A stretch of 64,000 nucleotides of DNA. It comes from Guillardia theta CCMP2712. Lineage: Eukaryota > Protista > Cryptophyta. Below the pieces are notes generated by a model. The model saw only the letters and a program-made list of their open reading frames with translations. It did no database searches and was not told the DNA's origin. This document shows positions 1-64,000 of the stretch, piece by piece (position 1 is the first letter of the stretch; each line of letters starts with the position of its first letter). The stretch lies in assembly GCF_000315625.1 (NCBI RefSeq), contig NW_005434668.1:366938-430937 (forward strand), read 5' to 3'. The position numbers and the translations under genes are program-made.

Positions 1-57
1 ACTTTAGCCCCTAGCACCACCCCTGGTACCTCACAAGACCCTACCTGGTATCGCAAG

Positions 58-274
58 CTTGCATGGAAGCGGCACCGAGGCCAAGCTGAAGTACTACGTC
101 CAGCTGCACGGCAATGACGCAGCCGAGGTCAGTTTGGTGTCAGACTGGTATCCCTGGAAGCGCTGTTTACCTTGCGTGAAGGTCACAAGGACCCTGCTGG
201 ACATGGTCAAGTTGATTGTGAGCTCTCTGCTCAAGCCGGAGCACAACGGCTTGAGATGGGCAGGCATGGAATGA
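58..274 (+). CDS. 3' end of an alpha-D-phosphohexomutase (PGM2/phosphopentomutase-like); partial, possibly a degenerate copy
   Basis: LHGSGTEAKLKYYVQ resembles the domain-IV motif LRxSGTEPKxKxYxE. Removing the in-frame GT..AG intron 128-181 gives ...VKLIVSSLLKPEHNGLRWAGME*, which resembles PGM2-type C-termini. The 5' part is outside the window or missing. Confidence 0.6.
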
Positions 275-2288
275 TCGTGTGATCGCTTGTCGGGATACAT
301 CATATCAGCTGCTCGTCGGTGGAGTGAGAGAGGCTCAACTCAAGGTCACACTAGTACTCTAATCAAGTCTACTACTAATACTAACACAAGTTGTCTGTAT
401 TGTTGTCTGTATCCTCTGCTCTATCTATTATGTGATAGATAGTCATCACATCGCCCGTCCGAGTCACGTCCCATCAAGCCCCACGTTTCCCTCCGAGCGA
501 AGGAGCAAAAGACTCATGGGTCGGTGGCCGGTCATATCTATAACCCACCCATCGTTGAATCTGCTGAAATTTTATCTGAGGAAGGGGTACTTCAGAGGAT
601 TCAAGGGCCCTTGCTATACGAGCAAGCAGGATACATGTTCCTAGGACAGCTGGCCATAGGGAGATACCCACCATTGTGACCTCCATGGTATCCGGGGGGC
701 GACATGTAGCAGTGGTACCAGCCAGCCTGTCAGTAAAGGAAAACATGTGAAAAGAATCACTTTGGTCTACTCCTCAGTAGCTGTAGGAATGAAAAGTCTA
801 TTTTTAGATTCACATGTACGACACTTTTCTATGAAAGAACTCATTTTCGTTTCCTGTGGGACCATGATGATATTTTAGTCACCACCCACCCTCGGATCAT
901 GATTCTTTTTCTTAATACAACCTTTGTTGTGACCCAACAAGCACCCCACCTTCTATGCTGGTCCTTCGTGCAGTGAGGGGCCGTCGAGTTCTAAAGGGTG
1001 GGTACCCCCACCAACCAATCAACATTCCATGAAATTACCCCACCCCTGATACACAAGCACCCATTTGAATGAATCTACCAGGGGTCCGTGTGATTCAATC
1101 ATAAGATTTTACTCATCAAAAGATCGATGTAAAAGGTTACCGAGCCATCAGGATAGCTTGACCCTCTCCATTTCTAACTTTCATGTGGTAAAGAAGGGGT
1201 AGGGTCCTATACCCTCCATTACCCCCTGACCTCCCACTACTGTAGCCCCGTCCGCATCAAGTGGCACGAGTGCTCCATTTAAAATAAACCTCTTAACCCC
1301 ACCCTACTTAATAATCCACCGACGGATATAGACTACTCGTTATGACACCCCACCCTTCCTAAAACCATTTTGAACCCTTTAAAGCACCCAAGACAGCTGA
1401 TGCAAAAACCACCCCACCCACCGGATTGAAACAAACCGAAACACCTACCCTTGGTTTCAAAAGAAAATAGAGGACCCCACGGATCTATAAGTGGTCTAAT
1501 AGAGGCTCGTGTAGGTCATATCAGGGTGGTAGGAGAGCTACGACCAACAGTGAAGCTATTCCAACGGAATGATCACCTACCCGAGCTACACAGCCCCTCC
1601 ACTCTACCCATGACTCTGCCTCTTTCACATTTCACCACCCCACCAAATCTCAGTACCCCACCTAATGAACCACTGTTGCAACCCCCCTACCCCAAAGATT
1701 CCTTAAAGAAGCTAATCTGGAAGGATGAATAAGGACCTGAAGACGGAGGGGTACCCCTGTTTCTTTCATGTCTGGAGTCAGTACCCCTGCTTCTTTCCTA
1801 CCCCACCCCCGATTTACCCATCCTATCCCTTCACGCGTGCGTTGCATCCTCCTCCCCCCACCCCTCCTCCTTGTTCCACTCACCCACCCTTCCCGCCCTC
1901 CTTGCACTGATCCTTCCCCTTCCCTCCTACTCGGTTTCATCGCATCCTCACTTGCACTGAGTGCCCTCACTCTCTCTTTCCTCTCCCCTCTCTCCCCCTC
2001 CTCTTCTCCTCTCAGTGCCTTGTTGCGTCATCCCTTGCAGCTATCAGTTACTTAAACGTCGGCTACTGTGGTCCCGCTCTACAGTAATTCAGCAGAACTC
2101 AGTTTCTGTTCTCTACAAACGACACATTGATGGACTATCAATAGGCCCACCCCCCTTCTCAATTTAGCGAGCGCCAGAAGTTGTTATTGACTATTCATCT
2201 TCTGTTGGTGCACTCGAAGATTTTTGCGCACGTTGCACCACAACCCCCCACGACTTCGTAACAGCGGTTGGGCCTAAGCCCTTCCAGT

Positions 2289-2718
2289 ATGGCGCAATCG
2301 AACATCGTAGCTCCTATGTTGGTTTCTCCTACTCCCATCCGACCGATTTCACCTGCGGGATCGCCTATAAGGTTAAGAAAGTCTCTCTGCCATGCGGGAT
2401 ATCTGATCTTTTTTTTACAGAGAGTCACAGCCATTGAATGAGAAACAGTGGGAATATCATTCCAAAGACAAGTTGTGTGAAGATGAAGAGTTGGGACAAG
2501 AGATCCTAGAAATCTTTCAAGGATCCCCTCGCAGCTCAACTGTGTACAGTAATTGTAATGCTTATGTTGATACTTTGCCCATCGTCAAGCCGCCAAGTCG
2601 CAATCAGAACCCGTTGATCAAAGACTCAATGTTCGATAACTGTCAGATCAACGACCGTGACGTGTACATGAGCAGTTTGAGTGCGGCTGTGTATAGCGAT
2701 TGGACTTCTAACAATTGA
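2289..2718 (+). CDS. small two-exon hypothetical protein with a PPxRxxNPLIxDxxF motif
   Basis: ATG 2289, exon 1 to 2371, GT..TTTTTTTTACAG intron 2372-2420. Exon 2 joins the 2434-2718 ORF in frame: MAQSNIVAPMLVSPTPIRPISPAGSPIRESQPLNEK...KPPSRNQNPLIKDSMF... Confidence 0.6.
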
Positions 2719-2960
2719 GAATCAATCCTTGGTGCCCTAGAAGTCTTTCTGTGAAATTTCGGCATCTTTCATTGTAGAATGTGTACAAGAACTTGATTGC
2801 ACTTTCTTGAAGGATTATACATGTTCCATTGCTGTTGTAAGACTACTTTCCTTCAGTGCAATGATCTGAAATGAATATAAACGTGCCTTGATCACATATG
2901 TCAAGATTATTTCTAAATAATTCCAAACTAATGAATAAAAGCCAGAAAAGAATACAGCGA

Positions 2961-4548
2961 TCATTTCGGTGTACACAGCTGTTCACCGACCTCGACACAT
3001 CGGACAGGTGCTGGAGGCAACTTGCATTCCACAGCGATGCAGTTTCCGTTCTGAACATGATGAAGGCGAACAGTTCCAGTCGGATCCTACACAAGTAAGA
3101 AAACACATGTGTTTCTTATGTCTTACCTTGCACGATAACATCGCGGCCAAGATTAAGAACGTTGAGTTCGTGGTTCCAACCATTCGAACGCTCTGAGCTA
3201 GATGAAAGAGCGAAGCTACACCCTCAACCACCTGCCAAGGAAAAAGTTACCCTGAACATTGGAGGTTAAAAGCCAATAGACGCAGTCCAACCTCATCAAA
3301 GGAACTTCTTCCATGTGCGCTGCTGACGTGGACAGAAACATTTCTGTCCCCGTGAAGCCCTTCGAAGAATCGGTTCGCCTCCTGGATGCCCTTCTCAGCG
3401 TCTGAGAAGATAGAGATGCGGCCGTCTTCCTTCCCCTCTGAAAGGTTGAGAGCACAGCGAAGCGCAGTCAAACGAGTCTCTTCGTTCATCAAGAAAGTTC
3501 TCAAGTGAACTCCAGTAAAGTTTGCATGGCTTGGCATCCTCCTATTCATTCTCCACAGTCTGAACGCAACTATCTTTGAGGGCTTCATCAAGTACTGGAG
3601 GACTGGGTAGAAGCAGCACTCTCTCCCCATCATCCGTTCTAGCGGGGCTCGCAGATGCGGGTTGTCAAGGATGAGATGAGAGTAGAAGTACCCGTAGGAT
3701 GAGAAAACTTGGATCACTCGTGATCGGAAGTGCTGGTTAAGATCCTCCTCAGTGCGCAGCAACGAGAGGAAGTTTTCGTCGTCGTCATGGAAGGAATGCC
3801 AGAACTTGACATCCTGGTGAAACTTCGCTCCATCGTGTTTGGTGACAACAACGTTGAAATCGAGGATGTGCGGAACATCAAGGAGATCGTGAAGTGCTCC
3901 CATAAACGACAACTCCCTGTTGGGATGTTTCCTTGGAGTAGTATCCACCGGCCAATCAACCAATAGCCCTCTGTCCCCCAGAACAAGACAAAGAATCATG
4001 CTTGAGGCTATTGCGAAGAGCCTATTGGCAAACCCAGTGAAGGGGTTGATGCGGACGAGCAGTACCTTCTTCTCAGCAACCTGCAACATTGTCTCGTCCT
4101 GCAGAGCCTCGAAGGCCTTGAAAGGATTGCTGTCTGCATTCTTGGAAGGAACAGAGGCAAGATGGCGGTCTACCTCATCATCATCTTTGCGCATGTCTTG
4201 CTGCTGGTCTTGTTGAAGTGTTCTCGTCCCCTGAATCTCACAACCCTCTGGGTACCTGCGGCGTCTTGCTGTTGGAAGGTAAACTGCCTCGACGGCTTCG
4301 CACCCTTCATTTCCACACCATCGAAAGAAGGTCTGCGCCCTCTCTAAACATAGCCTTTCTAGTTTGTACGCGATACCGCTGTCCTCCCAGGTCCCGTTGA
4401 CTATGCTTGTCCTTCGACAAGCTCCTACCAAGTGGCAGCGTCCAAAGTCCTCGTAAACGTATGGCTCCTCTTCGGCGTCTAAGCTGGCAACCAACGACGA
4501 TGCGAGGAGGATGCTGAGAACTGGTATGGAGAAGGGCAGACTCTGCAT
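2961..4548 (-). CDS. secretory-pathway fucosyltransferase-like GT-B glycosyltransferase (O-FucT/GT23/GT37-like), 3 exons
   Basis: Hydrophobic N-terminal signal (MQSLPFSIPVLSILLASSLVA). Motifs GFANRL, GVHLR and IFSD; the next exon gives GVASLFHLAQSVRMVGTTNSTF (motif III-like). Last exon DPTGTV...CTPK* ends at 2961. Confidence 0.75.
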
Positions 4549-4764
4549 CTTGAATGATCCTGCGCGATCGGTTTTCGTGCCTGGATGTCCGAGCCACATC
4601 CTCTTCACAGATGCGCCCCCCCAGCTACCATGGGTAAAGAAGTAGTTGTGCCATGAAGGTTCTTAAATGAAAGTTGGTTTGGATGAAATGAGAAGAAGAC
4701 TGCACAAGTTCAATGAAGTTCATGCTATCATCGTAGCTTCAGTACCTCCTCCTACACCCGCACT

Positions 4765-4835
4765 CGTCTGCCATCACAGATTCAGATGCTGGTCCCGGTA
4801 CCGCCGGGCCCGGGCCGCCGGGCCGAGTCCTTCAC
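4765..4835. repeat. short copy of the CpG-rich palindromic-word patch family
   Basis: ccggtaccgccgggcccgggccgccgggccgagtc; shares ccgccgggcccgggcc with the ~20355 patch. Confidence 0.55.
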
Positions 4836-5654
4836 TAGTTATTAATCTCTCTCCTCGTGCTGATTTTTAACTGAACTTTGAGTAAAGAGGTATACTCCGG
4901 GCTTTGAACCCGCTCCGAGTAAAAGGGCGCGGCCTGTTACGTGACACACAACACCTTGAGACCTCTTGAGCACCTGAAGGGTAAAGGCTGATGGTTGGTG
5001 ATTCCCTAAGTGTGTCCATAAGCCTTCCGTTTGTCTGTACCCCTTATTATGAGTCCAACATCCCCACAGATAGGAGTGCTTTAGACCCTGTTCCAGTTCA
5101 CCACCCCAGAATCTCGATGTACCCCACCCACGTCAAATTGTATGGATTGTCGACTGCAGGAAAACCGTAAAGCGGCAGACGAAAAAGAAAGATTTCAGTA
5201 CCTGCTAGGGGTGGGGTTATCAAATCGACTTGTCATGTGGGGGTGGGTACTATTTTCATTCGTCTACCAGGGTCCTTGGCTACACTAGTTTGAGAAGATG
5301 GGTGGGTAGAGTAGTGGATTGTTGGGGTGGGTACTGTGGTGGGGTGGGTATTGTGTTGGTGGACAAGAAGAAAGGCGCATTAACACCAAGGCCGGTAGTG
5401 TACCCTACCCTCTGTCATCAAATTTAAGAGTTGAGGTAACCCATCAATTAGAATGAAAATATGGCTTTAATGTGGGGTACTTACCAAAAGTGGTGGGTAG
5501 GGGTACTTCGTTGAGGAAACCAAGAAAAAAAGAAACCCCGTCGTTTCACCAATATTGGGGTCTCAACGGAGATGTGGGGTGGGTGGATTTATGAATATTT
5601 CAATCAAATATTCCAATAATTAACTTGACATTTGAAATTTCATAGAGACATTTA

Positions 5655-6400
5655 ATGGAGGGTGCAGAAACTTACGGTGAAGGTGGGTGGGGGAATCAGG
5701 CCTCAACCCACGGTCTCCGAAACAAGGAAGGGGAACGAGGACGAAAGCTTCTGCGCGCTGGTGAGGAGCGAAGCTGCGGTTTGAAGGGAGAAGAGAGAGA
5801 CAAGAAGGAAGAGGGAAGGCCGTTGAGTGAATAGAGTTTCATGGACTGAGGGGAGTGAGTAGCAAGGGGAGCAGAGAGGAAACATTCAAAAACGGGGAAG
5901 ACGTGGTGTGTTCAGACTGTCTCCGAAGCTTGGTTGAAGCTGGGAAGACGAAAAGGAGGCTGAAACATGTTGACTCGGAAGCCCTGAGACGGGAAAGCTC
6001 TAGTGGTTGTGCGTGAAAATCTGGCAAATCCAAGATGGGTTGTGCAATGATAACGCCAGTTGCTGTTGAAGAACAGAACGAGATTGAGATAATGATCCAA
6101 AACACGAGACTGAATCGCATAATGATGACCGATAATCGATTCATTAAGGAGTTCTCAGAAGATAACAGCCAAGGGCTAATCAGGGAGGACTCAAAGGATT
6201 CAACTTCATCGCAATTCAAAGTTGGATGGACGGCGCTGCTGGTAGAGGAAAGATATTTCCATACCATCGATGAGCCAAAAGTGTTGCTGCTGAGACCCTC
6301 GCCTGGTAAGCGTCCTGCTTGATCTTGAATGGAGAGCAGAGCCCTCAAGCTTCGTTGTGGAGCCCTCCTACTAGCATGCGGCTACAAGTAAACTGCCCTC
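5655..6400 (+). CDS. possible multi-exon hypothetical protein
   Basis: Open stretches NEDESFCAL, EETFKNGEDVVCSDCLRSLVE... and the 6035-6322 ORF with plausible GT donors. No family recognised and exon structure unresolved. Confidence 0.3.
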
Positions 6401-6621
6401 GTTGAGTTTCATTGCAAACAAAACAGAGGTAGACTGAGCGAAGTGATGCATCTATACCATGAAATCTAGGACTTTGGTGTATCGCACAAGATTGTAACAT
6501 AACTGTTGAATAAATCGACTACTGTGCAGAACTCCAATGCAGAACTCCAGTGAAACGAAAGGGGGGAAGGGTCATCAATCGCACGACATCGAGCTGTTTG
6601 ATTCCGTATCTTGCTCGTAAG

Positions 6622-7868
6622 CTATGCCTTGGCCGTTGGCTTGAAAAATGCAGTCATTGCCTGCTGAAGAGCATCAAGACGACGATTGAGAAACTCCGTG
6701 GAAGCGGATGACCTGCATGCCCTTTGTGGGTATTTTATCCGCCTTGGAACTTGTCTTTGATTTCTTCTGCTGCGATCCGGGAGCTGCAGGAGCATCAGAG
6801 GAACCAGAGAGGAGATTCCCCGGTAGAGCAGGACCTTGTTCTGCCTCCCTCTTGGAGGGCCCCGAGTTGTGAGTGCGATACCTCTCATCGCCTGGAGAGG
6901 AAATTTCCTGGATAGTAAGTGAGCTATGATGCACCCCATCTCGCAACGTGTGCCTTTCACCTTAGTTTTTGTGAGATGTTCTGCTGTTACCCCAAACGAG
7001 GCCTTCAGGCTCTGCACCCACTGCTCGGCGAGGTAATCTCCCACTAACAGAATTCCAAATATCATGCGCTCGCGCTCAGACCGGATTCCATCGGCCTGTT
7101 CCTGTGTGTGAAGGTCAGGATCCCTTGATATCTTCACAGGATCTGACCATCAACTTGATCTTTTCTGACATAGACTCTTCCTTCGAAGGGTCTGCTACAA
7201 CCTTGGCATCACAACGCCAATCCCTGCAACTGAACCCCGGGTATACATACTCGACAACAGCGAAAACTTTCGATCGCATCCAACCCAGAACTTTGTCATC
7301 GCTGAGCCGAAAGTACTGGTCATCGCCAACGAGCTGTACATCGCACAAAACAGAAAGATCGTCTTGTTTCGTGACAGAATTCAAGATCGACGCGCTTTCA
7401 TCGTCTGGGTTGTCAATGAAAATCTGTTCTTTGCTGCAGAAACGGCCAGCGTGCTCAGCCGTCTTATTCCTGGCCTGCTCCAGAGGTCAAAACACTGGAG
7501 ACTCATGTGTCCTGGGTGCCACTCACCTTTTCCAGGAAAGGGAGCGCCAAGAAAAGAGGATCGACCCTGGTAGCAAGGAAGAAGTCCCCTTCAGCGATGC
7601 ACGAGTCTCCGACGAACCAGCAAGAATACTTGTTTCTCTTCGCTCTCTTCACTTCCAGCACTGCCGTCACCATGTCAGAAGAAGACGAGGAAGACGGGGC
7701 GATACCTTTGCTGTCGATGTGTAGGTACAACACTCGCTCTTTCCCGATGTTGTGACTGCACCTGAAGAACTTGTGCAAGCCCGAATCACTGCCGAGCAAT
7801 CTCCCATCTTCAATGATCAGAATCCTCTTGTTGCTGTTGGATACTGGGCGCTGATCAGCAGAAGGCAT
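6622..7868 (-). CDS. RNASEH2B: ribonuclease H2 subunit B (Ydr279/RNH202 family), multi-exon
   Basis: WFVGDSCIAEGDFFLATRVDPLFLALPFLEK, YFRLSDDKVLGWMRSKV and GILLVGDYL. After splicing, a C-terminal PCNA PIP-box KGMQAMTAFF. Confidence 0.9.
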
Positions 7869-8279
7869 CTAGAAAAAAGTCAAGACAGTCTCGAATCGCA
7901 AAGGTACGGAATTTGTTATTATGGTGAACATTGATACTAAGGAAACACCCTCCGCTCGTCCCATCTGATAAATAGCTCTCCTCTCCTTGTTGTCCCTTCC
8001 TGCTTCCCTGTCTCCTAACCTCCCCCCTGCCCCCCTCCCCTCTCCTTCCCTCCCTCTCTCCCCGTCTCCTTCTCTCCTCCCTCCCCCTCTCTTCCCCCCT
8101 TGCTTCATCTTGCCTCAACCTCTTTCTCCTCTCTCTCTCTCTCTCTCTCTCTCTTGCTCTCACTATCTCTCCAATTGTGCCTCTCTTCCCCTTGTTCCCC
8201 ATCCGAACCATTTTTTGCGGGAAACGAAGGGCCTTTTGGTCGGAGAGACTTTAGAAAATTGTGGAGTTTCGCAGGACTC

Positions 8280-8757
8280 CGATTAACTCAGTTGGCACTG
8301 CCGCAGCACCGTAGCACCGTGACGGTGATCGGACCGTACTCCGCCATACCGTCCGGGCCCCCGGGCGGCCGGGCGGCGGGTCCCGGTGACAACGCCGCGT
8401 GGAGGCCGGGCGGCTGCCGAGGGGAGGCTACCCGGCTACCGTACGGTGAAACTTTTGCAAATAATATGATAGATGATCGGATAAGAAGTTAACAAGTTTA
8501 CTCTGTACGGCCCGGTGACTCATGATCGGCTAAGACCGTCTCTGAGCCTCGAGGCTCAGCCAAACTTCCGAATCCGATAAGTTCTGAGAACAGAAGTCCG
8601 AATCCGGCTTGAATAGCTCTGACCTTACTCCGGGAGCTATGGAACCGTGCCTGGTGCCAGCGAAGTTCACTCAGTGGGCCCCGCCGGGGCGCCGTTTCTG
8701 CATCACTGAGTCATTCAGGTAGACCCGAGCACCCTGGAACTTGAACTTCCGGGAAGT
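8280..8757. repeat. CpG-rich palindromic-word patch (dispersed family)
   Basis: Dense recurring words gtgatcggaccgtac, ccgggcggccggg, ccgtacgg, atgatcgg, actcagtg, tgagtca. Confidence 0.6.
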
Positions 8758-10473
8758 TCATGGGCGATAGACTTTCATCGTGTGAGGAGGGGTAGACTTC
8801 ACGTTGCAGACAGGGCATCTGTCGATGACGCCTTGCTCGAGCAGCAACGAACAAACTTCACAGATCGCCAGGTGACCGCAGGGCACAATCACATGCGACA
8901 GCACATTCTCCATGCAGATCACGCACTCGTCCTCTCCTTTGTCGCTCCTTGCATCCATAGCTACCCCTCCACCCGCGGCACTGTGCCCTGCTGCCTTGCT
9001 CTCAGCCATGTCCTGCGGTAGTTGTATCGCTCCTCCTGCCGCATCCCTTTCTCCTCCTCCGACCTCACTTCTTCCTCCTCCTGCAACTCCTGCACAGATC
9101 TCATCATCACCGCTGGGGCTTATCACATCTTTCTGCTCGAGAGGGGCAAGAGGAGAGCACTCATCGTCGAAGGAGGAAGTCAGCCAGGAGCGCATGGCAA
9201 GCGGAGGATGCTGGAAGCCTGCGAACTTTGTCTTGGTTCTCAGCATTCCAGGAAGACGTGGAGCCCTGTCAGAGTCGAGGATCGTACGGCCAGCCGCCGC
9301 TTCCCTGAACCCGCTTTCTCTGGAGCTCTCAAGCAGCTCGTCCACACCATGACGAGGTCTAGTCAGCTCTGAGGAGGGGGAGAGCGATCCAGCAGGAGGA
9401 TCGTAGCCTTGAGCGAGTTGCCGGACGCCAAGACTAGCAATGTCGTCGAGAGCAGCAGCCATGGCAGGGGCCGTACTTCCCTCCTCCTGCCCGTCCTCCC
9501 CTCCCTCCTTGCCCGTGCGATTGAAAGTCAAGGGATCGCTCCAGGAGCTGAACTTGGCTCTGCTCCCGTACCTGATTCTCACGCTTACCTCCAGTCTCGC
9601 GCAGACAGCATGCAGCGGCAGAGGCTGCACAGAGCAGACAAGGTCCCCGTGCACCGTCAGGATGGGATAGCAGTGCTCGTTCACCCTCAGCTGGGAGTGT
9701 GTTGGGAAAAGCGAGGAGGAGGATGCATGGAAGCACTTGTTCTCAGGGTCCACCAGGAACGTCACTGTCAAGAGCTTCGCCGACATCTCCACCACCCTAA
9801 CCCCCCTCGGCTTCGGGCACCTGCACCTCAACCCTCTCGAGTCCTGGGACTGCTCCTGCTCCATCTCAGCGAGGAGGTGGCGTGCCTGGTAGTCAGCAGC
9901 GTCTTCGAGCTTCTCCTCCTCCTCCTTCATGTCTCTCAGCGCTGAGCGCGTAATCTCGTGGGAAGGGTCCAGACGCAGGGCAGCCGCGAAAAGCTCCTCG
10001 GCCTTTCTGATGTCACGATCCTTCCTCCACAGCAGGCAGGCATAGTTGTGGAGGGAGAGGACATGCGTCGGGCAGAGCCGCAGGGCCCTCTTCAACACTT
10101 GCTCGGCCTTGGTGAAATCATTCTGTTTGCACAGCAGATGTCCGTAGTTGCTGAGGACTCCCAGGTCGCGCGAGTTCTTGGTGAAAGCTCTCTCCATGCA
10201 GCAGCACGCCTCCTCCAATCGCCCCTCATCATCGAGCAGGATCGACAGGTTCGTCAGGCATTCGACATTGTCCGGCTGGATCTCAAGGCTCTTGCGGTAG
10301 AAACTCTCTGCTGACTGCAACTTCCCCATCCTGTGGAGGACCGTCGCCAGCCCGAAGAGAGAGCGCGAGTCCCTCGGGTTCTCCTGGGTAGCTCGCTGAA
10401 ACAGCCTGAAGCTCTGCAGCAGAGCAGCGTCTCGCTTCTTTGCTTCTTGCGCTGCATTCGTTTCTTCTGACAT
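8758..10473 (-). CDS. TPR-repeat protein with a central FN3-like domain and a C-terminal C3HC4 RING (putative E3 ligase)
   Basis: About 4 TPR units (SLFGLATVLHRMGKLQSAESFYRKSLEIQPDN...). C-terminal CVICMEN...VIVPCGHLAICEVC...CPVC is an IAP/MGRN1-like RING. Single 571-aa ORF. Confidence 0.85.
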   Translation of the reverse strand: MSEETNAAQEAKKRDAALLQSFRLFQRATQENPRDSRSLFGLATVLHRMGKLQSAESFYRKSLEIQPDNVECLTNLSILLDDEGRLEEACCCMERAFTKNSRDLGVLSNYGHLLCKQNDFTKAEQVLKRALRLCPTHVLSLHNYACLLWRKDRDIRKAEELFAAALRLDPSHEITRSALRDMKEEEEKLEDAADYQARHLLAEMEQEQSQDSRGLRCRCPKPRGVRVVEMSAKLLTVTFLVDPENKCFHASSSSLFPTHSQLRVNEHCYPILTVHGDLVCSVQPLPLHAVCARLEVSVRIRYGSRAKFSSWSDPLTFNRTGKEGGEDGQEEGSTAPAMAAALDDIASLGVRQLAQGYDPPAGSLSPSSELTRPRHGVDELLESSRESGFREAAAGRTILDSDRAPRLPGMLRTKTKFAGFQHPPLAMRSWLTSSFDDECSPLAPLEQKDVISPSGDDEICAGVAGGGRSEVGGGERDAAGGAIQLPQDMAESKAAGHSAAGGGVAMDARSDKGEDECVICMENVLSHVIVPCGHLAICEVCSLLLEQGVIDRCPVCNVKSTPPHTMKVYRP

Positions 10474-10521
10474 GCGTCAAGGAGCAACCGGAGTCAAGAC
10501 ATGCCCTCCTTCACATGGTAT

Positions 10522-10604
10522 CACCTCATACCAACTAGCATCACCTTACAGCTCATACCAACTAGCATCAACTTACAGCTCATACCAACTAGCTTCACCT
10601 TACA
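10522..10604. repeat. 27-bp tandem repeat, ~3 copies
   Basis: Unit gctcataccaactagcatcaccttaca, just upstream of the TPR-RING start. Confidence 0.85.
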
Positions 10605-11176
10605 CACGACATGTCTTCATGCGCATTTTCGTCTGCTGCCTGCTCTCCTTCCACCTGTCTCCTCTCTTAGTCGCCTCTCCTTCCCTTCACTGCCTTCTCT
10701 CAGCATAGCCTAAAGCCCCAATCTTTTTTCTGGAATTTGTCACAAACATCTGAGGCGGATCCAGCCGCGAATGGACAGGCGACATGCTAGCCAAGGAGAA
10801 ACGCAAGGGAGGGTGAAGAGGGGCAGAAGGCAGAGGAAGAGGAGGAAGAGGAGGATGAGGATGAGGAAGAGGATTACGAACAAAGGGTAGAATGGGGCAG
10901 GAGAGAAGAATCAGAGGAGGCGAAGGAGAACGGGGGAAGGGGAATGGAAGGAAAGGAAGGAATCAGGCAAAGCAGGAAGAACTCATTCTGAAAGATGTTG
11001 AGCTAGATTGTTCAACGATGGTAAAATTAAAGTTGTGATTTGTGTTGCATGTATTCTTTTGTCCTGGTGGGGTTTTTGAAGACAGTGAGAAAGACAATGA
11101 ACTCTTCACATGAATGCCAGAGTGTTTGACCTTTGCCTCCCATTCAGGTTCAGGAGGATAATTATGCTCCATTGAA

Positions 11177-11918
11177 ATGAAGGGAAGGCTATCTCTTCTG
11201 CTCCTCCTCGTCTGCCTCTCGTCAGCTGCGGCTGGTAGAAGCAAACTTCTTGGAAGAAACGGCATAGTCGGTTACATCTACTACACCCCCGATGGCACCG
11301 GTCGGCATTGCCCCTCCTCTACCCCACTCCCTTGTTCACGATGGTTGCATGCAGTGCCTTACAGCCAGGAGAGCTTCGACAGAAAGTTCGACAACGACGA
11401 GGACGCGATCTCTGAGATGTGAGGGGAAGGAGACGTGGTCAGTTCGAGGTGCTTACCTCCCTCCTTTCAGCTCCCACGACGTTGACCATCTACGTGCTGC
11501 GGACGCATACCTAGAGTCCATGTTCGCAAGGCGAGGACCGCGCGGGCCTCCTGGTCGTCCTGGACCTCCAGGTTGACCTCGAAGATCTCGGATGACTTCT
11601 GTCCCGTGATCTTCTTTCTCTTCTCTCCTCTCCTCTCCTCCCCGCCTACTTCCTCCGCTTCCTCCTCCACCTCTTCTCGGTCTTCTCCTCCTTTCTCTCC
11701 TCTTCCTCTGCCTCTTCTCTCTCATCGTCATCTTGTCCTTCACTTTCTTACTGACGTCGTTGGCATCAGGACCCCAGGGCTACAACGCAGTGCCGGACGG
11801 GGAGGGTGAACCCGGTCCTCCTGGCCTGCAGGGTCCTCCAGGAGGAGAAGGAAGCCAACAACTAAAGGAGCGGGTGAGGAGGAGAGAGAGCAGGAGGAGT
11901 AGTAGCAGGAGAAGGAGA

Positions 11919-11969
<51 letters not shown>

Positions 11970-12157
11970 GCGAATTTCGCGTTTACTCTACTGTACAGGT
12001 ACTGACAACGAGGGAGAAGGCAGAGGCGCTGAGGTCGAGGATCGACCATGCCAGCGTCATCAGGAAGCGGCTCAAGACGTTCATAGCCGGAAGGAGAGGA
12101 GGGGGAGGGAGAAGTGGAGGAGGAGGAGGAGGAGGAGGAGGAGGAGGAGATGCTTAG
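11177..12157 (+). CDS. small secreted collagen-like (Gly-X-Y) protein, 5 exons
   Basis: Signal peptide MKGRLSLLLLLVCLSSAAA. Four phase-compatible GT-AG introns give GPRGPPGRPGPPGPQG...GEPGPPGLQGPPG, then a helical tail VLTTREKAEALRSRID... and poly-Gly to TAG 12155-12157. Confidence 0.65.
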
Positions 12158-15100
12158 GATTCTTCGTACTGATCCGGCGCTTGTCCGAGGCTGGCGATGG
12201 TGCGGGGGATCGCTATCTCGTACTCCTTTCGTCTTCGGATTTCCAGCAGGTCCACCCGGATGTACCAGGGCCCTCCCTGCCGGAGCTCCAAGACAATGCA
12301 GGAGCGCGTTCGGTCGAAGAGGTGGCAGATGAGCGTCGTAGCGAGGCTGGCTGGGCCCTTGTGGGGGGTACGCAGGGGGTAGGCGAGGTTGACTTGCTGG
12401 GTGTCGAGCTGCAATGAAGATTGGGTGTGAGAAAATTTCGAGGGGGGGAGGAGAGAGGAGGAGAGAGAAGGAGAGAGGAACAGGAGGGGGAGGAAACTAT
12501 TTTACCGTCACGTCGTCAGTCTGCACCTCCTCCTGTGGGGGTTCGTTCGCAGAGGACCACTGCCATCAAGTTCAGTCGCTCGTCCTCCTGCGACTCCTCT
12601 CCCACCTTGAGATCCTCCAGCTCCTCCTCTGACATAAGACACCCAGGGATCCTCCGATAGTTGATAACCTTGAGGTGCTTGTTCAAGTCCTGCACGTCTG
12701 CTCAGTCTCCCTCACCCTCGCATGCTCTTCGCTTCCTCGACTCATGCAGTAGAGGGGCTTACCTTGGCTTGCTGTCCCGACACATGGATCAGCATGTCAA
12801 ACTCATCCTCCAACTTGGAGGGATCGATGGCGAAGTCCTTTAGGTCATCTCGACGGCTTGCCGCGATCTGGTAGCTCTCCAGCTTGCCTTTCTTTTCTTC
12901 AATGCACAGCGTCGCAGCTGAAGCTCCTGCTCCGACGGTCATCAGAGATGGGGAGGACGAGCATGTGCGACTACCAGGGCAGCCCTTGAGATTCTTCCGT
13001 CGATAGAAGGTGAAGTCGTCGTCGAAGTCGAAGTCGAATGCGTGCCTGCGAGAGGGCGGGTCAAGTGAAACTCAGCGAGGTCGGCAGGGTCGCACGTGAT
13101 GATCAGCGCAAACTCGTAAATCCCCGCAGACTCATGCACTGCAATGTCACGGAAGAGCTCCCGGTTGAGGTACGACGGCACTTCCACCATGCGCGCAGCA
13201 CCTTCACTTCCTCCCTCGACTTCCAGGAGGCGGAGGCGAAAGACGTAGACAGGGCGGTCCTGGCTGAAGGAGTCCGAGGCGTAGACCTGGAAGGAGGGGC
13301 TCTTGATCTTGTGCAGGTCTTCCAGCGCAGGATCACAATCGATTTTCTTCAACCTCGCCTCCTTCTTCTCCTGGCGCAGCATCTGAATGCTCTTGGTTGA
13401 GACCTTCTTGTAAAGCCTCTGGACTACAGCAGCAGCCTCCGCTGCATTGCGAGTTCAGGGTCTTCACAACAAGAGCCTCTGAGCGTCCTGCCTCCCCTCC
13501 CCTCCCCTCCCCTCCCGTCCCTCCCCAGACACACTCACACCCCACGTCTCCTCCTGCATACCGTGTGAGTAGGGACCCCTGGCGAGGTAGTCATCTCGCG
13601 CATCTGCCAGGATAGACCCGAGGTGCATCCCCGGCTGTCGTCCACGTGTCAGGGTAGCAGGGGCGTCAGGTGGGAAAGACCTGGATCCCGGTGATCTGCA
13701 TCACGTCGTAGCCGTTGAGAGGCCACTTGAGCGCGGCGACTCGATCTTCTTGCACGATCTTTCTAACGTTGCTCAGCATGACATGAGCCCGGTCGATGTG
13801 CTCCACCTGATTCTCTGAATTACTTTGGGGGGAAGAGGACAGGACAGGACAAGAAAGAACAGGAGGAAACGGAAGGAGAAGAAGCGTTTAGGAGTCTGGG
13901 AAATCGATGCATTTTGGGAGGAGGGAAACATTGGAAACCGCAAAGATAGATGAGAGGCCGCGGCCTTGAGATCCTTACCTGTCGCTTCACACTGAGGGTT
14001 GTGCAATCAGCCAGGTAGAGGTCAAGGAAGTCGTCGAAGAGAGGTCCCTGAAGCACTCTGTGTAAGGAGGGGAGGGAGCGGAGGGAACAAGTACAAGGGC
14101 AGAGTAGAGTCTCCTCGCAGCGTTGGCATTGATCTTCTCGACCTGGCGGATCCTCCCCGACCGAGCCACCAGCGTCGCAACCTGCCCACCCCATCAGCAT
14201 CTCCTCGCAGCAGGTCAAGACCCTCCGCTGACCTCCTTGCGAAAGTCTGGGGGGTACCCGTAGCCCGCCAGGATCTCGTCCACCATCAGCGCGCCGACGT
14301 ACTCGTGATCGCGAAACTGCAGCTTCTCTTCCGAGGGATCCACTGAGACCTGTCACGGTCGTGAGCAGCTACATCGGGCTGGCGTCAGCAGAGACCGTCC
14401 TGGGCTTCCCGATATCATGGAGCAGGGCGGCCCACCGCACTCGGAGGCGGCAGGGAGACTGCTTCACCACCTTGTTGCTGCCAGTCAGCAACAATGGGAG
14501 GAGGAAGGAGGGCAGCAGCCGCCATTACCTGGAACACGTGGTTGATGAGCACCTTGGACCGCAAGAGGAAGTCGATCTGCAGGACAGAGTCGTCAATAGA
14601 CAACAACAGCTGGACAACGGGCGGCACTCACTTGTTCATCCTCCGCCTTGTCAGAGAAAGGATCGCAATACTTGATCCGGATCATCTGCTCCAACCAATC
14701 CAGGTGCGGGTGGACAAACTCGCCGTCTGGTCCCACTTGCAAACTTGCCCGAGCAATCTCGCGAAGCTCTCTTGTCGGGTTGACTGATTTCAAAACCGCA
14801 TCCCAGAACTTGGTATTCTGGACAACAACATCTGTCACACGAAAGCGGCAGACAACGGCAACCAGTAACTTACAAAGGTGGTATTCTCGTCTACTTTGAA
14901 CTTGGACGCTTGTGAAGATCTGCCCCTGAATTCCCTCGGCTTTTGATGATGACCGTTAGACTCTGGCCACAACCAGCCCTGGAAGGGAATCATCCGAGAA
15001 TTGTCTGTCGCCCTCGCTTGCGCCTGATCCAACACGTACTTCAACTGCTTGTCGGTGTATTTTGACTTGTCGATTCCTGAAAACGCCCTGTCGAGGTTAA

Positions 15101-15440
15101 TCTTTCTTTGCACGGGGGTCCGCGGGGGCTGCGCTGAGCTCGCATCCGCCTTCACCCGTTGCTTTTCGAGCGGAACCTCATCATCATCGTCATTGCCATC
15201 GACCAGGTTGTGACTCTGCACGAAAGACTGTGTGCCCCTGCTGTTTCTGATCCCTTGCGCCTTGTTGTTTTTCGGAGCCTCGCGGTCGATTGGCGTGCTT
15301 GGCCTGGAAGTCTCTGCTGCCTTCTCGGGTTTGAGCGATTTTCCGCTCAAGTCTGTTGGGAAGCTGTTCAAGCATCGAGCCTGATTCAATGAGGATCCCA
15401 GAGCTCTCTTTATGAGCCAGCCGGTTCGCGCAAGCTTCAT
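12154..15440 (-). CDS. HD-domain protein matching the C-terminal (HD + tail) half of bacterial CCA tRNA nucleotidyltransferases, with a transit-like N-terminus and an unknown C-terminal extension; many exons
   Basis: Spliced translation: LINHVFQVV...RVRWAALLHDIGKPRT (HDIGKP at 14402-14419)...FRDHEYVGALMVDEILAGYGYP...ARRLYSALGPLFDDFLDLYLADCTT...WPLNGYDVMQITGIQPGMHLG...RGPYSHAEAAAVV. All junctions used in this HD/tail segment are GT-AG. Confidence 0.8.
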
Positions 15441-15644
15441 AGTCTCCTAGCTAACTCACATCGAACACTTGTGACAACAACGGCAACTGCTCGTAGGTTC
15501 CTAGACAGACGGTAGGTGACCTTGGATGGCAGAACTTAAGTGAAGAAGGCAATGGGATCGGAGCCTTATCTCTCTCCTGTTCTGCTTCTCACGTCATGCC
15601 CCAATGCCTGCACGAGCCTTGCACTGCATCATGGAAGCCAATAC

Positions 15645-16100
15645 CCGTGAGGGTATCCGTGAGGGTATCCGTGAGGGTATCCGTGAGTCAGTCGAGGACT
15701 GCCGGGAGCCGGCGGCCCCGCCGGGTCACCGTCACGCTGCCGTGACCGTACCCTGAGTACGGTGCACGGTCTCACCCGCCGGGCCGGTCGGCCCCGCCGG
15801 ACCGAACCGTTGATCTGCCATCAGTGATGATCGGACCGGTGATCGGACCGGACGATCCGGGCGGCGTCCTCAATTCTCAGTGGGCGGCGGTTTTGTGTGC
15901 ATTAAACTCGGTCTTGAGCAAAAACTGTCTTGTTACCAACTAAGGTCGAGGCCGGCCGCCGAACATGACGTGACTCCGACTCCGCGAGTGACCGTCGGGT
16001 GACACCGTGGCTCAGCGGCCGCCCCCGGCCCGGCTTGCGGGCCGCGCGCGGCGGCTCGGGGCGCGCCCGCGGCCGGACGCCGATACCGTTCACCGGCCCT
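15645..16100. repeat. CpG-rich palindromic-word patch, starting with a 12-bp tandem repeat (ccgtgagggtat x~3.5)
   Basis: Words atgatcggaccgg (twice), ccgggccgg, tcagtgggc, gagtca and ccgtac are shared with the other patches. Confidence 0.65.
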
Positions 16101-16226
16101 ACAGTTTGCTTGACCTACTTGTGAGCCTTTGCCGGAAATAGCAGCGTTGCGATAATGGGTGGAGACCATCAGGGTAGCGGCAGCCGGGCAGAGGCTTCAC
16201 GAGTCACTTCATGAGCGATAGCGTTC

Positions 16227-16890
16227 ATGGACGACAGACTACTAAGAGTTAGGCAGAAGAAAACTCATCTCATGGGTTTGCTGAAAGAAAAAGAACCTGA
16301 AGCGTTCACACGCACGCAATGGACCTTATCACCCGTATCATCCTTAATGTTACTGAGTCGTCTTCAGTATCTTGACTATGATGGCATGTATTAGATAGAG
16401 AATAACATCAGCTGTGGCCAGTCAATAGATAGAGAGATGAGAGTTCTGTCGATTGTCAGCCTAGTAGCCGCCAGTTCTCGTGGCACAGATCGTTGTGGAG
16501 GAGCAGGCTGAAAGCAGGGAAGGGGATGGCCGGTTAGAGTGGAGTCGGAACTGATGACGTGTGTACTGTAAGCACACAAGAAATCTTGATCCACTGACAA
16601 ATTTCTACATGTTCTACATGCCTGACGGTTTGATTTGTCTCAGGATGGTTTTCGCTACTCTCACCATGTGGGAGAAGATAATGAATCCTTGGGTGCTCGA
16701 GTGCAACTCGGACAGAACAGACTGTCGGTATTTCTGGAGGAAGAGCCGAACGGCATACATCACGGAGGATCAGACTCTGGGGTCCTTTCTCACGAACGTG
16801 GGAGCATGGAGCAAGGACAGCAAGGAGCAGGAAGATGCCAGCAACAAGCCTGTGTTCGAGGTTGTTGGCAACTATTCCTCTACAGGATAG
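16227..16890 (+). CDS. possible multi-exon hypothetical protein
   Basis: Open frames MDDRLLRVRQKKTHL... and the terminal exon MVFATLTMWEKIMNPWVLECNSDRTDC...*; no family recognised. Confidence 0.35.
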
Positions 16891-17094
16891 TCATCAGCCG
16901 CCCTTGAAACTTTATCGACCTAACAGTGTGCATTTAAACACTCGTCGGCATCATCTACCCACAGCCACTCTGATGATCAAGATTTACTACAACTGATAAT
17001 AGAAGAATTGGCAGCTGCCAACAATACCTCTTCTCCCTTCTTTCAACATATCAAACATTACACGAGGCGTTAGCAGCGGAGCCGGGGGCAACAT

Positions 17095-20000
17095 TCACCC
17101 AACTATCTGTACAGAGTAACCAGCTCGAGTGTTGAGCCGGGAGAGATAGCCGCGCACACTCTCCGTCACCGACCTGCCCTACAGTCACAACGGAACGCGT
17201 AGAGTATTGAAATGTTCCACCTTGCCTTGACCTTCATAGATTTCACGAACCTCACGAACTGATCACTCGCCTTCCCAATCTTGTCGCTCTGATTGAATTT
17301 CTGCGAGCGGGAGCTGCGTCAGGCAGGGAGGGCAAGGCTGGTGCTCACCATGCTGAAGATTGAGGTGGCCTGGGGATATGGCCCCGCCTCCAGGTCCTGA
17401 GTGGTGGCTCGGGACTTCTCGTACGGCAGCGCTCGTGACAGCGGGAACTGATCGCTGAAGCCGCCTGCTCAAGTATGACGGCAACAAGGTCAGGAGGAGC
17501 AGGCGCACCTTGCGGCAGAAGTTTCTTCATGTCCTGCCATTTGCCGGCGACGTTGGAGAGGGTCTTGTTAGCAGCTTCGAAGGTAGTCTTCTTCTTCACG
17601 GCGCTACCACTCCGACGTTGAGTGTTGGCAAGGTTTGATATCCTCTCATATCGCCTCCTCTCTTCTCCGATTAAGATGATCGCCTCCTTCTCCTGCTCCT
17701 CCGTGAAGGATTTGCTCTCGCCGTCGAGGATCGCAAAAAGCTCGAATCTCTTGCCGAAAACCTGACATGGCATGTCAGACATTTTTCTGTCTGCCTGCGA
17801 TTGTACCTGACGAGATATGATGAAAAATAGATTGAGAATGAAGAATCCAAGCATGATCGGCGGCAAAACCTCATCGAAACTGGAGCCAACAAAAGGAACT
17901 CTTCCCATAGCCGAGAAGGTCTTTTCGAAGACTGTCGCCTCGCCTCCAACTTCTCGTTCTTCATGAGCTTCACGCAGCATGTTCAGGTAGTTCTGTGTGA
18001 TGGAGGGGACTATGCGGCAAGCCAGGAAGGCGTTGACGAGTAGACTGTGCGAATCTGTTTCTCCGGGAATCACCTCGTAGAGCTGGAGGGCAGGAAAGTG
18101 AGAGAGGGAGCAATCGTTGAACGGCACTACCTTCCATAGCCTCAGCCTCGTCAGCGAGAAATGACAAATCCTCATAAAGTACAACAGGTGGCAAATGATG
18201 ATCACTTGGACCGAGGGCTCGATCGAGAAAGGATCTTGAGGAGTTGGAGTGGAGTCGGAGGAGCGGCAGCCTGAACCAACGATCAGAGGAAGGGAGAGGG
18301 AGAGGGGGAAGGGAGAGGGAGAGGGAGAGGGGGAAGGGAGAAGATACTCGCATGCTAGTCACTTACTTGGTGGCAACTTCGATGCCCAGCAAACTTGGTG
18401 GAGCAAGAGAGATCCCTGCTGCGGTTCCGAGAAATAATCTCGAATCCATGGGGCAACAGATAGCTCGCTCCACAGCATGCATATAGACAAAAACCCACAG
18501 AGAAGCGAAGAAACTACTTTGACGAACCTGACAACAAACATGTTGTTCAAGAACCACAAAACTTCCAGCCGCCTCGCCCATCTCCCTTGAAAGCTCTTCT
18601 TCACAGGCGATTCCACGCCCCTCCACGCATCCTCCTCTTCCTTCTCTAAGAAAGCATTCCAAAGAGTATGTTGCATCGCTTTCCACGGGAGAAGCGCTTG
18701 ATAAGTTGCGACGACATCTTCTAACAGTATTGCGCTCACAACAGCAAGATCAAATTTTCTTTTTGCGCGACGGTATCGCTTATTCAAGTGGTGCAATTCA
18801 GTCTTGAAGGCAACGAGCCTTTCAGTACTCCATGCAGCTGTCTGGTTCAGATTCGTTTCTTGACTCTCCGTCTCCATGAAATCGTCCTCGTCAAACCTCT
18901 TGTCCATCTCTATCTTAGCGTCGTTTCTCTTCACAATGGCCTCAGCCAGCATCTGCAGGACTTCACCCTCTAGCTCTAGCAAGGGCGCTAAAGATTTCTT
19001 GATGATAGCGATCCTGTCTTCACCTGCAGCCTCTTCCGTGTTCTTGCGCATCCTGGCAATGTCCAAATAGTCCACATCAGCGAGCACTCGGAACTTGGCG
19101 TCATACAGAGTGTCCTGCAGCGACAGGATGTCTGTGCCAAAAGGCAATAGGTTTGCAGAGGACAGCGATTCAATCCACAGGTCGATCTCAGTCATGGCCT
19201 GCCCGTAAGTCCTCTCGCGCTCAACCTGCTCTAGCAGCAGCAAGAACGCCGCCTCCTTGTCCTCCTCTGTGACGGGGAACGACGGGCCGTACACGGGGTC
19301 CATCTTCAGCGCATCCGCCACATCGATAGGAGACTCGTCGATGATCTTGAGGATGGCTGGAGCAAGGTTTCGCAGGGAGGTAGAGGCCAGCCTCCGCAGG
19401 TTGTACAGCACCGTGAGCTTCTTGGCCAGGAGCCTCGCCACTCTGTTGAACTTCACATACTGCAGGAAGGCATCAGAGCGGAAGCGCTTCAGGCTCGGGT
19501 TGATCCGCGCCTCCTGCCACAGGCTGATGGGAAACTCAGCCAGCCCGTAGCCCAGCAAAAGGGCAACCACCATCAGCATGAGCGAGTTACCAACTCCCAT
19601 TAGACCCTGGAAGATGTACCTCCAGTTCTCCCCCGAGATGACAAGGATGACGAACAGCGCAGAGAGAATCGCTGCCACCGTCATGAAGAAGCATCCTTGG
19701 TTGTAGACCGCCTGCCGGGCCCGCAGGAGGAGCGAGAAGTGTTGGGCCTCCACAAAGTGCTGCTGCGTTGTGAGCAGGATCCACCCGTTGAATGCACAGC
19801 CCGTGTACACCGCAGACCACAGGAACTTCAACACGTCGGTCGAGATTCTCAGCGAATCTTCGTCACTGATGTCGGGGTAGAGCAGCTTCCATGACATGAA
19901 GTAACCTGTGTCGCATTCGCGCAGGTCATCCTGGGACACCTGGAGGTTCATACATCGCTGGACGTACACAAGATGTACATCTATGGGCACCAGCGCAACA

Positions 20001-20137
20001 AGGGACAGGACGAGGAAGTAAGAACCCCAAACGCTTGTCATCACATGCCATGGAACTCGATGGGAGGCCAGGCGATTGAGAGCAATCCAGCAAAGGATGC
20101 CAATCAAGACAAATTCGAGAGCTAGCGCCCACCACAT
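17095..20137 (-). CDS. LMBR1-family multi-pass membrane protein (LMBRD2-like)
   Basis: N-terminal TMs with LVALVPIDV, FLWSAVY, and ALLLGYGLAEFPISLW. Long cytoplasmic loop, then LSICMLWSE and SLLVNAFLACRIVPSITQNYLNM...TVFEKTFSAMGRVPFVGSSF. The 3' exon end is approximate. Confidence 0.85.
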
Positions 20138-20314
20138 GTCTACGAGTGAAGAGGCCAGACACAGCGATCACGACCTCCTCTTAAGTCTCCTCCTCTTCCT
20201 CCTCCTCAGAGTCTGACTGGAGATCTTCGTCGTCAGCTCCATCTTCCCTCCTCCTCGTTTGCCATATAGACGAGCTTGTGCTTGTGGTCGTGGGCGTAGG
20301 AATCGAACTGTATT

Positions 20315-20410
20315 CCCCCGTACTCGTGAGTATCCGCAATGATATCCGTACTTTCCGCCGGGCCCGGGCCCGGCGACCGGCTACAGCCCGGGACCTCGGC
20401 AGTACTCATA
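20315..20410. repeat. short copy of the CpG-rich palindromic-word patch family
   Basis: cgtgagtatccg resembles the 15645 tandem unit; ccgccgggcccgggccc resembles 4801. Confidence 0.55.
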
Positions 20411-21334
20411 ACCTTTTTAGACCCCTCAAAGGATGAATAGATGATGGTCATTGGATGGGTAGGGTGGTACGGAAAGGCGACAGGCTGTACCTTCCTACAA
20501 GGATAATGAACCTCTGCCAATCAGGGGTAGTAAAAATTGGAAGGGGAGGGGATCAAATGGCGATACGAGATGGTATGGTGGGTAATTCATTATACCGGTA
20601 TTGATGACTGATTATGACAGGGTCCTTCATCACATTCACAACACCAATTTCAGTCATTCAGTGGGTAGGGTTATCATATGAGGGGTGATTGCGTATCCGC
20701 ATGGGTACTGGTATCCCGAGCTGGTTTCGAGGATTTTCACCGGGTGGGGGTGGCAAATTTTTTTCTCTAGGGTGTATATCTCCTGTCAGAGAATAAAACC
20801 TATTTATGGTGGGGGTACTTTCCGGGAGAAATAAGGGGTATCTTGAGACACCACCCACCCATTTCATTAGTACCCTACCCCTTCGGAATGTCTGTCGAGA
20901 ACTCTGGGGTGATTTTCAAAAAACGGCCAGAGAGGAGGTGGGGGGTGGTAGTTTCTTTCTAGTTGGAGATCGGGTAGTGGGGGTGGGTGTCTTAATTATA
21001 CGAGGTAGGGGTGGCGGGTCAAAGGGTCAGGCAGGGGTTCACTGGCAAACTTGGGGAGATTAAGGGGGTTGTAGTCGAAGGCAGAAGGGGGGGTCATGAA
21101 AGTAGGGTATCTCACAGAAAAAACTGATTCCTGAGTAGGGTGGGGGTAACATTTTCGACAAGTGTGGGGGTAGTGAATGTGTGTAGAGAGGTGGGTGGGG
21201 TCCAAGGGGTGTGTGGTTGATGGTGGGGGTGGTAGATTGGAGGGGCGATGCACATGGAAGAGGAAGGGAAATGGCGATGGGAGGATGAGGACAAGGATGC
21301 GAACGAAGATGTAGTTCGAGATGTTATGCGGTTA

Positions 21335-21382
21335 TGATGAAGATGTGATGAAGATGTGATGAAGATGTGATGAAGATGTGAA
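21335..21382. repeat. 11-bp tandem repeat (gatgaagatgt), ~4 copies
   Basis: Directly visible. Confidence 0.8.
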
Positions 21383-22268
21383 GGTGCATGGAGGCAACTC
21401 ATGACAAAAAGGAATGGGAGGAAGAGCCGTACTGAAGGAGGTGTGAGAAAATGAACGGAAGGAGTAGCCTCAAAGGACAAACAGCTTGCCCCCTCTCTAG
21501 TTCAGCATCAGGTAGAAACAGAACTGATTCCTGCTTAATGGGCCCAGCGGTTTGACAAGTACTCCAGTGGAGATTAGCGGGGAGTAGGTGGAGTTTCGTA
21601 GATCCGAGGGGTACGGAGGGTACCTAAGCAGGGAGGAGAGGATTCCGATAATTCAAGCCTTAGATGAAGGCAAGGTGTATGCAAGCTGTGAAAAGAGGGT
21701 GATAGCAGAGCAGAGAAGAGAAGGTTAATGATGTCTTTACATGAGCGAGAGTTGTAAACGTACAGAACGGTGGCTTGGTGGCCAGATCGTCCTGTGATGT
21801 TGATGTGGTAGAGGCGTGTTGGCGGTCTCTTGATCTGCCTGCCCCCCCCCCAACCCCTCCTGCCCTTCTGATCTAATTCGCTTGGCTGTTCACCTTGTTT
21901 CATATTGAATCGTCATGTTTGCATACACTTTCCTCCTGTCGTAAATGTTTACAGCATGTCATGAGGTTGCTGCCTTTGATGGTTGACCGGAGACTTAGCA
22001 AGTACTCCTCTCGTCCGATCCATATGGAAGAATGCGTATTTCTGTATCAGTAGCTGATTCCCATTGTTTTGTGTTGAACGTGCCTCATCTCGATGCTGGA
22101 GAGTCAGATTGGAAAGATTGACTATACTTAGTTGACAGGTCTTCATCGAAGAAGCATCCGTCTTGTTTTGGGGGATCCTAACAGAGCAGGGGATTTGTGC
22201 AGAAGGGTCGCCCAGGGGGGCCCTGCCACTCCTCTGCGATCTCTCGGCCTCCACAGCCTTGAGGAGCG

Positions 22269-23438
22269 ATGACCAGCGAGACCATCCTTTCCATAGAGCC
22301 TTTCCAAGTGCCGGTGAATCCTGATGGAACGTTCAAGTGTTTTGGTCAAGGGACGAGTGGGACTGTCACGCGGGCCATTGACTCACGGACCGGGAACTAC
22401 ATCGCGCTCAAGGCCATTCCCGTGCAGCTAAGAGAGCAGGATCGGGAGAACGTGATACAGCAGTTGCAGAATTTGTGAGTGCTCATGTTGGTTGGTGTGT
22501 TTGTTGGTTGATGTTGTCGTTGGTCAGGTATTCATGCCAACATCCGTGCGTTACTGAGTTCTTGGGATGCGCGTTCTACCCTGCAAGGAGCTCAATTCTA
22601 ATAGCATGCGAGTACATGGACCTCAAATCGTTCAAAGACATGATGACACTCGGGGGGGCCTTTCCGGAGGAGGTGAATGCCCTTGAAGTTTTCACCTGGC
22701 TGCCAGACTGATTGCGAGCAGGTTGTTGGATACGCCAGCAGCCGGTTGCTAGACGCGCTGGTCTACTTGCATCGCGAAAGGAAAATGATTCACAGAGATA
22801 TTAAGCCCTCAAACTTACTCATGAATTCCAAGGGACAGGTTTCATATCACCGAAGAGAGATGTTATATTGATGACTATCGTGCAGGTCAAGATATGTGAT
22901 TTTGGTATGTCGACTCAGTTGGCAAACACTCTTGATCCTGCCCATACCTGGGTTGGCTCTACTACTTACATGTCTCCAGAAAGGTTTTATCTCATATTGA
23001 TCCTATGTGGACAGAGGGGTGACGATGCTGTTTGTCAGGATATCAGGGTTGCAGTATGTGTGGAATAGCGACATCTGGAGTTTAGGCATCTCATTGGCGG
23101 AAGTCGCCACTGGAACCTTCCCTTACTCGGACCCTGGGAGGCGTTTGGAACTTGTTGAGCTGTTGGACAGAATCGTTGATGAAGACCCTCCCACCCTCCC
23201 GGAGACATTTTCTCCTGAGTTTCGAGATTTTGTATCGCAGATGCTCGTGAAGAGGTAATGCTGACGTCTTTGTTTCCCCTCCCGCTGATGTTGCTGTCGC
23301 TCCGTCAGGGCTGAGCAGAGACCGCACGCTGAGATGTTGATCGGGCATCCGTTCGTCGTCCTCCACGGCAACGCTGACATCTCTCAGTGGTTGCAGCAGG
23401 CAGCCACCGCGATGACGTCACAGTCTCCGTCGACCTAG
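22269..23438 (+). CDS. MAP kinase kinase (STE7/MEK family) with a plant-type activation loop; multi-exon, 5' end uncertain
   Basis: [79 protein letters not shown]; stop TAG 23436-23438. Confidence 0.9.
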
Positions 23439-23524
23439 CTAGCTGTTGGCTGGGTTGTGAGGAGCGTTGGATGCGCTTGCACGAGCGTTTTGACCTCATT
23501 TATCTTTAATTGTTATTCATTCTC

Positions 23525-26500
23525 TCAAACGAGCCTGACAAGGTCTTGTCCTCCCCAGCGATCGTGTTCTGAAGTTGCATCGTCTCCTTCAGATCCTGCT
23601 GTTACCGCGTCCCCCTCGCCTTCGTCTGCCACTTGCTGCTCCTGCGACGCCTCTGTGCTGTCACGCCCTCCTCGAGGTTGCTCAAGGGTAGGGCCGAGCT
23701 GCTTCGCCGCTGGGTCGTTTTCCCCTCCTTGCGATGGCGAGTAACACAGAGAGGAGAGAGCATTCATGACATCCAGGAACAGGTGCAAGTGAGTGTGTGG
23801 CGTCTCCTTTACAGCTTCCTGCAGCTGCTCCCACAGTCGACGGAGCTCGAGCTCGACGAATTGGTTCTCGTTCTGGCAGCACGTCAGGGATGAGGGAGGC
23901 AGGTCAAGGTCCGTCACCTTGATGAAGGAGATCTGCTTCTGTAGCTCGCAGTTGCGCCTGACCAAGTCGATCTTGGCCCTCAACAACTCGCTCTTCTCCT
24001 CGTAGAACGTCTTCTTCGCCTCCTTCTGCACTCGCAGCTCCTCCTGTGCCCTCGTGAGCCAACCGCCAGCCTCCCTCCACCTCACCTGTAGGCACTCAAG
24101 GCTTGCGTCCTGCACCTCCACCTTGCGCTCCAGCTCCTGGATCCGCACGTCGTAACCGCTCTGCCTCTGGTGGAGGGAAAAGTTCGTGTCAATCATCATC
24201 CTCGGCAACTCGGACTCACCATCTTCAGCTCCTCGACTTCTTCTCGGTGGCTGGACGCCTGCTGTTCGGTGGCGAGCAGATTTGTTTGCAAGGATTCTCC
24301 TATGCTCAAGCTGTGTTCCAGCTGCTGCTCTGCCAGTTCTCTCGCTGACTTCTCATCGTCCAGCAGCCTTTGAACTTCCACAAGTTGCGCAAACATCTCA
24401 GCTGAGGTTTGTTTGTAGTTCTCTGCTTCTTCTGTTGTGTCGATCCAAGCCTTTGTCATGTCGTCCCGGATCGACTTCCCCTCTAGAAGGAGGCAGAAAT
24501 ATTCAAACGTTCGCCATTTCTTCTGGTTTCTCTGATACGAAACTTGCTTTTCACAGAATTTTTGAGCCATACGGGAGTATCTTGCTTGAAGGTACCAAAT
24601 GATGAGCGTTGTTTGCAGGTAACAAGATTGGAAGTATGTTTGTTTCTCGGACACAGAAGTGTTGACAATTCTAGAACGAAGGCAGGAGAAGCGCAGATTG
24701 CTGAAATACTTGAATTTCAGTGAAGAAAGAGTGGTTTCGACGCCATGTTGTATTGCTCGCGATTTCAACGCCTGGATTCTTTGAAGCCTCTCTGCGAGCC
24801 TCTCCTCTTGTGCTTGCGAATGCGCAAGGGACGATTCGGCAGCCTCCAGTCGCTGCTGCAACTCTACATTCTCCCCCACTAGATACTCTACACTGCATGA
24901 AGTTGCTTCTTTGATCTTTCGGCTAACTTGTCGATCCGTCAAGATTGACATAAAGTTGGAGAAGCTTTCCGATAAGATCCTCGTGTTTGCTCGCTCGCTC
25001 AACGTCCGGCCCTTGATCCTCATGCTCCTGATTCTCCTCGTGCTCAATTTCAGCGCTTCCATAGTGTGTGTCTTGGCTCTTTTCAGTACAGTCCGTTCCA
25101 ATATGTCAAAGGTCGACTCAAGGTGTCCTCGGAATGAACTGTAATCTTCCAGTTTTCGCAAAGACCTTCGGACCTGACTGAGATAAGTTCCCTTGCTTAT
25201 TCGCTTCTCAATGTTTCGGAGGCTCCGCTGCCGCAGGACTTCAGCGAACCAATCTCTGTATGCTATGAGTGCCTTGCGCTTGAATCTCATTCTTGCTGCA
25301 AAAGGAATCACTGCAACCTCAAAATAGCATGCAAACTCACTCGATAGCTCAGCAAGACTCTGTTTGGTGGCTTCACAGTGCTGATTGGCCGTGGATATCT
25401 CCTCCAAAGCTAGGCTTGCCTTCAGAGAAGCCTTGTTGTTTGCCGCATCCACTGAATCCCTGCGAATGCATCAGATCAAGGCAGGCGGGAAAAGACGAAG
25501 TAAGTTGATACCTGGCCTTTTCTTGTTGGGTGACAACCCAAAACATTTTGAAAACAAATGCTTTCGTTGAGGTAAACTGAATGCTCTCAAGCTTGTCAAT
25601 CAATTTCCTGGAATAGCAAAGGAACTTGGAATGTGACTTCCAGTGTTTGAAAAACCCTGCTTTATAGTGCATGCTGTAATAAAACGACATCTTGTCCTTA
25701 ACGTGGTTGATTTGAGCCAATCTCCAAGTGAAGTGAAACCAAAAGATCAGATGTTGATGCAACGAGAAACGTTGTGACTTCTTGATCGCAAAGACTCTGG
25801 TCTTTTCTTGAATCTCAAGTGCTCGGTCATGCATTTCATTGAGAGAGTCGAAGGCAACGGATAGCCTCTCATACTCTTCTTGTTTCTGCATTATCACATC
25901 CTGATGCATCTGACGTTCGTGTTCCAGCTGTTCAAGGTGAGATTTGGACTTCATCACTAGGTCGTCCTCGAGAAGCCTTACTTGTTGCTTCAACACTTCA
26001 TTGGCCTCCACCATTTCATTCAATTCCGATTGCAGTCTGGTGGCCTCGTCCTCAGCTTCAGATTTCTTTGTGAGAGTGTCTTCCAGCTCTTTCTTGGTCT
26101 TATGATAGTTGTCCTCAAGCGCAGTTTTCTTCTTGTTGAGGATGGACAGAAACTCTTGGTGCAAGTCTTGGACCTCCTGTCTCAGCGCTGAGATCTTGCT
26201 GTTCGCCTGCCTCAACTTCTCATTCGAAGTTGAATTCAGACGTTCAAGTTTTTCATTGGTGGCGCGGAGATTTTTGCACTCTCGCTCACGGTCGAGGGAG
26301 AGTGAGACAAGGTCCGAGGCTTCGATTTGAACAACCTGCGAGAGCTTCTCGAAGTCTGCTGTGTCCACTATCTCAAAATCCAAGGGAGACAGTACGTTGA
26401 AGAATTTTGCGCGAGTAGATTGCAATGAGTTCGAGAGCAGGTACAAGCTGCTCAACACGGACGCATGTTTCTTTTCAAGCGTTTCTAACTCCCCTTTTAA

Positions 26501-29034
26501 CAAGGCTTGACTTTCATTGCTTGAGAGCAATCTCAATTCAAGATCCTTTCTGTTCTGTTCATATAACAGCTCTTTTTCGAATGCTACGCTGGTTAAATGT
26601 TTGTTCTCCATAGCAAAAGCCGCCAACTTCTCTTCCAAGTTTTGAATCATCAGCTCAGATTCAGCATTCTTGTCAGAAACCATCTGTATTTTGCTCCAGT
26701 CAACCGAATCATGTTGCTTGTGCTCTGTTTGTGCGTTTTCGGTATATGCTCTTTGAAGTTCCTGGTGCAAACGAGAGATCTCTTCATTCTTGGTAGCGAT
26801 CAATTGTGACATCTCTTGAATTTTGAGTTTTTGGATGCGGTTGTTCGCTTTCAATGATCCAAATTCGGGAATTGTAGCTGAGAGATAGTCCACAGACCCT
26901 TTCAATTCTCTTTCCTTGGACAAATAATCACTCTGAAGACGTTTATATGAAGAATCCAGACGTTCGATCCTCATCACATCATCATTGTGAAGATTAAGGA
27001 GGCGGTCTCTCTCGGCCTCGAGGCTAAGTACCTTTTGCTGCAAGACGTCGCTTGTTATAGTCATATTCGAACTGACTTTCCACTCCAGGAACGCCTCCGA
27101 GAGCTCTTCGATGGCACTTTCCAATTCAGATATCTTCTTCGAAGACAAAGCTAGAGATTTTTCTGCTTGAATCAGTTTCCACTTCGTGTTTTCATGAGCT
27201 TTTTTCTCATCCATCCACACACGATCTGGAATCGTAGATTGCTTGTTAGACGTGAGCTCATCAAATTTTTCTACCCTTCTGAGCTTATCAATTTCGAATT
27301 CCAGATCCTGCAAAGCCATTCCCTGCCTCAGGCTGAGACTATCGGTTTGGATGTCATTGTGAGTAAAGCCCTTCTTGATACTGCTCATCCCAAGTTTTAG
27401 CTGAGATACCTGCAGAAACCAAATTTATTTCCCTCACATGGATCGTTCGAGAAAGTGTAACCTTATCTTCAAGATCAGAAACAAGCTTGCTGTTGTAATT
27501 TGATTCAACATGTCCATTGCTATAAAAACCATATTCGAAGAGTGAAGTCTCAAGCTTCGCAATTTTCAATTGTTCGTTGGTAAGGGTTTCTGTTGTAGAG
27601 AGTCTCAGTTTCATTGGAACAGATTTTGAAAGCAAACCTGAAATTTTTACAAGCTGTCCTTCAAGATCCAAAATTTGAGACTTCAAGTGTTCGGTTTCAA
27701 ATTGATGGTCCCTTGCCGCATTGTCAAGTCTCATCTTCACGTCTATCAAACTATCATCACTGACACTTCTCCACCACGAGAATTCTTCGATCGTTTGATA
27801 TAGCACATCAATATCCTCAGGGCTGTATTGTTCTCTCACTGAAAGCCCTCTTTGCAAGATCCCTCTCAGACTTCCACTCTCGACGTTCAGTTCCTCACGA
27901 AGTCTTGCATTCTCTTGTTCTTTGCTCTTCAATTCCTCCATAAAAAGTCCTTCCTTTATCCTCATTTGCTCTATCGTGTCCCTGAGCAACTGCAAGAAAA
28001 CAGTTATTACTCATCTTTCGCCATTTCAAATAAACCATGTCTGTATTATGGTTCAATGACTTTTTTGCCTGCCTTGTCTCAAACAATTCCTCCTGAGATC
28101 TTTCATGAGGGAGGAGAAACAAGAGACACAAATTTACGTTCAATGTCAAGATGGTTTTCATCAAAACACTGATCTCGTTCTTCAAATCGTCGACGTGTTC
28201 TTTCTCTATGGGTTTTGTCAGTCCTAAAGATGGCTGAATTCTTCAAATGCCTGAATCAGAAGGATCAGAATTGCGCTGAGCCATCTTCAACCATTGATTC
28301 AAAATGAAGTTTTTGCTATTCTGTTCTGATTCAAGCATGCCTGGAAATGATGGGGCATTTCAGCGCAAGTCTCCTTTATGGCAGCCACCTTTTAAATAGG
28401 AGTTTCTTTGAATGAGGAGTTGATTCAGAGTTCGCTGAAAGTCTTCTCTTGTGCGTTGATCAACAGGATCACACCTGTGACAAGTGCATTAGGAAATACA
28501 AGGAAAGTATGCACTGCACCGTGCTTGGGCATGTGAGGAGACCCTCTCTTGAAGAATTACACAACGTTCCTTGTATTTGTTGGCAATAGCACAGATATTT
28601 CTTGTGATCTTAGTCTGATATTGCCACCATGCCTCAATGTCCTGTGTGGTATGCTCATCAGTTCATGCGGATTAAGGTTTGGTACTGGTAAGACCTCCCC
28701 GATCCCAGCGCCTTGCGGATGGTGGTTATCACTAGATGAGAGCTGAACCACTGGAGAAAAGCAGAATATGTGCAAAGACCTCAGGTTAGAAAGCAGCATA
28801 TACTAGAGCCTGCACGTACTCCTTTCTTCGGATAGATCACTGATAAAGAGAGTTTCCTGAATGTCGTGGCTGCAAACAAAGTCAGGATTACGCTTCACAG
28901 TTCATGATGAGATACATTTCCCGTTCTTTCCTGTCCAGCATCAACTTCAGTCTTCTGTTTTCGCTCTTCAGCATCATAATCGCCGCTCCATCTCCCTCCC
29001 GGATATCCTCCTTCATCTCCTCTTCATCCGCCAT
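23525..29034 (-). CDS. large multi-exon coiled-coil protein with degenerate Sfi1-like (W/F-spaced) segments
   Basis: Chained ORFs from MADEEEMKE (ATG 29034) through 27354-27995, 25373-27388, 24196-25452 and 23525-24208, joined by short GT-AG introns. Heptad-rich, with segments such as LIFWFHFT, FFKHWKSH and TLIIWYLQ. Confidence 0.7.
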
Positions 29035-29305
29035 TCTCGATGCCGAAATAGGCTCTCCGCCCCGACCAACTACCCACCCTGTTCTCATTTCTACTACCCC
29101 CTTGTTTTACTTCTCGACTACCCCCCTTTTGTACCTTAACCAAGCACACCCTTGCCCTCTCTTTTATACACCCCATGACCTCCCTCACCCCGTCAAACCC
29201 TGCGTGGTCACCCACCCCTTCCTGTTCGCCTAAAAACCCTGGGTGGCCTCCCCACCCCACCCCCTATACTGGTAGGTACAGCGCTTGTAACTTCCGAGCG
29301 GATCG

Positions 29306-32300
29306 ATGGCTTCGATCCGCAAGCGCGATGGTGGCAGCATGTGGCAAGAGAGCTTGCTCGACCGCAATGCTGAGGTGAAGACGCCGGCAGAAAGTTGCGA
29401 TGCAGGTAAAAGTCTTGTAGTTCACGCCGAGTCTTGAGGAGGGTTGATCCCTTTTGACAGTGGGCGTGGGGATATCGCTATCGCGCCAGAGCTCTTGGTT
29501 GGATTGTTATCCTCAGATCTCTCGAGTGTTTTCAGGAGGGTCAGCACAGATGGATGGAAGAATCAGGCAAGGAGATTGGCTGATCAGAGTCGATGGACGC
29601 GATGTGAAATACCTGCCGCTTAACCACATCAAAGAAGCAATCCTAGGGAGAAGTGGGACCAGCGTGCAACTGGAGCTGGAGAGCGATGGAACCAAGTTTA
29701 TTGTTCAACTTACAAGGCGACAAAACAATGATCGGACAGAACACAAACTGAATGTATCTTACTTGGTTTGATGGTGGCATTCTCCTTGACCACATTCTCA
29801 GGAACAAAACGACATGCTTAATACAAGGGAGGACAACGAGAAATTGAAAGCAAGTCTCCTCAAAATTGAAAATGAGAATTTGACATTGGCAAAACGATTG
29901 GAGGCAAAAACGATGTATGCGATATCATGAGATTGACATGCTTTCAGGAAGCCACACATATGAACGACTTGTTTGAGGTGGAAAAGAAGCAACTCAAATT
30001 TACTCAAGATGAATTACAAGGATCTCTGAAGAACTTACTCGAGAAGAATATCCGATTAGAATCTGAATGTAAGGATGTCAAAGAACGTTTAGCAGCACTT
30101 CAATTTGAAAACACGGTGAGACAGTGGACGATTGTTGGTTTGATATCTAATGACAACTTCAAAAACCAAGGCTCTGGACAATCAAAATGAAGAATCACAG
30201 CAAGAACTCATTGTTGCAAGACAGAAATTGATTCATTCCAATATGGTGAGATCATTTTTGGATCTTGTTCGTTCTAATGTGTGAAAATATTAGCAACTGG
30301 AAGCTGTCAACAATGCGTTGGCAACAGCAGAATCAGAGAAAAAGAAGCTTGAAGAGGAAATACAGACTGTGCAGACTCGTTGCATGGATTTGGAAAGACA
30401 ATTGGAAGGCTACCGGCAAGCCAATGAAAGAAATGAAAGTTTGGTAGGATGCGCGCTTCTCCTGCTGGTTCTTACTGTTGCTCCAGTTTGATTCAACCCA
30501 GAAACATCACAATCTAGAAATGCAGGAGATGGAGAATGAAGTGAAAAGATGTCGAGATGAAGTTCAATCCTTCCAAGCAGAAAGGGCTTCGATGCTGGAT
30601 GAACGATCAGAGCTACGTAAGAGTATTGTTGCATTGGAGCAGGCCTTTCTGGTACCTCATCTGAATTCCATGTGTTTGATTCTTTAACGCATTTCAGGTT
30701 AATGAGCCTTCACATGTTTTCAAACGTTCGAATGAGTCAATTAAGCTTGTTGATCGGTTGAATCATTTCGTAGAGAATCTTCATCAGAGATATGAACGTG
30801 AAATGTCGCGTCAGGAAAAGGAGAAGAATGAGCGGGTCAATCATTTAGAAAAAGAGAACGTTGAATTCAGACTGATATTCGAAACATTTAAAGCTCGACT
30901 TGAAGAAGAAGTTCAAGAAATATTTGAGTGCAGAGACAAAATTATTCCATCAATATCCATGGAAATGCAATCGGATATTGAGGATCTCCTTCTACAAAAT
31001 TCACGTTTACTGGATCGAGTCGGAAGTTTGGAAGCATACACAAAACAGACTAGTGCGCTGACAGCTACACTTCAGGAACTTGTACATGAAATTTCTGACT
31101 GTACCAATACATTTGAAAAATCCTTACACGAAATTCAATTTTCTTTTGAGAAAATCGATAAATTCTTACAAAACTTCTACTGTTGTCAAAAGGAGTGTCA
31201 AAATCTCAAAAAGGAGAAATTATCACAACAAGAATACATCAATCAACTCAAAATATTGATTGAAATTCATAAAGATGAGAACGAGCAACAAAAAGGAGAA
31301 TTGCAGAATTTGTTCAGTATGTATGCGGACGTTCTACAAAGATATCAGAAAGTTGAAGATGACCACAATTCCTTACAGTCGGTTTTGATGGTTGCACGAA
31401 AGAAAGCAAATGAAAACTTGAGCGATCTGCTCGATGTCAGATTGATCTCACAGGATCTTGCAGAATTTCAATCCATGACTGAAGAAACTATTCAAAGACT
31501 TGCAGATAAGAACACAAAATTTCATGTTTTTATCAAGGAAACGAAAGACTGTGAGGATTCAATGAATGTCATGTTCACAACGCTTGAAAATCTCATAATT
31601 ACAGTCGAAACAAAACTTGCAGACTGTCTAGAGGGGACAGAACAGTTGTTTCTCAGGAGAAATTCGTTTGAGCACCAGGTCAACACATTGAACGATAGGG
31701 TACTGAGTCTACAGACAGCGAATGAGATTCAGACCATTGAGAATGCTGTCAATGTGGAAAAACTCCAAGACTTCAATTCAACAATTCTTCAATTACAAGA
31801 AAACTTGATGCAAGAGCAAGGTGCTGTAGAGCAGTTAACGTCAGAATGCAACGATTTGAGAATATTTTACCAAGAAGCGGAGCTGAAGGCATCCAAACTC
31901 AATGCTGACAATCAAAATCTGTTGCAAGAGAGGGAAGCCATGACATTGGCCGTATCTAGTTTAACCATGACGATGAATGAATTCAGATTGCAGTCATCAA
32001 TGTATGAAAGCTACATTGATCATCTCTTCAAGGTGACGTGTGCCCTTGAATCGCAAACAGATCTTTTTGGCAGTAACTTCGTCTCACTTTGGAAGTCAAA
32101 GTGTGAGAATGATAACAGGTTAAAAATGCTTGAGTCTGAGATAGACTCTTCAATGATGAAGCTTCACGCTACTGAGGATCAGCAACAAGCAGCAGAATTG
32201 GCGATTCAGCATCAAAATGAAATCTTGTTTTCGCTACAGGAAAAATACCAAGAACTCGAAAATCGACATACTCAGATTTTGAAGGAGCTTGAGAGTGAAA

Positions 32301-35300
32301 GGAACAAATCTGAAAGAATGAAAGAGAAACTCCAAGTGTCACAAGAAAAAATGACAAAAGATGCCAAGGAGATATCAACTTTACAAGCTCTTGAGACTGC
32401 ACTCAAAGACAGGGTTCGAATGTTAGAATCATCAGCAACAGAGTTAAAGCGAACCAGGCAAGAGATTCGGTCTTCGCATATCAGGCTCGGAGCATATGAG
32501 GAATCAATAACAATCTCACAAGACGAGATGAGCTACTTGAGATCTTGCAACCAGAACCTTACTGACGGTCTGCAACGAATCTCGCGAGAAAATCAAGAAT
32601 TGAAGGCTGAGAACTCTGAATTGCAAAAACACTACAGAGAACTGTTCACAGCTGCTGATGAGCTGCAAAGTTGGATGCAGATCATAGACAAGAAACAATC
32701 GAGCGCGACGCTGACAAAGTATGCAATGGAGCGAAGTATCCTCGAAAAAGATCTCCTGAGAATGACCCACGAACTGAGAGATTTAACAGTCTCAGACCTC
32801 CGACACGGCGATTTGAAACTGACCAGAGAAGCTGCTCATTCGTCTTATTATGAGTCCAATGTGAGCGCAGTTGAATCGATTCAGGAAGCAGCAGAAAGAA
32901 TCAAGAGCTACGATAGCCGTCTACAGGAAAATAGCGAGACGATAAGAATGCTGGAAGGCCAAAACAGTCAACTCAACCTTCATCTAAACGCTACTTTAGA
33001 TGAAATGAACAATATTGGAAGAATGAATGAATCAATCGTCACTGGAATTGAACAATCTTTGCAACAGTCGAGACTATTTTGCAACTGTAAACTGATCAAA
33101 TTTGAAGAAACGAAATCAATTCTCTTCTATCTGAGCTCTCAATTGAACTCTATTGCAGCACAGGTGGGAGAGTTTTACCATCGACTGAGAGAGCTCTTGG
33201 AGATAAACGAGTCTACGAATCAAGAGATGGAAGGAAGAATCAAGAGTGTAGAGCATGAGCTGTCGACAGAGCGATCAGAATGTCAGGCGCTGAAGCTCAA
33301 GGTACAGGCGCTTGCAGACGAGCTATCACATCTTGCCGACGGCCAGGGAGCTGCTGTCCTTGAGCTCGAGACAACGATGGTAAACTTGCACAGCTCGGCT
33401 CGCAATACTGCACTCGAAATGGAAGGAAGAATCAAGGGTGTAGAGCATGAGCTGTCGACAGAGCGATCAGAATGTCAGGCGCTGAAGCTCAAGGTACAGG
33501 CGCTTGAAGACGAGCTATCACATCTTGCCGACGGCCAGGGAGCTGCTGTCCTTGAGCTCGAGACAACGATGGTAAACTTGCACAGCTCGGCTCGCAATAC
33601 TGCACTCGAAATGGAAGGAAGAATCAAGGGTGTAGAGCATGAGCTGTCGACAGAGCGATCAGAATGTCAGGCGCTGAAGCTCAAGGTACAGGCGCTTGCA
33701 GACGAGCTATCACATCTTGCCGACGGCCAGGGAGCTGCTGTCCTTGGGCTCGAGACAACGATGGTAAACTTGCACAGCTCGGCTCGCAATACTGCACTCG
33801 AAATGGAAGGAAGAATCAAGGGTGTAGAGCATGAGCTGTCGACAGAGCGATCAGAATGTCAGGCGCTGAAGCTCAAGGTACAGGCGCTTGAAGACGAGCT
33901 ATCACATCTTGCCGACGGCCAGGGAGCTGCTGTCCTTGGGCTCGAGACAACGCTCACACGTGCGTGCCTTTTAGTGAATGAAGCCCTGGGGAACTTGGCG
34001 GATGACAAGGAAAATCGTGAAGTGATGGGGAAGTCCTTCAAGACGCTCAGCGCTGAGATCCAAGCACGAGATGACGTCATTCGGGAGCTCCAAGACAAGA
34101 ACTCAAGTCTTGACAATGAAGTAAAACGACTGCGATCCCTAGCACCCAGCAGGGAAATCGTTGAGGATCCGATTCCAATGAGCAGGCCCTTGGAGACAGA
34201 GCCGAGCAAGAAGATCGAACAGATGATTCTTCAGATTCACTGGATGCTACAAAATGAGGAAGACACTGATTATTATCAAGGATTCCAGGACATGGATACT
34301 GTAGAAATTCTCGGAAATATCCTCCATTGGCTTGAAATGACTTTTTTGGGAAAGAGACAAGATATAAGACTGGGGAGTGAGTTTGGCAGTGAGGTGAATG
34401 TTGCTCTTTGCAAGATTGAGCTACAGCTCTATAACATCGAACAAAGTCTTCACCTAAATCGAGATCAACTAGAATCGATGTTGCTCTATTGGACTCAACG
34501 ACTTCACTTTGCCAAGTCTTCAAGTGACAAGAAGTACAACCTCTCTTGTTTGTTGACTGACTGCTTTGTCAACATGGCAACCATTTCGAAAGGAAATCAT
34601 GTTGATGAGCAGTATGCTTCTCAGGAATTTACCACCGCAAGCAATGTTTTGTCCACATCCATTGATTTACTAGAATCATCCTTGCAGAAAATCGCAGCAC
34701 ACTGGTACAAAGTGAACGAGCCTGCTCCTCGAAGCAAAGCAGTTGCTCTATCCATCAGCCACCATCAGAATTCGAATGAACATTCTCATGCTGAGGATAT
34801 TGGGTATGCAATGATACAAAAGTACGAAGACTTGATCCAGTCTTGTGACAAGCGAGTGGCACAGATAGACAGTGTCCTGGCGCCCTGCCTAGAGATTCTT
34901 GACCGAAATGACGACAGCTTGAAGACATTTGAGTTGCATCTGAATCAATGCCAGCAGCTTTGCAAAACCTTAGATCAAACGATTACCTCGACCAATTCAA
35001 TTTGCACTTCAGACATTCTTGAGTTGTCAAGAGGATACAACAAGCTTGAAGTCTTGGTTTCAGGCTTGACAGATGTCATCCCAGAGATTGAGCGTGAAGT
35101 TGCAAGGGAGAGGAAGACAATAGATTCCTTTCGTCAGCAGACAGTTTACCTCCCTCAGTTGCAGAAGACCAACGAACGCCTTGAACAGGCAGTAGCTGAT
35201 TATCAGATCGCCGAGGAACTGCTTGGAATGAAAATCTTCACATTGGAAAAGAAGGCAGCAGATGATAACAAGGAGATAGAATACCTCAGAAGCATCATCT

Positions 35301-38300
35301 TGGAAATGAATCAACGATTGCGTATTGTAGAGGAGGAGTCGAAGCAGGCGTTGCTGAACGAAAGGTGCATCGCATCAAGGATTCAACAAGAGATATGCGA
35401 GGGGCTGAGGGCGATGTCAAGTGAGATGAAGTCAATCTTGAAAGAGATGTTCTCACAGAAGAGTGCTTGTGGTGACTTGTTCGAGGACTATCATGTATAC
35501 GTAGAAAAGTTCTTTGAGTCAGCCACCAAAATACAACTTCTTTCAGCTACTCTGGAGGAAATGAAATCGTACTACTCTGCCCTGTCGCAGAAACATCACG
35601 ATTTGCAGGAAATCGCTTCTCAACGGCAGGCAATGTGTGACGGTGAGGCGCAAACGCCTTTGGAATTCTCGGACGAGGAATTCTTTGAGAGGCTGCAAGA
35701 CTTTGATGCCTCTTGTACTCGCGCTCTGACAGAGATTGAATGGAGCTTGAATGAGATGAAGTTGAAATCCACTCATCTTGAAGCTCCCGTTGAGAATGAT
35801 GAGAACGATGTGTCCTACAGCCTGATCGAAACAGAGTTGATCAGCAAAGAGCGGATAATAGAGGGCATGCATGAGCAATTGCAATCTCTGCACGGCAGCT
35901 GTATGGTGCTCGCGAATGAAAGAGGAATTCTCGAAGAGAAGTTGAAACTACTGGAGGATGAGAATGAAGCGTTGCTTGGAGAAATCAAAATCTTGACCCG
36001 CGGCCAAGAGTATTTCAGACATGATCTGTCGATGTCAGCGGAAAAGCTCCAACAACGCGAACAGGAGATTCATTTGATTCAAGACTTGGAACGTGACATT
36101 GCTGTGCTGCAAGACATGGTAGAGGGATCAGTGAGCCGGATCGATTCAGACGTTGACATGGCCTTGCGACTAGTACGAGCGAATGCTCGAGAGCAGAATG
36201 GTTTGATACAATCCTGCACATCCAAACTGGAGAACGTGAAAGACAGAATGAGGTGGAGCGAGAAGGAGCTACACGCTCAGCACGAGCAAGTTCGATGCTT
36301 CATCCATGAATTGTTGGACGTAATGGAGACAGTCTCTGACGTTTGCCATGAAAGCGAAACTTACTTGGTTACACTCGAACAGTTGAAGAACTCCCGCTCG
36401 CAGGCATCGAACTTAGCGGAAACTGTTTCACTGCTTCAATCAGATGCGTTAGCAAAAGAAAAATACATCAACCATCTTGAGCAACAGATCCAGATCTTGC
36501 ATCAATCTGTGATTGATCAGAAGGTGGATACTGACGTTGCACACCAGCATTTCGAATCAAAGCAGACCGAGATCGAAGTCTTGCGCGATGATTGCCGACA
36601 GCAACGTGAAACCGTGATTCAGCTGCGGCTGGAGAAGGAGGCTGCCATTGCCATGCTGCTCGAGACGCATAGCGCGATCCTCGACTTCGACTTTCCTCTG
36701 AACGCCCTTGAGACCTGCATGCAGACCCTCGCGCCCTCTGCGTCTGACTGCAAACTTAACTCATGGCCACAGCAAGCAAACGAGAGGTACCGACAGCTCG
36801 TCGCTTGTCTTGCCCAGGAGCTCGACCAAACCTCTGACGGCCTGGAGCTTGTCTTCAGACACGTTGAGAATACTTTGATGGAGCTTCAGCGTGAACAGTC
36901 AAGATCTTTGACGCTCTCTGAATGTGTTCGAGAGCTGGAGGCTGCCTTGCAGGAGAAAGGCGATGTGATTGATATGCAGGCTAAGGAGATTGACAAGTTG
37001 AACAGTAAGAATGAGATGATCCTCAAAGAAATTGCGGGCTTGAGATCACAGCTTCAAGACAATGACAACAATTACAACCAGAACTTTGCGAATATGAAGA
37101 CCCAGATTTACAAGTATGAAGCCATGCATTTGGACGACGTTCAAAAGCTGAATCATAGTATTGAAAGGATCAACATCCTACAAGAGAAGTTGGCATTTGT
37201 AAGCAGAGAATCTGAGAGCAAGGCTACGAATGTCAGGAACATGGACTCTGTGCTTGCCTCCAAGGCGAGGTCCTTCCTCGATCAGCTTCAAGTGCTTGAA
37301 CGAACATTGATCAAGGCACAAGGAAGTGTCAAGGTCATGGTTGACTCTGAGCTGCAGTCGGGCATCGTGCTGGAGGCTCTCTGCAAGGCATCATCGGATG
37401 TCGATCATGTCACAACGTCATGCCAAGAGCGCGTGGAGGAGATGCTGGTGATATGCCTCCATGACCCGCAAAGCTTCTACGACTCAATGGATGAAATCCT
37501 CGTGCGGCTTGACGGCTGCCTGTCCAAGGCAGTTGCTGAGGCTCACGCGAGGAGCTCGACAGACCTCGCACGGGTCAAGACCTTGGAAGCTCTACTGTCA
37601 AGCAGCGAGCAGGAGCTGCGAGATCTGCACCTGCGGCACGAGGAGGCGCGGCTGTTCATGGCCAACGTGCAGCAAGATGTCCGGGAGGCGGAGGAGAGCA
37701 GAATCAAGAAGGACCACCTGATACGGATCCTCGAGGCCGAGTTGTGCTCTCTCCAGTCCGAGCTTGAGAGCACGTGCAAGGAGCGAGACTCGCTGCTGCA
37801 GCTGAAGGAGCAGCTGCAGGGCCAGCTGACTGACAAGGATAGGGAGACCGAGGCGACAAGTGCAGCGCTGGAAGAAGAGAAGAGGGTTAGAGTCACGCTT
37901 GAGGAGTACTGTCGAGCCTTCACTCTCACTGGGGATCAGCTGACTAGGCTCGAAGGCTCCTCAGCAGCCGTCCAACAAGTAGTGGAGCAACTTCTGCAGG
38001 GAGCCTCGAGGGCCCGCGAGCAGCAGGAGGAGCTCGTCAAGGCGCGGCTCCAGCTCTCCTCCAAGACGCAGGTCGTCACCCTCATGGAGCTCGAGCTTAG
38101 TTCTCAGCTCACACGGCTCGACCAACAGCAGGAGGTCATCAGGCACCTTGAGAGTCAGGACAGGCTGCACAGAGTTCAGCTAGAGAGCAGCTGGCGCGAG
38201 GCAATGGAGGTCGGCAGGAGGCTCGAGGCGGCGGAGGAGATGCTGGTGCCTCTGCTCAAGTCTCTGCTGGACGGGATCGCTCGAACAACGTCATCATGCT

Positions 38301-38464
38301 CCGCTCTCCGGCTAAGGGTGAAGGAGCTGGAGTTCGAGTACAAGGAGGAGCAGGTGCTGACCTCCACCCTGCAGAGGCAGGTCGAGGCCCTTCACGACCT
38401 TGTCCTTCACCACCAGGGCCTGTCGATGATGACAGAAGGAAGCAGCATCTCCCACAAGACATGA
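29306..38464 (+). CDS. giant coiled-coil protein with an N-terminal PDZ domain
   Basis: ATG 29306; exon 2 gives VGVGISL...ISRVFSGGSAQMDGRIRQGDWLIRVDGRDV...IKEAILGRSGTSVQLEL (PDZ). Several short exons follow, then a 2568-codon heptad-rich open frame. The 3' end could have extra exons. Confidence 0.8.
33227..33952 (+). repeat. 192-bp (64-aa) in-frame coding tandem repeat, ~3.8 near-identical copies
   Basis: Units start (ATGGAAGGAAGAATC) at 33227, 33419, 33611 and 33803. Confidence 0.95.
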
Positions 38465-38639
38465 GACGCAGGGGGGCGGGCGCATGTCTCGACAAGTGAG
38501 CTGATCGATATCGTGTTGTACAAGGAACCAGAGAAGGAGGGAGAGAAAGGGAGGGAGAGAGGGAATAAAGAAGAGAAAAGGATTGAGAATGGTAAAGGAA
38601 AGAGAATAGCTACAGGACTGTTATCAACCTCGCCAACAG

Positions 38640-40283
38640 CAGGTGGAGAACTGTAGGTAAACTGATGGAACCTTGTTGTGAAGTCAGCACAAGATGTCTC
38701 AAGAAGTCTTTCCCCTCTGACCTTGTGGATCCTGAAAGCTCTTCCATGAAGGGAAGTCAAACTGTTGATGTTATCACCCTCAGCAACTCGCGCGCTCGGC
38801 TGACCTCATGGGATCCCTTGGGCGAAGGAACTTCCTCGAAGTCCACGTCATCAAGGGACCTCAAGGCGTGTAAAGGCGAGCCCGGCTAGCAGGGAGGCAG
38901 GGCTCACCTAGTGATGTGATGGGACAGAGCCATCAACCCATCGCAGAACCCGTCTAAGGACAAGGCAGTGCTGGCCTGTTTGATGCTTGTGAAATCGACA
39001 TGGCAGTCGCCGCCTTCTACCGCCGTCCGTTTGGCGATGAAGACAGTCTTGATGGCTTCCATCTTGGTGAAATTTGCGCAGGACTGAAACAGAAACAAGT
39101 GGATGAGTAGGGAGTGAGACGACGAGGACGGAGAGAAGTAACCCGTGGCAATCGGATCTTAGAGAGGAGATCTTGAAGAATAAAGTAGTCCTGTTGCCGA
39201 AGTTCGCTCGAGTTCATGTATTTTCCTATCCTCCTCATGCATTTCCCGCCATCATCGCTGCATTCAATCGTTTGGATCACAACAAAATCTTTTCCCCAAC
39301 ACTGGCAAACACTGCTTACCTGCCGCCTTTCTTCTTCCTAGATGAAGCCTTGCTGGGGAGCCCCTAGCATGAAGACATTACCACGTGTCTGTCATGACAT
39401 TGCACTGACAGAGAAGAAGTTGATCTTGGCCGTGTTGTCTTCCAGCTCTTTATGCGCCTCTGCTTGTGACATTATGACAGCTTGCGTGCAAACATCCGTG
39501 AAAACTTTCCGAGCGAGATCGAAGACCTGCGATGGTCTCAGTGTTCAAAAGCAAGGAGATCCGAGCACCTGTATGTCCAAGGCAGGCAATCCGACGCATT
39601 CATACACCAAGGAGGAGAACCATGATCGCGAGGAAACGATCTCTCCCTTTCCTTCACCCATTTGCTGATCCGATGGCGACGCAGCCTTCGGTTGATCCCC
39701 TTCGTCCGAGCTCTTGTCCTCCTTCCTAGGGAAGATGAGACCTCTCCGAAAGATGCTGTCTCTCAAAGGCTCTGCCATGTTACAGTTGCATACTATCCCC
39801 AGACACCCTCCCAAGGCTACACTCTTGATCTCCACGTCGAGCTCAGTCGGCAACTTGAACGAGGGGTTGTGATTGATCTCAAGGATGTAGGGCTTACAGG
39901 TGTGATCCAGAAAGATGTCAAACCCGATGATCTGAAAGCAGTGGTTGTACCCGACGTTCTTGGCTGGTGACAGCAGGCCTTCTGAAGCTCTCCATAGCTC
40001 CTCGAGAAATTCATTCTGGAACTTTGACGCAATCAATCGATTAGGCACGGATTTCTTTTGTCCCCCCTTCTTGTCAGCGCACGCTCCCGTGTAGAGATTT
40101 TCATTCACACTTGTGTTCTGAAAGCATGTTAAGTAGCTCAGAGAAATCTCCGGATGGATCGCAGTCATGGTGAGCTGAACGATCCTCCTGATCTCTGTCC
40201 ACAACCCCTCCACATCCACCCCCTTCGATCTCAGTTGTTCAAACACTTCAGATAGCAGCCGTTTGCAATCCGCCGGTTCGTCA

Positions 40284-40315
<32 letters not shown>

Positions 40316-42553
40316 GCTGTTATCAGACGCACTGTGGTCCTTGCTTTCAGCACTATCATCTGTATTCGAATCGCTCTCGTACTCCACCGAGCTGTCTTCC
40401 TACCAACCCCTCCTGTCAGACGACCACAAGCAACACTCCGGGCTCACCTCATCCTCGGAAGAGAAGTGAAAGTTGGAGTTCAACGACGTGTTGGTCAGGT
40501 GCATGTGCAGCTGCCTTATGTTCTGAGGAGAAGGTTTCTCGTAGGGCACCATCGCCTTTCGCACCATTCCCGTGCGGCACAGGTAAGCTGTCATAGGGTT
40601 GACAGACACTAGGACCACGTACAGTCGCAGATCAAATTTGTGCCCGTCGAGCAAGTAAGGCTCCAGGTATTCCTGCGTGCAGACTTGTCGTCCTTTGATT
40701 TCCTGTTGACTCCCCGATCTCTTGGAGGGAATCTCGTTACGCTTGCCCTCCCCTTTCCCCTCTGACTTCTTCTGTTTGTCGCTGTCGTCGTCGTCATCAT
40801 CGCTGGCCATGGCGCTGCGGGACATCTGCATCCAGGCAGGGATCACCTTAGGGTAGTCAGCCAGCTGTATGCCCTGCCCTTTGCTGCCGTTGTCGGGCTT
40901 TATGATGTAATATTTGGACTCTCCTGACTGGTCATACTTGATTGCGTTCTTCTTGAAGTCTGAGACTTCGGATGGAAAAGTCCAGGATTTCGGAAGAAAG
41001 TTGAAGTCTTCAGGGAACAACTCTTGCATCCGCTTCAACCTCTTCGTTAGAGTGTTCTTCCGCGCGTGATACTGCATGGTCAAGAACCGGTTCATCTTCT
41101 GTCCCTTCGCTAGCCTGCTGATGTGAAACTTGCTGACAGGCACGTCCAGGCGATCATGCCAGAAGACTGAGACCTCAGCGCTTGTTGCAGGGCGATTCAC
41201 AAGCTCAACCCACGGGAGTTCTTTGCAGATTCTCCTTAAGCACGGGAGGTAGAAGAGGGAATGGGCCTTACTGACATCCACCTTTATACTCCCAGCGGCC
41301 GTCAACGTCAGGACAGCAGGTTGATTCACATCCTGTTGCAAGCGTTATGAGGTGCTGTGTATCAGACTCGCTCGTTTGACTTACAGTCTCTGCATGCTTA
41401 GGGCTGAGTTTGACTTCTTTCTTTATTGGCCTGCCCAACGTCAGCCTCCAACCGCGAGGTTTCCAGTGAAAGACCTCGGAGGCACGTTCGCCAGTTTGCC
41501 TTCACTGCTCGACGCTCGAGAAAACCGAGACCTACCAAAATGCTTGAGAGTGCATTAAGACATGATACTGATTGGATCACCGGATCTTAGCGAAGGTGGA
41601 AACAGGAAGTTTGTTAGCAGGTTGTCTTTGCAGCGACGCTAAGGCGTCTCCCTGCCCATTGCCCTGCTCATCTTCTGTTTTCTTGGCATCTTGTTCGTGT
41701 TTTTGTAAGATCTTGTGCAACACCAACGCGTGTTTCGACGAAGTCACATGCAAGGGATGAGGAGCCGCCAAGGCCCTTCCCCTCGGATCGACAGTCCACT
41801 GCTGTGAGCCCAAGTTCAGGAAAAGACTCCGGAGGAACAAGAGCCTACCGGGACGCCAGCAGGATCGAAACCAGTGATGTCGGGGTTGGAAACCGCGTTC
41901 GGCAGCGATCCATACCTTGTCTCATGAGAAAACGACCTCCTCACGTTGCTTGGGATACCGTCGCGCGCCTGCGCGATGAACGAAGCGATTCTTGACTCGA
42001 ACTCGGGGAACTCGCGGTGAGATTGTAGTTGATGGGAATGATTCCCTCTCTGCGCCTGTGGCGAAGCATCAGAAAGACATTTTCCAAGTTTGCATATTAT
42101 ACACGATACCGTTTCGACTGATGTTATGTGGGGGAGATTATCTTGGTTTCTACTGTCAATCCTCAAATGTGCAGCGACTTCATGGTTTGATGCAGGAGAC
42201 GGGCGTCTTCCAACACAGAGGAACGATTGTAGGGGATGGGCGGGAGCATCTCGTTCTTTCAGCTTGACCTTGTTAGCTTGCAATGCGGGAGTTACGATGC
42301 GATGCCGCTGGTCACTACCGGACTGCGAGGATTTTGAACCCTTCATTGTCCACTAGGGTCCTGGGATCAACGTGCCATGATTCGTCGTTAGGACCCTCAG
42401 AAGTTCTCCAGAACCATGTCAGATCTGCAAAGTGCCTTGTACGACGATGAAAGAGATGTACTTTCAACTCCTAGACACCCGGGAGCTTACTTGGTCAACA
42501 AGTTATGAAGAGAGTGAACATGGAGCTCTCAGACTTCCATCTGTCAGTATGCA
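38640..42553 (-). CDS. tubulin-tyrosine-ligase-like polyglutamylase (TTLL6/7/11-like), multi-exon; both ends approximate
   Basis: NRF...ARKNTL, FNFLPKSWTFP, YIIKPDNGSKGQGI, QEYLEPYLLDGHKFDLRLYV, MHLTNTSLN, CFQIIGFDIFLD...PYILEINHNPSF. Confidence 0.9.
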
Positions 42554-43119
42554 TCTCGCCCTCTCCTTCCTCTTGCCCCACCATTGTCGTGACCCCTTCG
42601 CGCGGTTTCGCTTCTGATACACCCCCGTCATTGCGATCACTCCTCCAACTGGATCCAGTACCCCTCTATCTTAACCTCTTTTTACGGACGGAGGGTAGGG
42701 TACAGATCCAGGGGGTGGGGTATGAAGCTTCATCAGACACGGTATGTACCCAGTACGCAAAGGTCATAATAGGGGGTAGAGGTATTTGAAAGTAGATCAG
42801 GACGGGTGGCAATGCCTTCAGAAGTACCCGTCAGTTATGTATGAGCGGAATAGATCTTTTGGTGATCGGTCTATTCAAAACAGATCCATCTTTCTGACTT
42901 ATTTTCCCAAACTATTTTCTTCAATTTGAATAATTAACAGTATAGTACCAAATTATGTCAAAATATCACGAAATTTGAAAGCATCGTAGAACTATTGTCA
43001 GACAGTTCTATTGATTTGTAGGGGTATAGGGGTGGTGAGAACTCTGTTGATGACCGGGTGGAATCAGAGGCATCTTTACTGATTTGATATGGTGGGTAGT
43101 CGCAACCGAGAAGTAAACT

Positions 43120-43690
43120 GGCTATCAGTTCCAGTGTGACTGAACTGCTTGTCACAGTGCAGTGCCGAGTCGTCAAGTTCTCGGGCTTCGGACTCCCGGA
43201 AGGTGCCACGCCCGGCCGGACCGTCACCGACCCGGACGCCGGTGGCCGGGGGCCCGGCCCCACTCATCCGATCATAGGAGGACAGCTCACTGCGGCGGCG
43301 GCTGGGCGACTTTGAGTCTCTACCTCAGTGAGTCACTGGCCCGGCGGGCCAGATACCGTACCGTAGTATTCACTCCAAGAAAAAAAAGACCAGTATGGTG
43401 TTACCGTACTAGCGCTGCATACTAGTCACTAGTACGGGTACGCCGTGTATGTGTTTACGAATGGTATACCCTAGTCACTAGTACCGGCGGTGTGCCAAGG
43501 CTCAGTTCCGCACCACTGAAGTTAGCGGGGCGCCGGTAAACGGCCGCCCGGCGGCCCGGGCGCCGGTCCGATCGGACGGCGTCACGCCACACGAGTCGAC
43601 TCAGGCTCACTGGGCCGTGTGAGTCAAGATCGGCGGCCCGGCGCTACTGAGTAGCGGATTTCTAGGCTGCACGATCAGTTGAACTTCAAT
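43120..43690. repeat. CpG-rich palindromic-word patch (dispersed family)
   Basis: ccgatcat, tcagtgagtcactgg, ccgtaccgtag, cccggcggcccggg, ccgatcggacgg; ctagtcactagtac occurs twice. Confidence 0.6.
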
Positions 43691-43758
43691 CAAAACTCGG
43701 CGGACGACAAATAGTATTGATCTAACTCATTGATTTCTGAAAGCCTCCTGGCCGGGCT

Positions 43759-45494
43759 TTACTTCTTCTCCAGGCTTTCTGTAGCCTGCAATCAAGAGGG
43801 AAGTCAACCAATCAACCGTGATCAAATCATGGGAAGCTCACAATGGCACAACTGTTCACTCTTCCATCTTCGCCATAGAGGCGCTTCAAACAATGTCAGG
43901 GAGATGCCTCACATCAGCTAGATTACATACCCAGGTTCTCCGGCGCCCGAAGGACCCAGCTTGATTGCAACCAAATTCCGCAGTCTGGACAGAAGTTGAG
44001 TAAATCTCACAGAGGCAATGCGTCATGGGGTGAGGACACAATGTGACAAAGGATACTGAGTGATACATAGCTCTTGAAGATCGAGTTGCTTCGAGGATTT
44101 GACTTGGATGAGTGTCCATCATGGAGCGCAAGATCTAGCACCTTTACCAGGTTGTTACCAAAGGAGTTGTTTGATTGTAATTTGACCTTTGAATACGCAC
44201 TCTGCTGTGTTTCTGCACTCAATGTGTCCAAAACCGTCATGGGTTCAATGGTATTTCCTTCTTTGTCGGTCAGCATGACAGGAACCTGCGGAGTTTGAGT
44301 CTATGTTGCAATGAGTTGGAAAAGCTTACTGTCACCCAACAACCGCTTGGAAGGAGTACCATTCTATCACCGCCATCAAACTCCAACACCTTGAAACAGT
44401 ACATATCAGCATATGATCTCGGAGCATTGCAAAATGGCGAAGGAGCATTACCTTTGAGTATTCATCTTTCATTTCTCCCCAGACTACTGTCCTTGATGCT
44501 TTCATATGTTGATCCACCATTTCAGTTTCTCTTCGAACCCTGGAATCACCATCCCATAGAATGCTTCCTCTAGATCTGAAGTTTAGAAATCCACCTCCAA
44601 GTCTCCAACTCCTTCTGCTGGAAGCATCGCCCGCAAAAGAGCCGACTATGTCGAGAAATTGCAACGGCGGCCGAGTCTGCTCAGTTTTTGCTTTCTGGGT
44701 TTTCACCGCTGAAATGGTTTCCCCTGACTTCTTCTGCGCTTGCGTGCCAAATCCAATTGGGCCTTTCTGAGGCAATTTCATCCTACGCTCCTCGAACAGA
44801 ATGATCCTCGATAGAACGTAGTGTTTGTCGTAGATTACGTTGCATCGAACCCTTTCATCGTCATTGATTGGGATAGACATGTCGATAACTAGTCCTGCCA
44901 AGTTGTGATAGTCTGGAACCGACGTCATGGATATGTCTCTTGACTGTAATGAAGATCGGTTACAAGAATGTCATGTGGGATAGCACAAAATCTTACATAG
45001 AACCCGTCAATGGTCGCATCAAAATCATCATCAGGTCGGATCGTAGTCTCATGCGCAACGGGCTCGAGGTTCAGCATTTCGTTCTGTTCACCGATGAATC
45101 TTTCAACTGCAGTCTCTCGCTCCACCTCTACCACATCGAGGACATAGTTTCTTATGATATAAGGTTCTACGTATTCACCAGTCCCAGGGTCGATGTGAAG
45201 TGCTTTGCCTTGCCACCTGCCCAGATTGTATTGCGAAAATGCATACCATTGCGGATCACCATTCATCATCAGACTCGAAAGAGGCTGTTTTCTCATATTG
45301 GACGCCTTCATAGTACAGATTTGCAGAGAAAAACCGTCAATTTGTTGGCAAAGCGACGGAGCTGACGAGGGACAGTGAAAATAACGCGGCGCAAAAGAGT
45401 TGAACGCATGAGATGGGCTAAGATGAAGAACAGCCAGGAGCATAGAAGAAAAGCACAGCACACGCCGACAAGTCTTCTCCATAGATCTTGACAT
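43759..45494 (-). CDS. plastid-targeted DUF3598-like (cyanobacterial-type) protein, multi-exon
   Basis: Signal peptide ending SHA-FNSFAP, then an S-rich transit peptide. Motifs QWYAFSQYNLGRWQG and RVRCNVIYD...LSRIILFEERR, with spliced end EFGCNQ...RRRTWRLYGEDGRVNSCAIATESLEKK*. Family recalled, not searched. Confidence 0.65.
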
Positions 45495-45639
45495 CTTGAT
45501 ACTGCGGCAACCTCTTTGCGGCCGCTCAAACAGCTTGTCCGGCAGGCGCATTGCGACTGTCGTGCGAGTACCCTACCTGATTCCTAGATAAACCACCCCT
45601 CCTTTGGCCAGTTCGGTCAGCCCCTTCTCCCATTCGAGT

Positions 45640-45722
45640 CTAGTGGTCGGTCGGCCGATGCACTGCCGGGCCGGGCCGGGTGCCGGGCTGCGGCCCGCCG
45701 TACCAACGTGTCGGACGCCCGC
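45640..45722. repeat. short copy of the CpG-rich palindromic-word patch family
   Basis: ggtcggtcggccg...gccgggccgggccgggtgccggg...ccgtacc. Confidence 0.5.
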
Positions 45723-47483
45723 TGAGAAAATGTTTTTTTAGGAGGGTGGGGTGGAACATTGTTAGGGGTCCATTTAAGTTCTAGGGGTACTTTGCACTAC
45801 TAAAATTGGGGTGCTGATTAGCAAAGTTGTCTTTACTGATCCTTGACAAGTGGGGTGGGCTTGTACAAACACCATATTTCCTGGTAGGGTAGTCCTAAAG
45901 CTGCTTCTGTGTCTCACCACCCTCACCACCATGTTCTCACATTGTCACAAGAAACCCTACCCCTTATTCAATCTTGTGATAGTAAACTATTACTTATTCA
46001 TATTTTCAGTACATTTTGTTTCTGATTGTGTTTTAATCTTTAAACATTATTAGACCCTCAGCGGTAACACCAGGAAACCCCGCCCTTCCTCGTAGTCTTC
46101 CCGCCCCTACCACTTCCTGTGGAAAATAAAAAAGAATGCACTAGCTTTATGGTACAAAACCCCTCGCAAAAATTCAAATTTACTGATCAACATGTCCTTT
46201 CATTTTTTTCTATCACATCATAAGTAGTTCAAATTAACCCCTAGTATCCGACGAAACTTCCACTACCGGTCCCCTATCCAAGGGCTGCTCCACGGGCCCA
46301 AGACCACCCCCCTTCGCTAGTTCCGACTACCCCCATGTTTCCTTTCCTCAACCACCCATCTGCTCAGCTTCCCGGCTGGGGCTTCCCGTAGACTTCCTCC
46401 CCTCGTGCTCATTTTTTTTCCCCTCGTTCAAAAGAGGATCTATTTTAGGAGCCCAATTGTACCAGCCCAAAGAAGATTGATAGAACAGACAGTTCACCTC
46501 AGTGAGCTATAGACTTTTATTATCTCAGAGATGAGGGCAGTAGATCAAAATTCATATTTGTTTCTATATATAGTACTATATGATGAGACGATTTTTCAAC
46601 TGCCCTCGGAATATGTGTGGGGATGGGGAAACATTCGTTGTTAAAAATATTTTACTTGACAGAGGGGGAAGGGAAGCGAGAGGGTGGGACACCCCTGTCG
46701 GGAATATTAGAGTCATTATTTTGCAATGGGTGGTTGCCTGGTCCTTCGGGGGGTAGGGGTGAGGGTGCGGGTGGTTTGAAAATGTGGGCAAATTTGTAAC
46801 CCATTCAAATTTGTGGACGATATTTGAGAACTGCTAGGAAATATATGGATAGAATTTCGATATTTCAACAAGAGCCCTTGAAATTGTTTCCTCGGCGCCA
46901 TATCGCCGCCGCCATTGCCCCTCCTCTGCCAACTACCAAGAGCGCCATTCCCCCTTCCCTTCTCTCTTCCCGCTCCACAACCCCCCTCTTCCTCTGTGTT
47001 TCATCCTCAAACCTTCCTTAAAGGGCGTGCGCGCGCCTTGCGCGCGCTCGCCCTCCTGGAGTGAGCGCCATAAGCAGGCGCCCCTAGGAGGGCTGGCTGA
47101 GCGGTTGCGAGAGCAGGGGAGGCAGGAAGATTTTACGCTGCTCCGTGACAGGCTTGGATATATTTATTGGGAGGGCAATATCAAGATGAAGAATGCATGA
47201 TTTGATGATGCTAAGGCAGAATTTATGGTTTTGAGGGCTTGTATGCCCCGAGAGCAAACCTACCGCAACAAGGGGGAAGCGAGGAGTTTTTCCGCCGCGC
47301 AAGCCTTGCGCATCTGTTTATAGCGTGCAGACCTATCAGAAAGTGATATTCGTCAAATTCTCTACCTGTTGGTGTGACACAAAGCAGCACATCTGAAACA
47401 TTTATTTTCATCGTACAAAGTTTTTTTTCTTTTTTTTTTCTCTTTCTTCGCAGTTTAAACAACTAGCAAAGATAGCGCCGAGA

Positions 47484-49543
47484 ATGTCAAACCGTGCCTT
47501 TCGGCCTAGGCCGATCGATTTCTCTCGACCAATGCCGGTGGTCAAATCACAGAGAGATCTCGAAGTCAACGAAGATGGAGTTCTTGTGCCCAAGAAGGAG
47601 GCATTGGAACCCGAATCTTTGTTGGATATGAACGATGTCGGAGATGAGGTACTTTTTTACTTGATGCATGTGGATTATGTTAGATTTTGCTGACCGGATT
47701 TGCTGCAGGACATGGAAACCTTAAGAATATTAAATGAGCAATATGATAAGGAATCAAAGAAAGCGAATATTCCAGTCCCACCGATAATCGTTATTGATGA
47801 CTATGACAAACATGTCGCCAAAGACTTTGTTCGTCCAAGTCATTATTTGAGATATAAAGGTTAGTCATTTTCAGAACTTATCTTTGCTTTACTCACATGT
47901 TTTGTAGCTCCGTCGGAAAAAGAGCTTGATGATGTGGTTGAATATGAAATGGATGACGAAGACATAGAATTCGTTACCAAAACATTGCCAGCCATGAAAG
48001 TAACTCTAAAGGAAGAGAAGTTTGAGCAAATTGTAGATCGTCTAGAGAAAGAATCCTTTAAACTGGTACATCCATTATGTACTGAGTTACTGGTCTAATG
48101 TTGTTTTCAGGGGAAAATGTGTGAAATGTCTGTGCTCGAGACCTATAAGTTGGGTGGTGGAAAGCAGGTTACACAAGTATTCGATTATTGGGTCAAAAAG
48201 CGTAGCAAGACGGGAAGGGCTTTGATTCGCAGGTTTCAGCCACCCACTCCTATCAGTGATATGTCTCCACATTCTACTTTTCGACCACGAGAGAAGGAAG
48301 AGAAAAGGATTCGTCGTACTCGCAAGAACGACAAGGATGCTCACAAGAAGCTCAAAGGCCTGCAAGCAGATTTCAGAAGGTCAGTTTGGACAATTGATCT
48401 CTGTTGACGATTTCGTGACTGTTTCAATAGGGCAAAGGAAATACTGGAAAGAGTGGTATGGAGAGAAAGGATCAAAAAGATGTTGCTTCGCATAGAATTT
48501 TGCTTGCAGTTTGCAAAGGATATCAAGGATGTTCCTACAAGTATTATTTCGGAACATGACAGCTTCTTCAAAGAGTTGCAAAGGGAGAAACTAAAGAGAG
48601 CTACTGCACAGAAGAAACCTGAAGGATTGGAAGAAGATGGAAATAGGAGTCATGTACCTCAGGCTGCAAGGCCAAGGCAAGTTCCATCTAGGCAAGTTGC
48701 AGGATCCGCAAATGCTGAAGAAGAAGTTCTAAAACTCGAAGAACCTATTGTATCTGCGGAAAAAGCAGAGCAATTGAGAAGATGCTTCCAGCACTTGATG
48801 AAATCTTGGGATGAAGATGGGGACAGTGCTGGAACATCGGTTCTTCCAATTACCAAGGATGCAAAATTCTGTACAAGCTCAACACCGGACAGGTTAGTCT
48901 CTCTGTGTAACGATGATGTATCTCACCTCATTTGTTCAGGGAATCGTTGATTTACCGTGGACGAGCAAGGATAGGTCGGGGTGGCAGAGTGATTTTTGAT
49001 AGGTGCACATCTAACGCGTACGATGCACACCGCACTGGGGATGAATGGGATGATTCAGTGGGTTCAAAGAGATCCAGACATAATGCGGACTTGGACATCT
49101 CACACTCCAGTAATGGTCACAGGGAGGATAGGTTAAGTGCAATGTTGAGGGATTGGCAGAACTCCGCGGAATGGAGACGGGACAAAAAACGAATTAACTG
49201 TAATTGGAATATTCTGGGAAATGATTCATTTCTGGCCAAAAAGTCTGACAACTCAAGACCAGCAGCCAACAGCAACAACATTAACCATTGCCGTGTTGTA
49301 AATGGTACCAGACACTCAAAACATCTAAACATTTCAAAGTCAAATTCATTGGGAGCTTTATCAGGCATGCTGGGAAAGGCCAGTGGGCCTCTGTTAAGTT
49401 TTATCGGAGGATCAAATGTAGGGGGTAATAATGTTGATAATTCAGTGAGATTTGTCGATGGCTTCAGCAACTTCAATGGTTGTCACAAGGATGAACATGA
49501 TAGCGCTGCTTCTTCGGCTTCGACTACTACTGAGGCAGACTGA
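47484..49543 (+). CDS. EPL1: Enhancer of polycomb-like protein (NuA4/Tip60 subunit), multi-exon
   Basis: FRPRPID, IPVP, VEYEMDDEDIEF, FEQIVDRLEKE, VFDYWVKKR, PHSTFRPREKE...RRTRKND, RERIK, RARIGRGGRVIFDR. Confidence 0.92.
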
Positions 49544-49699
49544 GACGCTTTTCCTCGCCAATTCATCGCTGTTTCAATAAATTTTATTATTTTCACAAGT
49601 TTGTTGACAAGTTGATGATAAGATTTCAGGTACATCAGCTAGCGTCCGAGGGCGGTCACGTTCGAGCCGAAGTCTCTCTGCAATGCAGTTGAGTGTCTT

Positions 49700-51836
49700 A
49701 TCGGTCACCAGCATATTTCACCATGATGCGCTGCTCGGACTGGCGGTTCCTTACAGGCAGCAGTTTCTCCAACGGGACACCCTGACAAGTTCGGATGTCA
49801 GACAGCTGGAGAGCGCGAGCTCATCAACCTCCCATGCATGGCTGGACTTGATCATTTCCCGCCGCTTGCTCGGAGACATGTAGGATGCAGCCATGCTCTC
49901 TTCGTCGCTCTCGTGCCGCGAGTCAGCGAGACTGACCTCTTGAGACGCCATTAGATGCCGCAAACTGCAGAGAACCGAGAGGCTCACCCGGACTCCGCTG
50001 CCACTGTCTATCAGCCAGTGTCTCGATGGACTGTCTTCTCGACACGGCCACGTGCTCGACTCGCTTCTTGCTTCGCTCTGCCTGCAGCTGGTGATCGTCA
50101 CAAAGCATGTCCAAGGATTGAGTTTGACTTGGCACCTCAAGCTTGAGCTCAGCGACCGTCGCCCTCAATCTCGACAGCTCATCTCTCAGCTGGTAGTCAT
50201 CATCGTGATACCTCTCCTGCTTCATCTGCGAGCCAAGTTCGTCACATTTCCAGGAGATTGACGGGAGATCTGCCTTCTTCAGCTCGACCTCGGCCCGAGT
50301 GCGTTTGAGCACTTCTTGCTGTGCGTCGTGTTGTCAGTTGATGAATGAATTGAAACTTGCTAGTCGCCACCAGAACCTTCACAATCCTTTTCATCACCAT
50401 CACCATCACCATCACCATCACCATCACCATCACCATCGGCATCACATCCATCATCACAATCACCACCATCAGCGTCAATTTCTCCATTTTCAATGCTTCC
50501 AGTTTCCTTCAGCGCCATCATCGTTTCCTTACATCGAGGTCCACGATGACTTTTCTCAGCAGACTCTGTCGGTGCAAGTCAAGAACCGGCATGGTAGCTG
50601 GAAGAACGAATTACCTTCGCCTCGTCCAAATCTCTTAGGCGATCGACGAGATGGAGGAGAGGAGGGAACGAGACAGGAAAGGAATCAGCCGCTGCTGCCG
50701 CAGACCCTTCTTCATGCGCTGAACGTCTGAACTTCACGATCAGTCTCAACAGAACAGGCCATCCCTTCACGTGCCTTGCAAGCGCATCGAGCTCGACTTC
50801 ATTCGCCTCCTCCCCACCTGATGTACTCTGAGTTGAGGAAGAGGAGGAGGAGGAGAGCAGGGGGGATATGGTTTCAATACAGGACTTCATTCGCCTCCTC
50901 CCCCACCTGAAGTACTCTGAGTTAAGAGGGAGGAGGGAGGAGAGAGTGGAGAAAGAGGAGGAAGGAGGGAGAAAGGAGGGGGGAGGGGGGAGGAGGGAGG
51001 AGGGATGAGGGATGAGGGAGGAGGGAGGAGAGAGTGGAGAAAGAGGAGGAGGAAGCATCGCCACCTGAGAACCCTTCCACGTATCGCCGTTGGAGGAGGT
51101 CGAGAAATTGCTGCCCGTCTCTTGCCATGAGGAGCTCACTGAGGTAGAGAGTCATGCCCTTCCTCTCTCCAGCAAACATTCGCCATCATCATCATCATCG
51201 CTCGTACCGTTCAAGAGGATTGTCATGATATGTAATCTTGGTCAGACTTCCTCTCATTCCTCGGTATCCATGCTAGTGCGCACAATCACCTAGCAGCAAA
51301 CATGGCAGAACTCGAACCTTGGGCACGGGTGAGAGCGCGCCGAGTGAGGGGGAGATGCTGCGAAACTGGTTGGCGTGCAGCTCGAGGGTCTGGAGTCGGA
51401 GGAGGTTGCTGATGCTCGGCGGCAGGTAGGAGAGCTTGTTGTGGTGGAGAGCGAGGACCCTCAGGTTGACTAGGTAACCGATGGAGGTCGGGATCAGCTG
51501 CAGCTCATTCTCTTGCATCTGCAGCCTCTCCAGCCGTGTCATGTGGCAGAGAACATCTGGGAAGCTCGAGAAGCTGTTCCTTGCCAGGTTGACGGCAAGG
51601 AGACTCGCAAGGCTCGTCATGCTCTCGGGGAGGGCCTTGAGCTGGTTGAACGCCAGGTTGATCGAGGTGATGTGCCTGCAACTACAGACGCTCGTCGGCA
51701 AGTTGACGAGCCTCTCGTTGTAGAGGAAGAGGTCGGTCTCCCGGGTTTCAATGCACTCTTGTATCCTGTCCTTGACCTTCCTCCTCTCTCGCTCCCACTC
51801 CTGCTCCCATCCAAAGTCGCTCACAGACTCCTCCAT
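49700..51836 (-). CDS. leucine-rich-repeat protein with a C-terminal coiled coil, multi-exon; 3' end approximate
   Basis: About 6 LxxLxLxxNxLxxLP units (51273-51863 ORF); downstream exons include the 49923-50312 coiled coil. Confidence 0.7.
50393..50470. repeat. (CACCAT)n microsatellite, probably intronic
   Basis: Directly visible. Confidence 0.85.
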
Positions 51837-52296
51837 GGCCGAGAGATTCACACGGGAGAACAAGAGAGGTGGGGAAGTAGCTGCAAGAGAGATGGAGGAT
51901 AGCAGGAGAACCGATCACGACAAACACAATGCTGGGTAGCAAGAGCGGAAGGAGGCATGAGAGAGGCAAGGAGCTAATCCGTTGCGAGGTAGAAGGGGGT
52001 GGTGGTGGTGGATGAAGGAGGAGGAGAGATGGTGCGTGTGGGGGGATGGGGAGNNNNNNNNNNNNNNNNNNNNNNNNNNNNNNNNNNNNNNNNNNNNNNN
52101 NNNNNNNNNNNNNNNNNNNNNNNNNNNNNNNNNNNNNNNNNNNNNNNNNNNNNGAATCGTGACATACCAGCATACACATCTACTATATTTTCACAACTGT
52201 AATTACAGCAAATTAGCATATTCTCAGGATATAGGGTAATCCTCCTCCGACCATATCTGCTCCAAATTTCCCATTCCCTCCTCCCCTTCCCCATCT

Positions 52297-52369
52297 CTCC
52301 TCCTCCTCCTCCTCCTCCTCCTCCTCCTCCTCCTCCTCCTCCTCCTCCTCCATGATCATGATTATTGTG

Positions 52370-52410
<41 letters not shown>
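52297..52410. repeat. (CCT)n followed by (CTG)n microsatellites
   Basis: Directly visible. Confidence 0.9.
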
Positions 52411-52444
52411 ACTCCCTGGCTCATTCACTTACGCTTATCCTGGC

Positions 52445-54975
52445 ATCTCCCCGAGCATACTGGGCTCTCACTCCTATGTTATCCTCGACCCCACCACGAA
52501 CGATCCCGCCGGCTTCCCTCCCCCTCCCCGCTGCATCCTACTTCACAGTCAGTTGCCTCCTGCCCCCCTCCAGCGCCAGCTCAACCTTCTGCGGACGATC
52601 GCCATGCCGAGAGCGAGGACGAAGAAGAAGACGCCGATCAGTGCGACACTGCGGCGACATCAAGAGCAAGAGGAGGAGGAGGAGATGCGTACAGAAGTCC
52701 AGCCCACCATGGCGGCCCTCCGTTACGCGACCTTNNNNNNNNNNNNNNNNNNNNNNNNNNNNNNNNNNNNNNNNNNNNNNNNNNNNNNNNNNNNNNNNNN
52801 NNNNNNNNNNNNNNNNNNNNNNNNNNNNNNNNNNNNNNNNNNNNNNNNNNNNNNNNNNNNNNNNNNNNNNNNNNNNNNNNNNNNNNNNNNNNNNNNNNNN
52901 NNNNNNNNNNNNNNNNNNNNNNNNNNNNNNNNNNNNNNNNNNNNNNNNNNNNNNNNNNNNNNNNNNNNNNNNNNNNNNNNNNNNNNNNNNNNNNNNNNNN
53001 NNNNNNNNNNNNNNNNNNNNNNNNNNNNNNNNNNNNNNNNNNNNNNNNNNNNNNNNNNNNNNNNNNNNNNNNNNNNNNNNNNNNNNNNNNNNNNNNNNNN
53101 NNNNNNNNNNNNNNNNNNNNNNNNNNNNNNNNNNNNNNNNNNNNNNNNNNNNNNNNNNNNNNNNNNNNNNNNNNNNNNNNNNNNNNNNNNNNNNNNNNNN
53201 NNNNNNNNNNNNNNNNNNNNNNNNNNNNNNNNNNNNNNNNNNNNNNNNNNNNNNNNNNNNNNNNNNNNNNNNNNNNNNNNNNNNNNNNNNNNNNNNNNNN
53301 NNNNNNNNNNNNNNNNNNNNNNNNNNNNNNNNNNNNNNNNNNNNNNNNNNNNNNNNNNNNNNNNNNNNNNNNNNNNNNNNNNNNNNNNNNNNNNNNNNNN
53401 NNNNNNNNNNNNNNNNNNNNNNNNNNNNNNNNNNNNNNNNNNNNNNNNNNNNNNNNNNNNNNNNNNNNNNNNNNNNNNNNNNNNNNNNNNNNNNNNNNNN
53501 NNNNNNNNNNNNNNNNNNNNNNNNNNNNNNNNNNNNNNNNNNNNNNNNNNNNNNNNNNNNNNNNNNNNNNNGCAGGAGCAGGAGCAGGAGGAGCAGGAGG
53601 AGGACGAGTAGTAGGAGGAGGAGCAGGAGGAGAAGTAAAGAAGCTGGAGGGTCATTGGGTTGGGAGGATCACCAGCTCGAAGGTCTGCGGTGGCCTCCCG
53701 ATGGAAACAGGAACGAGGAAGGTAAGACGATGCTCGTCGAGGAGCGGGACTCTGCGGATGATGGGCTGGCAAGGAAGATGATAAGCTGGAAATACATGAG
53801 GGGGAAGGGGAAGGGAGGACGGGGGAGAGTGGAGGAGGAAGAGGAGGAGAACGGAGAGGGAGCGGGGGGAAGGGGAGAGAGAGAAAAGGAAGGAGAGGAG
53901 AAGGCAGAAGGAGCCGGGAGCGGGGAGGGGGGGGAGTCTGGAACCTGTCTCTTGACATGGCCAACGAAGGAAGAAGGATCTCCAAATTTGCCGAGAGCAT
54001 AGTTGGGGTTGCGAGGTGCAAGAAAAATCTCCGGCTTCCCCTCCGGTTGCCAGCGGAACACAACAGCACACGCCTAAACCCTTGCATGAGAGGGGGAGAG
54101 AGGAAGGAAGAGTAAGGAAGGAGGAGGAGAAGAAGAGAAAAAGAGAGGAGAAGAGACGAGGAAGAGGAGAAAGGAGGAGAGGAGGAGGAGAGAGGAAAAG
54201 AGACGAGGAGGAGAGAGGAGGAGAGAGGAGGAGGAGACATGAGGAGAGAGGAGGAGGCCTGATTTGGATATACACTTTCGATAGAGGAACAGCGCTTTTT
54301 CTTTTTTTCTTTTGGAAACGCTGTGATTTTCTTGCTTTCTTCTTGACTACCCTCGTTCCTCTCTTCCTCCAAATACTTCTTTTCCTGGCGCAAATATCTG
54401 TCTTGCGACANNNNNNNNNNNNNNNNNNNNNNNNNNNNNNNNNNNNNNNNNNNNNNNNNNNNNNNNNNNNNNNNNNNNNNNNNNNNNNNNNNNNNNNNNN
54501 NNNNNNNNNNCTCCGAGCTGATCGAGAATGAGGATGGCGAAGACGGTGGAGGGGGGGGGGAGGAGGATGGAAGCGACAGGGAGAGGACGATCAGACAAGA
54601 AACCAGAGGCAAAGGAGGAAGGGAGCGCATTGTGAAAGGAGGAGAGAGAAAAAAGGAAGGGAGGAGGGAGGAGGGAGGCAAAGTTGACCTGGAGCTCTGC
54701 AGTAGAGTTGGAGGTAAGGAAGGAGAACGAGGGTTCCGGGACAGGCTTTCCTATCGGACCATGATCTCCTGATACCTGCGCCATCCTTAGGCCGCCAGCA
54801 GGGGCAACCTCCTCCTCTCCTCCCGAGCTCACGTTGGCGAGGGAGAGGAAGAAAGGAGGAAGAGGCGGAGCTGAGCCGGGAACACGCGCAGGTGCTGGTC
54901 CGAAACCTGGGAGGCGAGAGGAGGAGGAGGAGGAGGAGGAGGAGGAGAACGTCAGGCTCGCGCTACAAGAATGAT
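52445..54975 (+). CDS. fragments of a possible low-complexity hypothetical gene interrupted by N-gaps
   Basis: Open stretches on both sides of the gaps (VILDPTTNDPAGFP...; SKEAGGSLGW...; ELIENEDGE...); cannot be assembled. Confidence 0.25.
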
Positions 54976-55022
54976 TTACATCGCGCATGCTTCTCATCAT
55001 CCGAAGCAGCGATGCACAAATT

Positions 55023-55065
55023 TCCTGCTCCTGCTCCTGCGCCTGCGCCTGCGCCTGCGCCTGCG

Positions 55066-55130
<65 letters not shown>
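55023..55130. repeat. (CTCCTG/CGCCTG)n hexamer microsatellite
   Basis: Directly visible; the same motif occurs on the other strand at 11921-11968. Confidence 0.9.
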
Positions 55131-55199
55131 CCTTTCTTCCCCTCCTGTTCCCCGGGAGCTCCTTGTCCTCCTGTACCTGCAATCCCCCGCTCCATCCCA

Positions 55200-57430
55200 G
55201 CATCCCCGTGATGGGTAGTTAATGGCATCCGAACGGAGCGAGGGAACCTGTATCCTCCGATGTCGATCAAAGTCCTGCTCGAAAAAATCAGCTTTTCAAA
55301 GGCACTTTTTCCATTCTCCTTCCTCCTCCCTCTCCCTGCTCTCTCCTCCCCCCGGTCTCTTCNNNNNNNNNNNNNNNNNNNNNNNNNNNNNNNNNNNNNN
55401 NNNNNNNNNNNNNNNNNNNNNNNNNNNNNNNNNNNNNNNNNNNNNNNNNNNNNNNNNNNNNNNNNNNNNNNNNNNNNNNNNNNNNNNNNNNNNNNNNNNN
55501 NNNNNNNNNNNNNNNNNNNNNNNNNNNNNNNNNNNNNNNNNNNNNNNNNNNNNNNNNNNNNNNNNNNNNNNNNNNNNNNNNNNNNNNNNNNNNNNNNNNN
55601 NNNNNNNNNNNNNNNNNNNNNNNNNNNNNNNNNNNNNNNNNNNNNNNNNNNNNNNNNNNNNNNNNNNNNNNNNNNNNNNNNNNNNNNNNNNNNNNNNNNN
55701 NNNNNNNNNNNNNNNNNNNNNNNNNNNNNNNNNNNNNNNNNNNNNNNNNNNNNNNNNNNNNNNNNNNNNNNNNNNNNNNNNNNNNNNNNNNNNNNNNNNN
55801 NNNNNNNNNNNNNNNNNNNNNNNNNNNNNNNNNNNNNNNNNNNNNNNNNNNNNNNNNNNNNNNNNNNNNNNNNNNNNNNNNNNNNNNNNNNNNNNNNNNN
55901 NNNNNNNNNNNNNNNNNNNNNNNNNNNNNNNNNNNNNNNNNNNNNNNNNNNNNNNNNNNNNNNNNNNNNNNNNNNNNNNNNNNNNNNNNNNNNNNNNNNN
56001 NNNNNNNNNNNNNNNNNNNNNNNNNNNNNNNNNNNNNNNNNNNNNNNNNNNNNNNNNNNNNNNNNNNNNNNNNNNNNNNNNNNNNNNNNNNNNNNNNNNN
56101 NNNNNNNNNNNNNNNNNNNNNNNNNAGCATAGCAGGCACGCTCAGCAGTCAGGCATGAACACACAAAAACCTGTCTGGTATGATCGCCGGCAGGAGGGCA
56201 ATCCAGCTCGACGGCCTCAGTTTAAGTGCACGAAAGTACCCAGAGCCCCGGTGGGCATCTCGGTCGAGCTTCCGTTTCTCAGAGAGAAAAGCAGGGCCTC
56301 TAAGTTCACAGTCTACCTGATCCAGACAGCCGGCATTACGAGGTTGAGTTCATGTCTTATGCCAGTCACGTGAGGGAGCCGGAGCGCGGCCGTGGGGGAG
56401 TCAGAGGAAGGGAAAGGAGACAAGAAAGGATGGCAGGAGAGGAGAGAGAGAATACAGGAGAGGAGGTGAGGAGGAGAGGAGGTGAGCTCTTGGGTGTTGC
56501 TTTACCTCTTGCTCGTGTGGTAGAGGCTGGAGATGGAGGAGCAGGCTTGAGCAAGCACGAGGACGAGGAGCGAACGGATGCTGAGGGAGGTGAAGGGCCT
56601 CATCGGCATCACAGGAGGGTGAAGTCTAGAGGATGGCAGCTCACATGCACGTGAGGAACGTGTACCGTTGCGAGAGGGAGGAAGAGCAAGGAGGAGGGAG
56701 GGAGGGAGAGGAGGGAGAGGAGGTAGGGAGAGGAGGTAGGGAGAGGAGGTAGGGAGAGGAGGTAGGGAGAGGAGGTAGGGAGAGGAGGGAGGGAGGGAGT
56801 TTCGAAGTTATGGCTCCTTCATCTCCTCCCAGTAGGATCTACTTTTCAGTGGGACGACGATGCGAGAACTCGGGATCTGACACACCAACATGTGAGCAAG
56901 AATAAACATGTGACATGTCCTGAAGACACTCCTCTCTCTCCTCCCTTCTCCTCCTTTCCTCTCCTCTTCCTTCCTCTCCTCTTCCTCCTTTCTCAACACT
57001 CTTCGCCCTCGCCCCAGCCGGTTCTACCTTGGAGCAGCAATAAAATCCTAACGGACTTCGAGGAATTCAATTCATCACCACAGGGAGCGAGACAAGACTA
57101 TCATGCCACATGCTATCCTACTCAGAACAGAGCAGCTTCACTGACCTGCTCTTGTCCTCCTTCTCTCCTCTCCTCCCCCTCCCTCCCTCCCTCCCTCCCT
57201 CTCCATTCCACTTGCATTGTCGGAGAATATTATGTCCCCAGGGTTTCTCACAGGAGGTCCTTCTATTTCGAGACAAAAGTTATCAGTTGCAACGATTTCA
57301 ATTTTAATTAAACATTTGTACCAATTATCAACAATGACTAAATTATGGAGTCTCAATAGTACCTTTGCCAACCCACCACCCACCTTCCTTTGGAGTACAG
57401 ATATGGCCATTACGTCATCACCAAAAGCTG
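55200..57430 (-). CDS. possible multi-exon hypothetical protein spanning a gap
   Basis: Protein-like frames (KVLLRLHNLVIVDNWYKCLIKIEIV..., QIPSSRIVVPLKSRSYWEEM, FEKLIFSSRTLIDIGGYRF) separated by GA-rich intron-like tracts. Confidence 0.3.
56717..56790. repeat. 13-bp tandem repeat (gaggaggtaggga), ~5 copies
   Basis: Directly visible. Confidence 0.85.
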
Positions 57431-57450
57431 TCTTGCAAGCTCAAATCTTG

Positions 57451-57452
<2 letters not shown>

Positions 57453-57510
<58 letters not shown>
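57453..57510. repeat. (CTG)n microsatellite
   Basis: Directly visible. Confidence 0.9.
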
Positions 57511-57511
<1 letters not shown>

Positions 57512-57797
57512 CTTCTCACTCCCTCCTGTATCCCACCAGCTTCCAAACTATGCCTATCGTCCTGGTCTTCATTGACTTCCTCCTATTCTCTGCGCATCGT
57601 CGTACCCGCCTGCGACTTGACTTCCTTTTGTCCAAATGGTCGCCACCTCCTGCCAGCCCTGGTCCCTCACACGATCCTCCCACCTCCCTGCTCATTCTCG
57701 ACTGCTCTCGTCACGGGCTCCCCCGACAGCCACTGACAACGATGATAGTCCGTCTGTCTTCCTGCTGCTGCTGCTGCTGGTGCTGCTGCTGCTGCCT

Positions 57798-58603
57798 TCA
57801 AGGAATCTCTTCAGACCGGCTCGCCCTCCTCAGCCTCTGATAGTTCACCACTCGCTGGATGCACCTCTCTGCAAGATCCTTGGAGATCGAGGAGCTCTGA
57901 GACGACCTGCTTCCACTTCGCGGCAGCCCTTGCACCTCCTTCTGCTCGTCTTCCTTGGGCTCGGCCTCCTCAGCAGACGATGCGAGGAGGTCGGGGGTGA
58001 TGACGTCAGCGTTCTTGGCCTTCTCCTCGAACGCTCGCGCGACGTCGTAGATGGTGGGCCGCCGGGCGAACCTCTGCACGACGTCGTTGAAGCTGTGAAA
58101 CACTTCCTTGCTCCAGTCCTTCTCTCCCTCCTTCGCCATCCCATGGCGCGCGTTGTAAGTATCCATGACGATCGCCAGGAGCATGTTGAGGATGATGAGC
58201 GTGACCAGGCAGACGTAGCCGGCGACCCACGTGAAGCCGATGGTGACGGTTTGCTGGTCGAGGGCCTTCATCTCCTGCCATGCCGACATGTCGGCCACCA
58301 GTAGCTCGAAGCAGGTGACGATGGAGTTGGAGATGCTCGAGAAGGCCTTGAGCTCGTGCCCGAACAACAGCGTCCCCATGCCGGCGAAGCAGAAGACGAT
58401 GGTCATGAACACGAGGACGAAGTGGAAGATGTCGGTGGAGGCCGCAGCGAAGGTGTCGAGGATGACGGCGAGCCTGGGCTGCACGCGAATGACGTCGAGG
58501 AACTGGAGGAGGAAGAAGAACAAGTTGAGAGAGCATACGATGCGGTACGACTGCAGGTCGCTTGTCACTTGGCTGATCCGATCCTGGAGTTGACGAGTCA
58601 GTG

Positions 58604-58643
<40 letters not shown>

Positions 58644-60124
58644 CCAGGGGGGGGGGGGGGGGGAAAAAAAAAAAAAGGTGGGGGAGAGAGATTGACCTGA
58701 ACTTCAACCTCGTGGAGGAGCATGCCCTCCGCAACCTTGCTCGTGATCTCTCTCGTCTCCTGCAGGAGACCCAGATGCCACCAGAAGGAGAGCACGTATG
58801 AGATGATCATGGAAGCGAGTGACAGGAGCTCCCAGAAGGTCGGCCAGCGGCCCTTGAGGACCCCGGGAAGGGTGGAGATCGTGAGGATGGAGTAGATTGC
58901 CAGCACCACATACCAACCAGCATCGCTCAGAGTCGCGTACCCACTGACCTTGTAAGGGTCGAGGAGGATCGAGGCGATGGAGAACTCTGTCCCGATGTAA
59001 CCTCCTCGTTCCACGTTGAGTTTCAGGATGGCCTCTGTGAAGACGCTCAACTCTCCGTTGTACAGGCTGACAACGATCTCGACCATGTCGGTCTGCCGGT
59101 CGATCCAGTGCCTTGCTTCGAGGTACCGGACCCTCTCTGCGACCAGCTTCGCCGCTAGCTTGTCGCTCAGCCAGAACCTGTACACGCCGTCCTCTGTGTC
59201 GTTCGTGAAACCCTCCGCCGCAGACGTTGCGTCGTGCAGCCCGATAGCTTCCTGGTAGCCTGACGCGTCCAGACACTGCATCCCGTCCTCGTGCTTTGCC
59301 GGCACGTTCTCGTAAGGAGGGCAGAGAGGAGTACCGTAAGGCTGGTTGTCAGGCTCCCGATCCTTTGGATGGCATTCAGAACCATAGAACGCGTCGAGCA
59401 CATGGATGGCACATGTGGCCGGTCGGGACCTCCGCTGCTGCAGCCTGACGCTGCCAAGGATGCGGTTGTACTGTGAGATCCTTCCCCAGTCAGCCTGGCT
59501 GAGCTGGTTGCCGACATGATCCGTCTGCACAAACGTGGTGGGCACAAAGACGTGCTCCATCCAGTCCCAGAACTCTCCGAGGCTGTGGATGTCCTGGAAG
59601 TGGGATATGGAGAGGTCCTTGCGGTCGGAGAACAAGTAGATGTGCTCCACCGCCCTCTCCACCTCGCACACTCTCGCTACGTCAACGTGGAACATGACGG
59701 AGGAGAAGAACGTTATGGTAAGGAGGACCACTAGAGGGATTCTGATGCAGCTCTCCCTTGTGCGCTTGCTCCTCGACAGGTACTCCATGAGCTCTTCTCT
59801 CCCGATCTCCAGCTGATCGCGGATGTTCCGAGCAGCTGAAGTTGCTCGTCTGATCGAGCCAGGAGCTTCTCCGTCATCGTTTGCGCTCGTGGCCACTCGC
59901 TGGTACTCCCCATCGCCCAACCCCTGCATCAGGTTGGTCCGGGAATCGAAGTTATTCATGTTGACTTCTTGCCCGTCCATGTTGACTTGCACGTCTGAAG
60001 TTGGTAAGATCCTCCGCGATGAAGCCCATTGTGATGAATTCTCACTCTCCATGACTGCGACAGGCATTTCAGTGTACGAACTGGTCGGGGTATTTCGCAA
60101 GCTCGTGCGTTGAACAGCCGGCAC
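57798..60124 (-). CDS. PKD2: polycystin-2-like (TRPP) cation channel, at least 2 exons; start uncertain
   Basis: TOP domain FWDWMEHVFVP, NRILGSVRLQQRR..C, and LEARHWIDRQT..VEI...YNGE. S5-pore-S6 reads FAGMGTLLFGHELKAFSSISNSIVTCF...LNMLLAIVMDTY. The intron carries (GCAG)n and G/A homopolymer tracts. Confidence 0.88.
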
Positions 60125-60730
60125 AGCTTGACATTGCTGAGACGATCTACAGTTCTATACTATAACAATGTAAAATTCTTTCATTAACTCATGCACGATT
60201 GCGCTCTACATATGCAGCCACCTATCTCACACCTTTTACTTCTCCCATGTCTGCCCTATATTTCTGTTTGAGGCTATCATCTTATATCACTTTGTTTCAT
60301 CTCAATCATCAACTAGCGCGCACAATTGTTCGATCTCTTCACTTTCTTCCGACTTCCTTCAGTTTGATCAGCAAAGCACATCCTATTACTCCCGCTTCCC
60401 CATGACTGTCATCGTATAGGGCTTCCTTCTTCATCGCGGCTGCATCTCCCTCATCTTTCTCCTCCTCCTCCTCCTCCTCCTCCTCCTCCTCCTCTCCTTC
60501 CACCTCCTCCTCTCCCCCCCCCTCCTCCTCCTCCTCCTCTCCTTCCACCTCCTCCTCTCCCCCCTCCTCCTCCCCTCCCCTCCCTCAGCTTGTTGCAACT
60601 TTCATCTCGCCATTCCCCAATACAAATGACCCCCCCTAAAAAGATTTGCAGGGGTACCACCACCATATACTGCTCATTGCGGTGGAATGGGGGGGTAGGG
60701 GTGACCCTCCATAGTTGAGTAAAAGTCTTA

Positions 60731-61112
60731 GGCCCGTTTCCCGCCGGCTCCCAGATTCCAGATTTTTGACTTTATTCAAACTAATTTGAAATTTACCCCG
60801 AAATATTCACCGGTGCTTTCAATACATACTGACAGGGGGTGGGTCCACTGCCTGTTCATATTTGATGCTCCCAGCGTACCCTCCCTACCTTCTAACAATT
60901 TTTCTCGATTGAGCTAATAGTATATTTCCATATAGTGCCTGCCCATTCGAAAAGCAAAATCTGGGAAAGTCAACCGCATCGTTTCATTCTCAAATTAAAA
61001 TGACTTATAGTTGAGTTCTCCAAAACATTTGGAGTAGAAAAAAAAGAATTTGACTTATATTTGTATGAAAAAATCTGGAATCTGGAATCTGGGAGCCGGC
61101 GGGAAACGGGCC
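60731..61112. mobile_element. non-autonomous PIF/Harbinger (Tourist-like) MITE, 382 bp
   Basis: 34-bp perfect TIRs GGCCCGTTTCCCGCCGGCTCCCAGATTCCAGATT; TTA direct repeats at 60728-60730 and 61113-61115; AT-rich non-coding interior. Confidence 0.88.
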
Positions 61113-61278
61113 TTAGAGCTTCTCCGGAGTTCCCAGGCTGTTCCCCGGAATCTCAATGGGACTTAGAGGAGATGAGGGCTAAATAGGATCAGGGTGGGGA
61201 TGAGGGCTGTTCCCGGAGCCGCCCCGACCGTTGAAAGACCTAGTCACGTCAGCGCAGGCGAACCTGCAGGCGAACGGG

Positions 61279-64000
61279 ATGGAAGGAGGGGGAGGGGAAG
61301 GAGGGGGGGGAGGAGGGGGAAGAAGAGGAGGGTCAGGAGGAGGAGAAGTAGTGGCTCTGAATGAGGCAGGAGGACAGTCGAAAGCAAACGAGAACACACT
61401 GACAGGAACAGTGGTTCGGAGAGGCGGCAGCGACGCGGTCCGGTCAGAAGCAGCAATGGCTTCTGATGTTGATGGGACGGACGGTAGCGGGAGTGTTGTC
61501 TCATCTGTGTCAAACTTCACTACTCTAGAAGAGGAGATGAGAAGCTCGCTCATAGACCGATGCTTCCGTCAAGCCAAGGAGGGTGACCTCGCGGGATTCA
61601 AAGCCACGTCCCTCACCCTCGTCCTGTGTAACGGGGGGAGGAGCGAAGTCAATTCTATCAAGGATGCCAGGGGCAGGACACTCCTGCACTGGGCCGCCCA
61701 CGAAGGTCATCTCAGCTTCGTCAAGTTCCTCCTCATCGACCTGCTTGCCAACGTGTATGAGACTGACCAGGACGGGAACACTGCCGCTGATCTTGCGCGC
61801 GAGCAGTACTGGAAGAAGGTCCTGCGGTTCATCGAGTCGTTCGCTGACGCCCAGCTGCGGTACGTCGCGCTCCTCCAGTCCTCATGCAGGCGGCGCTTGC
61901 AGAGGGCTGAGTTTGTGCGGTGGCATGGAGCTGCGTGCAGGGTGAAGTGCCGAGTCGTCGCGCTGCCCTTCAGGAGGAGGAAGCACGAGACGCTCAGGTT
62001 CACGAGCATGTGGTTCCTGAATGGGGAGGAGGGGAGAAAGCTCCTCGTCTCCCCGCTCCAGGCTCGGATACGACGGCTCCTGCTGTACCAGCACGCGGCA
62101 GCTCCAGAGCCATCGGGATGCCGCTATCCCCTGTACCACTTGGCCAAACACGCTGCCCTTGTCGTTTCCTCCTGCGTGAAGCGGAGGCTGAAGTCGATGC
62201 TCTACAAGAGCGCCATAGTGTGGTGCAGGAAGACTGGGCAGCCGCTGGGCTCCATGCTGAACCGCCTGATCGGGAGGTACCAGAGCTCGAGCAAGCAAGT
62301 CGTCTCCCCGCTCATCCGCAACAGGAGCTACATCGTCCACTCCTCCAAGTTCCAGCTGCAGCTGGAGCAAGGGGGAAGCTCGAGAGAGGCTCAGCTGCAG
62401 GTGAAGAGGCAGTTCTTCGAGCAGAAGGCGAGGGAGGCGGAGAGGAGGAGGAGGAGCTCGGTCCGAGTACAGAGGTGGTTCAGGAGGCTGCAGGACAGGT
62501 GGAGAGTGGAGGAGAGGTTGTGGGGGAAGGAGGAGAATCGGAGGGTGGAGGAGGCGTTCTTCAAGAACAAGCTCTTTAAGCTCTTCACAAACCAGGAGAG
62601 GAGCCTTCTGGTCTACGTGGAATGGGGGGAGGAAGGAGAGCGAGGAGGGCTGCGAGGGCTGATTTTCCTGCACATGAAGGCGACGGAGGTGATGAAGGAG
62701 GAAGAGGAGGCGCGAAGGAGCCAACGTCTCCTTGCCCAGCTGGAGTTCGAGCAGCTAGTGGAGAGGAGACGGGCTGCAGAGAGGAGGAGGAAGGAGGAGG
62801 AGGCGGCTGGGCGGATCCAGAAGGCTTGGAGGGGGTGGAGGAGGAGGAAGTTGAAGCACGAGGAGCTGGTGAGGCTTTCCAACACGGGATGGATCCTGCG
62901 AAAGAAACAGGAGGAGGAGGAGAGAAAGAAGGAGCTGGCAAGGTTGAGTACGAGGAGGGAGAGGAGAGGGGGGGGAGGAGGGGGAGAGGAGAGGAGAGGG
63001 GGGGAGGGGGAGGGGAAGGGGAAAGTAGATGAGAAGGGGGTGAGGCGGGATGACAGAAGGAGAAGAAGGAGAAGAAGGAGAACGTGGCGGTGGAGGGGAG
63101 GAGGAGGAGGTGGTGGTATTGGAGTTGGTGGTGTTGATGATGGTGGTGGTAGTAGGGGAGGAGGAGGTGGTGTTGTTGTTGATGGTGGTGGTAGTAGGGG
63201 AGGAGGAGGTGGTGTTGTTGTTGATGGTGGTGGTAGTAGGGGAGGAGGAGGTGGTGTTGTTGTTGATGGTGGTGGTAGTAGGGGAGGAGGAGGTGGTGTT
63301 GTTGTTGATGGTGGTGGTAGTAGGGGAGGAGGAGGTGGTGTTGTTGTTGATGGTGGTGGTAGTAGGGGAGGAGGAGGAGGAGGAGAAGTCTTCTGACATC
63401 TGTGTGCGAGCAGGTTAAAGATCATGATGTACTCCATGAGAGGAGACGCGGAGCAGCGGAGGAGGTGAAGGACGTGATTGTCGGTTTCCTGCCTCATTCC
63501 ACGCCTCCCGCAGGCACAAGGAGCAGCTCGAGAACGCGATCTCCGAGTCCATGAGTCGCCGGAGGGAGATCGCAGAGGAGGTTCAGAGGACGGAGAGAGG
63601 TCCGTCCTGCCGTTTGCCTCTTTTCCTTCCTCCTGATTGAGCTTTTTTCTCTTCTCCTCATCCTCCCCCTCCCCTTCCTGTTCCTCTCTTCTCGTCCTCC
63701 TCGTTTTGCTCGTCCTCCTCCTCTCCTCTCCTCCTCCTCCTCCTCCTCTCTCCTCCTCTCTCCTCCTCTCTCCTCCTCTCCTCTCTTCCTCAACCTCCTC
63801 GTCCTCCTTTTCTTCGGTTTGCTCCCTCCTCGCTCCCTTCTCCACTTGCTGTAGATCGGAGAGTCTGCATCGCGGCACACCGGCACCAGGAGGCCGGCAA
63901 GCTCAAGCTCAAGCTCGACAGACTTCGCACGGAGGCTGAGAATCTCCGAGCTGGAGAGCAGCAGAACATGGAGAAGGTGGAGGCCCTAGAGCAGGTGAAG
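61279..64000 (+). CDS. ankyrin-repeat and IQ-motif coiled-coil protein; runs off the window end
   Basis: DARGRTLLHWAAHEGHLSFVKFLL and DQDGNTAADLA (ANK). IQ-like motifs LLQSSCRRRLQR, VQRWFRR and IQKAWRGWRRR. Likely intron ~62943-63413, then exons LKIMMYSMRGDAEQ, HKEQLENAISE and DRRVCI... Confidence 0.8.
63139..63385. repeat. 42-bp minisatellite, ~6 copies, probably intronic
   Basis: Unit gatggtggtggtagtaggggaggaggaggtggtgttgttgtt at 63139, 63181, 63223, 63265, 63307 and 63349. Confidence 0.92.

Follow-up and report, generated by a model that had tools for sequence, protein, structure and literature searches.

The closest described systems are bacterial CCA-adding enzymes with an HD domain. 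In the Mycobacterium tuberculosis enzyme, the H298A exchange abolishes the phosphatase activity of this domain (PMC10673834), and the activities attributed to the Escherichia coli enzyme's HD domain include those of a 2'-nucleotidase and a phosphatase (Yakunin 2004, as cited in PMC10673834). In the E. coli CCA addition and repair protein (NF008137), where repair and CCA addition are combined in one chain, the HD domain belongs to the same family as the domain described here, with a much weaker similarity (13 bits on exon 4). An HD domain is also found in the beta subunit of the (alpha-beta)2 glycyl-tRNA synthetase (GlyRS) of bacteria and plastids, which is partly similar to the body of the class-II CCA enzymes, lacks the nucleotidyltransferase (NTase) head and has been proposed to bind tRNA (PMC8464048). 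The GlyRS domain sits within a synthetase and has an HD dyad mutated to Ser/Lys, whereas the algal dyad is intact, and the glyS models in NCBIfam gave no match to any of the exon pieces at E <= 1.

The gene studied here is a nuclear gene of the cryptophyte Guillardia theta, located in a stretch of 64,000 nucleotides that was analysed as a whole and is referred to as the window. Its product resembles the actinobacterial CCA nucleotidyltransferases of the TIGR02692 family, such as M. tuberculosis Rv3907c, in containing an HDIG-type HD domain with RWAALLHDIGKP and the motifs F.HHE.VGA.M, AARR and ADCTT in the same order, as well as a tail of the form P.L.G.[ED][IV]M..G..PG..[LV]G. Unlike these enzymes, the algal protein has neither the PF01743 head nor the PF12627 neck, 3 conserved histidines have been replaced, and the gene is nuclear and contains 11 introns. 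At its N-terminus the algal protein also has a long disordered region that starts like a presequence, and at its rear it has an additional domain.

Gene model on the minus strand

The gene was modelled as 12 exons on the minus strand, extending from position 15440 to about position 12519 and covering about 720 codons, with GT..AG borders throughout; all exon coordinates given below refer to this strand. The 11 short introns bear out the description of the gene as intron-colonised in a first-pass annotation of the window. When the exons were read, every element of the motif string listed there was also recovered from this strand: INHVFQ followed by VVKQSPCRLRVRWAALLHDIGKPRT in exons 3 and 4, FRDHEYVGALM in exon 5, AARRLYSAL followed by GPLFDDFLDLYLADCTT in exons 6 and 7, and PLNGYDVMQITGIQ followed by PGMHLGS..ARGPYSH and AEAAAVV in exons 8 to 10. 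The 3' limit at position 13400 proved to be too short, since the frame runs on from exon 10 into about 245 further residues.

Exon 1 (14874..15440; 189 codons) begins at an ATG, with an in-frame stop codon located 3 codons upstream. The basic, acid-free N-terminal peptide that had been quoted for this gene was found in residues 1 to 29 (MKLARTGWLIKRALGSSLNQARCLNSF), which contain 5 lysine or arginine residues and no aspartate or glutamate, with a hydrophobic moment of 0.48 and a maximum Kyte-Doolittle mean of 0.5 over 12 residues. By hydropathy, the N-terminus contains no hydrophobic core of a signal peptide, and thus no bipartite leader of the cryptophyte plastid or periplastid kind. Because it is basic, free of acidic residues over the first 29 positions and without a signal-peptide core, the N-terminus is similar in composition to a mitochondrial presequence. 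The remainder of exon 1 is mostly disorder-type sequence with a single conserved block at residues ~113 to 160.

Exon 2 (14632..14817; 62 codons) encodes a helical segment that directly precedes the HD domain. In the hhalign comparison, this segment was placed at the position expected for the body helix of the bacterial enzymes, but with an E-value of only 0.075, and it is possibly a remnant of the "ERIxxEL..P..G" body helix. The HD domain begins in exon 3 (14529..14576; 16 codons, IDFLLRSKVLINHVFQ), which contains the first metal-binding histidine, aligned to the invariant H97 of the bacterial family, and continues with the HD dyad in the HDIG-type motif of exon 4 (14396..14470; 25 codons). 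The conserved F..H..G..M block is located in exon 5 (14233..14349; 39 codons, ..LQFRDHEYVGALMVDEIL..), the invariant RR pair is retained in exon 6 (14095..14181; 29 codons, VATLVARSGRIRQVEKINANAARRLYSAL), and the last aspartate of the HD domain is part of the ADCTT motif in exon 7 (13979..14047; 23 codons, GPLFDDFLDLYLADCTTLSVKRQ).

The CCA tail motif is split between two exons, with the first half, QEDR.. and the downstream segment already quoted, in exon 8 (13681..13812; 44 codons, or 42 with the alternative acceptor at 13806) and the second half, PGMHLGSILADARDDYLARGPYSH, in exon 9 (13562..13634; 24 codons plus 1 base), which has retained P260, G265 and L276 in the alignment to the bacterial family. 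The splice from exon 9 to exon 10 is most likely as drawn here, as predicted from the logic of the sequence. Exon 10 (13096..13441) encodes the final helix of the CCA-type tail, AEAAAVVQRLYKK, followed without an intervening stop codon by the beginning of the extra domain (..PVYVFRLRLLEVEG..YEFALIIT). This domain continues in exon 11 (12763..13045; HAFDFDFDDDFTFYRRKN..IDPSKLEDEFDMLIHVSGQQAK), inside which there may be one further in-frame intron of 48 bases. The tentative exon 12, with the stop codon (12516..12695), is an open frame with a CAG acceptor that is conserved in the related contig L003; no homologue covers it, and we consider it the least certain part of the predicted model. It was also noted that about half of the sampled words were present in runs guessed to be RNA, an observation that would agree with transcription of the exons alone but is no proof.

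The HD domain, the tail and the NTase head

Searches were performed exon by exon or with pieces of the orthologue. A profile built from the C-terminal halves of 48 bacterial class-II CCA-type enzymes was compared with 2266 six-frame pieces of the window, with the pieces overlapping positions 12443 to 12480 left out. The top 3 matches were exon 4 (E = 2e-10), exon 5 (E = 5e-4) and exon 8 (E = 0.013), and exons 4 to 9 were colinear on profile positions 97 to 280, which they tiled without gaps. In total, 18 of the 19 invariant columns in the alignment of the 48 sequences were retained, including H..HD..H..D and ADCTT.

The 51-residue piece containing exon 4 was matched by the Pfam HD domain (PF01966) with 22.4 bits, just above the cut-off of 22 (E = 1.6e-4), and the exon 4 piece was also matched by the NCBIfam model TIGR02692 (tRNA_CCA_actino), whereas the score for TIGR00277 (HDIG) on this piece alone, 24.5 bits, was below the cut-off of 27.6. 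The best PDB matches of exon 4 were 3wfo-3wfs, deposited as "Poly A polymerase", and colinear tblastn matches that included the ADCTT motif were obtained to the CCA enzymes of Mycolicibacterium and Streptomyces. The assignment of the HD domain and tail to the bacterial, actinobacterial-type CCA enzymes is upheld by the TIGR02692 match, the colinear tblastn matches and the tiling of the profile.

A profile of the head and neck, constructed from 29 full-length bacterial enzymes, gave no match in the 2266 six-frame pieces of the window, the best E-value being 0.78 on the other strand. No Pfam or NCBIfam match was obtained for exons 1 and 2, and thus neither the PF01743 head nor the PF12627 neck, the latter of which Pfam detected in all of the full-length bacterial comparators. 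Nor did exons 1 and 2 contain a G[SG]..DxD or RRD nucleotidyltransferase motif. The AlphaFold model of the region corresponding to exons 1 and 2 in Hanusia phi consisted of disorder and helices with no sheet, at low confidence, with pLDDT values of 66 to 73 for the helices of the exon 2 segment. The absence of a detectable NTase head, as proposed in the first-pass annotation, is supported by the window-wide profile search, by the lack of Pfam and NCBIfam matches and of motifs in exons 1 and 2 and, at low confidence, by the lack of a sheet in the model.

The metal ligands named in the first-pass annotation have been retained. The first histidine in INHVFQ, the HD pair in LLHDIGK, the histidine of DHE and the last aspartate in ADCTT are all present, but 3 other histidines that are conserved in 81% to 96% of the bacterial set have been replaced, namely H91 by serine, H137 by arginine and H172 by serine (numbered according to L005, a bacterial headless protein described below). 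In exon 3, the upstream H-K-D of the family reads S-K-V in a manual alignment to L005; in exon 5, FHgH has changed to FRDH; and in exon 6, L-H-L-R has changed to R-S-G-R, with loss of the histidine. Because of these three replacements the catalytic activity is uncertain, and the predicted HD site may be weakened or changed.

Relatives in cryptophytes and Polyangiales

The nearest eukaryotic relative that we found was that of H. phi. Exon 2 was 73% identical to H. phi P0002 and 92% identical to P0001, while exon 10 was 59% identical to H. phi P0008. The open reading frame of P0002 begins further in and aligns over residues ~45 to 189. The transcript of the H. phi orthologue is partly spliced, with intron 10 removed in P0008, where the junction between exons 10 and 11 is spliced identically (IIS joined to HAFDFDFDDD). 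A search with exon 2 against a large representative set identified only 2 cryptophyte fragments and a possible relative, P0005 from assembly GCA_041442895.1, and no full-length eukaryotic orthologue; the word searches for orthologues covered lengths of 0.55 to 1.75 times that of the query, which places the model of ~720 residues outside their reach. No relatives of exon 2 were identified in scans of JGI metagenomes. In the comparison with a relative of ~95% DNA identity, frame-breaking indels of 1, 2 and 7 bases were confined to introns 3, 9 and 11, the sole indel in an exon comprised 3 bases, and dN/dS was 0.48, which suggests moderate purifying selection on the gene.

Proteins of about 307 residues, annotated as "HDIG domain-containing metalloprotein" and likewise headless, are abundant in the genomes of the myxobacterial order Polyangiales (L005, L006 and P0009-P0128), and the lack of a head can therefore not be regarded as special to the eukaryote. 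TIGR02692 aligns to these proteins only at profile positions 208 to 443, and Pfam recognizes the HD domain alone. Like the algal protein, they consist of a short helical lead, an HD domain and a CCA-type tail; unlike it, they have neither the long N-terminus nor the rear domain, and they have retained the 3 histidines. The best single-exon match, that of exon 4, was to L005, with 69% identity and 45.8 bits. However, exons 5, 7 and 8 were closer to full-length actinobacterial and other CCA enzymes than to the Polyangiales proteins, and when the scores were summed over the exons the full-length actinobacterial enzymes exceeded the Polyangiales family, whereas exon 4 alone gave the reverse order. 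Since exons 5, 7 and 8 favour the full-length enzymes, common descent of the algal and Polyangiales headless forms is not shown. The genes neighbouring the bacterial headless genes provided no functional clue and included no adjoining head gene. In the literature, we found no study of the Polyangiales headless family, of headless CCA-type HD proteins or of the algal gene.

The rear domain and the candidate function

The CCA-type tail is most likely followed by an extra C-terminal domain of ~245 residues. This domain had no Pfam match at E <= 10 and no match to a PDB profile, the AlphaFold model had a pLDDT of 42, and Foldseek retrieved nothing below an E-value of 0.08. The leads from a language model were in conflict, CRAL_TRIO (0.91) for the piece from the window and PRiA4_ORF3 (0.92) for the piece from H. 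phi, and neither assignment was confirmed by Pfam, PDB profiles, AlphaFold or Foldseek. A weak tblastn match to a Burkholderia plasmid was discounted as noise because it lies over an unrelated, aminotransferase-like open reading frame.

The rear domain bears on the description of the HD protein as stand-alone, which is probably wrong, because the frame stays open into this domain and the front and rear parts in H. phi, P0002 and P0008 (EukProt P033081 and P033084), are open reading frames.1 and.4 of one named transcript. An arrangement of two adjacent genes, in which the HD protein stops at 13467 (tail ..GEGRQDAQRLLL) and a second gene starts at the ATG at 13382 (MLRQEKKEARLKK..), would fit the placement of the start of the rear part at that methionine by the ORF callers in relatives (P0007, P0008) and the lack of a significant match of the final tail helix in exon 10 to the CCA profile. 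It is nevertheless unlikely in our judgement: a mere 85 bases separate this stop codon from the ATG, 19 open codons upstream of the methionine are joined to exon 9 by a GT..AG intron, the intervening G-rich stretch differs from that of the relative by an indel of 2 bases, as an intron might, and the shared transcript name in H. phi argues for a single unit.

On balance, the evidence is best explained by one nuclear gene that probably encodes a four-part, organelle-imported protein with an HD phosphoesterase acting on the 3' ends of RNA or tRNA. The predicted parts are the basic N-terminal peptide of 29 residues, ~160 residues of disorder type, ~285 residues corresponding to the rear half of a class-II enzyme of the actinobacterial, HDIG type (what is probably the helix of the body, then the HD phosphohydrolase domain and the tail at the C-terminus), and the ~245-residue domain. 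The organelle that imports the protein would most likely be the mitochondrion, and there the HD site, as a phosphoesterase dependent on metal, would act on 3' ends of RNA or tRNA that carry a 2',3'-cyclic phosphate or a 3'-phosphate. The same domain has this repair activity in the CCA enzymes of E. coli and M. tuberculosis; in the alga, repair would be uncoupled from CCA addition, and the rear domain would provide a contact to a partner or ligand. The healing of tRNA ends is something that we infer from the kinship of the domain. In a more specific and rather speculative version, cryptophytes would have taken up a bacterial HD and tail module, which would have become a free-standing healer of organellar tRNA 3' ends, with 2',3'-cyclic phosphodiesterase and 3'-phosphatase activity, that performs repair in trans for the HD-less eukaryotic CCA enzymes and is tethered to a partner or membrane by its rear domain.

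The 3 replaced histidines and the dN/dS of 0.48 could instead point to a weakened protein that binds RNA or tRNA, in which the HD domain, body and tail serve as a scaffold for tRNA recognition and not as a hydrolase. The HD domain of GlyRS beta provides the precedent, since the dyad of the E. coli protein is Ser/Lys and the domain has been modelled near the tRNA's acceptor arm (PMC8464048). GlyRS beta has lost the dyad itself, however, while the algal protein has kept the four canonical ligands (H, HD and D), the histidine in DHE and the AALLHDIGKP motif in full, and all but one of the 19 invariant columns have been kept, and we consider a pure scaffold improbable. Hydrolysis of a nucleotide signal, such as a 2',3'-cNMP, a cyclic dinucleotide or an alarmone-type substrate, with the rear domain as the ligand sensor, would be in line with the many nucleotides hydrolysed by HD and HDIG domains and with the 2'-nucleotidase and phosphatase activities cited above for E. 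coli (Yakunin 2004, as cited in PMC10673834). Yet the tail that follows the HD domain in the tRNA-binding CCA family has been retained in colinear order, and neither Pfam nor the PDB profiles recognized a nucleotide-binding domain in the rear part, which makes such a role quite unlikely. Least probable is that a bacterial CCA-enzyme gene was transferred and is now decaying without a function: the loss of the head, the replaced histidines and the moderate constraint would be expected of such a relic, but all 12 exons are open, the splice sites are canonical, the indels avoid the exons, and a relative with 59% to 73% protein identity and a partly spliced transcript is present in H. phi.

Judged from the sequences, the headless CCA-type HD layout is also present in bacteria, and the algal form is a cryptophyte variant with an added N-terminus and rear domain. 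The general view is that the CCA-adding enzymes of eukaryotes have no HD repair domain, and we know of little work on how organelles clear 2',3'-cyclic phosphates or 3'-phosphates from damaged tRNA ends. A separately encoded and probably organelle-targeted protein with a CCA-type HD domain and tail would be a direct candidate for this end-clearing step. If true, the two halves of the bacterial enzyme, one for repair and one with the polymerase, would be able to function apart, and the same question applies to the large headless family in Polyangiales, which would be an easy bacterial system in which to learn what the module does alone.

Exon structure and extent of the HD gene

The DNA of the window is eukaryotic and its introns are short; 12 open pieces linked by GT..AG borders were identified on the minus strand, with about 720 codons in total. 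These exons were located at 15440-14874 (E1), 14817-14632 (E2), 14576-14529 (E3), 14470-14396 (E4), 14349-14233 (E5), 14181-14095 (E6), 14047-13979 (E7), 13812-13681 (E8), 13634-13562 (E9), 13441-13096 (E10), 13045-12763 (E11), and 12695 to about 12519 (E12). The introns were 46 to 166 bases long, the majority below 60 bases, and the start ATG at 15440 had an in-frame stop 3 codons upstream. A CpG-rich patch at 15600-16100, 200 to 650 bases upstream of this ATG, may be promoter-associated; within it, an 11-base unit is repeated in tandem about 3.5 times (15646-15687), and short GC palindromes are numerous.

The first-pass annotation had placed the 3' limit of the gene at 13400, but the frame continues past it. 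After the junction between E9 and E10 (GPYSH|AEAAAVVQRLYKK), the same frame stayed open for about 245 further residues in E10 to E12, with zero stops. It is quite likely that the HD part and this rear domain belong to one gene, because a single named Hanusia phi transcript carries both orthologues, P0002 (front) as its ORF.1 and P0008 (rear) as its ORF.4 (EukProt serials P033081 and P033084), a two-gene alternative leaves just 85 bases between the genes, and intron 9 contains a frame-breaking indel in a close relative. Language-model leads for the rear domain were in conflict (CRAL-TRIO versus PRiA4_ORF3), and nothing was obtained from Pfam, a PDB profile, AlphaFold (pLDDT 42), or Foldseek.

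Between the end of the HD gene and the next gene, both strands contained long low-complexity and microsatellite-like stretches (11780-12500). Further downstream was a 325-codon minus-strand frame with TPR-like repeats (9502-10476). Elsewhere, a stop-free plus-strand frame of 2594 codons (30680-38461) represents a very long exon or gene.

Homology to CCA-adding enzymes and sequence conservation

Pfam HD scored above the cut-off for a 51-residue piece containing E4; the NCBIfam models that matched were HDIG and, at profile positions 278-299, TIGR02692, the equivalog for actinobacterial CCA enzymes. The top PDB sequences, 3wfo-3wfs, had been deposited under the name 'Poly A polymerase'. We retrieved 52 bacterial loci with ALLHDIGK and built a profile from 48 C-terminal halves, for which the top 3 of 2266 six-frame pieces of the window were E4 (2e-10), E5 (5e-4), and E8 (0.013). 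Within the gene, the best five pieces (E4, E5, E8, E6, and E7) formed a colinear, gap-free tiling at profile positions 97-129 (E4), 132-164 (E5), 163-192 (E6), 195-219 (E7), and 214-259 (E8), followed by E9. The alignment of 48 sequences has 19 invariant columns, of which the gene retained 18, L201 being replaced by F, and even its ADCTT motif is shared by actinobacterial enzymes. Because of these domain matches, the tiling, the invariant columns, and ADCTT, the likeness to the HD and tail region of actinobacterial-type CCA enzymes was upheld; all motifs of the first-pass annotation were found in the same order in the exons, which confirmed its observation of a CCA-type HD protein gene.

The H in E3, HD in E4, the H of DHE in E5, and the D of ADCTT in E7 were retained. 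Three histidines conserved in 81% to 96% of the bacterial set were replaced: H-K-D by S-K-V, FHgH by FRDH, and L-H-L-R by R-S-G-R. In the M. tuberculosis CCA enzyme, an HD histidine change abolishes phosphatase activity (PMC10673834).

The nearest eukaryotic matches were the Hanusia phi proteins in EukProt, in line with cryptophyte DNA. The E1-E2 junction in P0002 was the same as that predicted here, and intron 10 was absent from P0008, therefore indicating a partly spliced transcript in Hanusia. Metagenome contigs L001-L004 stem from a relative whose DNA is about 95% identical; they differed by a sole exon indel of 3 bases, and indels of 1, 2, and 7 bases fell in introns 3, 9, and 11. The introns diverged by 8.5%, equal to the pS of 0.085, and dN/dS was 0.48.

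Residues 1 to 29 contained 5 K/R and 0 D/E, and a hydrophobic core was looked for in them and was absent. These features are in keeping with a mitochondrial presequence and argue against entry into the complex plastid by way of a signal peptide. The interpretation of the gene product as a bacterially derived, stand-alone organellar enzyme that would heal RNA ends was partly supported, its function being putative.

The headless N-terminal part and its bacterial counterparts

No matches to E1 and E2 were found in Pfam or NCBIfam, and the GS..DxD and RRD motifs were absent from both exons. A head and neck profile made from 29 full-length bacterial enzymes gave nothing on either strand of the whole window (best E 0.78, at a distant place), including the next frames upstream at 17345-20137. 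These two long minus-strand frames (286 and 592 codons) showed several hydrophobic stretches by eye and probably encode a multi-pass membrane protein.

For residues 1-216 of Hanusia P0002, which correspond to E1-E2, the AlphaFold model was of low confidence (pLDDT 48) and showed disorder with a few helices and zero sheet, the E2 helices alone reaching pLDDT 66-73. With hhalign, E2 was placed on the bacterial 'ELnKIl.s..P..G' helix directly ahead of the HD domain, though at a weak E of 0.075, and homology to the bacterial enzymes probably begins at E2. A possible relative in another organism is a GC-rich, 231-residue gene call (P0005/P0129) on a 4339-base contig of NCBI assembly GCA_041442895.1, with a segment 44% identical to E2 and 22 invariant positions in common with the cryptophyte sequences (E 6.6e-4 among 1.8 billion proteins).

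The loci nearest to E4 were L005 and L006 from Polyangiales-type MAGs, which encode proteins of 307 to 329 residues with HD as the sole Pfam domain and match TIGR02692 solely over positions about 208 to 443. A word search with L005 gave 5604 matches, the best 120 of which were all 300 to 312 residues with HD alone. Together with P0009-P0128, L005 and L006 represent an abundant 307-residue headless CCA-type HDIG family in Polyangiales MAGs (82% to 99% identical), often labelled 'poly(A) polymerase' by JGI although a polymerase domain is lacking. Zero head genes were seen among the neighbours of the bacterial headless genes, and our literature search found no paper on headless CCA-type HD proteins. 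Since L005, L006, and the best matches carry HD alone with no neighbouring head gene, headlessness is present in bacteria too. E4 favours descent of the algal gene from the Polyangiales family, whereas E5, E7, and E8 are closer to the full-length enzymes.
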